Both the position numbers and the translations under genes were made by a program. From a virus (lineage: Duplodnaviria > Caudoviricetes), in IMG/VR virus record IMGVR_UViG_3300010429_001696, positions 96,001-160,000 of that record: a stretch of 64,000 nt of DNA. One strand, given 5' to 3'. Numbering within the stretch: the first letter of the stretch is position 1; every line of letters begins with the position of its first letter. The notes beneath the pieces are model-generated. The model made no database searches. It was not told where the DNA came from and worked only from the letters and a program-made list of their open reading frames with translations. Shown here one piece after another: positions 1 through 64,000 of this stretch.

Positions 1-539
1 ATAGACCGATTTTACAATCAATTGAAAAAGGATATCGAGAGGGCGAAAAAATTATATTTAAATTATTTTGGTAAGTTATACGCTTACTTCCATTAATTTT
101 TTTTAATGATTTTATATCAATTTCAATGTTCATTTTTCCACAACCTTTTATTCAATTCCATTCTAATTAAGTGAACATCAATTATATAGTCATCAATTTC
201 ATTATCGTTTCCTATATTTCTAGTTGATAAAATATTTTCTAAAAATAAGAGTTTGTGTTTTAGAGCATCCGTACTCATTTTTTCATATACTTCTATGGTG
301 TTCATTATTTTATCTTTTAATAAGTATTTTTTTCATCCAGATAATCAAAAAAATATAAAAGAGCTTTATATGGCGATAATCCACTTTTTTTACACTCTTT
401 GAAATAATCTAAATTGTTGTCAATCTCTTCAATACTATGCATATATGTAATATGCTCCTTTTTATAATCATCAGTAGCGTTGCAATAAAGTTGACTTTTT
501 ACATCTTCTATGTATTTTTTAAATGTCATTTTTATTTAT

Positions 540-851
540 TTAATCAGTAAATAAAATGTAATAATCTTCTGTGATACTTTGTGTTTCAGTGAAATTTTTA
601 ATCCACCCATCATATTCAAGTTTTTCTATTATGACTTTAGATATTCTATATTCATCTTCCATTTTAATTTGGTCTGGTAGATTATATTGTATATGATTTA
701 GTTCTTGAGCAAAAATATCGCAACATTTATTCCAATCGTGTTCAGAATTATTTTCAATAAAACGTATTATATCAACTGTATTTACAGAAGGTATCATTTT
801 TAAATTTATTTTCTTAAAATCCTTATTAGCGTATTGCTCAAATGTTTTCAT
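540..851 (-). CDS. hypothetical protein with MKTFEQY N-terminal motif
   Basis: 103 aa ORF; N-terminus resembles the recurrent MKxxxxF/YEQF leader; last of several small minus-strand ORFs at 123-1503. Confidence 0.6.
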   Translation of the reverse strand: MKTFEQYANKDFKKINLKMIPSVNTVDIIRFIENNSEHDWNKCCDIFAQELNHIQYNLPDQIKMEDEYRISKVIIEKLEYDGWIKNFTETQSITEDYYILFTD

Positions 852-1643
852 ATGGGGCCTGAATTATTTTTTATACGTATATATTATTTATCTATTCTCA
901 TTTTTCATCATTTTTACTTGATGATTTGAATTTATTGGTATAATCTTTTAACATATCTAAAAACCTATCATTCAGATATTTATCAGCCATATCATTTATT
1001 TTTTGTCTTTTATCGACAGGCACATCGGCTAAATCATATAATTGATTTACAATGCCCATACATTGTTTACGAAATTCATTATTATCCATATTTTTAATTT
1101 TTTTAGATCATTATAATTAATTTTGGAGGATTAAATGATTTTTACATATTTTTTATTCTGCAATATTTTTTACTACCCATTCATCATAAGTTAATAAATT
1201 CTCTGATAACCACTTTTTAGCATTTTCTTGCCTTTCTGTTATACTCTTATGAACATCTTCACGCTCAAACTCACCGGATATTAACATATCGATTAATGTT
1301 CTACTGTCAGCTTGTCTAAAATTATAATACGTGTCCATATTCTTATTTTGTACACAATTACAATAATCTGTATAATCTCTTTTTACTGAGCACATATCAG
1401 AAAATTTATCAACTATATCCTTCATATAGTTCTCATACTCTTTTTGATATTCTTTCATTATCTTTTTGATTTTATTATGAATCGTGGAATATCCCATTAT
1501 CATCTTCCACTATTTTTATATCACAATCTCCTTCTACTACTTTACCTATATTAGTCCAACCTATTCCACTCGGTTCGGTCATTATCACTATCTTATCTTT
1601 ATCCATTTTAGATAGTGTTTCAATTAAATCTTGTACAGTCATA

Positions 1644-3617
<1,974 letters not shown>

Positions 3618-3646
3618 TTTAATATTTTTTTAATTTATTAGCTATA

Positions 3647-3654
3647 CAAAGATA
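3647..3654 (-). promoter_or_regulatory. Bacteroidota-type -7 promoter box TATCTTTG
   Basis: Matches TAnnTTTG about 30 nt upstream of clpC; similar boxes at 5368-5375(-), 30184-30191(+), 34962-34969(+), 42523-42530(-). Confidence 0.55.
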
Positions 3655-3727
3655 TGTTTGTTTTTTTAAATAAAAAAATATATGTTATTCTTTTATTTAA
3701 TATATATAACCAAAATTAATAAAGTTT

Positions 3728-4615
3728 ATGCCAAAAAGATATACAACTTTCGAATTCATTGAAAAGTCAAAAATGATTCATGGAGACAAATACTTATACG
3801 ATAAATCTTTATATATTGGATCCAAAAATGATATTGTCATTACTTGTAGGATTCATGGAGATTTTACTCAAAAACCATATAATCATTTGAATGGATGTGG
3901 ATGTCAATTATGTGATCCGACAAATATATTAGGAAATGGAAATTTCATTAAAAAATCTAATATGGTTCATAAGAACGCCTATGATTATTCATTGGTCGAA
4001 TATATCAAAAATGATATTAAAGTTAAAATTATATGTAAAATTCATGGAATTTTTGAACAAAAACCTGAGGCTCATTTAAGAGGGCAGGGGTGCCCAAAAT
4101 GTTCTAATAACAATAGAAGAACAACAGAAGATTTTATAATTATATCTAAATCTATACACGGTGATTCATATGATTATGATTTAGTCAATTATGTTAACAA
4201 AAGAACAAAAGTGATTATAAAATGCAAAAAACACGGAGTTTTTGAACAATTACCATATATCCATTTAAAGGGATTTGGTTGTAAATTGTGCCATAATTCA
4301 TCGATGGAAACCCATTTGATGCAAAAATTAAAAAATATGGACATAGATTTCATTAAAGATTTTCGATTTGATGAATGCAGAAACAAATTACCTCTTCCAT
4401 TTGATTTTTATTTACCTGAAAAAAATATTCTAATAGAATGTGATGGAATTCAGCATAGGGAATCAATAAAATACTTTGGAGGTAAAAAAAGATTAGAATA
4501 TCAAAAAATAAATGATAATATAAAAAATGAATTCTGCATGAAAAAGAAACTCAAATTATTGAGATTGAAAAACATAAAAGAAATAGATGATGCTTTTCAC
4601 TCAATAATAATTTAA
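3728..4615 (+). CDS. putative homing endonuclease: DUF723-like zinc-ribbon repeats plus C-terminal PD-(D/E)XK/Vsr-like nuclease
   Basis: Three repeats of YDY..V.Y....KV.I.C..HG.F.Q.P..HL.G.GC..C; C-terminal LPFDFYLP...IECDGIQH. Confidence 0.8.
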   Translation: MPKRYTTFEFIEKSKMIHGDKYLYDKSLYIGSKNDIVITCRIHGDFTQKPYNHLNGCGCQLCDPTNILGNGNFIKKSNMVHKNAYDYSLVEYIKNDIKVKIICKIHGIFEQKPEAHLRGQGCPKCSNNNRRTTEDFIIISKSIHGDSYDYDLVNYVNKRTKVIIKCKKHGVFEQLPYIHLKGFGCKLCHNSSMETHLMQKLKNMDIDFIKDFRFDECRNKLPLPFDFYLPEKNILIECDGIQHRESIKYFGGKKRLEYQKINDNIKNEFCMKKKLKLLRLKNIKEIDDAFHSIII

Positions 4616-4618
4616 TAA

Positions 4619-5362
4619 TTACGAATATGGCTTCAATAAAAAAAATGATTTTTTAATTCTTCTCCAAAAAATTTCTGGATTTATTATTTCGTCTTTTGTT
4701 GGCGGGGGGATTTCGACCAACAATTCTAATCCTCTTTTGACGCCAAAAGAATCAAAAAAATCTTTTAAAAATAACGCCGAATATTCATAACAATAATATT
4801 TATCATCCAATTCTTCAATTGTTTTTGGAGTTTTCATACGTTTATCTATTATAGTTTCTCCCATAGCATTTGAAATATATTCACAAAATCCTTCTTCAAT
4901 AAATCCTTTTCCATAATTCTTTTTAGAAAGATATCCATTATCAATATACTTATTTTTTAACTTCATTTCTGAAATTATCTGGTTGAAATAAATATGAGAT
5001 ATCTCGTGTATAACAACAGATTTGACAAACTTATTAGATGATAATATTTCTCTTTTTTCTGTTTTTGAAAGATTGCCCAACTCACAAGCCAAATATTTTT
5101 CTTCGTTTGATATAGTTATATTATTTGGATATTCAAAAACTCCCATTTCTGACAAAAAATAATCTTCTCTCTGGCTGAGATCATCAACATAAATATAGAT
5201 GTCATAATCTATTGTATCTCTTACAAATGTTTGAAATTCATTTAAAATGGACTCAAATTTTCTGTATGTATAATTTCCTATCATATCTTTTGTCGGCGAT
5301 AATTGACAAAAAGATGAAAGGGTCAAAAATAAAAATAATAAAAATAAAATTCTTTTTAACAT
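4619..5362 (-). CDS. secreted zincin-like metalloprotease candidate
   Basis: Hydrophobic signal-like N-terminus; HEISH followed by EEGFCEY (gluzincin-like third ligand). Confidence 0.55.
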   Translation of the reverse strand: MLKRILFLLFLFLTLSSFCQLSPTKDMIGNYTYRKFESILNEFQTFVRDTIDYDIYIYVDDLSQREDYFLSEMGVFEYPNNITISNEEKYLACELGNLSKTEKREILSSNKFVKSVVIHEISHIYFNQIISEMKLKNKYIDNGYLSKKNYGKGFIEEGFCEYISNAMGETIIDKRMKTPKTIEELDDKYYCYEYSALFLKDFFDSFGVKRGLELLVEIPPPTKDEIINPEIFWRRIKKSFFLLKPYS

Positions 5363-5404
5363 AATAGCAAATATATAAATAAAATATCTAAATAAAAAAT
5401 TCTA

Positions 5405-5785
5405 TTAAAACCAATTTTCTTCTCCCCAAGGATCGTCTTCTAAATTTACTTTTCTCTTTGGTAATTCAAATTTAACTTTTCTGATCTCCGAAAAATACAT
5501 AATATTGAGAGAACTGTTTCCATCTTCACAAGTTTTTGTGTTAACATAATAATCAGATAAATAATAAATAATAAGCCCCAATACTTCATTTATTGCCCAA
5601 TTGGTGGCAAAAAATAAATGTGATGGTATGCTATCAAATTGAACGAAACAATTAGTAAAATTTTTATTCAGATAATCTAACGTGAGCTCCAGTCCATCCA
5701 CATAAATCATTTTTTTATATTCATCATAAGTTAAAATTTTTTCATATTCATCTGAGAACTGCTCGTATAAAAATAATCTTTTCAT
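5405..5785 (-). CDS. hypothetical protein with LYEQF leader and C-terminal EDDPWGEENW tag
   Basis: MKRLFLYEQF start; ends KVNLEDDPWGEENWF. Confidence 0.7.
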   Translation of the reverse strand: MKRLFLYEQFSDEYEKILTYDEYKKMIYVDGLELTLDYLNKNFTNCFVQFDSIPSHLFFATNWAINEVLGLIIYYLSDYYVNTKTCEDGNSSLNIMYFSEIRKVKFELPKRKVNLEDDPWGEENWF

Positions 5786-5869
5786 AATATGTTTATATAT
5801 TAATTTTTTACCTTTAAAAAATGGAAAAAATGATATTTTTATATTAATATATAAAGATAAAAAGATAAT

Positions 5870-6019
5870 ATGAAAAGTAAAAATTTGAAAATCTCTGATG
5901 AATTACACAAAAAAATAAAAATTATTTGTGCTTCACACGAATTAAAAATAAATGAATGGGTCGAATCTGTTTTAAAAGAAAAAATTAATAAGATAGAAAA
6001 TGAAAAAGTTAAACAATGA
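5870..6019 (+). CDS. small ribbon-helix-helix-like DNA-binding protein (49 aa, not in ORF track)
   Basis: Manual translation MKSKNLKISDELHKKIKIICASHELKINEWVESVLKEKINK...; AATATATA box upstream. Confidence 0.55.
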   Translation: MKSKNLKISDELHKKIKIICASHELKINEWVESVLKEKINKIENEKVKQ

Positions 6020-6508
6020 TGATTTCATTAAAAAATCTATAGATTTATATGGAGATACTTATGATTATTCTTTGGTAAATTATAAGAAATCAAATGAAAA
6101 AGTTAAAATAATATGTAAGAAACATGGAATATTTGAACAAACACCGAACAATCATCTAAGAGGAAGAGGGTGTAATCTTTGTGGAATGGACAATAAGAAA
6201 TTAAACATAGATAAATTTATGAACTACCACTACACTAAAAGATGTGGTGGTTTCTGGAACACGAATGTTCCTTTTTTTTAAGCGCTTCATTTGATTTCTA
6301 TTTGCCAAATCTTAATACATGTATTGAATTTGATGGCCAACAACATTATAATATAATAGAACATTTTGGTGGAGAAAAAATTCTAATAGAAAATCAAGTA
6401 AGAGATGATATAAAGAACAAATATTGCTTAGAAAACAATATAAAAATATTGAGGATAAAATATGATGATGATGTAGAGAATAAAATGAAGAGTATTTTTA
6501 AACAATAG
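6000..6508 (+). pseudogene. disrupted DUF723-like/PD-(D/E)XK endonuclease
   Basis: One zinc-ribbon repeat (6000-6219) and nuclease C-terminus (FDFYLP..IEFDGQQH) lie in different frames, separated by a 70 bp IS-end fragment; middle repeats missing relative to paralogues. Confidence 0.8.
6220..6289 (-). mobile_element. IS200/IS605-type right-end fragment
   Basis: 70 bp identical to 52206-52275; subterminal hairpin ending GTAGTTCA on the minus strand. Confidence 0.7.
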
Positions 6509-6532
6509 TTTTTTTCATTTATATAAAAATTC

Positions 6533-8158
6533 ATGATAAAAATAAATGACAATCTCAATATATATTTTCCATTAAATCTAAAACCAAGAGAACAACAAAT
6601 AGAGGCTTTGGGACTATTAAAAAAAACTATAAATTCTGGAAAAAAATATTGTTTATTGAACGCTCCAACTGGTTCTGGCAAAAGTTATCTTACAATTATG
6701 ATAGCCAATTGGTATCGTAATTATGTGAATAATTCGGCTAAAATAGATATTATAACAAATTCAAAAATATTACAAGAACAATATAAAAAAGAATATGATT
6801 TCATAAATGATCTTAGAGGACAATCTAATTATAAATGTCATCATCATAAAACAGATTGTCATACAGGAAAAGAATTAAATAAATCTCTAAAACATGTGTG
6901 TCTGTCTTGCCCGTATGATATAGCAAAGAGAAAATGGGTAGAAGGGGATTTGTCATTAACCAATTTTCATTTATTCAATAGTTTTATTTTTTATGTTCCA
7001 GACACAATAAAAGAAAGAAATTCCAACTTGTTGATCGTCGACGAGTCACACGAAATAGAAATGACCTTCTGCGACTTCATTTCAACCAAACTCAGTGCTA
7101 AGATATTTCGAAATTATGGCATGGAAGAAATCAATGTTGAAAATTTTGAAAAAGACATACTAAGAATAACCACAACTGGCCAATTTATAAGTTTTATTGA
7201 AAGAAAATTTCTGCCATTTATAACTGATTTAAAATATAATTTTGAAGAACTTGTCTCAGACTCAGAAGAAGATAAAATCAAAGAAATATATGCTAAATAT
7301 GTGATATACATAGAATCATCTATAGAAAGATTTGAAAAATTAATAAAGGATTTTAATGAAAATAGCGACAACTGGGCACTTGACACAACGAGAGATAAAG
7401 TTGGTAATATAGAATTAATTCTACAACCAATATGGGGCAAAGATTATTTGAAAAAACTGGTTTATGATTATTATGATCATGTCATATTTATGTCAGCTTC
7501 TATATTAGATAAGGATATTTTTTCCTATGTGAATGGATTGGATCCAGATTTAACAGATTATTATGAAATCGATTCCACTTTTAATATCGAGAATAGAAAG
7601 ATATATTACATACCTTGTGGTAAAATGAATTATCAAAGTAAGAGAGAAACATTTGATAAACAGATAAATATGATAAAAAAAATCTTGAAGAAATATAAAA
7701 ATGATAAAGGCATTATACACACAACAAATTATGAAATAACAGATTGGTTAAAAAAATCAATAGATAGTAAGCGATTTATATTTCATGACACAGAGAATAG
7801 AGAAAAGATGTTAGAAAAACATTTAAAAAGTAAGACTCCATCTGTTATGGTAAGCCCTTCGATGATGAGTGGATTAGACTTGAAAGATGAACTATCGAGA
7901 TTTCAAATAATATTAAAAATTCCCTATCCAAATTTGGCATCCAATAAAATTAAATCCAGAAAAGAATCCAATCCAGATTCATATACTTTAAAAACGTGTC
8001 AAGATCTCATACAAGCTTATGGCAGAAGTGTCCGCTCTTCGGATGATTATGCTGAAACATACATACTGGACTCTAATTTTCAGGATCTATTGAGATATAG
8101 CTATAAATTTTTACCTCATTGGTTCACTAGTGCTATTACGAGATTGAATTCAAATTAG
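6533..8158 (+). CDS. DinG/Rad3-family SF2 helicase
   Basis: Q motif PREQQ, APTGSGKS, Cys cluster, DESH, SAS, GLDLKD, QAYGRSVRS. Confidence 0.85.
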   Translation: MIKINDNLNIYFPLNLKPREQQIEALGLLKKTINSGKKYCLLNAPTGSGKSYLTIMIANWYRNYVNNSAKIDIITNSKILQEQYKKEYDFINDLRGQSNYKCHHHKTDCHTGKELNKSLKHVCLSCPYDIAKRKWVEGDLSLTNFHLFNSFIFYVPDTIKERNSNLLIVDESHEIEMTFCDFISTKLSAKIFRNYGMEEINVENFEKDILRITTTGQFISFIERKFLPFITDLKYNFEELVSDSEEDKIKEIYAKYVIYIESSIERFEKLIKDFNENSDNWALDTTRDKVGNIELILQPIWGKDYLKKLVYDYYDHVIFMSASILDKDIFSYVNGLDPDLTDYYEIDSTFNIENRKIYYIPCGKMNYQSKRETFDKQINMIKKILKKYKNDKGIIHTTNYEITDWLKKSIDSKRFIFHDTENREKMLEKHLKSKTPSVMVSPSMMSGLDLKDELSRFQIILKIPYPNLASNKIKSRKESNPDSYTLKTCQDLIQAYGRSVRSSDDYAETYILDSNFQDLLRYSYKFLPHWFTSAITRLNSN

Positions 8159-8530
8159 ATATCTTCTCCTCTAAATATAGCGTTTATTTCATTATTCATT
8201 TCAAATGACTCCAACCATTCTCTGAATTCTGTTTTTAATTCATCAAATTCATCATAATCTCCTATTTCAAGAAACGCATCAATAAAATGGTCCAAATTTG
8301 AATAATCATAATTATTATTCGTGAGAAGATCAATCAAAAGTCCTCTAGCTCTTAAAACTGATTCACGAAATTCTATCATTAAATCATCTACTTCAGCATA
8401 TCCATAATAATCATCTAAAGGCAGAATTACATCATCATCTGATTCTTGATTTGGTTTTTTCTTCAATACCAAAAAGTTCTTCTTCGGAAAAGTCTTCTAA
8501 ATCAAATTGTTCGTAAGTTTTTATTATCAT
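8155..8530 (-). pseudogene. frameshifted tagged protein (MIIKTYEQFDLEDFSEEELFG...)
   Basis: ATG at 8530 gives the leader and tag, then stops; the body (8155-8472) is in another frame; removing one A from the A6 run at 8455-8460 joins them. Confidence 0.6.
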
Positions 8531-8745
8531 TTATTACGAATCTTCTTTTTTAAAAATTATTTTACTATAGTCATTGATTATATCTTCTATAACCTCGGGC
8601 GTGAATATTTTTTCAATATTATTTTTTTCATCTTCTTTTTCATTTAATTTCAGATCATCTTCTTTCTCAATTTTCGTTAAAGTTTTTGACATAGTAATTA
8701 ATTTTTTTTTGTTTTTTATTATATTTTAAAAAATTTGTTTAGAAT

Positions 8746-9105
8746 TTATATTTCAAAATTTAAATTTTTTATTTCTTCTCTGATTTTATTGGGTACATCT
8801 TTTTTGAGCCATGTATCAAATGCTCTTCTTTTTGTATTAAAAATGTATATCATATCATTATCTTTCAATTCATCAAAGCTTAATAATGAAGATGATTTTA
8901 TTTTACTGATACAACGATTTAAACTATCCCAATTATAGTCATTGTATATATATACCCAATCTCCCCTTGTTTCAAGGGGATAATAGCGACCGTTATCATA
9001 TATCATCATATCCATCATCATATTCCTTTTTATTTCTTTACCAAAAAGTTCTTCATCCGACAGGTCTTCGAAATCATATTGCTCGTATAGTTTCAAATGG
9101 TTCAT
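8746..9105 (-). CDS. hypothetical protein with LKLYEQ leader and DFEDLSDEELFG tag
   Basis: MNHLKLYEQYDFEDLSDEELFG; ATGA overlap with the LRR gene. Confidence 0.7.
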   Translation of the reverse strand: MNHLKLYEQYDFEDLSDEELFGKEIKRNMMMDMMIYDNGRYYPLETRGDWVYIYNDYNWDSLNRCISKIKSSSLLSFDELKDNDMIYIFNTKRRAFDTWLKKDVPNKIREEIKNLNFEI

Positions 9106-9722
9106 ATAATATATTTAATACTTTTTTCTATACAATAATTTCTTAAATAATTTTTATATTCATCAGAGAAAGAATTATTAGAACAATCTAACACTTTAAG
9201 ATTTATCAAGTTCTCTATTCCCTCGAGACTGGTCAGAGAATTATTAAAGCAAAATAACTCTTTAAGATTTATCAAGTTTTCTATTCCATCGAGACTAACG
9301 AGAGAATTATCAAAACAATCTAACCATTCAAGATTTACCAGGTTCTCTATTCCCTCAAGACTGGTGAGATAATTATTATAACAACATAACTCTTTAAGAT
9401 TTATCAAGTTTTCTATTCCATCGAGACTAACAAGAGAATTATTAAAGCAATGTAACTCTTTAAGATTTATCAAGTTTTCTATTCCATCGAGACTAACGAG
9501 AGAATTATCAAAACAATCTAACCATTCAAGATTTACCAGGTTCTCTATTCCCTCAAGACTGGTGAGATAATTATTGGTGCAATCAATTCTCTTTATGGCC
9601 AGTGGATCTTCATCTCCATATTTATCTCTGAACCACTCCCCAAATGTATATTCTCTTGGAGTATCTTCTCCCCAAGGATCATCTTTTAATTCAAATTGCT
9701 CGTATAGTTTCAAATGCTTCAT
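9102..9722 (-). CDS. leucine-rich repeat protein (22-aa internalin/SDS22-like repeats)
   Basis: About 7 repeats of LxxLxCxxNxLxSLxGIENLxN; leader MKHLKLYEQF plus DDPWGED. Confidence 0.9.
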   Translation of the reverse strand: MKHLKLYEQFELKDDPWGEDTPREYTFGEWFRDKYGDEDPLAIKRIDCTNNYLTSLEGIENLVNLEWLDCFDNSLVSLDGIENLINLKELHCFNNSLVSLDGIENLINLKELCCYNNYLTSLEGIENLVNLEWLDCFDNSLVSLDGIENLINLKELFCFNNSLTSLEGIENLINLKVLDCSNNSFSDEYKNYLRNYCIEKSIKYII

Positions 9723-9742
9723 TCACTTTCTATATATAAATA

Positions 9743-9776
9743 AAAAAAACCAGAAAATTTATCTGGCTTTTTTTTC
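9743..9776 (-). terminator. intrinsic terminator after dnaK
   Basis: CCAGA..TCTGG stem flanked by A and T tracts. Confidence 0.6.
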
Positions 9777-9801
9777 AATTTTATTTATTTAGTTAAACAT
9801 T

Positions 9802-11103
9802 TTATTTAACTTCTTCATATTGAACATCTTCCACATCTGGCTGCTCTTTCGGACCTTCATATTCTTGCCCTTTTGCTGTTTCAGTTTTTGATTGCTCGTA
9901 TAATTTTGTTGATATACGATTCCAAGTTTCTGTCAGCTCACTTGTATATTTATCCACACTTGTTAAGTCTTGATTCTTATGGGATTCTTTTAATTTGTCC
10001 ACAACAGAATTCAGCTCGGATTTATCGCTTTCATTTAACTTATCGCCGAAATCTTTAATTTGTTTTTCAGTTTGGAATATTAAAGCATCAGCTTGATTCA
10101 ATTTATCTATTTTTTCTTTTTCCTTTTTATCAGCAGCCTCATTCATCTTTGCCTCATTTTTCATTTTTTCAATTTCATCTTTTGACAATGATGTTGAACC
10201 TTCTATTCTAATAGATTTTTCTTTGCCTGTGCCTTTATCTATAGCTTTTACGACCAATATACCATTAGAATCTATTGTGAATGATATATCTATTTGAGGT
10301 ATTCCTCTTGGAGCTGGTGGTATGTTATCCAAATTAAATTGTCCAAGAACTTTATTGTCTTTCATCATAGCTCTTTCACCTTGTCCAACAACAATAGATA
10401 CGCTTGGTTGATTATCAGCGGCTGTTGAGAAGACTTGTGTTTTGGTTACTGGAATGGTTGTATCAGAATCAATCATTTTTGTGAAAACATTACCGAGTGT
10501 TTCTAGTCCGACTGATATTCCTAACACATCCAAAAGAAGTATATCTGTTTTTCCGCCTGTGAGTATATGTCCTTGAATGGATGCCCCCATAGCGACACAA
10601 AGATCAGGATTCAAACTCTTATTTGGTTTTTTTCCAAAAAGTTTCTCCAATTTATCTTGAACCATAGGTATACGTGAGCTACCACCAACCAACATGATGT
10701 CATCAATTTCACCGTAGTTCAATTTTGATTTAGCCATTGAAGATTTGGCCTTTTCTATTGTTTGATTAATAATTGGACCAGCAATTTGTTCGAATTTAGC
10801 CCGTGATATTGTTTGAACCAAATGTTTTGGAGCATTATCAATAGCTGTGATATAAGGGAGATTTATTTCAGCTTGTGTTTGACTAGATAACTCGATTTTT
10901 GCCTTTTCACAAGCTTCAAATAATCTTTGTAATGCCATTGGATCTTTTCTTACATCAAATCCAACTTCTTTTTTGAATTCTTCAGCTACATAATTAACCA
11001 ATAATTCATCTATTACTGAGCCACCAAGATCTAAATCTCCATCTGTTGATAATATTTCAAAGACACCATCACCAACATCGACTATTGAAACATCTAAAGT
11101 TTG
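9802..11103 (-). CDS. dnaK: DnaK/Hsp70, exon 2
   Basis: Frame open upstream of ORF 9802..11001: QTLDVSIVDVGDGVFEILSTDGDLDLGG; LVGGSSRIP, DVLLLDV-like linker, STAADNQ, PPAPRGIPQI. Confidence 0.9.
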   Translation of the reverse strand, partial: QTLDVSIVDVGDGVFEILSTDGDLDLGGSVIDELLVNYVAEEFKKEVGFDVRKDPMALQRLFEACEKAKIELSSQTQAEINLPYITAIDNAPKHLVQTISRAKFEQIAGPIINQTIEKAKSSMAKSKLNYGEIDDIMLVGGSSRIPMVQDKLEKLFGKKPNKSLNPDLCVAMGASIQGHILTGGKTDILLLDVLGISVGLETLGNVFTKMIDSDTTIPVTKTQVFSTAADNQPSVSIVVGQGERAMMKDNKVLGQFNLDNIPPAPRGIPQIDISFTIDSNGILVVKAIDKGTGKEKSIRIEGSTSLSKDEIEKMKNEAKMNEAADKKEKEKIDKLNQADALIFQTEKQIKDFGDKLNESDKSELNSVVDKLKESHKNQDLTSVDKYTSELTETWNRISTKLYEQSKTETAKGQEYEGPKEQPDVEDVQYEEVK

Positions 11104-12537
11104 CGTTTGTTGTTATCATTGAGCTCTTTATCTCAATTTCTTATAGTTTCCTATAAGCCCAGACTATATCTTAATAATGTCTCAAACTCTTTCAAATATT
11201 CGCTAAAAACTAAATGAAATTTTAAATTATTCTTTTTACAAAAATCTTTAATATTTTTTTCTTTTTCCGACCATAACCCACTTTTAATTTGATTTTTATG
11301 CCAAATATGATCATCTTTAATTTCAACCAACCAATTCAATTTTGGAATTTCGAAATCGACCCTATATGTTTTAATTTTTCCCATAAAGAAAAAATTTATT
11401 TTCGGCCCATTTATTATTAATATTTTATTTTTATTACAAAAATTAATAAGATCTAATTCTGGAGTCGATTGGTATACAATTTTTTCACCTTTAATATTAA
11501 TCGCGCTTCTTATCTTAAAAACATCATTACAGAGAAGACAATCTTTACATAAAATTTTGTTTCTAGATAATCTATGTTTTGGCATTCTTGATGTTTTGAA
11601 AGGTTTTCCACAAGAATCACAAATAAATGTTACATTATTGAACGGCACCAACGCATCAATTTTTTCATTATAAATATATTGTGAGTATTTTTGGTGTTTT
11701 TTATTCAATAAATGATCTATGAAAATGAAATCATCAATATTACCAACATTTCCAACATTTAAGATTTTATTTTTGTTATCATAAAATTCTTTATTTGTGC
11801 AATGTGTATTATAATATTCTTTTTTGAAATTTTCATCTTCATTATCAAAACTCATATTAGATAAAGTTATTAATTTTTTGTTGGATGATAATTCCACTTT
11901 TTTATCTCTCGGAACCACTTTTCCGTTTTCTATGTATGTTTTTATCATATATTCTGAATGTTTTTTTATTTTATCAACATCATATTCTCTACAATAACTA
12001 CATACTAATCTCTTCTTTCTTAAAAACCTCACTAATAATATCGAGTTTATTTCTCCACAAGAACATCTATATTTAATTTTATAATCATTGCTGTTCAATA
12101 CATCACCATTCAAAAACAACCTAATCGTGTTTCCCTTATATGAGGAATATTTAGATTTATAATAATTAATATCAAATTTTCCAGTGAATATCTCTCCGGT
12201 ATATATATTTTCTATTTCAATTATACTTTTAGCCAATATTTCAAAGAACTCTTCCATTTTTGACTTTTTTCATTTATATATTAAAAAAGTCTGACATTAT
12301 TTCCATTTTTCTTGGATATTTCGCCTTATTTTTATTAAACTTAGGCTAATTTATCTAGTCGTTGAACCTTCATCCACTTTCGAGGACGCTTGGCTGCTGA
12401 TTATCCAATTTTTTAACTTTTCAAACATTCACATTTAATATTACTATTTATTGTTGTAGTGTAAAAACTCTAAGGATTTTCCAGCAATTTAATGGATTTT
12501 TATTTTTCACTCATTAAAGCGCGGGGGCAAAACTTTT
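11104..12537 (-). ncRNA. group I intron in dnaK (1434 nt)
   Basis: Minus strand has P AAATTGCTGGAAA (~12478-12490), Q AATCAGCAGCCAAG (~12389-12402), R GAAGGTTCAACGACTA (12356-12371), S AAGATATAGTCT (11161-11172); 5' exon ends in U with P1 ggaggU/Gccccc; intron ends in G; splicing restores the frame. Confidence 0.9.
11151..12257 (-). CDS. intron-encoded putative homing endonuclease (Cys pairs plus PD-(D/E)XK, TnsA-like C-terminus)
   Basis: YQSTPEL...YRVDFEI...LVEIK; CxC/CxxC pairs; located between R and S of the intron. Confidence 0.7.
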   Translation of the reverse strand: MEEFFEILAKSIIEIENIYTGEIFTGKFDINYYKSKYSSYKGNTIRLFLNGDVLNSNDYKIKYRCSCGEINSILLVRFLRKKRLVCSYCREYDVDKIKKHSEYMIKTYIENGKVVPRDKKVELSSNKKLITLSNMSFDNEDENFKKEYYNTHCTNKEFYDNKNKILNVGNVGNIDDFIFIDHLLNKKHQKYSQYIYNEKIDALVPFNNVTFICDSCGKPFKTSRMPKHRLSRNKILCKDCLLCNDVFKIRSAINIKGEKIVYQSTPELDLINFCNKNKILIINGPKINFFFMGKIKTYRVDFEIPKLNWLVEIKDDHIWHKNQIKSGLWSEKEKNIKDFCKKNNLKFHLVFSEYLKEFETLLRYSLGL

Positions 12538-13110
12538 ACCTCCGAAATCATACACAGCATATTTCTTGTTTTTACTCGAATCAACATTTAATACGGCTGA
12601 TGTTGGCTCAGCAATAATTCTCAATACTTCAAGACCAGCAATTTCACCTGCTGTTTTTGTAGAAGCTCTTTCATCAGAATTGAAGTATGCTGGAACAGTA
12701 ATAACTGCCTTTTTAACTTCGTGACCGAGATAATCTTCGGCTGTTTTTTTCATTTTTTGAAGTATCATAGCCGATATTTCCTCGGGGGAATATACCCTAC
12801 CATCAACTTCCACAGCAGCTCTTCCTTTATTATCAACAATTTTATAAGGTCGTTTCAAATGTTTCACCTGATCATACGAACGGCCGATCAAACGTTTAAT
12901 ATTAAAAATTGTGTTTTGCGGATTTAAAGCAGCTTGTCGTTTAGCTGGCTCACCAACTTTAATGCCATCTTTTGTGAAAGCAACAATAGATGGAGTCGAC
13001 AGACCACCCTCACTATTTTGTATAACTTTCGCTGAATCAATTTCATAAACACTAACCGATGAGTAATAACTCCCCAAGTCAATGCCAATCACTACATCAT
13101 TTTCTTTCAT
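12538..13110 (-). CDS. dnaK: DnaK/Hsp70, exon 1
   Basis: [33 protein letters not shown], ends AVYDFGG at the splice site. Confidence 0.9.
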
Positions 13111-13229
13111 AATTATCCTTTCTTTTTTTATTTTTTCTTTATTTTAGTCAATAATTATGCCATATAAATAATATGACAAAGTGTCATAAAAACTATGACA
13201 TTTATAATAAAAAATAAAAAAAGTTTTAA

Positions 13230-14153
13230 TTAAAGTGGGGCGCCATAATATCGAATGCCTTTTTCTTTACAATATCTCATGAGTTCTTCCTCATATTCAC
13301 TAGAAAAATTATTATTCTTTGCATTTATGAAATTTAATTTAGGTAATTTTTTTATTTCATCTATATTTCTTAAGTTGTTATTATATAAAGTTAATGTATT
13401 TAGATTTTTTAGTTTTTCCACTCCCTTTATACTGGTTAACAAATTATCATGAGCATATAAAGATATGATTTCCTTTAAGTTTTCTATTCCATCAAGATTT
13501 CTTATAAAATTTTTCTCAACGTTAAGAGTTTTTAAATTGGTTAAATCTTTTACCTCTCCGAGTTCACCGAGGCTGTTATTTGATAACCAAAGATTTGTTA
13601 ATGATTTAACATATTTTATTCCTTCAACATCTTTTAGTCCTAAATTATTCAAATATAGATATGTTATTTCTCTTATTTTATCATCATCTCTTATTTTTTT
13701 ATCAGCTTTTATAATTTTTATTACATTGGTATCTGGTATAGCATCATCCATTTCATCTAATAATCTACTTGTTTCAGCAAAGTCGTCTTCTAGTTTCTTG
13801 GCTTTAAAAACATTTAAAGTATAAGAGTCAAGATTCTTTTCAGCATTGAATATATAAGAATGTCCGCTTTCTAGATCCCTTATTATTAGACTATCATTTT
13901 CAATTTTTTTCCCATCATATTCTCCATTTTTTAAAACGCCATATACAACAATGCTGTTGAATTTTTGAAAAACATTTCCAGAGTGCATTAACACGATATG
14001 ATATTTGCCCAAATTTCTCAAATGAGCATTTAAATATAGAGCAGTTGTTTTAACATCATTATTGTTTATTTTTAAAGAACCTCCAAGATTAAATAGATCT
14101 CTATCTGAATAATTATTTTCATTAACATTTTTATAAGATTTTAAATATTTCAT
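13230..14153 (-). CDS. protein with C-terminal leucine-rich repeats
   Basis: About six 22-aa LRRs and NNFSSEYEEELMRYCKEKGI cap similar to the other LRR genes; MKYLKSYKNVNE leader. Confidence 0.8.
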   Translation of the reverse strand: MKYLKSYKNVNENNYSDRDLFNLGGSLKINNNDVKTTALYLNAHLRNLGKYHIVLMHSGNVFQKFNSIVVYGVLKNGEYDGKKIENDSLIIRDLESGHSYIFNAEKNLDSYTLNVFKAKKLEDDFAETSRLLDEMDDAIPDTNVIKIIKADKKIRDDDKIREITYLYLNNLGLKDVEGIKYVKSLTNLWLSNNSLGELGEVKDLTNLKTLNVEKNFIRNLDGIENLKEIISLYAHDNLLTSIKGVEKLKNLNTLTLYNNNLRNIDEIKKLPKLNFINAKNNNFSSEYEEELMRYCKEKGIRYYGAPL

Positions 14154-14282
14154 GTCTTTATATATAAAAAAATATTTTCACATTTATATATAAAAAAATA
14201 TTTAAAACAAATTGATTATTTTGAATATATAAAAAATCGACATTATAAGGATATCATATCCTAAAAATGAATAACTTGTAAA

Positions 14283-15092
14283 ATGCTAGAAAACAAAAGA
14301 ATTAATGAAATTAGAGAAGAATATTATGAAGAAGAAAACTTAGAGAAAAATGAAAAAGAATATGTTAAATTAGTAGAAGAAGATGTTTATATTATTAATG
14401 AAGATGAATTTAGTGATGTCTTATTGGAAGACGAATTAGATGAAGGAGGAGATGATGCGAATGTTTGTGATAAAATAGACGATTCAGATGAAAAAATAGT
14501 TAGTAATATAAATCAAGATGAATCAGAAAGCGATCTAGATGTATATTTTAAATTTGGAACAAACAATCACAAATTAGAAGGGAAACATTCATTAAAAAGA
14601 GACACTATTTTAAATGGTAAAATAGATGAATCGCCAATAGAAGGCGATGAAATTCAGTATATACAGAAGACATATTATGATAGTGCTGGTAATAATATTG
14701 ACGCTGATTATGATTATGGAGGATATGACACATTATCCATTGAAAAAGGAAGTATATTCGAAGATGAGAGCCGAAGAGGCGAAGATATGCTAAACAAAAG
14801 AAAATTATCCCAAGAAGTATACGATCTTTTAAAAAACAATACAGATTTGGATTTTAATGCTAATCGTAGAAAGCCAAATAAAGAAGCTTTTAATTCTTAT
14901 TATAGAATGTTGATTAATAACATAAATAAACAATATTCAAAATGTGATATATTTGTCGAACTTTCATACTATTTCACAGATAACACCTTTAATATGTATA
15001 AACTTTTGGATAAAAAATATGCTACTGAAATAATAATGGAGCTAAGAGAAAAGGGATATTTGAAAAATCTGGATCTAATAAATTTTATGTAA
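14283..15092 (+). CDS. acidic hypothetical protein
   Basis: 269 aa ORF, D/E-rich N-half. Confidence 0.6.
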   Translation: MLENKRINEIREEYYEEENLEKNEKEYVKLVEEDVYIINEDEFSDVLLEDELDEGGDDANVCDKIDDSDEKIVSNINQDESESDLDVYFKFGTNNHKLEGKHSLKRDTILNGKIDESPIEGDEIQYIQKTYYDSAGNNIDADYDYGGYDTLSIEKGSIFEDESRRGEDMLNKRKLSQEVYDLLKNNTDLDFNANRRKPNKEAFNSYYRMLINNINKQYSKCDIFVELSYYFTDNTFNMYKLLDKKYATEIIMELREKGYLKNLDLINFM

Positions 15093-15093
15093 A

Positions 15094-16182
15094 ATGAATA
15101 AAAATGAAACTTTTATAAAAAAAGCTGTTGATATACATGGAGATAAATATGATTATAGTGAAGTCAATTATATCAATAATAAATTTGAAGTAAAAATAAT
15201 TTGTAAAATACATGGTGTTTTTAAACAAAAACCAGTAAATCATATCTATTTTAAATGCGGATGCCCTATTTGCGCTGGGAATAAAAAAACAGATGTGAAC
15301 TCTTTCATAAAGAAATGCAATGATTTGTATCAAAACAAATATGATTATTCAAAAATTGATTACAAAAACATGAATACAAAAATAATAATAATATGTCCTA
15401 TTCATGGGGAGTTTAAACAAACTCCAGCTAATCATCTAAAACATGAATGTAGAAAATGTTCATTCGATAAAGAAAGAAAAAATTTTAATGAAATTTTAAT
15501 AAAATTTAAAAAAATTCATGGAGATATTTACGACTATAGTAAATCGCAATATAATGGAATGAATAAAAAAATATCTATTATATGTAAAAAACATGGGGTC
15601 TTTGAACAAACCCCATCAAATCACATGAAGAAAAAAGGATGTCCAAGATGTTCTCCAAATAGTAAAAAAAGTTATGATGAAATATTGAACAAACTCAACA
15701 GATTACACGAAAATAAATATTTTTATGAACATGATATGCCAAAAACATCAAATAAAATAAAGATTATGTGTAAAAAACATGGAGAATTTTATCAAACTTT
15801 AAATAATCATTTGGATGGACATGGGTGCCCATTTTGTAATGATAGTAATCAAGAAAAAAAAATTAATGATTTTTTATTATCAAATAATATTAAAGTTGTT
15901 AGACAAAAAAAATTTATAGATTGCGTTGATAAAAAAAATTTGCCTTTTGATTTTTTCTTACCAGAATTAAACGTGTGTATAGAATACGATGGCGAACATC
16001 ATTTTAAAGAAATAGAAAAATGGGGAGGAAAAAATAGTTTATCTATTATTCAATATCATGATAAAATTAAAAATGAATATTGCTTAAAAAATAAAATAAG
16101 TTTGTATAGAATATCTTATATGGATAATATCATTGATAGATTAAAAGAAATAATGAATGAAAACAATTTAAATAGAATTTAA
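15094..16182 (+). CDS. putative homing endonuclease, DUF723-like repeats plus PD-(D/E)XK
   Basis: Four zinc-ribbon repeats, LPFDFFLP...IEYDGEHH; free-standing directly upstream of the RNR gene. Confidence 0.8.
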   Translation: MNKNETFIKKAVDIHGDKYDYSEVNYINNKFEVKIICKIHGVFKQKPVNHIYFKCGCPICAGNKKTDVNSFIKKCNDLYQNKYDYSKIDYKNMNTKIIIICPIHGEFKQTPANHLKHECRKCSFDKERKNFNEILIKFKKIHGDIYDYSKSQYNGMNKKISIICKKHGVFEQTPSNHMKKKGCPRCSPNSKKSYDEILNKLNRLHENKYFYEHDMPKTSNKIKIMCKKHGEFYQTLNNHLDGHGCPFCNDSNQEKKINDFLLSNNIKVVRQKKFIDCVDKKNLPFDFFLPELNVCIEYDGEHHFKEIEKWGGKNSLSIIQYHDKIKNEYCLKNKISLYRISYMDNIIDRLKEIMNENNLNRI

Positions 16183-16249
16183 AAAATCAAATAATTTTAA
16201 ACAATTTGTAAGATTATCATTATAAATTGATAAAAAATAACGACAATAA

Positions 16250-18781
16250 ATGGGACAATTTAATAATGAACTTAGTTATGAAGTATATAGAACTACTTAT
16301 AGATTTGGAGAAGAAAAAGAACTAGAAGAAACACAACTTAGGGTAGCTGAAAATATTTCTTCTGTGGAGGAAAACAAGGAATACTGGAAAGAAAAATTCA
16401 TGGATATATTAAAAGATTTCAAATTTGTACCAGGGGGTAGGATATTATCTAATGCTGGAACGAAGTTAAAGGGAACGACATTAATCAATTGTTTTGTCGA
16501 TGGTTTCGCTGGTGAAGATAAAGATTCAATGGAGGGAATAATGAATGCTCTAAGAAGGCAAGCTATGATTTTGAAATCAGAGGGAGGATATGGTTTTTGC
16601 GCTGACGTAATGAGGCCACGCGGCGGTTATATAGAAGGAATAGCAAACGAAAGTCCAGGTGCAGTAGAAATGCTCAGCATGTGGAACACCCAATCTTCAG
16701 TTATAACAGCTGGAAGTGGGAAAAAAGTAGATACAAAAAAATCAAAAGAAAAAATAAGAAAAGGAGCTCAGATGGTAACAATGAGTTGTTGGCATCCAGA
16801 CATAGAAGAATTTGTTACAGCCAAACAAACGCCCGGTAGATTAGATAAATTTAATATGAGCGTTCTGATAACAAATGAATTTATGGAAGCTGTAGAGAAA
16901 AATGAAAAATGGGATATGATATTTCCAGATTTTGAATTTGACAAAAATTTCTATGAAAAAGAATGGGATGGAAATATAAAAAGGTGGATATCGATTGGCG
17001 GTAAAACGAAAGTCTATAAATCATATGATAATGCTAATGAATTGTGGGATCTTATAATGAATTCAACATACAACAGAAATGAGCCAGGCGTTATTTTCAT
17101 AGATATAGTGAATTATTTAAATAATTTATATTATGTTGAATATATCAGTAGTTCGAATCCATGTGGTGAACAGTTCCTGCCAATAGGTGGAGTGTGTCTT
17201 TTGGGTTCTTTGAACTTAACACAATTCATAAATAAAGAAAGAACAAATTGGGATTATAATAAATTGAAAGATGTCATACCAATAGCTGTTAGATTCATGG
17301 ACAATGTGAATGATATAACTTATGTTCCACTAGAAGAACAAAAACAGAATCTCATTCAAAAAAGAAGAATAGGGTTGGGTATAATGGGATATGGATCAGC
17401 TCTTATGATGATGAAAAAAAGATATGGCAGCGAAGATTCTTTAAAAATAACAGATGAATTGATGAATTTCATATCTAACACGGCATATCAATCGTCAGCT
17501 TTTTTGGCTAAAGAAAAAGGAAGTTTTTTATTATATGATGAGAAAAAATATTTAAATGGAAATTTTATAAAAGGTCTGTCTGTTGAGACACAAGATATTA
17601 TCAAAAAAAATGGTATAAGAAATTCACATTTGTTATCAGTTCAGCCAACAGGAAATAGTTCTATTTTGTCAAATAATGTGAGCGGCGGGCTAGAACCAAT
17701 TTTCATGTTCGAGTATATTAGGACTGTTATACAACCATATCCACCAGATGGATTAATTTTACCAAAAAATATAGATTTTGAGAACAGAACATGTGAAGAA
17801 AATTCTCAAAATTGGGAATGGATAAAAGAAGGAGATGATAATTTAATGAGAAAAATTTTTAATGGGGTAATTTATAAAATAGACAAAGGTCGCGGATTAC
17901 TTAAAGAAAATGAAGTTGTGGATTATGGAGTGAAGTTTTTAGAAGAATTGGAAGAATGGGATCCAAAATCTGATTATGCTGTCAATATAGGCAATTTGAA
18001 AATAGAAGACCATATAAACACAATGAAAGTTATATCCAAATACATAGACTCGGCCATGTCGAAAACTATAAACATAACAAATGATTATCCATATGAAGAT
18101 TTTAAAAGAGTATATAAAGATCTCTATCATAGTAAGACAATAAAAGGTTGTACAACATACAGGGCTGGCACAATGGCGACAGTTCTAAAAGACAAAAAAG
18201 AGGATAAGAAAATCGAAAATCCATATAATGATAATGCGCCAAAACGCCCAAAAAATCTTCATTGTGATGTTGTTAGATTCACAAACAAAGGAGATAAATG
18301 GATAGGTTTTGTTGGATTATTGAAAACCAGCGATGATGATCCTAGACCATATGAGATATTTACAGGATTACAAGATTCTTTCCCTGTCCCAAATTATGTA
18401 GAAAATGGCGATATATTGAAGAGCAAAATAGATGGAATATCTAGATATGATTTCATATATAAAGACAAAGATGGATATCCTGTTATAATGACTGGATTGA
18501 ATAGAGCTTTTGATAGAGAGTTATGGAACTACGGCAAAATGATAAGTGGAGTGTTACGTCATCGTATGCCAATTAAAAATGTTGTCGATCTAATTGATAG
18601 TTTGAAATTTACAGAAGATAATATTGTTACTTGGAAGGCTGGGGTTAAAAGAATGTTGAAAAAATATTTAAAAGCCGAGGCATCCAGTGATAGGTGCCCA
18701 AATTGCGGCAGCACGAATTATGTTCACGAAGCCGGGTGTGATATATGCAAGGATTGCTCGTTTAGCTCGAAATGTAGTTAA
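16250..18781 (+). CDS. nrdJ: class II (adenosylcobalamin-dependent) ribonucleotide reductase
   Basis: PGGRIL, LINC, SNPCGEQ, CLLGSLNL, QPTG, SKTIN, C-terminal TSCPD-like and zinc-ribbon region; no adjacent small subunit. Confidence 0.9.
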   Translation: MGQFNNELSYEVYRTTYRFGEEKELEETQLRVAENISSVEENKEYWKEKFMDILKDFKFVPGGRILSNAGTKLKGTTLINCFVDGFAGEDKDSMEGIMNALRRQAMILKSEGGYGFCADVMRPRGGYIEGIANESPGAVEMLSMWNTQSSVITAGSGKKVDTKKSKEKIRKGAQMVTMSCWHPDIEEFVTAKQTPGRLDKFNMSVLITNEFMEAVEKNEKWDMIFPDFEFDKNFYEKEWDGNIKRWISIGGKTKVYKSYDNANELWDLIMNSTYNRNEPGVIFIDIVNYLNNLYYVEYISSSNPCGEQFLPIGGVCLLGSLNLTQFINKERTNWDYNKLKDVIPIAVRFMDNVNDITYVPLEEQKQNLIQKRRIGLGIMGYGSALMMMKKRYGSEDSLKITDELMNFISNTAYQSSAFLAKEKGSFLLYDEKKYLNGNFIKGLSVETQDIIKKNGIRNSHLLSVQPTGNSSILSNNVSGGLEPIFMFEYIRTVIQPYPPDGLILPKNIDFENRTCEENSQNWEWIKEGDDNLMRKIFNGVIYKIDKGRGLLKENEVVDYGVKFLEELEEWDPKSDYAVNIGNLKIEDHINTMKVISKYIDSAMSKTINITNDYPYEDFKRVYKDLYHSKTIKGCTTYRAGTMATVLKDKKEDKKIENPYNDNAPKRPKNLHCDVVRFTNKGDKWIGFVGLLKTSDDDPRPYEIFTGLQDSFPVPNYVENGDILKSKIDGISRYDFIYKDKDGYPVIMTGLNRAFDRELWNYGKMISGVLRHRMPIKNVVDLIDSLKFTEDNIVTWKAGVKRMLKKYLKAEASSDRCPNCGSTNYVHEAGCDICKDCSFSSKCS

Positions 18782-18819
18782 TTTATTGATTTACAACAAT
18801 TTATAAAAAAATATAAAAT

Positions 18820-19530
18820 ATGATAAAATACGAAGATATCAATGATGTGGACAGTTTATCGTCCATGTTGGCAACTAGATCTACGGAACATGAAAACTTT
18901 TCTATTGCATTTCTGGATTACCATGTAATGCCAAACGCAGAAAACTCAAATGAAAATCTTCAAACAATGGGAGTAGAACTTCAAACAAAACACGCGGAAT
19001 TAGCAAAAGAACTAGATGTTGATTCAATTAAAAAAGATTTTTTGAATGAAATAGATAAATTATTTAGCGAAAATGAAATAATCAATATAGATTTGAAGGA
19101 TAAAGAATTTTCTCAAGCTCGAAGATCACTCATTTCCAAACTTCTTTTAGCATCGAATAAAATAGCTATTAATGGTAGAATTGGTCCAGGTCAATATATA
19201 ATTATATCTGAAAGATTTTATAACACCTTTAAATTATCAGAGCTCGATAAATTAGAAGATGCGGAAAAAGAGAAAAAGGTATATCTAGAACATATGGAAG
19301 AAGACCCTTGGGGAGAAGAAAATTGGGAGACTCCACAAATTACAAAAAATGAAGATTCAAAATTATTTAACTTTATAACAGCTGATGTTGGAAATAAAAT
19401 ATATTTATATAGAAAAAATCAAATAGGACAACCAGGTTTGTGTTTGGTTTACAATGAAAATAAATATGAATTAATGAGTATTGGATTTCATCCAGAAAAT
19501 CAATTTGCTCAATTAGAAATTACAGAATAA
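18820..19530 (+). CDS. hypothetical protein with gp23-like capsid segment and internal DPWGEENW tag
   Basis: LISKLLLASNKIAINGRIGPGQYIIIS resembles the T4 gp23 segment IARQTGRGEGNFIIAS. Confidence 0.45.
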   Translation: MIKYEDINDVDSLSSMLATRSTEHENFSIAFLDYHVMPNAENSNENLQTMGVELQTKHAELAKELDVDSIKKDFLNEIDKLFSENEIINIDLKDKEFSQARRSLISKLLLASNKIAINGRIGPGQYIIISERFYNTFKLSELDKLEDAEKEKKVYLEHMEEDPWGEENWETPQITKNEDSKLFNFITADVGNKIYLYRKNQIGQPGLCLVYNENKYELMSIGFHPENQFAQLEITE

Positions 19531-19535
19531 TTAGT

Positions 19536-22481
19536 TTATTCTGTGTGTCTCCCTAAGACATTGGGTATAAATTTTATATTTTTATCATGTTTGAGAATAT
19601 TATTTTCACATATTTTAATAAACTCATAATCATGTCCAACATAATCATACCAAATAGCATTCTTTGTGTAATATTTATTCACAGCAATATTTAATGTGTC
19701 TATTTTACCAAGTATTATTTTATCTTCATCTGGCATCGGTTTATCTAATCCATCATAATCAATTTTAAAGATTATCATTCCGACACCATCATCAATATTA
19801 TTGTGAATTATTTCCAAGCAGTCTGGATATAAATAATTATCATCATCTAGAAAAATAATATACTTTCCAGCGCTATATCTCTTTAAAAAATTTCTTTGTG
19901 TTGAGCCATAATCATTTGTAGTTTCAGTATATTGATATATCAATTTGTTTGTGTCATATTCTTTTATTATATTTTTAACTACTTCATCTGGTCCATCAGA
20001 ACACACAACCATTTCAAAATTTTTATACGTTTGATTTAACACAGATTCTATTGCTCTTTTTAATAGGTCGTGACGGTTATATGTCGAAGTCAATATGCTG
20101 AAAAATGGATTATCATCATTGTCATCTTCTTTATTTATTTTTAAAATAATATCTCTATCGCTTTTTTTGTCTAGTTGATATCCTTTGTTTATCAAATAAG
20201 GAATAAGTCTTTTTGTTTTGCCATCATCATTTTCAGTGTTTTTGATATGAATTATTTTTTCACCATTAACATAAGGCAATTCATTATCTCGGGCCATAAA
20301 ATTTTCTAATTGTAAAAGTTGTTTTATTTTTAGAATCTCTAAATTCTGCTCGTTTATAGAATCATCTATTTCCAATGAATATTTTGTGAAATTATTTAGA
20401 TCTACATACCATGTTCCACAAGATTCTGATAATGAATTATCTAGCTTTATATTTTCGAAACCAAAAAATTCATCCACAGCCTTTTTTACATCTGGATAAA
20501 CATAATAATCGTGTCCAGCTATTATACCAGTTTTTTTAACCTTTGGAAACCAATTTTTTATATCATTTATAACAGAGTTGTAATCATGTCCAGCGTCTAT
20601 AAAAACAAAATCCAATGTCTCATCTTCATATTTTTTATATGCCATATTTGAATTTTCTTTTATTGGATTAATGTATCTTTTAACAATTGATAAATTTTTT
20701 AAAAAGATTTCATATGGATCTCCATCTATTTTATAAGCATCTTCATCTATAAAATCCTTTGATCCTTCCCAAGTATCTATTATATCAAATTGTATATCTT
20801 TACCAGAATTTATAATTTCAACTGTCATATAAGATGATGATTTGCCGAGCCATGCGCCAATTTCAATAAAATGCGAACCGCTAGAAAATTTATTCACTAT
20901 TGAAGAATAAAATTCTTTAAAATCAAACCACCCATCAATTGTTTCATAAAAATGTTTCATTTTCAAAACTTGAATAGAATTTTTATATTTTTCTTCATAT
21001 TCTTCTTTTGTGGTTTTACTAAAAGGTATCCAATGATCCCCAGCCTTGTGCTCTATATTCCACTGACTTCTTCTACTATCAAGAAATTTGCATCGACTTG
21101 TCAAATAATTGTGTGACATCCATTTATAATGTAACATAAATAATTCATAATCATCACTATATTTAATATAACCTGTTGGAGAGCAATCATGTCCACCAAA
21201 ATCATAATTAATCTCATTTATTTGTGGATCAAAAATTATTTTTTTGCCCATCCACACATTATCAGAAAATCCGCGATTAACAATATCTGGAAGATATTTT
21301 CCTGGAGAAAATGTTGGAAAATCCAATGATATCATTTCATAACCTTTTGTTCTCGGTATGTTTATGTTATTGTTTTTATATTCATATAATAAATTATGTA
21401 TATTTGGATGATATAAAAATTCATCTATATCACAAACTATAACCCAGTCATATTCGTTTTTATATTTTTTCCAGCAATTATTTTTTGTTTGCCTAAGATA
21501 AACATCATTTTGCCCTTCTTGTTTTTCAATGATCAAATCCACTTGTGGATATTTTTTTATTATTTCGTGTGTCTTATCTGTGCTACCACCATCATATATT
21601 ACAATTTTATCGACCTTTAAGAAGTTTATATAATAATCCAAATAAAAAGGCATCATTTCTTCTTCGTTATAACAAACGGAAAAAACACATATTTTTTGGG
21701 ATTTATCATTATAGTCGATTATTTTTATTCCATCATAATATATGTCGTTCCAATTCATATTCCAACCATCCCCGAACCATTGACTAGGGAAGCAAACAAT
21801 TTTATTTTCATTTTTATTTAACCAACTTCCCCACCATGAAAAACTCGAGTTCGTTACTATATTATGATCACAATAACTCATTAAAAACAAATCTTCTATT
21901 TCATTTTGGCCTTCTACAAAATGACATCTATCATCTTTAAAATTGTCTTTGCACCACAAAATATCATCTGAAAAGACAAGTATATTTTCTATTTTATAAA
22001 ACGATTCAATGTATTTTAAAGATTTTTTGAAATAATATAAAGGTGGACACGGGTGGAATGATTGATTATCTAAATAATCACCTCTTCTCACATGTATTGA
22101 AACACTATTCATTAACTGTTCTTTCCATCTTTGTTTCAGGTCATTTTCATATTCTTCTTTTAAAGTGAAAATTTTTCTTATTTTGTCCTTATTATTTGAA
22201 AAATATTTTTCTGATTGAAAATAATCATTCAAATTCATACCTTCAGTATATGGTATTTTTTTATATTCAAATTGTGGTTGAGAATGTTCGACTGTGATAT
22301 TAAAAAATCTTTTGTCATTTGTTAATATTCCTCCATTTTTTAAATATTTGTTATATTTCCAAGGAGGGAAAAGGGCAATATCATTGTTATCGATAGCTAG
22401 AGATATTGTAGTGGCTATTTCAAATAATTGATTTGCAAGCATTCCATGTCCTTCTTCGCCAAGATTTTTATAATATATCAT
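19536..22481 (-). CDS. multidomain glycosyltransferase: GT11 alpha-1,2-fucosyltransferase, GT2-like, class I SAM methyltransferase, GT2
   Basis: G.LANQLF, HVRRGDY, NSSFSWWG (GT11); VCDIDEF; EIGAWLGKS..FIDAGHDY..GHDY; TSTYNR..FLDDD. Confidence 0.85.
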   Translation of the reverse strand: MIYYKNLGEEGHGMLANQLFEIATTISLAIDNNDIALFPPWKYNKYLKNGGILTNDKRFFNITVEHSQPQFEYKKIPYTEGMNLNDYFQSEKYFSNNKDKIRKIFTLKEEYENDLKQRWKEQLMNSVSIHVRRGDYLDNQSFHPCPPLYYFKKSLKYIESFYKIENILVFSDDILWCKDNFKDDRCHFVEGQNEIEDLFLMSYCDHNIVTNSSFSWWGSWLNKNENKIVCFPSQWFGDGWNMNWNDIYYDGIKIIDYNDKSQKICVFSVCYNEEEMMPFYLDYYINFLKVDKIVIYDGGSTDKTHEIIKKYPQVDLIIEKQEGQNDVYLRQTKNNCWKKYKNEYDWVIVCDIDEFLYHPNIHNLLYEYKNNNINIPRTKGYEMISLDFPTFSPGKYLPDIVNRGFSDNVWMGKKIIFDPQINEINYDFGGHDCSPTGYIKYSDDYELFMLHYKWMSHNYLTSRCKFLDSRRSQWNIEHKAGDHWIPFSKTTKEEYEEKYKNSIQVLKMKHFYETIDGWFDFKEFYSSIVNKFSSGSHFIEIGAWLGKSSSYMTVEIINSGKDIQFDIIDTWEGSKDFIDEDAYKIDGDPYEIFLKNLSIVKRYINPIKENSNMAYKKYEDETLDFVFIDAGHDYNSVINDIKNWFPKVKKTGIIAGHDYYVYPDVKKAVDEFFGFENIKLDNSLSESCGTWYVDLNNFTKYSLEIDDSINEQNLEILKIKQLLQLENFMARDNELPYVNGEKIIHIKNTENDDGKTKRLIPYLINKGYQLDKKSDRDIILKINKEDDNDDNPFFSILTSTYNRHDLLKRAIESVLNQTYKNFEMVVCSDGPDEVVKNIIKEYDTNKLIYQYTETTNDYGSTQRNFLKRYSAGKYIIFLDDDNYLYPDCLEIIHNNIDDGVGMIIFKIDYDGLDKPMPDEDKIILGKIDTLNIAVNKYYTKNAIWYDYVGHDYEFIKICENNILKHDKNIKFIPNVLGRHTE

Positions 22482-22490
22482 TTATTCTTT

Positions 22491-23093
22491 TTATTTTTCA
22501 ATGTGCCAAACATGGTCGCCATCATATATAACTTTTTTATTTATATTTTTAGCAAATAAATCGACTTCTTCTGTTACCTCGGGAAGACCTGAATGATTAT
22601 AATCGTGTCCACTTATGATGCCGCCAATTTTTATAACATTCCACCAATTATTTAAGTCTTTTCTTATATACTCTCTACTATGATTCCCATCGATATAAAC
22701 AAAATCAATATTATTATCCAAAAAGTTTTTAAAGGATTTCTCCGAAACATCTCTTATATGAGTATATCTATCGCCATATATCGATAGCTTGTTTAAAACA
22801 TAACTATAAAGTTCGTCAAAATAATCTTGATCCTTGCCGTTAACATCAATAGAAAAATGTTGTCTATTCCAATCATTCTTATAATCATCATATAAAAAAT
22901 ATGGATCTATTCCATATAGTTTATCTATTTTTGTATTATTTAAAATATATCCACAATGATCACCAAAGGCGACTCCTATCTCGACTCCCGTTTTATAATT
23001 TCTATCATTTATAATGGACGATAAATATTTATAACTGTTCCTCCATCCGCCAAGTGCATAATCATTATCTCTTTTTATAGTATCTTCGGACAT
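22491..23093 (-). CDS. class I SAM-dependent methyltransferase (Methyltransf_24-like)
   Basis: VEIGVAFG, DFVYIDGNH, GHDY. Confidence 0.8.
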   Translation of the reverse strand: MSEDTIKRDNDYALGGWRNSYKYLSSIINDRNYKTGVEIGVAFGDHCGYILNNTKIDKLYGIDPYFLYDDYKNDWNRQHFSIDVNGKDQDYFDELYSYVLNKLSIYGDRYTHIRDVSEKSFKNFLDNNIDFVYIDGNHSREYIRKDLNNWWNVIKIGGIISGHDYNHSGLPEVTEEVDLFAKNINKKVIYDGDHVWHIEK

Positions 23094-23102
23094 AACTTTT
23101 CA

Positions 23103-25340
23103 TTATTTTACATGTATCATTCCCCAATTTTGATATCTATCATAGACGCAGCAATCATTTATTTTTTTAACTGTTTCGAAATAACCATCATAAGTTGGCG
23201 GTTTATAATCATAACTGTCTTCAAATTGAATTGCGAATTCTTTATATCCTAAACGATATAAGTAATTTATCGAGCCGATAATGTCTAGATATTTTTCTTC
23301 AGCCCATTCAAAGCATATTTCACACCCATAAAATTTTTTCATTCCTTTAAGAACATTAAATTCATACCCTTCAACATCTATTTTTATTTTTTCCGGTATT
23401 CCATATTCTTCTACCAAATCATCAATAGTAGTTGTTTTTATTTTTATTGGCTCCCAATCATCCAGCGAAACCCCGTCGGCTCTATTGTTTATATTAAATC
23501 TAGAATATTCGATCCAATATGTGTCGCATGTTGACAACACATCAAATTTTTTACATATATAAAAATCAATTTCTTTATTATTATCGAATGATGTGGCTTT
23601 ATTTATTATTTCTATTTTATCTTTAAATTCATTTAGATTGTTTTGAAAAGATGGTATTATATTAGGATTGGCTTCAACGCAAATGATTTTATCAATGGTT
23701 TTATCAGATAATAATAAAGATTTACTATAATTACCTATATTGGCACCTATATCAAAATGAACTTTATTATTAATATTTTTTATCCTATGAATTATTTGAG
23801 GGAGAATTTTTTCATTATGCTCCTTATCTTCTGTCCATCTATTTCCAGGATGTATGGTGTGTTCGTATTCTAAATTCTTTATAACTTCAAATCTTTTATC
23901 ATTTTTTAGCCACAAATAATTAAAGAAGATACCATCTAAACTTTTAACATTATCATCATATGGTTTATATACTTTTAAATATTCGTTTTTATTAACAAAA
24001 TAATTACAAGTATTTAATAAACATTCAAAAACTTTATTTTCTATTAATTCTTTGACATTATATTTATCAACAACAACATTATCAAATATTCTATAATCAA
24101 ATTGTCCAGCTTTATCTGGGCAATATATTATACTATCTTCCCAATAATAATTTTCATATAAACGATCAGTATAATTTTTATCTATTTGATTATCAGAGTC
24201 TAAAATTATTACCCAATCATTTTTACATAGAGAAATTGCTTTCATTTTATTTTCTCCTGTTCCAATGTTTTCATCGTTTCTAAATAATCTTATTTTATTG
24301 TTATAATCCAATTTTTCAATTCTATCTCTCAAAAGTTCGAAATTGTCCATATCCGAACAGTCGTCATTTATAATAATTTCTGATATCCTGAAATCATCAT
24401 ATATTTTTTCAAATGTTCTTATTGTGAAATCTACTCTGTTATAAGTAGTTACAGCCAATGATATTCTTCTTTTTTCTTTTATGTATAAAGCGTCCCCCCA
24501 GGTATCTCCACCCCAGTTAGTTTCCACTCTTATAAAATTATATTGTGATAAAAATGAATCCAAGTCTTCTATTTTGGCGCAGTTTTCGTAAACCTCATCT
24601 CTGTTTACTTCTGTTATAATATAATCTATTTCGTTTAATGTATTTTTGGCTCCTTTCAGAACTTCTAACTCATATCCCTGAACATCAATGATCATCAAAT
24701 TATAAAGATTTTGTGTTGGATAGTTGTCTAGCCTTATCATATCAACTTCCATTTTTTCATCAAATGTTATCCAAGGATATTGTTGTAAATGTTTAATTGG
24801 TTTCAATATAGAACTAGATTGTCCTCTGTTCACTTTTTCAACATTCATTATAACTTTCCCATTTTTATTGCCAACCGCCTTATTAACCAATATAGCGTCC
24901 GTAACATTTGATTTCAATGTTTCAAATATGTGAGGTAAAGGCTCAAAGAACAATTTATTTTTAATGCCTTGAAGCTCAACATTTTCATCTCCAAAATGAG
25001 CGCCAACGACAATAACTCCCTTTATATCTTCTATATTATATTCTTCTTTAATAAAATCTAATTTAAATGGTAAATAACCGCCACGATTTATATTTTTATC
25101 AAATAATAAATTTTTATCATTGTCATATATTTTAACAATAAATGAATTTTTTAAATATGAATCGTCTTGTGGTAAAAACCAATATACATTTCCTGGTTCT
25201 ATGGTTTTATCGCTTTCACCATATATTAAAGAATCATTAATGAATATACAAAAAATTATGTTCTCCAATCTTATTTTTGAAGATAATAATATTTTATTAT
25301 CATTTCCTATTTCTACAGATATGTTGTTATTTTCTAACAT
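23103..25340 (-). CDS. FkbM methyltransferase, GT2, FkbM fusion
   Basis: VGAHFG..FEP..IDVQGYE; TTYNR..LDSD; DIGANIG..KIDVEGYE. Confidence 0.85.
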   Translation of the reverse strand: MLENNNISVEIGNDNKILLSSKIRLENIIFCIFINDSLIYGESDKTIEPGNVYWFLPQDDSYLKNSFIVKIYDNDKNLLFDKNINRGGYLPFKLDFIKEEYNIEDIKGVIVVGAHFGDENVELQGIKNKLFFEPLPHIFETLKSNVTDAILVNKAVGNKNGKVIMNVEKVNRGQSSSILKPIKHLQQYPWITFDEKMEVDMIRLDNYPTQNLYNLMIIDVQGYELEVLKGAKNTLNEIDYIITEVNRDEVYENCAKIEDLDSFLSQYNFIRVETNWGGDTWGDALYIKEKRRISLAVTTYNRVDFTIRTFEKIYDDFRISEIIINDDCSDMDNFELLRDRIEKLDYNNKIRLFRNDENIGTGENKMKAISLCKNDWVIILDSDNQIDKNYTDRLYENYYWEDSIIYCPDKAGQFDYRIFDNVVVDKYNVKELIENKVFECLLNTCNYFVNKNEYLKVYKPYDDNVKSLDGIFFNYLWLKNDKRFEVIKNLEYEHTIHPGNRWTEDKEHNEKILPQIIHRIKNINNKVHFDIGANIGNYSKSLLLSDKTIDKIICVEANPNIIPSFQNNLNEFKDKIEIINKATSFDNNKEIDFYICKKFDVLSTCDTYWIEYSRFNINNRADGVSLDDWEPIKIKTTTIDDLVEEYGIPEKIKIDVEGYEFNVLKGMKKFYGCEICFEWAEEKYLDIIGSINYLYRLGYKEFAIQFEDSYDYKPPTYDGYFETVKKINDCCVYDRYQNWGMIHVK

Positions 25341-25436
25341 TTTAAAATTAAGATTTTTCTAAATATATCTTTTTGGTTTTATTTTGTTTAAAACTTGTTT
25401 TCATTTTCCAACTATAAAATAAAAAAAAATTATTTG

Positions 25437-26282
25437 ATGTTAGAAATTAATAAGAACTATTGCGGAGATACTATTGAATTGATGAAAGAAATAGATGATA
25501 AAGCTATACAACTAGTTATCACGAGCCCACCTTATAATTCTTCTGTTAGAAAGGATAATCATAAATATCCTGGCGGAAATTATGAAGATGATCTATCTGA
25601 GGATGAGTATGTTGAATGGACACTAAAAGTTTTTAAACAATATGAAAGAATATTGAAAGACACCGGAGTCGTAGCATACAACATGTCATATAACACATTT
25701 TTCCCCAGTCTAATATATAAAAGTATATCGAAAATAATGGCCGAAACTAATTTCATGATAGCTGATACGTTGGCTTGGAAGAAAAAAAGTGCTGTGCCGT
25801 TATCAGGGCACCCGAATCGTTTAACCAGAATATGTGAATTTGTTTACATCTTTGTTAAAAAAGATCACATCGAAGATTTTGATTGTAACAAAATAGTGAC
25901 ATCCATATCCAAAACTGGTCAAAAATATTTTAGAACATATTATAATTTTATAGAGGCTAAAAATAATGATGGAGCAACAGATATACATAAAGCAACATAT
26001 TCAACTGATTTTGCTAAATATTTTATAGATCTGTATAGTTTTCCAGGATCGTTGGTTTTAGATAATTTTTCTGGAACTGGAACAAGCATGATAGGTTGTA
26101 TCGACCTGAATAGGAACTGGTTGGGCATTGATATGTGTCAAGAATATGTGGATTATGCCAACGATAGGATTTCAAAACACGTCCCAAATCCAATATCAAT
26201 TCATACGCCAGGTGTAGTGGATAATATTACTGATAAATCAAATGGTAAAACAACGAAGAAAACAAAAAAGAAAATCAGATGA
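25437..26282 (+). CDS. DNA N4-cytosine/N6-adenine methyltransferase (beta class)
   Basis: TSPPY before DNFSGTGT; ATG at 25437 preferred over the upstream TTG. Confidence 0.85.
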   Translation: MLEINKNYCGDTIELMKEIDDKAIQLVITSPPYNSSVRKDNHKYPGGNYEDDLSEDEYVEWTLKVFKQYERILKDTGVVAYNMSYNTFFPSLIYKSISKIMAETNFMIADTLAWKKKSAVPLSGHPNRLTRICEFVYIFVKKDHIEDFDCNKIVTSISKTGQKYFRTYYNFIEAKNNDGATDIHKATYSTDFAKYFIDLYSFPGSLVLDNFSGTGTSMIGCIDLNRNWLGIDMCQEYVDYANDRISKHVPNPISIHTPGVVDNITDKSNGKTTKKTKKKIR

Positions 26283-27523
26283 ACCAGAAAATTGTCAATG
26301 CCATAAATCAAATGTTGACGGACGCCATAATAAGAATGGAATATTATGGCGAGTTTTGTCAATTTATTAATATTAAAGAGGATGAAAGTGTGGGAACAAT
26401 CGGTGTTAATGTTGATAGTAATGGCATGAATCTTTATTATAGTGAATATTTTATTGAAAGTTTAACACAACAAGAAGTCAATTTTGCCGTCGTTCACGAG
26501 GTTTTGCACTTATTATGGGATCATCAATCTAGAATTCGCCTGGGCGGTTATGATGAAAATATAAGTAATATAGTTCAGGATATGATAATAAATTATATTA
26601 TTTTATATGATATAATAGAATCAGTAAAAAGAAAGCCAGAATATAAGGGTAGAAAAATTATATTTGCTGATATCCCAAAAGATAAAGACGGCAACATTAG
26701 TGTTTATATGAAACCGCCAGAATATAAAGGAGAATTGATATTTGAAGTGCTTTATGAATGGTTTGTTGATAATATTAATAAATATAAAAAATGGTTAGAA
26801 GATAATAAAATTGATAAATGCCCTGTGAGTGATTATATGAGAAAAATAATCGAAGATCTTCTAAAAGATAATTTGGTTGGATTTGACAAGCATCTTCCTT
26901 CAAAAGTGCCAGATGAATATAAAAAAAATGTTATAGAAAATGTGAAGGAAATATTAAGAAATCGTGGAATGGAGACGGCTGATATCAAGAAGGTTCTCGA
27001 TAGGCTAACAAAACAAAAAAAAGATTATATAAAAGAAATAAAAATGGCAGCTAACGAATTGTTTGGCTCACATAAAGAAAGATCCATAACAAAACGCAAT
27101 AGAAGATCAATTCCAGGAGTTAAAGGAAATAGAAAAGAATCTTATTCATTAAATGTTATATTGGACACGTCAGCAAGCATGAATACTTATTTTGAGAAAG
27201 TTCTTTCTTATGTCTTTCAAAATGATATAACTTTAAATTTAATACAAATAGACACTGAAATAAAAGATTTTATAGTGATTAAAAATAAAAAACAATTACA
27301 GAATATTACTATAAAAGGACTGGGAGGAACTCGTTTACAGAAGGCAATAAATTATATATCTGAAAACAAGAAACTAAATAATTTGAACACATTATTATTG
27401 ACAGATGGTTTTCATGAAAATAATTTAAATTTTTCTTCTCTAAAAAAACGATCTCTCATTATAACTATAGGTAAAATAAGTCACGTGTTAGGAGATAGAG
27501 TCAAAACGATTTTAATAGATTAA
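26279..27523 (+). CDS. DUF2201-like metallopeptidase plus VWA domain protein
   Basis: HEVLH; MIDAS DTSAS, GGT, LTDG. Confidence 0.8.
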   Translation: MNQKIVNAINQMLTDAIIRMEYYGEFCQFINIKEDESVGTIGVNVDSNGMNLYYSEYFIESLTQQEVNFAVVHEVLHLLWDHQSRIRLGGYDENISNIVQDMIINYIILYDIIESVKRKPEYKGRKIIFADIPKDKDGNISVYMKPPEYKGELIFEVLYEWFVDNINKYKKWLEDNKIDKCPVSDYMRKIIEDLLKDNLVGFDKHLPSKVPDEYKKNVIENVKEILRNRGMETADIKKVLDRLTKQKKDYIKEIKMAANELFGSHKERSITKRNRRSIPGVKGNRKESYSLNVILDTSASMNTYFEKVLSYVFQNDITLNLIQIDTEIKDFIVIKNKKQLQNITIKGLGGTRLQKAINYISENKKLNNLNTLLLTDGFHENNLNFSSLKKRSLIITIGKISHVLGDRVKTILID

Positions 27524-27527
27524 ATAA

Positions 27528-27947
27528 ATGATAACAAAAAATACGAAAACGAAACAAATAGAATTGGACAATAAAATTTTTATTGTTCCTGATGTTCAAA
27601 ATTCGTCTAAATGTTTTAGTAATTGTTATTCATTATATAGTATGACATTTCCTGTTGTTGAAGGATATGCGATATTGAGTGGTGTAACTGGACCAAGTGG
27701 TATGTCTGGAACAGCTGGATATGCCGGGCCAAGTGGTATGTCTGGAACAGCTGGATATACCGGGCCGATTGGTATAACTGGAAAATCTGGATACGCTGAG
27801 ATATCCGAGAAAATTGGATATTTGGATAGTCGTAGTTATACTTGGATGAATCAATATGCACAAGCTCATGTAAAAAATGATAAAAAAGAAAAAATACCAT
27901 CTCTAGTAGATTGGTTGATCAATGCATTTGAAAATGAAAACTATTGA
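27528..27947 (+). CDS. hypothetical protein with short collagen-like G-x-y stretch
   Basis: GPSGMSGTAGYAGPSGMSGTAGYTGPIG; about 30-36 bp tandem duplication at ~27690-27765. Confidence 0.6.
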   Translation: MITKNTKTKQIELDNKIFIVPDVQNSSKCFSNCYSLYSMTFPVVEGYAILSGVTGPSGMSGTAGYAGPSGMSGTAGYTGPIGITGKSGYAEISEKIGYLDSRSYTWMNQYAQAHVKNDKKEKIPSLVDWLINAFENENY

Positions 27948-28215
27948 TATAGAAGGAGATAAATTTTATTTAAATGATAATGGATATTTGAATAGAGAAG
28001 ACGGACCAGCTATTGAATATTTATCTGGTGAAAAATTTTGGTTTAATAATGGTGAGCCACATAGAGATGATGGGGCGGCTTTTATAGGAAAAGATGGTAA
28101 AGAATATTGGTTATTTGGTAAAAAAGCTGTTGGGGATGAGATTAAAAATATAAAGAGAAACAAATTGTTTAATGATATTCTGGATCAAGATGGTTGGACA
28201 TTCATTAATTTATGA
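27934..28215 (+). CDS. phage protein with (H)REDGPA repeats
   Basis: LNREDGPAIEY..HRDDGAA. Confidence 0.6.
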   Translation: MKTIDIEGDKFYLNDNGYLNREDGPAIEYLSGEKFWFNNGEPHRDDGAAFIGKDGKEYWLFGKKAVGDEIKNIKRNKLFNDILDQDGWTFINL

Positions 28216-28936
28216 ATATAAAATATGAGATGGAAATTTAGAAATAGAAACAAAGAAAAAGAAAAACCAGATCCTGTGATGCAAACAGATGTTGGTGATG
28301 TTATTGAGAAAATAAGATTTGCTTTTTTTCCAATTCGATTAAATGAAAATGATGTTGTATGGTTAGAAAAATATATTGATGTTCTAGAATATAGAAAAAT
28401 AGTTATCAATATTAAAACATATAAAAAAATAGAATCTGGAAGCAAAGCGTCTCATACTGATAATATGGAGCATTACGAGTGGATTTTAAAAAATAGAAAA
28501 TTTTATGGGAAACGTTAAAAAACTTTTAAGAAAATATAATCTATCTAGATATATACCGAAAAATAAAACATTAGAAGAAGCAGTTTATGAATTGAAAATA
28601 GAATTAGATTTTGATGATATTTATTCTTGTAAATATGTTCCAATAGACCCCCCAAGTAACGTGACAGATTTAGAAGGAAAGGGTAAAACTCTAGAAGAAG
28701 CCATTATAGATCTAAGTAAAAAAATAAATAATTAATATGTATAAAAAAGAAGTAATTCCACAATTATCTTTTACCGGTCACAGAGATCTCGTCTTTTCTT
28801 ATCAAAATGGCGATGGGACTTATGTATCTATTCATATTCCAAAAGAACAAGTTAAAAAAGCTTTTTATTTATTAAATGAAGTTTTTCAAGCAAACGGCAT
28901 AAAGAGTTGGATAACAGAAGGTGAAACAGTACCACA

Positions 28937-30148
28937 ATGATAAATGAAGATAAATTAAATAGATTGTCAAAAAGAGAAAGACTTTATTATGATATAATGA
29001 AATCTGGAAACTCTTTATATTTGCAGGGATATCCAGGCACCGCGAAATCTGCTATAGGGTTGTCCATTGCCAATAAATTGGAAATGAAGTATGTAGACAA
29101 GAGATTAAGTCAAATGGATGAAACAGATATAGGTTTATATCCAGTTCTAAAGAATAGTTATATAGAACTTGAGAAAATTTATAAACTGAGGAAAGTGGGT
29201 GTTATAACTGAAGAAATTTATGAAAAAATAAAAAATAACATACTAATAAATATTAAAGAACAAAATGATGCAGATAGTTTGAGCTTTGCTGTTCCACAAT
29301 GGGCTCTCGACGCCAATACCGAGCCGACCATTATTCATATTGAAGAGCTTAACAGAGCAAATTCTCATGTTAGAAACGCTGCTTTACAAATGTTGAATGA
29401 AAGGCAAATTGGAGATACTCATTTTAATGACAATGTTTTGATTATGGCGTCTGGAAATTATGGTGAAATAGATGGAACCGAAGTAGATGAGATGGATCTC
29501 GCTTTATCAAATCGTTTGGTTATTTATGATCATAATCTATCTTTAGATGAATGGATAAAAGAATATGCTGAAGAAAGAGTGCTACAAATAATTATAGATT
29601 ATCTTAGAGCAAAACCAAGAGAATTTATAAAATTGCCGTCAAAAAAAGAAATGCGTTGGGCTTCGCCTAGAAGTTGGACAAATCTATCAAAATTTTTATC
29701 TTTTAGATATGGTATGTCGCCAAATATAAAAGATGAACTCATACCTGTATTACTTGAAGTAGGTGAATCTTTTATCGGTCGTAGTGTATCAGAGTTTGTA
29801 AGATATTGTCAGGATGTGTCAAATATAAGTATAAAAGATATCATAGAAAAATGGGAAGAAGTTAAGGATGAAGTATCTAATTTTAATAGGGCAAGATTAT
29901 CAGAGATCATATCCAATTTAAAATTCATCGATTTAACACAATTAAATGATCATGAAATCAATAATATAATTTCATTTCTGAAGTCTGTCTGGGAAAGAAG
30001 TGGTGATGAATTGACGCCTTATTTATTATACCTGACAGAGACATCCTATAAAGGAAACAATTTTGATGTTCATATAAAAATTTTACAGAACTTTAAAGAA
30101 AAATTAAAATCTTTGAAAGAATTGGCGAATATTAATTTGAAAAAATAA
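28937..30148 (+). CDS. MoxR-like AAA ATPase
   Basis: GYPGTAKS, IEELNRA, ASGN, ALSNR, SPRSW; usual partner of the DUF2201-VWA protein. Confidence 0.8.
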   Translation: MINEDKLNRLSKRERLYYDIMKSGNSLYLQGYPGTAKSAIGLSIANKLEMKYVDKRLSQMDETDIGLYPVLKNSYIELEKIYKLRKVGVITEEIYEKIKNNILINIKEQNDADSLSFAVPQWALDANTEPTIIHIEELNRANSHVRNAALQMLNERQIGDTHFNDNVLIMASGNYGEIDGTEVDEMDLALSNRLVIYDHNLSLDEWIKEYAEERVLQIIIDYLRAKPREFIKLPSKKEMRWASPRSWTNLSKFLSFRYGMSPNIKDELIPVLLEVGESFIGRSVSEFVRYCQDVSNISIKDIIEKWEEVKDEVSNFNRARLSEIISNLKFIDLTQLNDHEINNIISFLKSVWERSGDELTPYLLYLTETSYKGNNFDVHIKILQNFKEKLKSLKELANINLKK

Positions 30149-31159
30149 TATAAAAATTACTTTTTTTATAATAAAATTTTATATATTTTTGCTAAAATAA
30201 AAAAAATTGTTAATAATGGTTGAACTGAAAAAACTCATAAAAGATCAAATTGTGGAGTTCGATTTTTATAGAGATCAAACTTTTTATTACATTTGCACAG
30301 ATGGTGAAAATAAATATCGTTTTCCTGTTCCATTGAATGATGTCGGAAGCGGTTGTATGTTATCGAAAGATAAGGCTGTTTATTTTATGAGATTTATTAG
30401 AAAATCTATTGAAAATAATGAATTACAAAAAATATAAAATATAATGGGAACCAAAAAAAAACAACATATAGGTAGTCATAGCAACGCTCATACCCAGTAA
30501 AGCAGGGAATACTAAAAGAAGAGGCTGAGTTATATCGAGAAAAACCTTTACTTGTTGATGGTAAAATTGTTATAGAAGGAGGAAAAATAAAACAAACCGC
30601 TCGAAAGAAAAAAAGGGGGATAAAGGATGTAAAAAAATTCATCAACAAGAAACGAAGAGGATTTTTAAAACAGGAAAATGACAACGAATTAAAAAACATA
30701 AACGATGATAGTAAATAATAACGAGGAATTTGAAAATTTTTATCCTTATGATAAAAAATACATAAAGGAATATCCAAAAGAATATCCTTGTGTTGTTAAA
30801 TGGGAATATGAGGGAGGTGGATTAATGGGTGATTATCGGCAAGTATATGTCGCATATTTTCCAAAAAATTTAACGCCAAATGAAGCATTTGTCAAAGGAT
30901 TAAGATATGTCTGGAAAAAATTGAAATAATAAGATGTTCGAAGTGAAAGATAAAAAATGGAAATATCCAACAGAACAAGAACTTAAAGATTGGGAAATTC
31001 TTGAAAATGAAGGCGCGTTTGAATGTATGGATTGGTTATTTCAAAATGGTTATTTGAACATCGGCATAGTAATTAAAGAATTGGAAGTATCTTATGACGA
31101 TGACTTAACAGCGCTTCACTATTTAAAAGAAAAATATAAAAATTCAAAAAAGTAATAAG

Positions 31160-31657
31160 ATGTTCAAATTGAAAGATAAAATGGAAAATATTGCTATCCG
31201 TGCTATGCAATGGATTGGTTCTCCTTTGTCTATTATATTACACACAGTATTGTTTATTACTGCTTTTCTAATTTATTTTATGGGAATAAAAATAGAGGAT
31301 ATATTACTTGTTTTAACTACGATCGTCTCGCTCGAAGCAATATATTTATCAATTTTTATTCAAATGGGCGTTAATATACAATCAAATAAATTAACATCTG
31401 TCGTAGATGAAATTGAAGATATTCAAGAAAATGTTGAGGACATTCAAGAAAATGTTGAGGACATTCAAGAAAATGTTGAGGACATTCAAGAAAATGTTGA
31501 GGATATTCAAAAAGATGTGGAAGAAATCAATGAAGAAGATGAAGATCAAGAAGATGATGAAATATTGAATAGAATTGAAAGTATGATGAACAATTTAATA
31601 AAAGAAGTAAACGAACTAAAAAAACATCAAATAACATTAAAAAAGAGAATAGGATGA
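31160..31657 (+). CDS. DUF1003-like membrane protein with heptad tandem repeat
   Basis: Two hydrophobic helices, VSLEAIYLSIFIQM; EDIQENV repeats. Confidence 0.7.
   Translation: MFKLKDKMENIAIRAMQWIGSPLSIILHTVLFITAFLIYFMGIKIEDILLVLTTIVSLEAIYLSIFIQMGVNIQSNKLTSVVDEIEDIQENVEDIQENVEDIQENVEDIQENVEDIQKDVEEINEEDEDQEDDEILNRIESMMNNLIKEVNELKKHQITLKKRIG
31414..31520 (+). repeat. 21-bp tandem repeat, about 5 copies
   Basis: gaggacattcaagaaaatgtt units, in frame. Confidence 0.9.
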
Positions 31658-31999
31658 AAAAGAAAGATTTGAAATTTAAACACACCGTCACGATCGATCT
31701 AATGTTTTCACAATCAGAATATCAATTATTGAATGAAATTGCAAAAAAATGTAAGAAATATGGTGTTTATGATATGACATTTATTGAAGATGAAGATGAT
31801 TTGAATATTTTGAAAACTTAGCTAAACATTTAAACGCTGATGTCTTTCGGAGTGGATGATCATTTTTGAAAAACGATGGTTTGATGACGGTGAAGTATAT
31901 TTTAAAAAAATGTTTGATGATACAAATGAAAAGGAAATTGTTGTTGATGAACAACATTTTAAACAAATAATAAAACAATCTTTTTAAAAAATAAATAAT

Positions 32000-32236
32000 A
32001 TGAAAAAGTTCTTAATGATTATGACTATAGGTTTGTTTTTTATAACATCCTGCGAAAAAGAAGAATTAACCGCTGAAGAATATATGCGGTGTGAAGTGCA
32101 ATTGAAAACCGATATACAATCGGCTATTAATTCATATAATGCTGGGTTTATTGATTACAATGAATATAATAATAGATTGAATGAAGCCGACTATAATTAT
32201 AACCAATGTATAATAAGATCATCAAAAAATAAATAA
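32000..32236 (+). CDS. lipoprotein
   Basis: MKK-hydrophobic-ITS|C then EKEE, Bacteroidota-like. Confidence 0.65.
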   Translation: MKKFLMIMTIGLFFITSCEKEELTAEEYMRCEVQLKTDIQSAINSYNAGFIDYNEYNNRLNEADYNYNQCIIRSSKNK

Positions 32237-32342
32237 TAAAAACTATGGACGAATTTGAAAAAAGAAAACAAGACCTCATTAATAACTTAGATAATATGTT
32301 ACGAAATGAAGACTGGAGCGAACCAGATGAACTCGGATGGCG

Positions 32343-32469
32343 CGTTTTGCAGATTGCCGAAGGTGGCGATTTAGAATCAGGAACTTTCAATAAAGTAATA
32401 AATTATGATACAAGGCACGAACTTCAATTTTAGCACTACACCGCCACTTTTGGCAATGTGCTGTTATAC
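32343..32469 (-). repeat. attC-like site 1
   Basis: Arms gcagattgccgaaggtggcg (32349-32368) and cgccacttttggcaatgtgc (32442-32461) are 17/20 complementary; GTTATAC at 32463. Confidence 0.7.
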
Positions 32470-32510
32470 GCTGTTTTTTCTTTGTGTCCTTAAAAATTAA
32501 AACAAAAAAC

Positions 32511-33029
32511 ATGAGTTTATTAGAACAGAAAAAAGATTTTAGTAAAAGAGGTGCGTTTGACGAACTATACACACCCGAAGAAGCGGTTGAAATGATACTG
32601 AAATACATACCAAAGGAAGTAAAAACAATTTGGGAATGTACCGCAATTAAAGAAAGTAAGATTGTAGAAGTATTGAAAGATGCTGGATATACTGTAATTA
32701 CATCACATATTGAAGATGGACAGGATTTTTTCAAATATGAACCTGAAAATTATGATATGATAATTACAAACCCACCTTATTCATTAAAAGATAAATTTTT
32801 GAAACGTGCTTATGATTTGAAAAAACCTTTTATGTTTTTACTTCCTTTGACTACATTAGAAGGTATTGAACGAGGAAAGATGTTTGATAAAAATGGTATT
32901 CAAATGCTAATACCGAATAAACGTTTTAATTTTAAACCTGAAAAGAATAGTGGTGCGTGGTTTCAAACATCTTGGTTTTGCTTCGGGTGTGGATTAAGTT
33001 CGGATTTGAACTTTGTGTCCTTAAAATAG
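32511..33029 (+). CDS. small adenine-specific methyltransferase carried on a cassette
   Basis: DELYTP, IWEC, GQDFF, ITNPPYS; ATG at 32511. Confidence 0.8.
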   Translation: MSLLEQKKDFSKRGAFDELYTPEEAVEMILKYIPKEVKTIWECTAIKESKIVEVLKDAGYTVITSHIEDGQDFFKYEPENYDMIITNPPYSLKDKFLKRAYDLKKPFMFLLPLTTLEGIERGKMFDKNGIQMLIPNKRFNFKPEKNSGAWFQTSWFCFGCGLSSDLNFVSLK

Positions 33030-33030
33030 C

Positions 33031-33159
33031 GTATAACGGCTGGGTGTATATGTAGTGTGAGATTTGAAACACTAAATTTGACTTAACCACAAATATTGAT
33101 TAGAATGATGAACTCCAATATACCACTAAACCTCACATTACATATACACCTTGTTATAC
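33031..33159 (-). repeat. attC-like site 2 (129 bp)
   Basis: GTATAAC...GTTATAC ends; arms ggtgtatatgtagtgtgag and ctcacattacatatacacc are 18/19 complementary. Confidence 0.8.
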
Positions 33160-33268
33160 ACAGTACGGTTTATTAAGGTAGAATGTTGATACGAATAAAG
33201 AATAAAAACTTTTTAAAAATGTGTGGTGGAAAATTTAATTTCAAATATTTATATATAAAGTAAAAATT

Positions 33269-33577
33269 ATGAGTAAAGAAATGCGAGAACAAATAAATAA
33301 GGTTAAGAATTGGAAACAGTTTTTGAATGAACAAATTGAAACTACTATAGTTGCAAACATAAGATATGCTGATGATAAAACAGAATTAGAACCACTTACA
33401 AAAAAAGGTATTTTATATGTAAAAAGACATGGCGATACAAAAACTGCATATTATAAATTGAATTATAATGATGTAGATAAATATGGATATGCAACATTAG
33501 GTGATGAAATACCAGAAAGTTTTTTTAAAAATAAAAACGTTCAATTTATAAATTCGCAATATTATAAGGAAGCGTAG
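33269..33577 (+). CDS. cassette-borne hypothetical protein with KNWKQFLNE motif
   Basis: 102 aa; own TATATATA box at ~33249; flanked by GTTATACACAGTAC and GTATTGTGTATAAC. Confidence 0.7.
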   Translation: MSKEMREQINKVKNWKQFLNEQIETTIVANIRYADDKTELEPLTKKGILYVKRHGDTKTAYYKLNYNDVDKYGYATLGDEIPESFFKNKNVQFINSQYYKEA

Positions 33578-34335
33578 GGAAATTTTTAAAAAGTTTTTAC
33601 ACAGAACTTAATTTGAAACACGAATGTAGTATTGTGTATAACTACCGGCTATCCTCAATTACGTTTAATTAAGTTGAACTAATTATTAAAAGACTTAAAC
33701 AATGCGAACACAATATATTGGTTGTAGTAAATATGGAACAGCAGTAATGCCAAAAGAAGATGTTCTTTCATTTGTAGAAATTACTGTTAATAATGGCTCT
33801 GATATAGCTGAAGCTTTAGCCGATATGCGAATGATAGATGCCCTTCTTTCGGAATTATTAACTTAAAAACAAACATAAAATGTCAGAAATAAAACAAACA
33901 GCAGTAGAATGGTTCTACGATAAAATTAAAAGCCACTTTGAACATGATGGCGATTTATTGGAAACGCTAACATTTACAATGGCAATAACGGGCTCATACA
34001 TCAAGTAACAGATGATGAATTTATGATAACAAAACTTGGTAAAGAATTCGCTAAACACGACCACGTTATAGACGAGCTGAAAGCAGCCAAAGGAGTGTAT
34101 GTTTGTGGCACATGTGGTCAAAAAATGGATATTAAATGAAATTAAATTTAAAAAATATGAAAGATTTAAAAAAGAAAGAAAAGTTCAATATTTTTCTATG
34201 GAGCATCTTTGATAGAAAGAAATATCTGGAATATGATAAATTTTTGAAACTTGGATTAACAAAAAGAGCTGTATATTTTCATGTGAAAAATAGTATAAAA
34301 TAAAATATTATTAACTTGTAAAAACTAAAAAAACT

Positions 34336-34812
34336 ATGAAAGACAAATCTAATCTTATGACAGCCATATCCTTGGCTATTATTATCCTAATGACACTTCT
34401 TTTCACATCTTGCTCCAAAGAGCACGAGTGGAATTTCTCTGGTCAATGGGCTGGTGGACCAGACCTATTCGATGTAAAAAATATGGTTTATACTGGATAT
34501 TTTTCGGATACCACAACGGTTATGAGAACAATAAAAGGAGTAAATGATCATATTGAAATTATTATGTATGGAGCACCAAACATAAAAGTTGTTGCAAATC
34601 AGATAGATAATAAACTATATTGTAGTGATTATGAAGTTGAAACCAGCGCTATTACCTCGTGTCCTAAAACAAAAATAAAATATCACAATATTATTATGGA
34701 ATTAAAAAATGATTCTTTAATAGAAACAGGTGAATATTCAGTTTGCTTTGATAATGAAGTAATTTCATATAAAAACAATTTTTATATTGCAAAATTTATA
34801 AAAAGAAACTAA
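34336..34812 (+). CDS. lipoprotein
   Basis: Signal peptide ending FTS|C then SKEHE. Confidence 0.65.
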   Translation: MKDKSNLMTAISLAIIILMTLLFTSCSKEHEWNFSGQWAGGPDLFDVKNMVYTGYFSDTTTVMRTIKGVNDHIEIIMYGAPNIKVVANQIDNKLYCSDYEVETSAITSCPKTKIKYHNIIMELKNDSLIETGEYSVCFDNEVISYKNNFYIAKFIKRN

Positions 34813-34908
34813 ATATATAGATTGGGTTGTGAAGGGAATGTTAAAGCCATTATAAGTGATAGAAAACTACCTTTACAGATAGACCCAAATATTGCAATAT
34901 TAAATGAG

Positions 34909-34940
34909 AAAAAAGAGAGCGAATAATCGATCTCTTTTTT
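34909..34940 (+). terminator. possible intrinsic terminator
   Basis: AAAAAAGAGA..TCTCTTTTTT inverted repeat. Confidence 0.5.
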
Positions 34941-34975
34941 CTTTTTTTCATTTTTAATGATTATCTTTGTTGGAT

Positions 34976-35428
34976 ATGATCAATAATATTGGAACAGCAA
35001 AACTCGATGGAAAATATTATGAGTTCAATATAATCGAGCTCTTAGACTTTATAATGGACACTGGTTACAAAACCAGATCTATGAAAGTCAGTGATTTAAT
35101 AGGATATACTTTCGATGATGATTTGACGAACTCGTATGTTAAAGATGAAAATACAAATGATGAATGGGTTTTGTTTAAAAATTTATCTCTCGAACACAAA
35201 ATAGCCATTGTTGAAGAAAAAGAGAATAGAATAAATAATTCTAGTCTGGAATATCCAATCATAGTTATATTGAATAGCGAAGGAATTTATTTTGTTGTTG
35301 ATGGAAATCACAGGCTGAAAAAAGCTTCAAGACTTGGAGTGAAGGAAATAGAAACATATTTATTAACAGAAAATGAAATTTTAAAAGCCTTTGAAAATAA
35401 AGAACTTAGAAAAATTGAAAAAAAATGA
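34976..35428 (+). CDS. ParB/Srx-like N-terminal domain protein
   Basis: YPIIV...VVDGNHRL. Confidence 0.7.
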   Translation: MINNIGTAKLDGKYYEFNIIELLDFIMDTGYKTRSMKVSDLIGYTFDDDLTNSYVKDENTNDEWVLFKNLSLEHKIAIVEEKENRINNSSLEYPIIVILNSEGIYFVVDGNHRLKKASRLGVKEIETYLLTENEILKAFENKELRKIEKK

Positions 35429-35659
35429 AAACGAAATTATTGCACAAAATAAGAAAAGATATTAGAATTACTGATTATAAATACGGATTTTATGGTTATG
35501 AAATGTATTATAATTTCAAATGGATAAGACAAGGATCATTTCATTTTTTATCAGATATATTGAAAGAAGTTCATTATATAATGAGACATCGAATGAAAAG
35601 ACATAGCTTCGCTTTAAGATCTTTGGAAAAGGCGAAGATTAAAATTCGTTTGAAATTAT

Positions 35660-35703
35660 AAAAAGTTCTATTTAAAAAAAATCTTAAATAGAACTTTTTT
35701 TTT
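35660..35703. terminator. AT-rich hairpin, possible bidirectional terminator
   Basis: AAAAAGTTCTATTTAA..TTAAATAGAACTTTTT. Confidence 0.55.
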
Positions 35704-36054
35704 AAATTTTTGATATTTTATATTTAATATATATGAAAAAAATGAAAAAAAGGTTCAACAATTTCGAAGATTATGTCAAAGAATGTAAAGATTCGAAAAA
35801 GAAAAAAGGAAAAAAAGAGATGAAAAAAATCATCGAATCAATGGAGTTCGATGATAAGCTCTATGAAAAATGGAGCAAAAAAGTGAAGGTTAAAAAAACT
35901 GGCGAGCACTCTGAAAAAACTATTAAAGACATAAAGAAACAGATGAATAAATTAAAAGGTAAAACTCCTTTTGATAGAGAAAAATATTCAGAGCTTCTTT
36001 TTGCTTTAAGAGCCAAACAAGGCTGGAAAAAAGGCGATGGAGCTACAGAGTAAA

Positions 36055-36899
36055 TTAAAATTTTAAATTATTGAATTTATTTTTTATTTGAGCGTAAACA
36101 TGATCATCGACGAGTAACGCATTTGAATCTGTCCAACCACAATTTTGTTCTTTTTTTAAATCATACAACTCATTTACTTTCAATAATTTAATATCATTAT
36201 CGATTGGATTGAAATAAAGATCTAAAATCTCTAAAAGACTTATATTTCTTTTATCCATATCCATTTTTATTTGTTTCATTATAGATCCTTCCTCTTCAGT
36301 AATATCATTAACATTTTTATTTTTTAAAAAGTCGCTTAGCTCGTTTATGCAATTTATTGTAACATTATAATCAAATTTTTTATGAAAATTTTTATCATAA
36401 CATTGAGTTATAGCTTTTGTGAAAATTTGTGGTGTCGGATCAGAAAAAGGATAAGAATCTTTATGTGGATTAAAAATTTTTGTTAAATTCGGCATATTAT
36501 TTCCGAGTAGCCCTTTGGATACAGCGACTTTTGCTCCATCATAAGGTATGACATAAAATGTTTTGCCATAGAAATCTCCTAGCCATTTTTTAATAGTGAA
36601 ATCAATTGATCTATATTTATTTGGATAACCTAATTTTTTCCAAGTTTCAGATTGATCAATAACGTGAATCATTATATACAAATTAAATTCATATGGCAAT
36701 CTAACTTCGTGTTTTGAAGATTCCACAAAATGAAAATCTCCATTTACTCCTTTCATCCCTCTGGTCGCCAATCAAATTCTTTACAATTTTTTTTATATAA
36801 TTCAAAAAATTCATCGACATTCAATTCCTTTGTATAAAAAGAATAATCTGGTTTGTCATAAACATTGGCTTCATTTATAAATCTTTTAAATGTTTTCAT
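36055..36899 (-). pseudogene. frameshifted protein with MKTFKRFINE leader
   Basis: ATG at 36899 reads MKTFKRFINEAN...KNCKEFDW then stops; body (RGMKG...) continues in another frame with only a TTG start. Confidence 0.5.
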
Positions 36900-36964
36900 A
36901 TTTTAATTTTTTTTTTTTGATATTTTATATTTAATATATATAAAAAAAAATTAAAACAATTTTT

Positions 36965-38992
36965 ATGAAACTTAAAAATATCACATCGTTCAATGAATTT
37001 ATTTTCGAAGCTAACGACATACCAGAAGAATTTTCAAATAAAACAAAATTTTCAGAATCTCTTGTGGGTAGAGGAATTTTCTCTTTATTGAGGTATTTAA
37101 AGCAGGGTATCGATGCTCTGAGATTAGAATATTTAAAGCAAAAACTTGAAAATGAATATTTTGCTGGTGTTTTGAGATTTTGTGCTGTTAAAGAAATAGA
37201 TTTAAAAACAGGATCAACACCAACAAAAGATAGTGGTGGTGGCGGCGGCGGTGGAGCATCGACTAATATAAAATATAAATGTGAATTATTGAATGTTGAT
37301 TATACAGATACATCAAATACATTACAAGATATAATAAAATATGTTGATGATTTTTTTGTCTCAGTTCCAACTGGTGTGACACCAGGTTTTTTTACTCCTG
37401 AAGAAGAAGAAGTGTTAAATGAGATGAAGCGCGACAAAACAACAGGTGATTATAAAATAAAAGTAAACGCGATTTTCAAAGATTTAAATGACACTTATGT
37501 GCCAAATGCTGAAACAGGATCAGATTTCACAACAGAAGAAGCAGCTATAAACAAACATTTAGATGACATTAAGGCTTATCTGGATTGGATAAAAACAAAT
37601 GATATTTGTCCAACTTATAAATTAACAGATAATGAAAAAGAAGTCATAAATAAAATGAACAAATGTAATAATGTTGAAGTCAAGAAAAGATGTGATGATA
37701 TAATAACAAAAATAAATGAGTCATTTTATTTTCATTATGATAAAAAAGAAAACTATTTAATTAATGAAAAATTATCTGGTAAAATAAGTAGTCTTACCAT
37801 AGAACAAATTTTAGGGGATTGTTTGGCTACAAACTCTAAAAATATTTCAAAAGTCAATTTAAGAGAATATTTAGCAAAACAAGATATCCATAAAGTTGAA
37901 GATATAGCTTGGGATGCTTTAACCACTGTGTGGTCGAAAAATGAATCATATCAAAAGGAAGCCACGTCTTACATTAATAAAGAATCCGTTGTTAATATTC
38001 AATATGCTGCTTCTAGATTTATTTATAGAATAAAAAAGACCCCAACTTATCAAGGTATAACTCCTTCTAGCGGGGGCAAGACGTTATGGGATGAAGATTC
38101 TAGTTTAAAACATGTGTGGGAGAAAAAAGTTCAAAGTGTTAGGAGTAATTGGCAATATTTCTTTATTATGAGCGAAGTGGATCCATTTGTAATACTAAAT
38201 TATCAGGATGCTCTTAGAAAAAGAGATAGTGCTCTAGATGGTTATAAAAAGGGAGTGGAGACTTTTACGAGAGATGTGGTAATTACATCAGAATATAGCT
38301 CATATGGATTAAAATTAGTAGGGGAGTGTCCAAAACCACCAAATCTTGGACAAAACCAACAAGTGTTAGCGTCCGTGTCAATGTCCAATAAGATTTATTA
38401 TTTAGTTTTTGAATTAAACGCTAATGTCGGTCAAGGCCTTACAGCATATAAATATATTGGTAATATAAATCTCGATAAATTGAAAGATGATAAAATAACT
38501 GATCATTCTAAATTCAAAGAATATGGTTTTCAATATCCACCAAAAGCAGGAGGGAAACCAGCAACCGAGATATATAATCAAGAAATTAATAAAGATTTGG
38601 GAATAAATCATACAATAACGGAACGAACATTAAGCGGAATTTATTTTCTTGCACCAGGTATGGATAGAATAAAAACTGGTAGTGTTAATGAAATTAGAAT
38701 AGTTTTAGAATATGATCGAAATTCTACTACTGCATATGAACTCGCTAATCACCCGCCACAATTATCTGTTAAGGTGTTAAAAAATCAACGAGCAAAAGAC
38801 ATAACTCCAAGTAACGGGGTGTTCGATATATCATATAAGACTTTGTATAATAATAGCACAACAACAATGATGTTTAACCATTTCGCAACTTTTGAATCTA
38901 ATAATATAGATGAATTTTTTGATAAATTTACAGTATCTAAATCAAAATGGATAATTGATGGTGATCATATGCGTTTTTACAAATTTACATAA
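36965..38992 (+). CDS. large hypothetical, possible virion protein
   Basis: 675 aa; ITSFNEFIFE leader, poly-Gly linker, internal INE sites; AATATATA box upstream. Confidence 0.6.
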   Translation: MKLKNITSFNEFIFEANDIPEEFSNKTKFSESLVGRGIFSLLRYLKQGIDALRLEYLKQKLENEYFAGVLRFCAVKEIDLKTGSTPTKDSGGGGGGGASTNIKYKCELLNVDYTDTSNTLQDIIKYVDDFFVSVPTGVTPGFFTPEEEEVLNEMKRDKTTGDYKIKVNAIFKDLNDTYVPNAETGSDFTTEEAAINKHLDDIKAYLDWIKTNDICPTYKLTDNEKEVINKMNKCNNVEVKKRCDDIITKINESFYFHYDKKENYLINEKLSGKISSLTIEQILGDCLATNSKNISKVNLREYLAKQDIHKVEDIAWDALTTVWSKNESYQKEATSYINKESVVNIQYAASRFIYRIKKTPTYQGITPSSGGKTLWDEDSSLKHVWEKKVQSVRSNWQYFFIMSEVDPFVILNYQDALRKRDSALDGYKKGVETFTRDVVITSEYSSYGLKLVGECPKPPNLGQNQQVLASVSMSNKIYYLVFELNANVGQGLTAYKYIGNINLDKLKDDKITDHSKFKEYGFQYPPKAGGKPATEIYNQEINKDLGINHTITERTLSGIYFLAPGMDRIKTGSVNEIRIVLEYDRNSTTAYELANHPPQLSVKVLKNQRAKDITPSNGVFDISYKTLYNNSTTTMMFNHFATFESNNIDEFFDKFTVSKSKWIIDGDHMRFYKFT

Positions 38993-39010
38993 AAAAAATA
39001 AATATAAAAA

Positions 39011-39685
39011 ATGATAAAATTTTCTGAATTTATAAGAATATACGAAGAGGTTACTAATCCTCCTGCTCCACCTGCTCCACCTGCTCCGAAAATTCCTAAT
39101 TATTTTAATAGATATATTAAGTTAAATGATCTAAAATCTAAGATTAGTGGTGGAGGAAGTGGTGGAGGAAGTGGCGAGGGTCAGTGTATCACAATAGAAG
39201 ATATGAATGGAGTTACTTATAATTTAAATTTCTCCGGTTCATATACACATGGTTTGAATAATTATAAGATAAAGAGCAGTGATGATGCAGTAAATAAATA
39301 TTTTATTCCACAATATGGATTGAAAGACGTTGACAGAGTCTTACGAATTATACCCAAATGGGAAAATGGAATGAAAAATGATCGAAATTCTAAACTTTTG
39401 ACAGATTATAGTGGTCAAACGTACTCTGGTAATACAGACTATCAGTTCATAAATCAATTTATATCAACTAATAGAAAAGTGTTGAAAAATAAAAGGATAT
39501 CGGACATAAGTAGTAGTTATAAAACACATAATTGGAAAATAAAAACTCAGAATGGTTATGTTTCAGCTTCTCAAGTAAAACAGGGAGATACTATATCATT
39601 TATAAGGGTTGATAATAAAAATATTTTTACTCCGCGAGTAAAAGTGCAGTCCATAGATTTACATGCTCCTGCTCCGACTCCATAA
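39011..39685 (+). CDS. hypothetical protein with Pro-Ala and Gly-Ser linkers
   Basis: MIKFSEFIRIYE leader; PPAPPAPPAP; GGGSGGGSG. Confidence 0.6.
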   Translation: MIKFSEFIRIYEEVTNPPAPPAPPAPKIPNYFNRYIKLNDLKSKISGGGSGGGSGEGQCITIEDMNGVTYNLNFSGSYTHGLNNYKIKSSDDAVNKYFIPQYGLKDVDRVLRIIPKWENGMKNDRNSKLLTDYSGQTYSGNTDYQFINQFISTNRKVLKNKRISDISSSYKTHNWKIKTQNGYVSASQVKQGDTISFIRVDNKNIFTPRVKVQSIDLHAPAPTP

Positions 39686-39698
39686 AAAATTAGATGTT

Positions 39699-40130
39699 AT
39701 GATAAAATTTAGTCAGATAAATGAGAATAATAAAATTGAAAAAGTTTTTTTGGGTGGAACTTGTAATGAGTCGTCTTGGAGAGATAAATTAATAAAGAAA
39801 TTAAAAATTGATTATTTTAATCCAGTTGTTGATGATTGGGATGAGAAAGCATATAAAGAAGAGCTCAGACAAAGAGAAATATGTGATTATTTATTATATG
39901 TCATAACTCCAAGAATGACAGGTGTTTATAGTATAGCTGAAGTCGTAGATGATTCAAATAAAAATCCAGATAAAACTATTTTTTGTTTTTTGTTGAGTGA
40001 TGATAATTATACTTTTGATGAAGTCCAAATGAAATCATTAAAGGCTGTTGAAAAAATGGTAAATAAAAATGGTGGAAAAACTTTTAAAAGCCTGAATGAT
40101 ATAGCTGATTATTTAAACGAGCAAAAATAA
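39699..40130 (+). CDS. nucleoside 2-deoxyribosyltransferase-like protein
   Basis: KVFLGGTCNESSWR, YFNPVV, GVYSIAE. Confidence 0.75.
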   Translation: MIKFSQINENNKIEKVFLGGTCNESSWRDKLIKKLKIDYFNPVVDDWDEKAYKEELRQREICDYLLYVITPRMTGVYSIAEVVDDSNKNPDKTIFCFLLSDDNYTFDEVQMKSLKAVEKMVNKNGGKTFKSLNDIADYLNEQK

Positions 40131-40141
40131 GAAACGAATGA

Positions 40142-40864
40142 ATGATTTATTTGAAACTATATGAACAATTTAATCTAGATGAAGATGATCCTTGGGGTGA
40201 GGACGCACCAAGAAAATACACATTTAGTGAGTGGTTTAGAGATAAATATGGAAATAGAGATCTTGAAGATGAAGAATATGACGATCTTGAAGATCCGCTA
40301 ACCATAAAGGTAATTAATTGTTATAATAATTCTCTGACCAGTCTTGGGGGAGTAGAGAACTTGATAAATCTTAAAGAGTTACATTGCTTTAATAATTCTC
40401 TTGTTAGTCTCGATGGAATAGAAAACTTGATAAATCTTGAATGGTTAAATTGTTCTTATAATTCTCTGACCAGTCTTGGGGGAGTAGAGAACTTGATAAA
40501 TCTTAAAGGGTTATATTGTTCTAATAATTCTCTAACCAGTCTTGGGGGAGTAGAGAACTTGATAAATCTTAAAGTGTTATATTGTTCTAATAATTCTCTG
40601 ACCAGTCTTGGGGGAGTAGAGAACCTGATAAACCTCAAAGAGTTATCTTGTTATAATAATTCTCTGACCAGTCTTGGGGGAGTAGAGAACTTGATAAATC
40701 TTGAAAGGTTATCTTGTTATAATAATTCTCTGACCAGTCTTGAGGGAGTAGAGAACCTGAGAAATCTTGAAAGGTTATCTTGTTATAATAATTCTTTTTC
40801 AGATGAATATAAAGAACACTTGAGAAATTATTGTAAAAAAAGAAATATAAGTTCGAATATATGA
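40142..40864 (+). CDS. leucine-rich repeat protein
   Basis: About 8 x 22-aa repeats encoded by 66-bp units; LKLYEQF plus DDPWGED leader. Confidence 0.9.
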   Translation: MIYLKLYEQFNLDEDDPWGEDAPRKYTFSEWFRDKYGNRDLEDEEYDDLEDPLTIKVINCYNNSLTSLGGVENLINLKELHCFNNSLVSLDGIENLINLEWLNCSYNSLTSLGGVENLINLKGLYCSNNSLTSLGGVENLINLKVLYCSNNSLTSLGGVENLINLKELSCYNNSLTSLGGVENLINLERLSCYNNSLTSLEGVENLRNLERLSCYNNSFSDEYKEHLRNYCKKRNISSNI

Positions 40865-41484
40865 ACCATTTGAAACTATATGAACAATTTAATCTAGATG
40901 AAGATGATCCTTGGGGTGAGGACGCACCAAGAAAATACACATTTAGTGAGTGGTTTAGAGATAAATATGGAAATAGAGATCTTGAAGATGAAGAAGATGA
41001 CGATCTTGAAGATCTTGAAGATGAAGAATATGACGATCTTGAAGATCCGCTAACCATAAAGGTAATTAATTGTTCTAATAATTCTCTGACCAGTCTTGAG
41101 GGAGTAGAGAACTTGATAAATCTTGAAAGGTTATCTTGTTATAATAATTCTCTGACCAGTCTTGAGGGAGTAGAGAACCTGATAAACCTCAAAGAGTTAT
41201 ATTGTTATTATAATTCTCTTGTTAGTCTCGATGGAATAGAAAACTTGATAAATCTTAAAGAGTTACATTGCTTTAATAATTCTCTTGTTAGTCTCGATGG
41301 AATAGAAAACTTGATAAATCTTGAATGGTTAAATTGTTCTTATAATTCTCTGACCAGTCTTGGGGGAGTAGAGAACTTGATAAATCTTAAAGGGTTATAT
41401 TGTTCTAATAATTCTTTTTCAGATGAATATAAAAATTATTTAAGAAATTATTGTATAGAAAAAAGTATTAAATATATTATATGA
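40861..41484 (+). CDS. leucine-rich repeat protein, tandem paralogue
   Basis: About 6 repeats; N-terminus nearly identical to 40142, C-terminus identical to the 9102 gene. Confidence 0.9.
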   Translation: MNHLKLYEQFNLDEDDPWGEDAPRKYTFSEWFRDKYGNRDLEDEEDDDLEDLEDEEYDDLEDPLTIKVINCSNNSLTSLEGVENLINLERLSCYNNSLTSLEGVENLINLKELYCYYNSLVSLDGIENLINLKELHCFNNSLVSLDGIENLINLEWLNCSYNSLTSLGGVENLINLKGLYCSNNSFSDEYKNYLRNYCIEKSIKYII

Positions 41485-41795
41485 ACCATTTGAAACTATA
41501 TGAACAATTTAATAATGAAGACGATCCTTGGGGCGAGGAAAGGAAGCCATATAGAGGAGGAAAAATAGAAATCAGGGATAAAGTTATGCTCATAGATAGA
41601 AATGAGGCCAAAATTATACAACATGAAATAGGGTATTATTATTATGGTCAAACAGTTCTTGATACTGGTGATATTTTTGTGGTAAAGGGGATACATCCAG
41701 TATTGGTTCATGATAGACTTGTAAGGGGTTTAAATTTTAATAATAATTGGTCGCAGGACGTATTATATAACGAAAAAAAATTTAAAAAAATATAA
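41481..41795 (+). CDS. tagged hypothetical protein
   Basis: MNHLKLYEQFNNEDDPWGEE. Confidence 0.7.
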   Translation: MNHLKLYEQFNNEDDPWGEERKPYRGGKIEIRDKVMLIDRNEAKIIQHEIGYYYYGQTVLDTGDIFVVKGIHPVLVHDRLVRGLNFNNNWSQDVLYNEKKFKKI

Positions 41796-41801
41796 ATAAA
41801 A

Positions 41802-42218
41802 ATGAAACATTTAAAGAAATTTGATAATTGGATTAACGAGGAAATCATAACCGCCCAAGATTATAAAAACAAGCTTGAGTTGGATATGGAAACAGCAGAA
41901 GATGAAAAAAATATCAAAGATGAAGGAGATTTACAAAAACTTAGTAAATTGAAAATCACAGATATACAGAGAAAAATGGAATTTTTAAATAAACAAAAAG
42001 CCGATATAAGTGGTGAGATTACAAAACTACAAAACATTCAAAGAGATATGATGCCAGACAATCCATCAGATCCAAATAATAAGGCAAATCAACAGAAATT
42101 TATTGAAGAGCAAAATCAAAAAATATTAGCCCAACAAAATAAGTTGAAGGCTTTTGATGATGAAATAAAATTATTGAAATCTGAAATAGATAGAAATAAA
42201 AAGAAGTATGGAGTTTAA
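41802..42218 (+). CDS. coiled-coil protein with MKHLKKFDNWINE leader
   Basis: 138 aa, heptad-rich. Confidence 0.65.
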   Translation: MKHLKKFDNWINEEIITAQDYKNKLELDMETAEDEKNIKDEGDLQKLSKLKITDIQRKMEFLNKQKADISGEITKLQNIQRDMMPDNPSDPNNKANQQKFIEEQNQKILAQQNKLKAFDDEIKLLKSEIDRNKKKYGV

Positions 42219-42564
42219 TTCTCCGAGAAAACCATATCAATTATTTTCTTTTGATATGAATTAATATACATATCGTCCGTGACTCTAACAAATATTATAT
42301 TCTTTTTTTCATCCTCATCTACGAATGATGATATGCCAGAAAATCTATAAAAACAAGAATAAGCTATTTTTTTCATTTTATCTCCTTTAACCAAAACAAC
42401 ATTATCGTATCCATCTTCGTCCGTCCAATAGAATTCTATGCCCTTCTTTTCTAAGTAGAGTATAAGCTTTTCTACGAAAGGCTTCATTGATTCTATTTTT
42501 GCTTTATAGTCCATAATTGATACAAAGATAAGGCATATATATTAGAATGAAAAATGGAATTTTA

Positions 42565-43461
42565 CTAAATTATAACTGAAAAGTTTGATATTTGTTTTTT
42601 TAAAATATCAATCAAGTAATTTTCATTTTTAGTATTTTTAAAAACAGATAAATTTATTTTTTCCATGTAAGGTTTTTTATCTATTATCAACTCATCAATA
42701 ATATCGGATGCTTTCTGCAAATATTCTTTTGATATTTCGTGAAAAATAATTTCATAATTTTGATAAAAATTTATCAATTCGTCTTTATTTTTAATTTTCT
42801 TCATGTTTAATTCATCTAAGAATATATTAGTATAATTAAACAAATCATCATAATCAAATTTATTAATAAAATCCAAATGATTAAAATCTTTTAATTGTAG
42901 AAGAGCTTTATAAATATATGTTTTTTTATATTCTTCTATTAACTGTTGTTTGTCGTATGTTTTTAACCATCTTAACATGTCATATATCATATGATGTCTT
43001 GCTTCTTTTTCATGTTTTAAACTCAAATAAACTAAATGAATAAATTCCATATATGGATTATTTCTAAAGTGATTTTTTAAATTGTTTATAGGACCGACAT
43101 TTAAAAAACTATGAATATCATCGTCAGTTATTGCGTCATAAACATGTTTTAATTCATGGGATATAGAAGATATTAACTTATTATAATCCACTTGATTGTC
43201 TAATATAGTGATGTTTATTTCGATTTCATCTCCCAAAGAAGCTACATAAATAGCGTTACAATTTGATTCATAAGTTCCTATATTATTTTCATAGAAAAAT
43301 ATGTTAAGTTTAATATCATCGAAAACATCAGTTGATATCCTGAAAAAGTTATGGCCCAGATTTACTAAATTGACAATTTTTGAATAAATTATAGAAATCG
43401 TTTTCTTCAATTTATAATCAATATTTTCATTGACGAATTCGTTCCATTTTTTCATATCCAT
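42565..43461 (-). CDS. HExxH-containing protein with MKKWNEFVNE leader
   Basis: ISHELKHVYD and downstream HEKEA. Confidence 0.55.
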   Translation of the reverse strand: MDMKKWNEFVNENIDYKLKKTISIIYSKIVNLVNLGHNFFRISTDVFDDIKLNIFFYENNIGTYESNCNAIYVASLGDEIEINITILDNQVDYNKLISSISHELKHVYDAITDDDIHSFLNVGPINNLKNHFRNNPYMEFIHLVYLSLKHEKEARHHMIYDMLRWLKTYDKQQLIEEYKKTYIYKALLQLKDFNHLDFINKFDYDDLFNYTNIFLDELNMKKIKNKDELINFYQNYEIIFHEISKEYLQKASDIIDELIIDKKPYMEKINLSVFKNTKNENYLIDILKKQISNFSVII

Positions 43462-43944
43462 AAATATAAATATATCGCAAAAGATGAAATGTTTTAATTA
43501 ATCATCTTCGCCACATATCAATATTCTTTTCGGACAGTTGTCGATGATATTGTTCGAGCCGTGGTTAAATCCAGATCCAATATATTTAATTTGTTTTGTT
43601 GGCATTTCAGAAATTAAAAGTGGATACTCTGTTTGATATGCTTTGGCAACAGCAAAATTTGGATATTTTTCAATAAAATATTTTAACTCATTGAATTTTT
43701 TTTCTATCAAACTTTTTTTTGGTCTCCATCCTATGGCTGGATCACAATAATCCAATTCGCTGATATCATAAACTCCATCTGACACATAATTTTTACTTTG
43801 AAGAACACTTCTCAGTAATTGATTGTATTCTCGAATTGATGCCCCTGGATCATCATCAACTTGCTCGTTCAAACTAAATTGATTAAATTTGTTAATTTTT
43901 TTCATATTTTTTGAATTATTTTTTATTTATATATTAAAAAAAAA

Positions 43945-44742
43945 TTAATTTTTTTGATAGACCTTTATTTCTTGAACAACAAGCGGGCTTAATTCACCTT
44001 CAAAATATTCTTCAACACTATTGTTTATTATAATTCTCATATCTTCGAACATTCCATCTAACACTTCCTTTCCAGTTACATATAAAACAAGATAACCATT
44101 ATAATATATCTTTATGAAATCTTGTTCCCACCAAATATCATAATCTATAAATTCTTTCGTTACTTCATTAGGCATTCTATGCCAATAAGTGCCATACATT
44201 TTATGTTCGCCATCATCTCCTTTATAATGAACGTTTGTTGTTATATGACGATTTTTTTTATAATCATTTGTATATTCTGTCCAAGCTTCAACCATATCAA
44301 TTTCTGGTGGCCAGTTCCAACGACCCGTGAACCAAAGAGCTGGCCATAACCATTCACCACTTGGTAATTTAGCTTTAAAATGAAATATTCCATATTTCCA
44401 AGAATTTTTTGTCATCAATAATCCGATAGCATTTGGTATAGTTGTTGATATTGCTTCAAAATATTTAGGTTTGACAGATGCCGATAAATTCATGCCTTCA
44501 TATGTTTTAAAAAGTTGATCTTCATCAAACCAGACTTTTGGATCAGATGGATTATAAGGCTGCCCCCAATCCATATGCGGAAACCAATTTAAATTATAAT
44601 CCCCGCTGAAATTTTCATCAAATACTAAATTATAATCACTCGGTATATTCAAATCATTACCTCGCTCTGTTATATTAAAACAAAGTCTATATCTGGTTTT
44701 CAGTTCCAACCATATTCTAATAAAGTAATCTTTTGGTGTCAT
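43945..44742 (-). CDS. glycoside hydrolase family 16
   Basis: LVFDENFSG, WPALW, catalytic EIDMVE. Confidence 0.85.
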   Translation of the reverse strand: MTPKDYFIRIWLELKTRYRLCFNITERGNDLNIPSDYNLVFDENFSGDYNLNWFPHMDWGQPYNPSDPKVWFDEDQLFKTYEGMNLSASVKPKYFEAISTTIPNAIGLLMTKNSWKYGIFHFKAKLPSGEWLWPALWFTGRWNWPPEIDMVEAWTEYTNDYKKNRHITTNVHYKGDDGEHKMYGTYWHRMPNEVTKEFIDYDIWWEQDFIKIYYNGYLVLYVTGKEVLDGMFEDMRIIINNSVEEYFEGELSPLVVQEIKVYQKN

Positions 44743-44751
44743 AGTTTTTTA

Positions 44752-45783
44752 TTATTTTTTTATAAATTTTCCATATGTTTTTATTTCTCTAAATACTTTA
44801 TTATCAACAACTATTATTTTATCTTTCAATATTTCATTTCCATCATTCTTTACAACAAATCTTATTTCATATTTATCGCCATTATTATATTCCAATGTTT
44901 TATAATATCTAAACTCATGACTTATAACTTGATCAACAATATCATAAAATTTATTGTTTCTGTATATAATTATAAACAATTTTCTATTATCAATTTTATT
45001 TGAAGAGCTGAACCACACTACAAACTTTTCTTCGTCATTTTCTATTGGTAGAACAGTCGCATATTCAATTAGAGAAAATATATTTATTTTACTTCTTCTA
45101 AACAGATCTTTTTCATTTATTTGTTGAAGTAATATTTCATTTTTATAGTTCTTTAAAGAATGATAAACGAAATTTTCTAAACAATTTGTATTTGAGCCAA
45201 CTTTTTTTATTTCTTCGCTGTATATTTTTTCATTTGATATATAGACAAATTTATTTAAAAACCATTCGACATTTGTTATGAAAAATATTGTTTTATAGTG
45301 AATGCCCTCTTGCTCGGGAGTGCTCATAAAAAAGGCTTTTTTACCACTTCTATACATTTCATCGATTTTAGAATCTATAAGTTGTATGTCTTCGGCCGAA
45401 AATATTAGATCAAAATTTGAACATATGGCTGTTTCATAACCCATTGACTTGGCGGCTATTAGACCATTATAATAATTCAAATAGACCCCCAAAGCGTGAT
45501 TGAAATTATTGTCATTTTTTGTCAAATTGATTAGAGCGTAATATTCATCGCAATCGAACCAACTTTGAGTGAAATAATCGTGTCTTATCAGTGGATTATT
45601 TTTATCATAAATCGTATAATTTGCTAAATTTTGTATGTCTTTAGAAACTGGCGTATGCGAACACAATATAACTGGTTTATTGTTGTTTTTAAACGATTCT
45701 ACGGCTTCTTTTGTGATATCCTCTATACTGCTATAATTCGGATGAGATGTCATCACAACAACACTATTATTGTTCATAATCAA
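44752..45783 (-). CDS. hypothetical, possibly glycosyltransferase-related
   Basis: VILCSHTPV..YDKNNP..NFD..LE pattern; weak. Confidence 0.35.
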   Translation of the reverse strand: MIMNNNSVVVMTSHPNYSSIEDITKEAVESFKNNNKPVILCSHTPVSKDIQNLANYTIYDKNNPLIRHDYFTQSWFDCDEYYALINLTKNDNNFNHALGVYLNYYNGLIAAKSMGYETAICSNFDLIFSAEDIQLIDSKIDEMYRSGKKAFFMSTPEQEGIHYKTIFFITNVEWFLNKFVYISNEKIYSEEIKKVGSNTNCLENFVYHSLKNYKNEILLQQINEKDLFRRSKINIFSLIEYATVLPIENDEEKFVVWFSSSNKIDNRKLFIIIYRNNKFYDIVDQVISHEFRYYKTLEYNNGDKYEIRFVVKNDGNEILKDKIIVVDNKVFREIKTYGKFIKK

Positions 45784-47122
45784 TATATCTTTTTTTGAAT
45801 ATTTTGTTTAAACTATCAATAATTATTAATATATAAAAATAAAAAAAATACTATGGCTATATACGGTTATGATTATGATTATGATGATGGTGATGACTTC
45901 AAAAAGTTTATGAAAAAAATGAGGGAAAAAGAAGCGAAAGAAGAAGAAGATTTAAAAAAGAAAGATTTAGATGAATTTTTAGGTTTAGAACATCCTGATG
46001 AGCCTTCAAAAGAACAACCCAAAAAAGAAAAGAAACCAAAAAAAATATTCAATGTTGGCGATGTTTTAACGTTGAAAAAAACAAAACAGGGCAAATTACC
46101 AGATGAAGCTTATGATTTTTTAATGACTTATGGAAGATTTGATGTAATCGAAGTGAATGAGAATGGTAATTTATATTTGGGATTTGATAGGAACGGCGAA
46201 AAGTTCTTTTTCAATTCAAATCGTTTCGAGTTAAGAGCGCCGAACAAAGAAGAAGATAATTTCTTTGAAGATGAAATGGATGATTTTTAAAAATGAATCA
46301 ATTAATCGAACATAACGGGCACTATTATTTGTTGTCAGAAAAAAAAGTGAATGAAGCGGGTGGATATTATTATAATCCAAAGGGATTTATAATGCCAATT
46401 ACAGAAAAAAACTTTAGTGTTATAACAAAGAATGGTGGTAAAAAAATAATAGCTTCTACTGACACTGGGTTGGGTCTTCCGTCAATAAAAAATTTTATAA
46501 AATAACATTTTACATTTTTTTAATTTTATATATATGTAGAAAAAATATTGTCTATTTAAATGAAATTTATAAAAAAATTTGACAAACTAGATGAATCTTC
46601 TGTATATCCTTCCATTGAGGGATACTTTGATCAAATAAAAGATAAATTACCAGATGATGCATCGGATTTTTGTTTGAGAATAAAAGAAGAATTGAGCACC
46701 GTTCCATATATTAGCTCTCCAACAAACTCTATACCAGGTTTTTACATAGATATTTATGACGTAATAATTATCGAATATTATGATAACGGGGAAACATTAA
46801 AATTTGATATTCAAAGTAGCTTTGCTGATATATCCAATTATATAACTGCTCAAGCGGAAAAAGATAAATCTCTAGTTGATGAATTAACCGTAGGGCTAGA
46901 AAATGAAGAGCAGGATGATCTTTTTGATTACTACATAGAAGAAGTTTTAGATGAATTTGTTGAAATAATGAGAACCGCCGTAGATGATTTATGTCTGCAT
47001 CCAGATTTTCATAGAGTTTTTTATTTAGATGAAGAAGAAGTGGATGAAAATATAATTGTCAGAAGATTTAAACAAAAAATAAAAATAGGCGACTTGCCTT
47101 GGCATAAAAAGAAAGAGCAAAT

Positions 47123-48334
47123 ATGAAAGAAATAGCTTTTTTTGATTTAGATGATACTTTATGGAGAATAAAGGATGAATATATTTGGATAATAGATAAA
47201 GAAAAACCAAATAAACCACTTGTTGAGTTGGACAAAGTTGAATTCACAATGATAAAAAATAAGATGTATGTCAAGGATGATATTGCACTGAATTACAATG
47301 GACAAAAATTTTATATAAGCAAAGATCTTTTTGATATTTTAAAAAAGAAAGCCAATACTGAAAATGTTGAAAGATTTGGTATATCCTTTATACCACTGGT
47401 TAAAAAAGAAGAATTGGATAAAAAAGAAATTGAGGTCTTTGTAAAAAATATTGAGCATTTAAGATATAACAAATTTATTGAAATAGGAGTTTTGACAGCG
47501 AGATCCAATCAAAAAACTCACGCTGATTTATTGAACAGATTGAGAATCGAACTTAAAAAAATTGGTATAGAAATAAGTAAGATATTTTTCATGGGCAACG
47601 GTCTCCGACTCGGACACGATTATTACAGCAAAGTAAAAGTTTTATTGGAGCACCTGATAGGATTTAAAATAATTGATGGTAAATTTTCAAATGAAAAACA
47701 AGATTGGTATCAAAAAGTTGATTTCTATGACGATGATGCTAATAACATTGATTATGCGAATGATATACAAAAATATTTAAATGACGTTTTGAGAAAAACA
47801 GAAGACAACTTATTTAGAATAGTTATAAATAAAATAAAAGAGAATAAGTTGATACTAGAAACAAATTTGATAACTGGTAATGAAATTAATCGATTCAAGA
47901 GAAAAGTTATTGTTTTAGAAGAGCCTTTGAGATTTCCAATGGTGGATAAATTTAGCTATTTGAAAAAATTTGAACAATTTAATTTTGATGATCTATCTGA
48001 TGAAGAACTTTTCGGTGAAGATAAAAAATCAAAATTAATAATAGATATAAAAAATAAAATTGAGAAATATGGTAATCTTTCGATACGGGATTTTGCAATA
48101 GACCCTTGCGTGTATAATGATGAAATAGATGTGTCTGTCATAGAACAATTATATCCTGAAACCGTTTGGATTATGGTATATAGCGGATATGATTTTGAGG
48201 ATGAAATTGATGGATATGAAACGAGTTATGAAAATTTGACGGAAGAAAATTTAAAAGAAATATTGTATTTGATAGATGAAGCAATAAAAAATGGTTATAT
48301 AGACTTAGGGATTTTAAAAAATGATAATGAATAA
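47123..48334 (+). CDS. HAD-superfamily protein fused to a tagged C-terminal domain
   Basis: FFDLDDTL, LTAR, FYDDD; internal YLKKFEQFNFDDLSDEELFG then a domain paralogous to 48676..49071. Confidence 0.7.
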   Translation: MKEIAFFDLDDTLWRIKDEYIWIIDKEKPNKPLVELDKVEFTMIKNKMYVKDDIALNYNGQKFYISKDLFDILKKKANTENVERFGISFIPLVKKEELDKKEIEVFVKNIEHLRYNKFIEIGVLTARSNQKTHADLLNRLRIELKKIGIEISKIFFMGNGLRLGHDYYSKVKVLLEHLIGFKIIDGKFSNEKQDWYQKVDFYDDDANNIDYANDIQKYLNDVLRKTEDNLFRIVINKIKENKLILETNLITGNEINRFKRKVIVLEEPLRFPMVDKFSYLKKFEQFNFDDLSDEELFGEDKKSKLIIDIKNKIEKYGNLSIRDFAIDPCVYNDEIDVSVIEQLYPETVWIMVYSGYDFEDEIDGYETSYENLTEENLKEILYLIDEAIKNGYIDLGILKNDNE

Positions 48335-48673
48335 ATGATATTTTTAAAACTATACGAACAATTTGATTTTGAAGATCTATCAGACGAGGAGATTTTTGGG
48401 AAAGAATCGAACAAAGGACCTTATGATGATACCTTGATATTTGGAAAGAATGGACCTGAATTTAAAGCCGGCGATAGAGTCGTTTGTTTTTATCATTCAG
48501 ATTACAATTATAATATTATAAATAAAATTGGAACCGTTGTTGAATATTATACAGATGGGTATTATCATATTTGTTTCGATGATGATGTTAATGGTCACAT
48601 GTTTTCGGTAAATAATATACCAAAAGGGCATGGATGGAATTTGAAATTTAGTATATTGAAAAAAATAAATTAA
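48335..48673 (+). CDS. tagged protein with SH3/KOW-like domain
   Basis: MIFLKLYEQFDFEDLSDEEIFG; FKAGDRVV..GTVV..ICFD. Confidence 0.6.
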   Translation: MIFLKLYEQFDFEDLSDEEIFGKESNKGPYDDTLIFGKNGPEFKAGDRVVCFYHSDYNYNIINKIGTVVEYYTDGYYHICFDDDVNGHMFSVNNIPKGHGWNLKFSILKKIN

Positions 48674-48675
48674 AT

Positions 48676-49071
48676 ATGAACAATTTGAAAAAATTTGAGC
48701 GATTTGATTTTGAGGATTTATCTGATGAGGATCTTTTTGGGAAAGATGAAAAAGTTAAAAAGGATTCTAAATCAGATTTAATAATCAATATAAAAAATAA
48801 AGTTGAAAAATATGGGGGAAGTCTCTCAATGGCTGATTTGGAGGCGGATTCTTCTCCTGTTTTTATTGAAAGAAGGCGAGAAATCCATCTTATAGAATAT
48901 TTATATGAGGAATCCGTTGGCGTCGTGCCATATGGTGGCTATAAATATGAAGATGTTGGAAATGAATATGACGTTGAATATGAAGAGTTGGATAAAAAAA
49001 TCTTAAAAGAAATATTAAATTTATTGGATAACGCAATAGAAAGAGGTTATATAGAAGAAGATGAAATCTAA
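48676..49071 (+). CDS. tagged hypothetical protein
   Basis: MNNLKKFERFDFEDLSDEDLFG. Confidence 0.7.
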   Translation: MNNLKKFERFDFEDLSDEDLFGKDEKVKKDSKSDLIINIKNKVEKYGGSLSMADLEADSSPVFIERRREIHLIEYLYEESVGVVPYGGYKYEDVGNEYDVEYEELDKKILKEILNLLDNAIERGYIEEDEI

Positions 49072-51052
49072 AAAAAAAAATAAAATGAAAATGAAAATGA
49101 AAAGAATAAACGAGCAAGAAACTCCTGATTTCACAACATATGATGAAAAAGGATTAGCCAAGGCCTTCATAAAGTTAGAAGATAAAGTTAAAAAAATGAA
49201 TGACAAAATTGATCAATTGAGCACTGATATGGCTTTAATGATGAAGATAACAAAGAAGAAAAATAAATATAAAAAATAATAAAAATAGAATGGCACTTAG
49301 AAAATATGATGAATTTAAAAATTTCATAGAATTCAATTCATTGGATAAGATTTTACAAATCTTGAAAGAATACTTACCAGAAAATCTGAAATATATTAGA
49401 ATATATCAAGATAGAGTTGGATATCAGCAATATGATTTGCATTTAGACTATTATGATGATAGATGGAGAAAAATAAGGCTAGGCACATTACCAATAGATT
49501 TTGCTCTTGAAATTAGTGAAAGGGGGGATTTTGAAGTATATGACGATTATATAGAAGATTGTATATTGAATACGTTAACTGGATTTAATCGTTTAAAAGA
49601 TGTCAATTGGAAAGATATTACTGGCGAATTTTATGAAAAGATAAGACCAGAAACCGAATACTTTTATAAAGTAAAAAATTAAACATTCGCTGGTTTTTTC
49701 TTTATATAAAAGAAAAATTCAATTTCGATGAAAAAAAGTAGTAGTGGCGACATAAATTATGAGCTTGAATATCTGCGCTCTGAAAACGAAAAATTAAAAA
49801 GACAGTTAGATAAAATAAACACAAAAACATCAAAATCGTTTGAGAATGATATAGCTCAACTTTTACAAATTTCTATGAAAATGAAAGCGTTGCTCGAAGC
49901 ATGCAGGGCCCAATCTTTGCCACTAGAACTTGGAAGACAAATTGATAAAGTTATAGCCGAGATTGAAAATTATTAAAAAATAAAAATAAAAAATGAGTAA
50001 ATTGTTTAACGACTTGATGAAAATCTACGATGATAACTCATCAGAAATAAAATCGAATAAAAAATTATTGGAAAAGAATTTGTCGAAAAAAGACTATTCT
50101 GTTGTGGATTCAATTAACACTAGAACAAAATGTTGTGAAGAATTTGATTTAAAATTGAAGCACATTTTAAAAGAACATTTTAAAACTGATATAGAAACAT
50201 CCGTACCAGAACTTGAAAAAGAATATCAAAAACAATGTGAATATAGTAAAGGGGCTTGGGATATGTATGGTAGTGAATTGGCTGGAGATTTTAATTCAGG
50301 TGAAATAAAAGCTTTAAAAAAATTGAATTTATATAAAGGACTTTTAAAATGAAAAAAGTAAAAAAATATAACAAATTATTAAAGGATGGATACTTAATGA
50401 AAAGGTATGATGATTATAAGAATCCTGAAAATGATTCAAAGAGAAAACATGATGATGAGTTAACGAATGAAGAATTTTCAAAAATTGATTGGACTAAATT
50501 TAAAATAGTAGTTCCAACTTTAAAGGACAAAAAGGAGCTAGAGGAAGCGATTCATTATTTACATAATCAAAGAATAGATACAGATTATATTGTCGTCAAT
50601 CAATTAGTTCATAGATATTTAGGATTAGAAGAAGGTTATGAAAATAATATTATTGTTGATGGAGAATTATTTGATCAGTTACCAGAATACAGAAAAATAA
50701 CGAACTAAAAAAATCTTTTAAAATGAAGAATATTGATGAAAAGATAAAAGAAAAAATGAAATTATGGAAATTATAAAAAATAATAAAAGATATTTTTATA
50801 GTATGCCAACATTTAAAGATGTTGATTATTCATATATAGCCGATATTTTATCAGATCTTGATATAGAGAGATGTAGAATAAATATAAAGTTTTGTTGGAT
50901 ATTTTCTAAAAACAAAATACTTACAAAGTTGAAACATAAATTTAAAAATAAAGAAATATCATATGATGGCGTGGATATTTATGATAATACTCACATGTAT
51001 ACTATAAAATTGGTAAAAGATGACGAATTTGAAAAAATAAATTTATAAATAA

Positions 51053-52015
51053 ATGGCTAAACTATACTTTAGATACTCAACCATGAACGCTGGTAAATCA
51101 ATTGATTTGCTGAAAGTTTCGCACAACTACGAAGAAACTGGATTAAAGACCGTTTGTTTAACGTCGGCAAAAGATAATCGTTATGGCGTTGGTAAAATAA
51201 CATCTAGAATTGGTATATCAAAAGATGCAATAGCGGTTGATGACGACACAAATATTTATGAAATTGTAGATAAAATGGAAGAGATGCCAGCATGTATTTT
51301 GGTAGATGAATCACAATTTTTAACCAAGAAACAGGTTTTTGAATTAGCCGATATTGTTGATAAATTGGAGATACCTGTTGTTTGCTATGGGCTGAGATCA
51401 GATTTTCAAATGGAAGGATTTCCAGCATCTATAACTCTTATGTCAATAGCTGATTCAATAGAAGAGCTAAAAACGATTTGTTATGAATGTGGTGAGAAGA
51501 AAGCTATTGTTAATGCTCGTTATATGAAAAATGATTTTAAATATAAAAAAGATATTGTAGAAAATGGTGATCAAATTATGGTTGGTGGAAATGATAGTTA
51601 TATGCCGTTATGTAGAAAATGCTTTAAATTTCTTGTCGAAAAAAGTAAAAAATTAAACTCAAAAGATGAGGAGATTATACCAACTGGCTCATATTGTTAT
51701 ATACCAATAAGTTATGATAATAATAACAATGCTTTAAATATAGAGCTTTGCCCCTATTATGATTACAGAATATTTAAAGATGGCGAAGGAGAAATTCATT
51801 TGCCTTATTGTCATTATTTAGAAGCTGGCTCGATACCAAAAGATGGTAGTTGGGAAAATAATGAATTTGAAAGATTAAAGAAATTATTAAAAATTGTAGA
51901 TGATGAGGAGTTGTGGGAGCTGTTTCCAGTTGATCTGCTTTTTGACCAATGTAAAGAGTGCGGCATAAATGATGAAGATGACGATGATATAGATGAATAT
52001 GCAAAATTAAATTAA
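51053..52015 (+). CDS. tdk: thymidine kinase with Cys-containing C-terminal extension
   Basis: YSTMNAGKS, LVDESQFL, YGLRSDF, zinc CxxC pairs. Confidence 0.9.
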   Translation: MAKLYFRYSTMNAGKSIDLLKVSHNYEETGLKTVCLTSAKDNRYGVGKITSRIGISKDAIAVDDDTNIYEIVDKMEEMPACILVDESQFLTKKQVFELADIVDKLEIPVVCYGLRSDFQMEGFPASITLMSIADSIEELKTICYECGEKKAIVNARYMKNDFKYKKDIVENGDQIMVGGNDSYMPLCRKCFKFLVEKSKKLNSKDEEIIPTGSYCYIPISYDNNNNALNIELCPYYDYRIFKDGEGEIHLPYCHYLEAGSIPKDGSWENNEFERLKKLLKIVDDEELWELFPVDLLFDQCKECGINDEDDDDIDEYAKLN

Positions 52016-52205
52016 GAAAAGATTTGAGAACTAGATATAAATTCATTAAAAAACAATTATGGATATCTATATGCTCGATGCATAGAGAATATGAAAAAGA
52101 TTGTAATCTCTGTAATCACGGACATTGGGAATATTATTATATTGTTCCCGAGAATATGGATAATTTGGACAAACAGAAGAATGAAATATAAGTTTATTCA
52201 ATAAA

Positions 52206-52636
52206 TGAACTACCACTACACTAAAAGATGTGGTGGTTTCTGGAACACGAATGTTCCTTTTTTTTAAGCGCTTCAAAGCTTGTGCCGGACAAGTCCGGTC
52301 TTATTTTTGCTCCACGCTCGTAATCGGCAGTTCCAGCCGATCGGTCTTAAAAAAACCAATAATGTTGTTTGTTGTTTTCGCATTGGCACATCCTGTTTTT
52401 CAAGGGGAGGCATAGCGGCATCGTACAAGACGATGTTAAAATTAAGTCATTAATGCTTGGTTTTCGCTGACTACTTTTATGATTTTACCTGGATCAAGTT
52501 TTTGATCCAGAACCATATATCATCACGTCAAAGAACTTTAAACTATTTCTAGTTAAATGTATATATTAAATAATTTGAGTCATTTTTTGTCAAATTCATC
52601 AACTAAACTAAAGATTTAGTGGTTTTCTTTGACAGG
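52206..52636 (-). mobile_element. non-autonomous IS200/IS605-type element with omegaRNA-like right end, no transposase or tnpB ORF
   Basis: Left-end hairpin gaaaaccactaaatctttagtttagttg (~52600-52627) and right-end hairpin gaaaccaccacatcttttagtgtagtggtagttca; GGAACTGCCGATTACGAGCGTGGAGC...TAAGACC resembles tnpB 3' scaffolds; left boundary approximate. Confidence 0.7.
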
Positions 52637-52665
52637 TAATTATAAAAAAATAAAGAAAAATAGAA

Positions 52666-53718
52666 ATGAATAAAGATTCAAAAATTTTTGTAGCTGGTCA
52701 TAGTGGTATGGTTGGCTCGGCAATTCTAAGAAAGTTAAAAAAAGAAGGATATGAAAACATAATAACTCGCACACATGAAGAGCTGGATTTGTCAAATCAA
52801 AATGCGACTCTGGAATTTTTTATGAAAAATAGACCTGAATATGTTTTTGTTGCGGCAGCCAAGGTCGGTGGTATATATGCCAATAACACATATAGAGCAG
52901 AGTTCATATATAATAATTTAATCATAGAATGCAATGTTATACATTCAGCTTATTTGAGCGGTGTTAAGAAAATACTCTATTTAGGTAGTAGCTGCATTTA
53001 TCCTCGTGAATGTCCTCAACCAATAAAAGAAGAATATTTATTAACTAGCGAGCTAGAAAAAACAAATGAGCCATATGCTGTTGCGAAAATAGCTGGTATA
53101 AAATTATGTGAAAGTTATTATAAACAATATGGTTGTGATTATATTTCTGTGATGCCAACCAACCTCTTCGGAAATAACGATAATTACAATCTGGAAACAT
53201 CTCACGTGCTGCCAGCGATGATAAGAAAAATTCATCTAGCAAAACTATATCACAACAATGATTGTGAGAATTTAATGAAAGATTTGAAAATGAAAAAGGA
53301 AGATGTAGTAGAATTTCTTAACAAACATGGTATATTTGAAGATGGAAAAGACACTTATTTAAAATTGTGGGGAAGCGGCTCACCATATAGAGAATTTATG
53401 CATGTCGATGACGCGGCCGATGCCTGCCTTTTTGTTATGAATGATGTTAATAGTAAAGACATATATGATAGTGGAATATCGCAAATAAATATAGGAACTG
53501 GCAAAGACCAGACATTAGAGGAAATAGCTTATATTATTAAAGATATTGTTGGTTATGAAGGAAAAATAGTATGGGACACAACAAAACCAGATGGAACACC
53601 AAAGAAACAACTTGATGTCAGTTTGATTAATTCTTTGGGGTGGAGATATAAGATACCACTGGAAGATGGCATAGAAATGACGTATAAAAATTATTTGGAA
53701 ACTTACGCTAAAAAATGA
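52666..53718 (+). CDS. fcl: GDP-L-fucose synthase
   Basis: GHSGMVG, AAAKVGGI, LGSSCIYP, YAVAK, SHVLPA, WGSGSPYREF. Confidence 0.95.
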   Translation: MNKDSKIFVAGHSGMVGSAILRKLKKEGYENIITRTHEELDLSNQNATLEFFMKNRPEYVFVAAAKVGGIYANNTYRAEFIYNNLIIECNVIHSAYLSGVKKILYLGSSCIYPRECPQPIKEEYLLTSELEKTNEPYAVAKIAGIKLCESYYKQYGCDYISVMPTNLFGNNDNYNLETSHVLPAMIRKIHLAKLYHNNDCENLMKDLKMKKEDVVEFLNKHGIFEDGKDTYLKLWGSGSPYREFMHVDDAADACLFVMNDVNSKDIYDSGISQINIGTGKDQTLEEIAYIIKDIVGYEGKIVWDTTKPDGTPKKQLDVSLINSLGWRYKIPLEDGIEMTYKNYLETYAKK

Positions 53719-53890
53719 AAATTTTTAAGAAAATAAAAAGTTGGCTCAGCCTCCCAAAGAAATATAAGAAAAAAGAAAATTTGGATGAAACCAATCCGAA
53801 TATAAATCCTTTTTCTTATAAAGGCACTATGTTTTTTGAGAAACAGAGTAAAAAATTAATTAGATGAATAAAAAATTGAAATAAAATATT

Positions 53891-54565
53891 TTACAATATT
53901 TTAAAATAATAAGTATTGTTTATGTGAAGAATCTCATAATTTTTAAAAGAATCTTCAATTGATTTTTTATAGAAATTTATCTTCTTTTTATTTTCTGTTT
54001 CATCTATTATTAGAACAACCGGTTTACTCATTTTTTCTATTTCTTTAGATAGAATATATGATATAGCATTGAATATCTTTATAATATCTCCTTTATTTGT
54101 TTCTCTTTCGAAAATGTTTCTTAACTCTGAAAATCGAACATCATTATTTCGTATAAATCTATCCAAATAGATGATATATTTTCTATATTGCTCTTCTGTC
54201 GTAAATGCCACATTATACATTTTATAATTTTTTAACTCTGGGACATTATCAAAAATTGTCTCTAATAAAAGAACATAATCTGTGTTATTAATGGTAAAAT
54301 GATATTCGAAATCAGTCAAATTTTTATATCTTGGCGATTCTATAGGATTAACAAAATAAGAAATATATTTTGGATTAAATTTTATCTCATTCACTAGATT
54401 TTCAAATTCGCTATATCTCGGTATTGAATGTTTGAATTTTCCATCTGGATGATAATTAATAGCGTCGCCTAACTCCTTAACTATTTCGTCATAAGTTTTG
54501 CGTTCTTTTATTAACTGACGATATTTATCATTCACTTCTTTTGTCCAAAATTGATTAAATTTCAT
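53891..54565 (-). CDS. hypothetical protein
   Basis: 224 aa, MKFNQF start, AATATATA box upstream. Confidence 0.6.
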   Translation of the reverse strand: MKFNQFWTKEVNDKYRQLIKERKTYDEIVKELGDAINYHPDGKFKHSIPRYSEFENLVNEIKFNPKYISYFVNPIESPRYKNLTDFEYHFTINNTDYVLLLETIFDNVPELKNYKMYNVAFTTEEQYRKYIIYLDRFIRNNDVRFSELRNIFERETNKGDIIKIFNAISYILSKEIEKMSKPVVLIIDETENKKKINFYKKSIEDSFKNYEILHINNTYYFKIL

Positions 54566-55319
54566 AATCTTATATATTCAAAAATTTAAATATAGTTTTT
54601 TATATATATTTTCATATATGAATAAACTAGATAGAATTTATGTGAATCTTCGCCAAACATCTTTATATCTTTTCGAGATTCTATTAATACATCATTAATA
54701 AATCCAAAGAATTCTTTTGGCGCTCCAACATTAAATTTTTCTTTACATTTGTTTCAAAATCAGTCATTTAAAATTAAAAAACAGGCACTTCTATCTCAGG
54801 TCCTATTCTTTCAATTTCATCCATATATATACCATTACTTGAAGAATCTCCCATACCGCCAGGTAAGAAGCATTCGTCACCTTCCTCATACGAGGAAAAT
54901 GAATCTGGTCCTTCATAATAACAAGGTGTTGGTCTATCATATCCTTTAATTAAAATCCAATACCATCCACTTTTTTGTGGTATTTTTTTGTCGTTTTTAA
55001 ATTTTTTAATTTTCATATCGTTTTAATTTAATCATTTATTTAAATTTTTCTTTACATTCGTCTATTATTTCTATAATCTTCATATCTTTATATTTTTCCA
55101 TTATTTCTATTATATCATCACAATAAACATATATAACTGATTGTTTAAATTTTTCATTGTTTTCTAAATAAGAATTCAAAAATTCTTTAGCGTCCATTTA
55201 TTTTTTTTTAATTTTTTAATTTATATGAAAAAAAAATAAGAGTTTTGTTTTATTTTATGTGACGAAAAAAATAATAAGAATTGACTTAAATATTTTTATA
55301 TATACAATAAAAAACATTA

Positions 55320-55548
55320 GATGGTTCATTTTATTTAGCTAAAATAAATATCCTAGATATGAATTTACAAATAAATCGATTCAAATAATGAATATGTTTA
55401 GTGATTGCTTAAAATATTATAATATTGAACATAAAATTAGAACAAGAAAAAATGGTGTTATGGACATATTCATCCAATCAAGAAAAAAGGTAAATTTTTT
55501 ATATTCAATTTTGAATGAAAAATATAAAATGAAAAGATGGAAATTTTG
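55320..55548 (+). pseudogene. LAGLIDADG-like endonuclease remnant
   Basis: DGSFYLA / NKYPRYEFTNKSIQIMNMFSDCL with a frameshift at ~55340, no N-terminal half. Confidence 0.5.
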
Positions 55549-55635
55549 TGCCGAAGACGGGAGTCGAACCCGTATGCTCACCTGAGCACGGCTTTTTAAG
55601 AGCCGCATGTATACCACAAATTCCATCACTTCGGC
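55549..55635 (-). tRNA. tRNA-Leu(TAA)
   Basis: GCCGAAG/CTTCGGC acceptor, CGGCT-CTTAAAA-AGCCG anticodon arm, long variable arm, GGTTCGA, discriminator A. Confidence 0.9.
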
Positions 55636-55909
55636 ATTTAATTTTTTTCAAAGAACTTCTTTTATATAATAGAAAATATTAATAGTTTATATATTTTTGA
55701 AATAACGACATAATTTAAAGACATCTCCTTCTTTAAAATCATATCTTTTTCTTGTATCACAAGCAACATCCCCAACCATACCATAATATCCAAAACATTT
55801 TTCTATTTCATGTTTAGAAAGCGAGCAATTGTCGTTTATGCCGTTCAATCTTTCATCCAATGTGTGTTTTTTATTATCCATTTTTAATTGTTTTATTATT
55901 TTTCATTTG

Positions 55910-55993
55910 TGCCCTTGATAGGATTCGAACCTACATATTCTTGCGAACGCGACATCCTAAGTGTCGTATGTCTCCCAGTTTCATCACAAGGGC
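55910..55993 (-). tRNA. tRNA-Leu(TAG)
   Basis: GCCCTTG/CAAGGGC acceptor, CGACA-CTTAGGA-TGTCG, long variable arm. Confidence 0.9.
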
Positions 55994-56001
55994 GATTTTT
56001 G

Positions 56002-56086
56002 TGCCGAAAAAAGGACTCGAACCTTCATGCCCTTCAAGAGCGCATCATTTTGAGTGATGTTTGTCTACCAATTCCAACATTTCGGC
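56002..56086 (-). tRNA. tRNA-Leu(CAA)
   Basis: GCCGAAA/TTTCGGC acceptor, CATCA-CTCAAAA-TGATG, long variable arm. Confidence 0.9.
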
Positions 56087-56690
56087 TTATTTTTTATTCA
56101 TTTTTAATTTTTTTATAACAGAATAAATAGTATTACTATTTATCTTTAACATTCTTGATATTTCAATAGATTTTAATCCTTTATTATATAAATCCTTTAC
56201 CGCTTCGTAATCAATTCTATATTCCTTATTTATATTTAACTCTTTAATTATTTCTGATATTGTGCTTTTTGAACAATTAAAAAATGTAGATATTTCTTTT
56301 TGATTCATACCATTTTCATACATTTTTTTGACTTCGTTTCTATTAATTTTTTGAGATAATCTTTTTAAATTATTGGATTTCAAAATTATTTCTTCTTTAT
56401 TTTTTTCAAAAAAATCTAAATCGGAATGTTCTTCAGTATGGCAATTGTTACATAATATTATACATTTATCTAGCTCTTCCATTATATAGTCTTTAATTAT
56501 ATCTGTATTTGAATTTCTACATCCACCTATTCCTTTAATTTTATCTCTAATATGATGAAATGATAAAGAATCATTAGATTTATTATAACCACATTTTTCA
56601 CAAGATTGACTATTTTTATATTTTAAAAATAATTTTTTAGATTCTTTATAAATAGTTTCTTCTTTTGAAGAATGAATCTCACTATGGAAT
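56087..56690 (-). pseudogene. N-terminally truncated HNH endonuclease with C-terminal HTH repeats, inside the tRNA cluster
   Basis: Frame open upstream of 56482: CEKCGYNKSNDSLSFHH...ELDKCIILCNNCHTEEH; no ATG before the HNH motif. Confidence 0.65.
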
Positions 56691-56699
56691 GATTCGATG

Positions 56700-56774
56700 T
56701 GTCCTAGGTGGTATTCGAAACCACACCTGTATACCCCCTCAAGATATCGCCTCTACCAATTGGGCTACTAGGAC
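56700..56774 (-). tRNA. tRNA with GAG (Leu) anticodon, short variable loop
   Basis: GTCCTAG/CTAGGAC acceptor, ATATC-TTGAGGG-GGTAT anticodon arm, GTGGT-TTCGAAT-ACCAC T arm; 75 nt. Confidence 0.8.
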
Positions 56775-56855
56775 TTTGCCGAAATAAGATAAGTTTACTA
56801 TCGCAAATTTTCTTTTCTGAGCATTTGATTCATTTCACCATCCGGTATTAAAATA

Positions 56856-56867
56856 TTTCAAAGAACA
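56856..56867 (-). promoter_or_regulatory. boxA-like motif TGTTCTTTGAAA ahead of the tRNAs
   Basis: GTTCTTTGA also at ~55648-55656 before tRNA-Leu(TAA) and at ~52528-52536. Confidence 0.45.
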
Positions 56868-56870
56868 AAT

Positions 56871-56903
56871 AAAAAACCCAGTCTTTTTTGAGACCGGGTT
56901 TTT
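56871..56903 (-). terminator. intrinsic terminator (attenuator) upstream of the tRNA-Leu cluster
   Basis: AAAAACCCGGTCT-CAAAAA-AGACTGGG-TTTTTT. Confidence 0.85.
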
Positions 56904-56925
56904 CGAAAAATATAAAATAAACACG

Positions 56926-57018
56926 TTATTTCATTAAGCATAAAAACCTGGTCCCATAGTTTCCTAACAATAGGCCTAAAACAGACAGGAGAAGGATATT
57001 TACGTTAATGTTTTTCAT
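56926..57018 (-). CDS. leucine-rich leader peptide MKNINVNILLLSVLGLLLGNYGTRFLCLMK (30 aa)
   Basis: 9 Leu; codons 9-18 include CTT CTC CTG TTA CTA TTG TTA; AATATATA box just upstream; contains the antiterminator arm at 56942-56953. Confidence 0.8.
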   Translation of the reverse strand: MKNINVNILLLSVLGLLLGNYGTRFLCLMK

Positions 57019-57537
57019 TGTTTATTTATATATTGTATAATAAATATGGTTTTTTTCCATTTTTAGTTTCAATTATACGACAAAATTATAAAAAAGTTTT
57101 AAATAAAAAAAATATTTTAATCATATTTAGCGATTATTTTATTAAATGATGGCGCCAAATATCCAAATTATTCAACGATTTTTATAAAAAGTGTGTCCTT
57201 ATCATTTTTTATTTTAAATGGTAAAGTTTCATTATTATAATTAAGAAAATTAGATTTTTTTGAAAATCTAAAATTCTGTTTGGTTTTAGAATAATCTCCG
57301 TTTTTTTCAAAAATCGATTTTCCATTTGTGGCAAAATACATCTTTTTATCAAAAAAATCCATGAATTGATAAAAAGTCAATCCTGTACCAATGAAAGGCA
57401 CATCAATTAATTCGTAAATTCTACCATTCGTTACACATCTATAAAATTCTTTCATATCTTTTTTTATTATCTTAACAAAAAATTACAAAAAAGTTTTAAA
57501 TTTTAATCATATTTAGCGATTATATCCATCTTCAAGT

Positions 57538-57711
57538 TTATTCGCATAGGTCCTTTTCAGATATTGTTTTCACAGCTATTGTATTATGTTCATTATCAAA
57601 AAGTTCGACTTCGAACACACCATTACCATGATCGAAAACAATAGTGCCTTTCGTGCCACATTTTATTTCATCAACATCATTTTTCAAAACTATAGTATCA
57701 AGCTCTTTCAT
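57538..57711 (-). CDS. DUF4926-like small protein (57 aa, not in ORF track)
   Basis: MKELDTIVLKNDV...GTKGTIV...FEVELFD; ATGA overlap with the upstream gene. Confidence 0.6.
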   Translation of the reverse strand: MKELDTIVLKNDVDEIKCGTKGTIVFDHGNGVFEVELFDNEHNTIAVKTISEKDLCE

Positions 57712-58136
57712 ATCATTTTAAAACTTTTTTTTTCATTTACAGGCCACAAATATTTTCCATCATTAAATCCTTTATCATTAAAAAATATTGACGAGTAAAA
57801 ATCTTCATTTTTTTCTATTAATCTTGCTCGCATTGCTCTGTGGAAATCTTCATTACCTAACCACCAAGGCATTACTATTTCTCCTTGTATATCGATTAGT
57901 TTCATATTATTTTTATATCCACGATTTATCCACTCTTTAACCATATGATTATAATAATCTTTGAGCGCGTTCTCATAACCAATCCACATAAGCACGGCTG
58001 GATGGTTTTTCCAACCGCTTCCATTTTTTATCGTGTTGAGAATTTGATATGCTTCAACTCTTTGCTTGCCGAGTCTTCGATAATCTAAAGCCATTGCTGA
58101 TTGTTTAAAATCTGGATATGGGAGAAATGTTTGCAT
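57708..58136 (-). CDS. pyrimidine dimer DNA glycosylase-like (MSMEG_6728/DenV family)
   Basis: MQTFLP, LDYRRLGKQRVE, HPAVLMW, EWINRGY, PWWLG. Confidence 0.85.
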   Translation of the reverse strand: MQTFLPYPDFKQSAMALDYRRLGKQRVEAYQILNTIKNGSGWKNHPAVLMWIGYENALKDYYNHMVKEWINRGYKNNMKLIDIQGEIVMPWWLGNEDFHRAMRARLIEKNEDFYSSIFFNDKGFNDGKYLWPVNEKKSFKMI

Positions 58137-58507
58137 GAAAATATTTTAAAAATATCCTAACCATTCTTCAAATGATGGTATTCTAGGTAAAGGATGCATA
58201 TAGTGGATGTATCCATCAAAATCTAAAGCTCCTTCTCCGAATTTTATTTCAACTTCATCAAAACTCATACACCTTCATTTGTTAAGCAAATTTAAAAAGA
58301 TTTTTTTAATAAAAAAAATAATATATATGAAATATGAAAAATATAAAATTATACGAACAATTGTTCATTCATCATTTTTAAATGTTTCATTGTCTTTTTT
58401 TTATTTTTTTTTTGAAAATATACTATTATATATTGATTTTTTTATATTGATTTTTTTATAAACATTTTTTTATTAATTTTATATATCTTTTAAAAATTAT
58501 TATCTAT

Positions 58508-59653
58508 ATGGGTTATAAATATATCAAAAATAAACTGCCTTTATCCGGATTTTATATTTCTTTCTTTGGCAGCACAATGAACGAGCGTAAAGGTATATAC
58601 GGAATATCACATCTTATGGAGCATTTACTTTGTAAAGGGCTGGATCCTTATATGAATTCTTTAGAGCAAGACGGAATAAGTTGGAACGCATACACAAGCA
58701 GTCGTGAGATACTTTTTTATATGACAGGTCTCGAAAAAAATGTTAAAAAATGGAGAAAATTGTTTTATGAAAAAATATCCAATTTTGGTGTGACAGAAGA
58801 ACAATTCTTGAATGAGAAAAAAATAGTCATTGAAGAATATAAAGATTCTTTTAATGATCAGGTGGCTTGGCACTTTGATAATCTTTTTAGAAAACTCTAT
58901 AATAAATATGATTCCATCGGTCTATTGGAAGATTTGGAAAACTTAACATTTGAAGATTGTAAAAATTTCTTCGAGTTACAATACTCGAAACCAAATTATA
59001 TTGTAGATATTTCAAAAAGAAAGGATGAAGATCTAAGTAAATATTTTGAAAGTTTAGAATATAGCAACAATATGTATGAAAATGAAATTGTTGAGTTTAA
59101 ACTCAATGAAGATTTTATATACCAAAAAGGAAATGATTATAAAGATAAATCATCGATTTTGATTTTATTGAAAAATGTTATAGATGGAGACAATGCTTAT
59201 GTAGATTTTATATCACATATGTTGAGCGGTGGATTGAAATCTCCTCTTTATCAAGAAGTTAGAGAAAAAAGAGGACTTGTTTATTATATATGGTCTTATC
59301 AGAAAGACATAACAAACAGATCTAGCGTTGCTTTGATTCAAACAGAAACATCAAAAGAAAACTCAAAAGAAGTTGTGGATGTTATATTGAGCATAATAAA
59401 CAATCCTAAAAGATATATGACAAAGAAAAGATTTAACATTGTCAAAAAATATTATAAAATTTATTATGAAAAAGAAAATATTATGTTGCACAATAACGGG
59501 CATAAATTTGTGACACCAGAAAATTTTTTGTTAGAGAAGATTTTAAAGGATATAACTTATGAAAAAGTTATGGAAGTGTATAATAAATATTTTAAAGATT
59601 TTTATGTATCAATAGATTCTGAGGAATTTAAAAATGAACTACTACGACACTAA
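58508..59653 (+). CDS. M16 family zinc peptidase
   Basis: GISHLMEH, NAYTS, EKKIVIEE, SPLYQEVREKRGLVY. Confidence 0.9.
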   Translation: MGYKYIKNKLPLSGFYISFFGSTMNERKGIYGISHLMEHLLCKGLDPYMNSLEQDGISWNAYTSSREILFYMTGLEKNVKKWRKLFYEKISNFGVTEEQFLNEKKIVIEEYKDSFNDQVAWHFDNLFRKLYNKYDSIGLLEDLENLTFEDCKNFFELQYSKPNYIVDISKRKDEDLSKYFESLEYSNNMYENEIVEFKLNEDFIYQKGNDYKDKSSILILLKNVIDGDNAYVDFISHMLSGGLKSPLYQEVREKRGLVYYIWSYQKDITNRSSVALIQTETSKENSKEVVDVILSIINNPKRYMTKKRFNIVKKYYKIYYEKENIMLHNNGHKFVTPENFLLEKILKDITYEKVMEVYNKYFKDFYVSIDSEEFKNELLRH

Positions 59654-59720
59654 AGATGTCGTAGTTTCGTTAAAAAGATTATACTTTTTAATAACACTTG
59701 AGAAATCAAGAGGCTCGTTC
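59635..59720 (-). mobile_element. second IS200/IS605-type right-end remnant
   Basis: gaaactacgacatctttagtgtcgtagtagttca hairpin, same architecture as at 52206; extent beyond 59668 uncertain. Confidence 0.55.
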
Positions 59721-60605
59721 ATAGAAGCAAAATGATTTTCAAATTTTGGCGATACTAAAACGAAAACAAAAACAAAAAAAAAATTATAATACCATCTATT
59801 GATGAGTGGTTAAAAAATATTGAATAAAATGAGAATTTTAGATCGTCAAAATATGACAAGACTTATGAAAGAAGTCTGTGATAAACTGGATAAAAATGAA
59901 ATAAAAAACGAAATACCATTTGTTTATAAAAACAAGAATGAGTTTGATCATATCAAAATGTTGGTGCCATTAAATATAGATGCTTCCGTGCTCGGCGGAA
60001 TTTTAGATAGCACTGAATATCAAGATAGTAGTAAATTCATAGATTTTTATTATAAGGGGTTTCGTTTTATCTTCATTCGAACAGATGAAGATGAATTTTT
60101 TCAATCTTTCTTTTATTATAGTTGGGATATTCTATCAACTCTTATGAATGTTATTCTAAATCAATTTGGTATGAATTTAACTCCATCTGGACTTCGCTTT
60201 GTAGCAGAAGGAAAAAACATATTTTTGACAAATAATATGAAATATGTCATAGAATTTTTAGATATGAATTTTGATATTTATAAAAAAGGTTTTTATGATT
60301 TTTATAGCGAAGTTTCTTATATAATAACATCTCCATATTATGATAATAAAATATTTCAAGATTATGAAATAAACAGCGATAACTTTCTTTATTTTGATAT
60401 TAAACCACAACTCGATGAAGCCAAAAAAATATTATATCCGTTCAAGGCTTCTTATAATTTTAGTGAAATGGATGATTTTCTAATGAAAGTTGATTTGATG
60501 TTTGAAGGATCAAATTTTCTTTTGAATATGATGAAAGAAATGAAATAATAATTTTTCTATTTTCAAAAAAGAATATATAGAAAAAGTGAAATATGCTTTT
60601 TTTAT

Positions 60606-62411
60606 ATGAAACAATTTAAAATTAACGAGGGAATAGAAAAAACTGGAAAATTTATCAAAAAAGATTTTTTTGAATTTGGTGATATTGTTAAGCATAAAGA
60701 ATATCCAGAATATGGTTTTGGTACTGTAATAAACAATGATGTTATTGTAAGAATAAAATTTGATAATAAAGATGAAGCATGGACCACTAGTCAAGGTTAT
60801 GCTCATCTTTATTTATTTTTAAAAAGAGATGACAAGAAGGATGCTGAATTTGTTCCTATTGTATATTTTGTAAAGAATAAACTAGAGTTTTATCATCTTA
60901 TGAAATATCTTGATGCCAGAGGATATAGATGCACTATTGGAAAACTGACATCGTTGATTTATGATCCAGATTATCAAGTTGTTCATATAAGAAAACCGTT
61001 TTTTGTAGCATTCTCTACTTTGGAGCAATTCGAGTATCATAAAGTCGAAACATATAAAAATAATTTTATAAAAAAAGAATTACCCTTTGAAATAAAAAAA
61101 ATAGACATCGAAGACGATCCCTGGGAAGAAGAAACTCCGACATATAGAGAAAAATTAGATGAAGCAATAAAACCGAAAACATTTGAGATGTCTGGCCCGC
61201 CACCCCATTCTATGTGGAGAACAAAAGCAGATTTTGTTGCTGATATGGAAAAAATTGGATATACTCATACGACATTGAACAAAGAGACCAGTATGTTAAT
61301 AACTGATGTGGCTGGCACGTTGAAATGTGAAAAAGCTAGAAAATATGGCATACCAATATATAGTTACGAGCAAGCTTATAAAATGTTTTCAAAGAAAATG
61401 AGAAAACGATTAAATCTTGAAGATGATCCTTGGAGCGAAGAAGATTGGGGATGGGAAGAAGTAAATGAAGGCATAGAAGATCATATAAATTTCTTAGAAG
61501 ATAAGGGAGTCCTTTTTAAAACAGAAAAAGATTATGTAGAGTTTTTAAAGAAAATGGAAGATCTTGGCTATGTTTGGTATATTACTAAAGATAAGCCTAC
61601 AAGTAGAAACTATTTTGGTTCCAATAACAATATAATTGGAATAAAACAAAATAAAGGATTGTCTAATGGTGTATATGGCTGTGGTATAATACCATATGAA
61701 TATTTGAAACATTTAGAAAAACTTAAGAAGAAGCAAAATCTCAGTGATGATCCTTGGAATGAAGAAGATTGGGGATGGGAAGAAATAAGGGAATCTGATT
61801 CGAGTGAAAACATAACAATTGTTAAATTTAATTCCAGGAGTAAATATAAGTTGGCTCTATCGCATTTAGAGAATAATGGATATCTTTGGAGAAGTGGTCA
61901 TAAGCCAACAGAATTTGTGTATTGGGGGGGAAGAAATGAAGGATTACGAATAAATCATGACACCAAAATAATAACTGCTTCTAGACGTGGCATGGGAAAA
62001 ATCTTTTCTGATATGAACGATCTAATTAATAGCAAGATAAAAAGAAAACAAAACTTAAAAGATGATCCATGGGACGAAGAAAATTGGGGGTGGGAAGAAA
62101 TAAAAGAAAATAACGAATTCAATACAAAATTTAGTGAAGGGGATAGAGTTAGAATTAGAGATGATTCATCGTTTAAATTTCAAGCTTATGAGCTTGGAGG
62201 AAATGGACTTGGGTATATAAAATCAATAGCTAACAGCGACTATAATGGTCTAAATTATAGAGTGGAATGGGATAATGGACATTACAACGCGTACGGCGTT
62301 AATGATCTAGAGATATTTAATGATGAAAAAAAGATGAAGAAAATAAGAAAACCTGATATAGATCCATGGCAAGAAGAAGATTGGGGATGGGAGGAAATAA
62401 ATAAAACTTAA
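60606..62411 (+). CDS. modular protein: SH3-like, BRCT-like and other small domains separated by five DPW tags
   Basis: DDPWxEE(DWGWEE) at ~61113, 61422, 61746, 62061, 62361; BRCT-like KTFEMSG...KCEKARKYGIPIYSYE. Confidence 0.75.
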   Translation: MKQFKINEGIEKTGKFIKKDFFEFGDIVKHKEYPEYGFGTVINNDVIVRIKFDNKDEAWTTSQGYAHLYLFLKRDDKKDAEFVPIVYFVKNKLEFYHLMKYLDARGYRCTIGKLTSLIYDPDYQVVHIRKPFFVAFSTLEQFEYHKVETYKNNFIKKELPFEIKKIDIEDDPWEEETPTYREKLDEAIKPKTFEMSGPPPHSMWRTKADFVADMEKIGYTHTTLNKETSMLITDVAGTLKCEKARKYGIPIYSYEQAYKMFSKKMRKRLNLEDDPWSEEDWGWEEVNEGIEDHINFLEDKGVLFKTEKDYVEFLKKMEDLGYVWYITKDKPTSRNYFGSNNNIIGIKQNKGLSNGVYGCGIIPYEYLKHLEKLKKKQNLSDDPWNEEDWGWEEIRESDSSENITIVKFNSRSKYKLALSHLENNGYLWRSGHKPTEFVYWGGRNEGLRINHDTKIITASRRGMGKIFSDMNDLINSKIKRKQNLKDDPWDEENWGWEEIKENNEFNTKFSEGDRVRIRDDSSFKFQAYELGGNGLGYIKSIANSDYNGLNYRVEWDNGHYNAYGVNDLEIFNDEKKMKKIRKPDIDPWQEEDWGWEEINKT

Positions 62412-63129
62412 AACATAATTCAAAAATAGATGTCAGATAAAATTGATAATTATTTTGATAAATATAAAAATTATTATGAAAGTAAAACAATTATATACGC
62501 AAAAGGTATTGCTAAAAATATAGATAGATCAGAAATATTAAAGAATATGTTGGATAATAACAATATAGATATATTAACTTTCATCAATGAAATATCTTAT
62601 TTATCCGATTTCAAATTAAAAAATTATGGCGATGAAAAATTAGCAATAGACGAGATGCAAAGCGTTTTAGATTATATCGCCTTTTCTAATGAAATAGAAA
62701 AACAAATGTTGCTTGGTAATATAGAATTTTCTTCCATTGGTGAAGATGGAATACTGTTTTATAAAGCGAATTCATATGCCATAGAATATTTCTATGAAGA
62801 GCTAGGCATAGAATTACCCGAAGATGAATTCAGTATAGATTTATCGAATGATGATAATGAAGATTTTAATGCCCAATTAAATTAAAACTTTTTATATTTT
62901 TTTTATATAATCCATATTATGAACGGAAAAGTATGCGCTGTTTATCGAGATATAATAAAAGAAAATACTTATAGATTTTCTTGGCAAACAGATAAGGAAT
63001 ATTTCGGTGAAATAACTTGTTTTTATGAAAATGGAAAATGGATAATAGATTCAGAATATATGGGGTTAGAATTTATAAACGAAGTTTTAAATTTTTGGTT
63101 TAGACAAGAAAAAAATAATGACAAAGAAA

Positions 63130-63474
63130 ATGGAAATGACAAAGAATGATTTTATAGAAAAAGTTTTCGATTATGAAAAAGAAAACGATTGGAAATTTAA
63201 GGGCGATAAACCTTGTTTGATTGATTGTCACGCTTTATGGTGTCGGCCGTGTTTAGCGATGACCCCCATTTTAGAAGAATTATCTGATGAATATAAAGGT
63301 AAAGTTGACATTTATAAAGTTGATGTTGATGAAGAAAATGAAATAGCCGCTTTATTTAACGTGCAAAGTATACCAACATTTATATTTATTCCAAAAAACA
63401 GCGAACCAATAGTGACACAGGGCGCTTTACCGAAATCAGCTTTGAGAAAGATTATAGAAGAACATCTATTATAA
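63130..63474 (+). CDS. trxA: thioredoxin
   Basis: WCRPC, YKVDVD, VQSIPT; Bacteroidota-like N-terminus FIEKVFDYE..WKFKGDKP; exact start uncertain (63118/63130/63136). Confidence 0.9.
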   Translation: MEMTKNDFIEKVFDYEKENDWKFKGDKPCLIDCHALWCRPCLAMTPILEELSDEYKGKVDIYKVDVDEENEIAALFNVQSIPTFIFIPKNSEPIVTQGALPKSALRKIIEEHLL

Positions 63475-64000
63475 GTTATTCTTTTTCATTTCTATTTCCA
63501 AAATGAACTCTCTTTCTATTTTGTTAGATATCAATTTATCTACATTAATTTTATTGCCAATTTCCCTATTAATATTAATATTTTTTATATAATTTTCTAA
63601 ATTTTTTTTTCCGTAGAATTCCATTTTTTCATTTTTTGTTATTAAATGATATATTTTAAAACTAAATTTATTTATAAGTCCTTTATTCCATGGCACTTGG
63701 GAATTTTTAAGACCTTTATTCCAGGGTTTTTTTCCTTTTAAAGATTCTGATACTTTTTTTATTCTTTCTGCGCTATATTTTTTTCCTAAACCAGCTATTC
63801 TTCTTTTTTCTTTTTCTTCATTGGATCTATTTCCATATATCTCTTCGTATGTTTTTCCTTTTCTTTTTTTCAACATCAACTGGACCGATTTATGTACCCC
63901 AGCATTATGCAATCTTTTAGATTCATCGCTCGCTAATGTTCCGGCGCCGCCCCTCCCCCCATCAGACATATTGTAGAATTCCTTTGATTCTACAGCGTTA
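63469..64000 (-). CDS. NUMOD3-containing homing endonuclease, C-terminal part (cut by window edge)
   Basis: FYNMSDGGRGG, KGKTYEEIYG, PWNKG repeats. Confidence 0.7.
   Translation of the reverse strand, partial: NAVESKEFYNMSDGGRGGAGTLASDESKRLHNAGVHKSVQLMLKKRKGKTYEEIYGNRSNEEKEKRRIAGLGKKYSAERIKKVSESLKGKKPWNKGLKNSQVPWNKGLINKFSFKIYHLITKNEKMEFYGKKNLENYIKNININREIGNKINVDKLISNKIEREFILEIEMKKNNL

Follow-up and report, generated by a model that had tools for sequence, protein, structure and literature searches.

Two probable integron-type gene cassettes in a large phage genome, of a family arrayed elsewhere beside short Xer-like tyrosine recombinases

Integrons are generally held to need the I2 helix that is specific to their integrases (IntI), and they are nearly absent from the Bacteroidota. 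The I2 segment is credited with having made single-strand recombination possible (PMC7790495, PMC4792948), classical IntI needs it for folded attC sites (PMC7790495), and the IntegronFinder 2.0 survey lists for the Bacteroidetes only In0 elements and one Salinibacter integron (PMC9024848). Descriptions of the chromosomal integrons of bacteria present them as banks of genes that defend against phages. Virulent phages, too, have been reported to contain attC clusters without an integrase (CALIN) that carry methyltransferase cargo (Qi et al. 2023, PMC9892861). One of these sites, P12002L_attC1, was called by HattCI and, alone among the sites tested, failed to yield recombinants with IntI1 (PMC9892861). 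A further class of mobile phage modules, the PeSL cassettes of T4-type phages (Arbiol et al. 2010), reportedly carries conserved repeats that are thought to act through homology.

The DNA analysed here (64,000 nt, hereafter the window) comprises bases 96001-160000 of a 193,754-bp IMG/VR virus record with ~28% G+C and a CheckV completeness of 92%. Its 32-34 kb region holds a series of small + strand ORFs, and the segment 32343-33642 within it is made up of two units, in each of which an imperfect hairpin of ~130 nt is followed by a GTTA-type core, then by an ORF and finally by the TAAC-type core that matches the first. We consider it likely, with a probability of about 0.8, that this segment is a pair of integron-type cassettes of a family that is arrayed beside short Xer-like tyrosine recombinases. 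The features of the segment are the following:

32337-32343, + strand: decayed left core (R'' position) of site 1, reading ..GGCGC where the homologous site of viral contig L027 reads ..GTAAC
32344-32462, + strand: hairpin of site 1 (pal-1), with a 5-nt spacer (32344-32348), arms 32349-32368 and 32442-32461, and a 1-nt spacer (32462)
32463-32477, + strand: start core (R') of the methyltransferase cassette, complementary to 33023-33037 (inverted repeat of 18 nt, 89%)
32511-33029, + strand: cargo 1, a 172-aa N6-adenine-type DNA methyltransferase (PHROG 799)
33023-33037, + strand: end core (R'') of the methyltransferase cassette, with the modelled crossover between 33036 and 33037
33031-33159, + strand: site 2, attC-like, with pal-2 (core 33031-33037, 5-nt spacer, arms, 2-nt spacer, core 33153-33159)
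33153-33166, + strand: start core of cassette 2, followed by a conserved leader
33269-33577, + strand: cargo 2, a 102-aa ORF of unknown function without a family match in Pfam or PHROG
33629-33642, + strand: end core of cassette 2, at which the cluster ends on its right side and homology to contigs L020 and L021 stops (33642)

The original prediction, made from the sequence alone, had proposed that two genes are each bracketed by a pair of complementary cores at these positions, and this holds: GTTATACGC at 32463-32471 and GCGTATAAC at 33029-33037 (9/9 complementary) flank the methyltransferase ORF (ATG at 32511, stop at 33027-33029), and a 14-nt pair, 33153-33166 and 33629-33642 (13/14 complementary), lies around the 102-aa ORF. 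The consensus it had invoked, GTTRRRY/RYYYAAC, is met only in part, the window 7-mers GTATAAC and GTTATAC being one position off. The two palindromes it had described are real and do carry extra nucleotides on one arm beside the core: the left arm has 5 unpaired nt behind its TAAC, and the right arm only 1-2 ahead of its GTTA. One correction concerns the left core of pal-1, which has decayed: 32339-32343 reads GGCGC, in place of GTAAC in the 96%-identical copy of L027, and as a consequence of this decay the neighbouring ORF 32245-32433, within the 3' end of which most of pal-1 lies, reads through. Pal-2 (33043-33150) is the longest inverted repeat of the genome if AT-only ones are excluded, its 23-nt arms (33043-33065 and 33128-33150) being 91% complementary and its DNA fold reaching a z of -3.6 against shuffles, and pal-1 is weaker taken singly (fold z -1.5). 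Two further repeats were noted, namely an inner 18-nt repeat of cassette 2 (33203-33220) that pairs with 33582-33599, and a 16-nt direct repeat (32480-32495 and 33011-33026) that brackets the methyltransferase ORF.

What did not hold was the use of the core pairs as evidence in themselves. Matched 9-mer core pairs occur at chance level across this AT-rich genome (22 vs ~25 in shuffles) and the 7-mer GTTATAC is not enriched in it; a cluster of GTTATAC at 163-171 kb proved to be a codon repeat within repetitive tail-type genes and was rejected. Since matched cores alone are not significant, the case has to rest on the arrangement of the elements and on comparison with other DNA. These frequencies, and the many inverted repeats of similar length in the region, are the points in favour of the simplest alternative, that of chance inverted repeats in an AT-rich intergenic region; all the comparative evidence opposes it, and we regard it as all but excluded.

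Membership of the two hairpins in one family of sites is shown by a covariance model, R1. Its 13 training sites, from phages and bacteria, include relatives of pal-1 but not pal-2. Across the whole 193.7-kb genome R1 returned only two matches, which are the two window sites (32337-32469 and 33031-33159). Site 1 scored 96 bits, but it is a training member; pal-2, outside the training set, scored 67.6 bits (E 5e-13), and the claim that the two palindromes are unrelated in sequence hence fails. The same model also finds arrays in Flavobacteriales genomes. A looser hairpin scanner was non-specific on its own (18 matches in the genome vs ~46 in shuffles), and its output was trusted only inside arrays or together with R1. 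The family reaches a phage of the earlier literature as well: Polaribacter phage P12002L has two of its sites, with the same geometry, the same 11-nt loop filler and matched cores around methyltransferase genes, and one of them is the P12002L_attC1 of Qi et al. (2023).

The 172-aa product matches the PHROG 799 DNA methyltransferases (3e-38) and, weakly, an Eco57I-type Pfam family over a segment that includes an NPPY motif. It is an orphan enzyme without a restriction partner, and a role in anti-restriction is plausible.

Comparison with other contigs shows that the boundaries of the units lie at the cores. The methyltransferase is present in 17 other viral contigs (69-97% identity) and in two MAG contigs (81-98%), one from a Flavobacterium and one from a Crocinitomicaceae. 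In blastn comparisons against the window, homology begins at 32462-32465 in 5 to 8 contigs and stops at 33036-33038 in 13, so that the DNA homology of the methyltransferase unit is confined to 32462-33038; outside these limits, the contigs bear no relation to the window and, for the most part, none to one another. L027 has both the hairpin and the gene in common with the window (32343-33038, 95.7% over 698 nt), the edges of the match fall on the position directly after TAAC at either end, and this contig retains intact the left core that the window copy has lost. Distant copies of the gene (L008, L011-L016, L018) have no cores, which indicates that the methyltransferase also exists outside cassettes. 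In the case of cassette 2, other contigs keep only the leader and the last 60 nt, ending exactly at 33642, with a different ORF interior; the leader is homologous to cassettes in L020 (part of the longer contig G001), L021, L022 and L023. Homology breaks at both cores, and hairpins and gene units also reassort separately. These breakpoints at both cores are not predicted by a strict one-strand integron model and constitute evidence against the integron reading; they mean either that both strands can be used or that the mechanism differs from that of the classical integron.

In large phage contigs, sites of the window type are found in arrays that can reach ~20 cassettes. In G001, at least 14-16 sites in one orientation occupy 5.2 kb (3740-8944) and separate + strand ORFs of 49-170 aa; the array is followed by a 60-aa ORF and then, on the same strand, by a 267-aa tyrosine recombinase (9208-10011; PF00589, 126 bits). 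Homologues of this recombinase (60-71% identity) were identified in nine further viral contigs (L034-L037, L045, L091, L114, L115 and L118). Each recombinase lies 30-50 nt past a conserved junction in which a final TAAC core is fused to an AT-rich motif, and this TAAC core matches the last GTTA core of its array. The linkage of arrays to the recombinase in these contigs is shown, arrays or single sites lying upstream of it in seven of the nine; in the other two, L091 and L115, the hairpin scanner found no upstream sites. That the junction is an analogue of attI is inferred from sequence alone, and as a search key the attI-like pattern returned mostly AT-rich noise, with 5 of the 80 first loci being real. 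Arrays beside homologous recombinases have few cassettes in common, and those in different order. The cargo of the arrays includes N6/N4 and MT-A70 methyltransferases, a Tad6-type Thoeris inhibitor and an ADP-ribosyltransferase, which suggests a role in counter-defence.

The 267-aa recombinase is colinear with archaeal XerA. Its alignment to IntI4 falls into two pieces that skip residues 198-261, and about 50 residues including the I2 region are absent. This absence weighs against the integron-type reading, as does the failure of IntI1 to recombine P12002L_attC1, a member of the site family.

The association of arrays with a tyrosine recombinase bears on a further alternative, according to which each unit is a non-autonomous, MITE-like transposon with cargo and terminal inverted repeats, mobilized in trans by a transposase. 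Each gene does have inverted repeats of 9-18 nt on its two sides. Against this reading, no target-site duplication was seen in six compared insertion contexts, the repeats differ between cassettes in all but 4 nt, and the arrays are linked to a tyrosine recombinase; neither an IS200/IS605 transposase nor a serine recombinase was found in the genome. The transposon explanation can be considered practically ruled out.

The integron-type family extends to bacterial chromosomes. Homologues of the recombinase (35-49% identity, E at most 1e-35) occur in 116 of the 401 Flavobacteriales genomes sampled, and three of the five bacterial homologues scanned pass the NCBIfam model 'site-specific tyrosine recombinase/integron integrase'. 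R1 finds arrays in 57/151 sampled genomes of this order, several of which comprise at least 20 sites and end beside a recombinase gene (for example, G011:C12 207-227 kb and G282:C26). Bacterial ORFs lie on the strand opposite the folding strand, as in the classical arrangement, with divergent as well as co-directional recombinase layouts. In the phage platforms, recombinase, junction and sites follow the classical layout, yet every ORF is on the folding strand and is read toward the recombinase. The proposal that the window genes are antisense to the classical orientation is therefore upheld, by comparison with bacterial arrays of the same site family.

A property of classical integrons that proves to be a general rule of this site family is the matching of cores within each cassette. 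In 55 of 69 cassettes from 14 arrays, the 7-mer of the start core is exactly the reverse complement of that of the cassette's own end core; permuted pairings give a mean of 4.8 matches and a maximum of 14. The two cores within one site match in only 4/81, and the rule applies also in the Flavobacteriales arrays. TAAC and GTTA are invariant across the family. In the alignment of nine pal-1-related sites, the stem shows compensatory double changes in 13 of its 23 pairs, and the conserved G-T wobbles are found for the + strand only. The family thus shows covariation, and the original prediction's reading of matched cores and structure-defined sites as integron cassettes is upheld by mobile units cut at the cores and by these counts of core matching and covarying pairs.

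A bias toward folding of one strand is likewise shown. Of 84 phage sites, 78 fold better on the strand that reads TAAC followed by ~5 nt (mean difference -2.75 kcal/mol, p 2e-14); the left spacer measures 5 nt in 53/84 and the right one 1-2 nt in 74/84. In bacterial sites of the family the same strand folds better in 23 of 26, though it is there antisense to the genes. Since the bias holds in bacteria, it is a property of the site and not of the mRNA, which favours DNA as the substrate.

This result is an objection to the view that the hairpins act at the RNA level between early genes, for instance as RNase III-type processing sites, terminators or translational regulators, in gene modules that ordinary homologous recombination shuffles at short sequences held in common, as proposed for the PeSL cassettes of T4-type phages. 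In its support, the phage + strand is transcribed, the conserved G-T wobbles favour the folding of this strand, and several hairpin arms lie inside ORFs or 5' leaders. However, the bacterial arrays show the same bias on the antisense strand, the breakpoints fall at 4-nt cores, and the stem sequences are not conserved, so that they offer no homology for recombination. The RNA view also fails to account for the core-matching rule and for the consistent association with a tyrosine recombinase and a conserved junction. Searches for RNA signals were equally unhelpful to it: Rfam gave only tRNAs above its gathering thresholds, with meaningless miRNA-hairpin noise at the hairpins, and a scan for sigma-70 promoters and terminators yielded nothing informative at them and no terminator-like T run. 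We deem this explanation very unlikely.

The same verdict applies to duplex modules of the Xer/dif type, like the pdif modules of Acinetobacter plasmids, for which no folding would be needed. Favouring them are the Xer-like nature of the recombinase, devoid of the I2 helix, and the alternation of gene and hairpin units between inverted cores, with independent reassortment. The cores also resemble the XerC half-site of dif. Nevertheless, no second arm is conserved at a fixed 6-8 bp from the core, only the 4-7 nt core being kept; the adjoining stem varies freely and covaries with a partner 50-200 nt away; and strand-specific wobble pairs are not predicted by duplex recognition. The defining layout of pdif modules (28-bp duplex sites with two conserved arms, a 6-bp spacer and alternating orientation) is not met.

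For cassettes of the integron type, the following mechanism can be envisaged. On the + strand, a cassette would begin with one C, continue with the hairpin, the GTTA-type core and the ORF, and close with the complementary core, whose last letters are TAA. Each site would fold, on this strand, into a hairpin in which the TAAC and GTTA cores pair as the R box, with a 3-nt bulge between it and the variable stem; this bulge is what is left when the R box is extended by two G-T pairs. By virtue of this folding and of a strand exchange by the recombinase at TAA|C, the cassette could be excised as a circle, where the pairing of its two cores would give a perfect R box, and the circle would then re-enter at the attI-like site or at another hairpin. 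Circularizing each window cassette in silico gives a continuous hairpin longer than the in-array site, and the predicted circle junctions fold better than the sites in place (-33.5 vs -27.1 and -28.7 vs -25.2 kcal/mol). Single-strand recombination and the exact cut point nonetheless remain inferences, no recombination event having been directly observed.

In the phage under study, the pair appears to stand alone. The original prediction had stated that the window contains no integrase, which holds, and no homologue of the array recombinase exists in the whole 92%-complete genome either; the only tyrosine-recombinase-like ORF of the genome lies ~100 kb away and is unrelated to that of the arrays. 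There is no attI-like junction at the window cassettes, and the last core (33629-33642) is followed neither by a further hairpin site nor by an attI-like sequence (fold z ~0 for 33575-33720). Assemblies of the same phage from at least 6 samples are 100% identical across the region, without cassette polymorphism, and exact-protein look-ups gave only identical copies of this phage. The missing recombinase and attI-like sequence, the decayed left core, the lack of a site behind the last core and the uniformity of the assemblies all count against the cassette reading. Two metagenome pattern scans, from which this or very near genomes may have been excluded, revealed no empty-site or alternative-cassette alleles, and the neighbouring 403-aa ATPase, used as a probe, detected no close relatives of the phage in IMG/VR. 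With two close attC-like sites recognized by R1, one of them with a decayed core, and no recombinase nearby, the locus satisfies the definition of a CALIN. It is most likely an orphaned, fixed relic that gives no sign of present activity. How it came to this genome can only be inferred, and the best reading is that it entered from a platform-bearing phage or from a host array and was then fixed.

A bolder reading, which we favour only by a narrow margin, is that the pair strayed from an integron-like system, so far undescribed, that the Flavobacteriales and their large phages possess and that is run by a short, I2-less, Xer-like recombinase. The phage cassettes of this system would have reversed ORFs, its arrays would be exchangeable banks of counter-defence genes, and cassettes would pass among host arrays, platform phages and phages without an integrase, like that of the window. 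The site family, its arrays and its I2-less recombinase suggest that hairpin-bounded cassette recombination has evolved, or persists, without the I2 helix, and thus possibly had a second origin. The phage arrays may be the mirror image of the bacterial defence banks, holding counter-defence cassettes. The window indicates that cassettes also reach phages without the machinery and become fixed there, which provides a concrete route for the spread of methyltransferase and other accessory genes among unrelated phages.

Among known systems, the PeSL cassettes resemble the family in their small accessory ORFs, their location in hyperplastic regions of large phages, their stem-loop flanks and their shuffling between genomes; they differ from it in that conservation here is limited to the structure and the 4-nt cores, and in that the arrays are linked to a dedicated recombinase. 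The chromosomal arrays of the Flavobacteriales have the site family of the window and homologous recombinases linked to it, with ORFs on the opposite strand. Classical integrons (IntI1/attI1/attC; Vibrio VchIntIA, PDB 2a3v) are alike in their arrays of single-ORF cassettes, in hairpins with AAC/GTT cores and an asymmetric bulge, in a cassette start complementary to the cassette's own end core, in a recombinase beside a conserved first-position junction and in the preferential folding of one strand. The differences lie in the family recombinase, which at 267 aa is colinear with XerA and lacks ~50 of the IntI4 residues (198-261) including I2, in the phage ORFs on the folding strand, in the breakpoints at both cores and in the absence of a recombinase from the window. 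Under strict tests for an integron, the requirements of attC-like sites with asymmetry and of a start core complementary to its own end core (9/9 and 13/14) are met; those of an IntI with the I2 insertion, of an attI in the window and of ORFs on the top strand pointing away from attI are not. We therefore call the system integron-like, and not an integron in the strict sense, because its recombinase is Xer-like and without the IntI-specific insertion. Also close are the phages of Qi et al. (2023), which have in common with the window attC-like sites flanking single ORFs, the lack of an integron integrase and methyltransferase cargo. That study relied on generic attC predictors and IntI1, and described no cognate recombinase, array platform or reversed ORFs; nor did the literature we searched contain any paper on an I2-less cognate recombinase, phage platforms, reversed ORFs or Flavobacteriales arrays. 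Hence, clusters of attC sites in phages were already known, and what the present comparison probably adds is the linked I2-less recombinase together with the phage platforms, the reversal of their ORFs and the Flavobacteriales arrays.

Two further features of the window lie in or beside the methyltransferase cassette:

Window 32245-32433: 62-aa ORF, running through the decayed TAAC core
Window 32480-32495 and 33011-33026: exact 16-nt direct repeat flanking the methyltransferase ORF, in its leader and its last codons

On the contig that shares this unit with an intact left core (L027), the stop codon of the upstream ORF sits within the TAAC core. The final ~30 codons of the 62-aa ORF appear to have been gained when the decayed core lost its TAA stop. 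Both copies of the 16-nt repeat are retained in most other contigs, and the homology of another locus (L004) to the window begins at the repeat. This repeat may act as an accessory site for binding, or may offer a secondary point of recombination.

In the array of the phage contig that also encodes a 267-aa recombinase (L030 on G001, 5661-6884), several ORFs have their start codons within the hairpin loop, with the right stem arm and the GTTA core in frame; their motif there is ..LNI(P/L)xV.., with a CxxC zinc ribbon after it. Crossover at such an in-frame core would exchange C-terminal domains while leaving the N-terminal leader common. Minimal sites of 54-55 nt (10 of the 84 compared, in L005, L006, L030, L035, L037 and L026) share an identical 11-nt loop, TCGTTTTAATG, on unrelated stems, and the same sequence is also found as filler between the GTTA and TAAC cores of gene-less units. 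A more distant relative (L022, 3801-4490), which has a 165-aa upstream ORF in common with the window phage, has only the right half of pal-2, followed by a cassette in which the leader is the same, the core triplet differs and the ORF is 140 aa long; this is a truncated site within a related phage backbone.

Array cargo includes at least five methyltransferases, from three families, together with the following:

L036 6211-6843 and L030 7485-7994: Tad6-type Thoeris inhibitor (Pfam match 4.6e-41) and ART-PolyVal ADP-ribosyltransferase

Elsewhere in the phage genome, the window carries four clustered tRNA-Leu genes:

Window 55548-56774, minus strand: tRNA-Leu cluster, anticodons taa, tag, caa and gag

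Outside it, GTTATACC occurs nine times in 7 kb (163.5-170.8 kb of the whole genome); these copies lie within repetitive coding sequence and have no relation to the cassette cores.

Sites of the window's family were matched in 57 of the 151 Flavobacteriales genomes sampled. Chromosomes of this order harbor arrays of at least 20 such sites, with a gene for a Xer-like tyrosine recombinase lacking the IntI-specific I2 insertion at the array end:

G011, C12 207-228 kb: Flavobacteriales array
G111, C1 115-147 kb: Flavobacteriales array
G067, C1 913-927 kb: Flavobacteriales array

Follow-up and report, generated by a model that had tools for sequence, protein, structure and literature searches.

Phage-encoded tRNAs have been proposed to compensate for codon usage, to replace degraded host tRNAs and to provide an escape from anticodon nucleases, and why phages have these genes and when they put them to use is an open question. 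Here, we examine this question for a tRNA-Leu operon of an uncultured phage with a 194-kb genome, of which a 64-kb stretch (the window hereinafter) was analysed. The locus lies entirely on the minus strand and consists of a 30-codon open reading frame (ORF) encompassing a 12-nt segment that pairs with the terminator, then the terminator itself, a GTTCTTTGAAA motif and four tRNA-Leu genes. From the sequence and from folding models, we consider it highly probable that this locus is a ribosome-mediated (leader-peptide) transcription attenuator gating the tRNA-Leu operon, such that the phage probably makes the four tRNA-Leu only when leucine codons are read slowly. The leader region contains the following features.

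57110-57072, minus strand: promoter-like block, near-identical in the three putative attenuator units of the genome
57088-57081, minus strand: TAATTTTG, of the Bacteroidota -7-box type, inside the promoter-like block
57077-57072, minus strand: TATAAT, inside the promoter-like block
57071-57019, minus strand: conserved, A-rich 5' untranslated leader that includes AATATATA and has no Shine-Dalgarno sequence
57034-57027, minus strand: AATATATA string
57018-56926, minus strand: leader mini-ORF, 30 codons and TAA
56994-56965, minus strand: putative sensor window, codons 9-18, with seven Leu codons of all six types
56953-56942, minus strand: predicted 5' strand of the antiterminator (segment 2), GACCAGGTTTTT, codons 22-26
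56904-56871, minus strand: intrinsic terminator, 14 bp followed by a T-run; in the predicted fold, the 5' arm is 56903-56892 and the 3' arm is 56883-56872

All sequence features of the locus were recovered at the positions given in the original prediction, including the mini-ORF with its complete set of Leu codons. CTT, CTC and CTG occupy codons 9-11 of this ORF, TTA is codon 14, and CTA, TTG and TTA are codons 16-18; two further TTA (codons 26 and 28) bring the total to nine Leu. This composition is non-random: at least nine Leu in 29 codons are reached with P=2.5e-5 in random coding windows of the same genome, in which CTC and CTG each account for less than 5% of the Leu codons, and all six Leu codons together did not occur once in 400,000 random coding samples from that genome. 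Chance was weighed as the origin of the locus layout and rejected. The absence of a Shine-Dalgarno sequence ahead of the mini-ORF is normal here because the genome is essentially devoid of such sequences, with similar motifs found in just 5% of the long ORFs.

The elements downstream of the terminator are as follows.

56866-56856, minus strand: boxA-like motif GTTCTTTGAAA, copy 1, 4 nt past the terminator T-run
56774-56699, minus strand: tRNA-Leu(GAG), 76 nt, reads CTC and CTT (ARAGORN; Rfam tRNA model, 46.7 bits)
56698-56087, minus strand: HNH homing-endonuclease-like ORF with HTH domains (Pfam HNH, HTH), between tRNA genes
56086-56001, minus strand: tRNA-Leu(CAA), reads TTG (ARAGORN, Rfam)
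55993-55909, minus strand: tRNA-Leu(TAG), reads CTA and CTG (ARAGORN, Rfam)
55881-55687, minus strand: 64-codon ORF within the tRNA operon, function unassigned
55656-55646, minus strand: second copy of the boxA-like motif GTTCTTTGAAA, 10 nt ahead of tRNA-Leu(TAA)
55635-55548, minus strand: tRNA-Leu(TAA), reads TTA and TTG (ARAGORN, Rfam)

The four tRNA-Leu genes (GAG, CAA, TAG and TAA) initially read from the DNA were identified by ARAGORN, and the Rfam tRNA model recognises all four; tRNA-Leu(GAG) has no long variable arm. Under wobble assignment, each of the four anticodons has at least one cognate codon in the sensor window. The ATG-started part of the HNH-type ORF spans 56482-56087, and its predicted start codon is uncertain. 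The distance from the terminator to the first tRNA is 97 nt and the operon encompasses two ORFs, so that internal promoters are possible. The promoter of its own that had been suspected for tRNA-Leu(TAA) at about 55660 turned out to be the second boxA-like copy, with no recognisable promoter at this site.

The core of the proposed switch, a strong terminator whose 5' arm is complementary at 11 of 12 positions to GACCAGGTTTTT in codons 22-26, held up in the statistical analysis: the window contains three matches to the 5'-arm complement with at most one mismatch, namely GACCAGGTTTTT and the terminator's own two arms, with 0.18 matches expected by chance. We folded the leader with and without ribosome occlusion, as the original prediction had suggested. 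Without a ribosome, the predicted fold has segment 2 sequestered and the terminator formed (-48.9 kcal/mol, z=-6.2). Because equilibrium folding favours the terminator in nearly all occlusion states, the switch, as modelled, would have to be kinetic, like classical attenuators. Occlusion was modelled as the folding of the nascent transcript, in place of equilibrium folding with a 28-nt ribosome mask, which was dropped because 5' sequences paired across the ribosome and produced inconsistent terminator probabilities. In the nascent-transcript model, the antiterminator forms for stalls at codons 1-18 only, so that codon 18 is the last predicted stall site that leaves it free. The worry that ribosomes stalled at codons 16-18 might partly cover the antiterminator arm is thus answered, the model being permissive through codon 18, the final Leu of the sensor, which is located 5 codons ahead of the arm. 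Also counting against the attenuator reading, a ribosome at the stop codon covers just the 3' edge of segment 2, and a stall at TTA codons 26 or 28 would favour termination.

Upstream of the mini-ORF, the three units of this genome share a promoter/5'UTR stretch of about 115 nt that starts near 57110; the full block is present in exactly 3 copies in the 194-kb genome, each ahead of a mini-ORF, a terminator and tRNAs. The AATATATA box that the original prediction placed upstream of the ORF is indeed there, but it probably belongs to the 5'UTR and not to the promoter, because the conserved block begins near 57110, with TAATTTTG and TATAAT upstream of the box. We infer, from the sequence, that this block contains the promoter and that the unit is co-transcribed with the tRNAs. 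A sigma-70-type scan was uninformative, yielding no more promoters than in shuffled sequences. Likewise, the window shows no enrichment of the Bacteroidota-type promoter consensus (6 matches versus 7.4 expected), and therefore, we claim no host from it; the one full TTTG...TAnnTTTG match (56410-56381), which precedes three of the four tRNAs, belongs to a class with about 7 chance occurrences per window. The leaders of relatives lie behind TTTG...TAnnTTTG boxes, and these boxes, together with the scarcity of Shine-Dalgarno sequences in the genome, point to a Bacteroidota-like host.

The two additional copies of the promoter/mini-ORF/antiterminator/terminator unit in this phage have the same promoter/5'UTR, and each of their mini-ORFs is made up of codons that are read by the tRNAs downstream of that unit. 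In one of them, the leader contains ATA, GAA, GAG, ATA, GAA and is followed by tRNA-Glu(CTC), tRNA-Glu(TTC) and a tRNA whose anticodon loop has UAU. In the other, 14 of the 19 leader codons are decodable by its Tyr, Ile(GAT), Asp, Asn, Cys, Gln and Met tRNAs (P=2.5e-4). Even the spelling of Ile follows the tRNAs, with ATA used only ahead of the UAU tRNA and ATT only ahead of the GAU tRNA.

Direct searches for relatives of the tRNA-Leu locus were mostly negative. Exact DNA patterns derived from tRNA-Leu(GAG) and from the terminator detected no close relative among viral contigs; searches with three neighbouring proteins found no relatives or a single distant phage that lacks synteny at the tRNA-Leu locus; and in the cultured-phage collection, similarity to the region was found at the tRNA level only, with no relative of a 601-aa protein. 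We then have the results of a family search in which the pattern consisted of the terminator tail and the motif only, leader content not being used. It matched at least 115 viral contigs, 96 of them with same-strand tRNAs downstream. Given that at least 96 viral contigs were recovered with one strict pattern, the module is, to judge from these sequences, common to a large group of uncultured phages as a general feature, and no single-genome curiosity.

As in the three units of the phage, the leaders of these loci track their own tRNAs, which was the outcome that the original prediction had proposed to look for ahead of other tRNA clusters. The match between leader codons and the tRNA set of the same locus is 0.333, compared to 0.204+-0.010 when permuted among loci (0 of 20000 permutations), and in 32 clusters formed at less than 40% leader identity, the own match is 0.352 versus 0.204 permuted. 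Of the downstream anticodons, 89% are represented in their own leader, versus 61% under permutation. Up to about 12 amino acids are represented in a leader, and they are exactly the ones that the encoded tRNAs serve; in an independent Leu-only cluster with seven tRNA-Leu genes (L069), the leader likewise has all six Leu codons. Cognate codons are most frequent between -12 and -5 codons relative to segment 2, with codon 18 of the tRNA-Leu leader at the edge of the peak, and collapse at -4 to -2, which would be the expected footprint edge of a stalled ribosome. The antiterminator pairing is conserved as well: the arm sequences vary widely between loci, and the longest perfect complement of a terminator 5' arm averages 7.07 nt in its own leader versus 3.15+-0.36 nt in the leaders of other loci, so that the antiterminator arm covaries with the terminator. 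Thus, the attenuator layout put forward in the original prediction withstood every computational test run, with support from the same-genome paralogues, at least 96 independent viral loci, covariation and stall geometry. What is directly established by these analyses are the sequence elements, the element statistics, and the conservation and covariation among relatives.

The relatives retain an ORF at the leader position, and the codon/tRNA match is confined to its frame (0.33, versus 0.17 and 0.16 in the other two frames; p about 1e-8). This observation bears on the possibility that the leader is a translation-independent RNA switch, which senses tRNA directly, in a T-box-like manner, or binds a protein. 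The leader RNA has an unusual degree of structure (z=-6.2), as might be expected of such a switch. The region, however, has no Rfam T-box match, and no Rfam leader family reached the gathering threshold, the best being Thr_leader, with 20.8 bits versus the required 55 and covering the terminator only; furthermore, the codon/tRNA match is found in one frame, at a ribosome-footprint distance from segment 2. Because only translation explains both the frame specificity and the footprint distance, we regard an RNA switch of this kind as exceedingly improbable.

The GTTCTTTGAAA motif, predicted as a boxA-like element downstream of the terminator and located at 56866-56856, resembles the boxA consensus. 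The genome contains 8 copies of it, 7 of which are in the two tRNA clusters, and in a related phage, the motif is found ahead of a tmRNA gene and an ncRNA. In 18 of 120 cellular matches, from several phyla, 16S rRNA follows the identical 11-mer at a distance of 50-150 nt, and it is because of this presence in 16S leaders that we call the motif boxA-like; the terminator-tail and motif pattern precedes tRNAs in 4 of the 120. Identification of the motif as a promoter -33 or -7 box was ruled out here, given that tRNAs begin 9-14 nt after three of the copies.

These data also help to assess a reading in which a self-contained cassette of promoter, mini-ORF and terminator produces either a short RNA or a hydrophobic small peptide, separate downstream promoters drive the tRNAs, and the boxA-like motif is a promoter part or a processing signal. 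The leader peptide does have a hydrophobic core, the terminator is the equilibrium structure, and at the tRNA-Leu locus, the 97-nt gap separates it from the first tRNA. In 62 of the 96 loci, however, the first tRNA is within 60 nt of the T-run, leaving little space for a promoter, and at many loci, just 3-30 nt lie between the end of the motif and the mature tRNA, with the terminator within 60 nt, which does not fit a promoter with a -33 box. Such a cassette is also difficult to reconcile with the occurrence of the motif in the 16S leaders of diverse bacteria, with the covariation of segment 2 and the terminator arm, and with leaders that, in the three units and the relatives, track tRNA sets and have no common peptide past the first few residues. 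Accordingly, we find the cassette reading quite improbable.

Under the leader-peptide attenuator reading, transcription would begin in the conserved block near 57075-57110 and enter the 30-codon leader. When Leu codons are decoded fast, the ribosome would be on or beyond codons 22-26 by the time the terminator is transcribed, segment 2 would be occluded or later sequestered by upstream ORF sequence, and the hairpin at 56904-56871 would stop transcription. When the matching charged tRNA-Leu is scarce, the ribosome would stall at one or another of the seven Leu codons between positions 9 and 18, leaving segment 2 free to pair with the terminator 5' arm as it emerges, so that no terminator forms. 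The polymerase would then continue across the boxA-like site, probably recruiting host NusB/NusE antitermination factors of the rRNA type for the long untranslated stretch, and read-through would yield tRNA-Leu GAG, CAA, TAG and TAA. These products would relieve the stall, making the locus a negative-feedback supply controller for all six Leu codons. In this scheme, we infer translation of the leader, its coupling to transcription, regulated read-through, the function of boxA and the physiological trigger.

As for the trigger, the original prediction invoked ribosome stalling on Leu codons caused by starvation or nuclease attack. The stall logic is supported, whereas starvation fares less well: because the regulated genes are tRNAs, the signal is likely to be a shortage of decodable Leu-tRNA, whether through supply, demand or nuclease attack, and not leucine starvation as such. 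The same machinery could sense amino-acid supply instead of tRNA supply, and uncharged and missing tRNAs are indistinguishable from the sequence alone; in the classical leu, ilv and thr leaders, the response is to the amount of charged tRNA, which drops on amino-acid starvation. Amino-acid starvation, however, is not relieved by additional tRNA, the sensor samples one of each codon/isoacceptor and is not a string of one codon, and the family leaders with up to about 12 amino acids fit the monitoring of individual tRNAs and not of a single nutrient. We therefore consider leucine starvation an unlikely signal.

By listing the downstream tRNAs, the leader codons imply that the phage gauges how precisely these codons are being decoded and produces tRNA when it is needed, which would provide a direct read-out of the tRNAs that become limiting during infection. 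We tentatively raise the possibility that such attenuators are a widespread phage monitor that follows each tRNA species codon by codon and switches on the matching block upon depletion of the host's copy. If so, the triggers would include anticodon nucleases or other tRNA-targeting defences, and each tRNA block would act as a counter-defence and a codon-supply homeostat that is induced when needed and limits itself, not as a constitutive accessory. The module could also serve as a compact programmable part for codon-specific sensors of tRNA availability.

The tRNA arrays of T4-like, T5-like and other large phages are interspersed with homing-endonuclease genes and small ORFs, as is the tRNA-Leu operon with its homing-endonuclease-like gene and small ORF. 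We know of no attenuator control of these clusters, and literature searches found no prior description of leader-peptide attenuation of tRNA genes, in large-phage tRNA clusters or elsewhere, in agreement with the original prediction. The phage GTTCTTTGAAA is comparable to the boxA of rRNA operons, which acts with NusB-NusE in processive antitermination, and to the lambda nut boxA. It precedes stable-RNA genes (tRNAs and, in a relative, tmRNA), but unlike the rRNA-operon boxA, the putative phage boxA follows a regulated terminator and is repeated within tRNA arrays. The T-box embodies the same logic, that is, terminator read-through at translation-related genes when a specific tRNA is inadequately charged; it binds the tRNA directly and without a ribosome, whereas the phage unit has no T-box elements and its frame-specific signal requires translation. 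The leuL, thr, ilvGMEDA, trpL and hisL leaders of amino-acid operons likewise combine a short ORF containing regulatory codons, the 1:2, 2:3 and 3:4 pairings and an intrinsic terminator, with a stall at the regulatory codons freeing the antiterminator, and the multivalent ones list several amino acids. These leaders contain runs of one codon and regulate biosynthetic enzymes, whereas the phage sensor contains one of each synonymous codon/isoacceptor and the unit would regulate tRNAs, whose effect on the sensor would be direct; the unit is also phage-encoded, has a boxA-like site past the terminator and shares with them neither sequence nor Rfam membership. A parallel in purpose is pheST of E. 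coli, where the pheM leader peptide mediates attenuation of a gene set of the translation apparatus according to how much of a charged tRNA is available. There, an aminoacyl-tRNA synthetase is controlled in a cellular genome, whereas the phage unit would control tRNA genes in a virus, extending classical attenuation to RNA genes and to viruses.

The tRNA-Leu locus of this phage (IMG/VR virus record of 193,754 bp, 28.6% G+C, estimated to be ~92% complete; the window covers its bases 96001-160000) is best explained as a leader-peptide attenuator. The 30-codon ORF of the original prediction, with all six Leu codons in codons 9–18, was found on the minus strand; the predicted 11/12 pairing of an ORF segment with the 5' arm of the terminator was confirmed, and the boxA-like motif and the four tRNA-Leu genes are all present behind the terminator.

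Elements of the proposed tRNA-Leu attenuator locus
57018-56926, minus: leader ORF, 30 codons; Leu codons CTT, CTC, CTG at 9–11, TTA at 14, CTA, TTG, TTA at 16–18 and TTA at 26 and 28
56953-56942, minus: segment 2, the antiterminator 5' strand, GACCAGGTTTTT; pairs 11/12 with the terminator 5' arm
56904-56871, minus: terminator with T-run, 14-bp stem
56903-56892, minus: terminator 5' arm, AAAAACCCGGTC
56866-56856, minus: boxA-like motif, GTTCTTTGAAA
56774-56699, minus: tRNA-Leu(GAG), 76 nt (46.7 bits in a narrower Rfam search)
56086-56001, minus: tRNA-Leu(CAA)
55993-55909, minus: tRNA-Leu(TAG)
55635-55548, minus: tRNA-Leu(TAA)

Nine or more Leu residues in 29 codons are rare among coding windows sampled from this genome (P=2.5e-5), and all six Leu codons jointly occurred in 0 of 400,000 samples; CTC and CTG each make up <5% of the Leu codons in this genome. 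When up to one mismatch is allowed, the 12-mer complementary to the terminator 5' arm matches just three sites in the 64 kb (0.18 expected), namely, both terminator arms and segment 2 within the leader ORF. The two TTA codons (26 and 28) downstream of the sensor window (codons 9–18) are a weak point of the attenuator reading. Promoters could hide in the 97 nt between the terminator and the first tRNA and in the two ORFs within the operon. One promoter-like match, TTTG-N-TAATTTTG at 56410-56381 (minus), ~295 nt upstream of tRNA-Leu(CAA), could be such an internal promoter, with ~7 full matches of this kind expected per window by chance. This match lies inside a homing-endonuclease-like ORF with HNH and HTH parts (56087-56698, minus), located between tRNA-Leu(GAG) and tRNA-Leu(CAA); the HNH half is upstream of the first ATG/GTG/TTG, which implies either a non-canonical start or a decayed gene.

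The same genome encompasses two more units with an identical order of elements in its other tRNA cluster (genome 12.8–18.3 kb): putative promoter/5'UTR block, mini-ORF, complementary segment at the ORF end, terminator and tRNAs. The ~115-nt promoter/5'UTR block is present in exactly three copies in the genome, one per unit, and 7 of the 8 genomic copies of GTTCTTTGAAA fall within the two tRNA clusters. In the two further units, the ORF-end segment is complementary to the terminator 5' arm at 9/9 and 8/8 positions. The 16-codon leader contains ATA, TAT, GAA, GAG, ATA and GAA; behind it lie tRNA-Glu(CTC), tRNA-Glu(TTC) and another tRNA (39.7 bits), which has a UAU anticodon loop. Downstream of the 20-codon leader are tRNAs for Tyr(GTA), Ile(GAT), Asp(GTC), Asn(GTT), Cys(GCA), Gln(TTG) and Met(CAT), which can decode 14 of the 19 codons after its start codon (P=2.5e-4); each of the seven specificities is represented in the leader (P=3e-3). 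The choice of Ile codon fits the anticodon downstream: ATA in the 16-codon leader, with its UAU tRNA, and ATT in the 20-codon leader, with its GAU tRNA.

The region around this cluster (L003, genome 12500-18500; all features on the minus strand) has other peculiarities. Four tRNAs of 80–88 nt (L003 ~1060-1146, 2481-2563, 2570-2657 and 4898-4977) have long variable arms and anticodon loops of the Cys(GCA), Asn(GTT), Asp(GTC) and Ile(UAU) types, for which this class-II shape is unusual; one of these scores best as tRNA-Sec (25.5 bits). ARAGORN reported a second tRNA-Asp(GTC) with a 228-nt intron at ~2106-2409 (genome 14605-14908), where Rfam detected no group I intron, and a four-base anticodon, CTTG, for a tRNA with an 8-nt anticodon loop at 403-474 (genome 12902-12973; 43.3 bits); the leader of the latter operon includes two AAA (Lys) codons for which none of the other downstream tRNAs accounts. 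A stretch of ~290 nt (~2850-3140; genome ~15350-15640) located between a boxA-like motif and tRNA-Tyr is richer in G+C and apparently structured; it carries a T-loop-like GGTTCGATTCC and has no Rfam match.

No close relative of this phage was found among cultured phages, or among viral contigs with exact DNA patterns and three neighbouring proteins as queries. A query free of leader information, the terminator tail GGGTTTTTT followed after 0–30 nt by the motif, retrieved at least 115 viral contigs; among the matches listed, 96 have same-strand tRNAs downstream, the first starting within 60 nt of the T-run in 62 of the 96. The residues of the mini-ORFs upstream of these terminators mirror the tRNAs behind them.

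Leaders and downstream tRNAs in viral loci
L007, L042, L071, L114: Gln/Pro/His runs; then Pro, His and Gln tRNAs
L069: Leu-rich, with all six Leu codons; then seven tRNA-Leu genes
L049: Tyr/Lys; then Lys and Tyr tRNAs
L043: His/Ser/Lys/Phe/Trp; then Trp, His, Phe, Ser and Lys tRNAs

The leader was defined as the longest ORF that begins with ATG and ends no more than 110 nt from the terminator, and wobble rules were strict. On this basis, the 59 unique leaders among the matches listed agree with their own tRNA sets at 0.333 vs 0.204±0.010 for permuted sets (0/20,000); in 32 clusters (<40% leader identity), the values are 0.352 vs 0.204. Among the same matches, 89% of the anticodons encoded downstream find a cognate codon in the leader of the same locus (61% when permuted), and the match is frame-specific (0.33 in frame vs 0.17 and 0.16 out of frame, p ~1e-8).

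The same module occurs in a G+C-rich context at ~3020 of a match from a cellular genome (L234, a contig of 269 kb assigned to a Terracidiphilus MAG, which may be a prophage or a large phage placed in the wrong bin). Its 24-codon leader is rich in Arg, Lys, Ile, Val, Met, Gly and Trp, and the tRNAs behind it are Trp, Met, Ile, Lys, Arg (three), Val, Ile and Gly. Bacterial tRNA-Leu normally has a long variable arm, which the 76-nt putative tRNA-Leu(GAG) lacks; tRNAs of 73–76 nt with Leu anticodons are present in other phage loci (L069, L017), as are tRNAs of 83–84 nt with Arg anticodons.

The antiterminator pairing is also kept in the homologues: the longest perfect complement of the terminator 5' arm averages 7.07 nt in its own leader vs 3.15±0.36 nt in leaders of other loci and, given that the arm sequences differ widely among loci, this complementarity amounts to covariation. 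When the family is aligned on segment 2, cognate codons concentrate 12 to 5 codons upstream (0.5–0.74 matched) and drop to 0.38, 0.30 and 0.11 at codons −4, −3 and −2, which is where a ribosome that has stalled would start to cover the segment; the last sensor Leu codon of the tRNA-Leu leader (codon 18) is at −5. A nascent-transcript folding model is compatible with the predicted switch. With everything 5' of the ribosome leading edge masked and the transcript ending before the terminator 3' arm, stalling at any of codons 1–18 yields the antiterminator helix, and stalling later does not; the boundaries in the two other units, 13/14 and 14/15, come right after their sensor codons. In the ribosome-free fold (−48.9 kcal/mol, z=−6.2), upstream ORF sequence sequesters segment 2 and the terminator hairpin is present. 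At equilibrium, the terminator is favoured nearly everywhere, from which we infer that the decision between termination and read-through would have to be kinetic, as in classical attenuators.

In prokaryote genomes, just 4 of the 120 matches to the terminator tail with the motif have a tRNA in the next 400 nt. In 18 of the 120, from several phyla including Bacteroidales, the 5' end of 16S rRNA follows at 50–150 nt (341 nt in one case). The genome of a distant relative of this phage (G001, 130 kb) has the motif immediately before an ncRNA and a tmRNA gene: two copies of TTGTTCTTTGAAAATAT (L006 2930-3531) lie before a ~150-nt structured RNA and the tmRNA gene (tag GKNQIL), so that the motif marks stable-RNA genes generally. 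A role as a −33 promoter box is ruled out by three copies in this genome with a tRNA starting 9–14 nt downstream. On these grounds, we read GTTCTTTGAAA as a putative rRNA-type boxA placed behind a regulated terminator.

Across the phage genome, only 5% of the long ORFs have an SD-like motif, that is, the genome is essentially SD-free, and the regions upstream of start codons are A-rich (57–67% A). TTTG...TAnnTTTG boxes precede the leaders of relatives, and TAATTTTG is part of the conserved promoter-like block of this genome. The SD scarcity and TTTG-type boxes point to a Bacteroidota-like host, which would explain the missing SD before the leader ORF. The full promoter consensus is not enriched across the 64-kb window, so this host assignment is tentative.

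In the proposed mechanism, the output, tRNA-Leu, would feed back on the input, which is how fast each Leu codon is decoded. We favour a shortage of decodable tRNA over leucine starvation as the trigger because the genes under control encode tRNAs and every isoacceptor is sampled once by the sensor. Such a shortage could come from demand, host tRNA degradation or nuclease defence, between which the sequence cannot decide.

A full-text literature search found no description of a leader-peptide attenuator controlling tRNA genes, in line with the original remark that none was known for phage tRNA genes. The likeness to leu/ilv/pheST attenuators noted at the outset holds: the proposed mechanism is common to the leu, thr, ilv and pheST attenuators and the phage unit, which belongs to none of the curated Rfam leader families and is not a T-box. 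The phage unit differs from the known attenuators, and is new, in its target, tRNA genes, in its carrier, phages, and in the one-codon-per-tRNA listing followed by a putative boxA.
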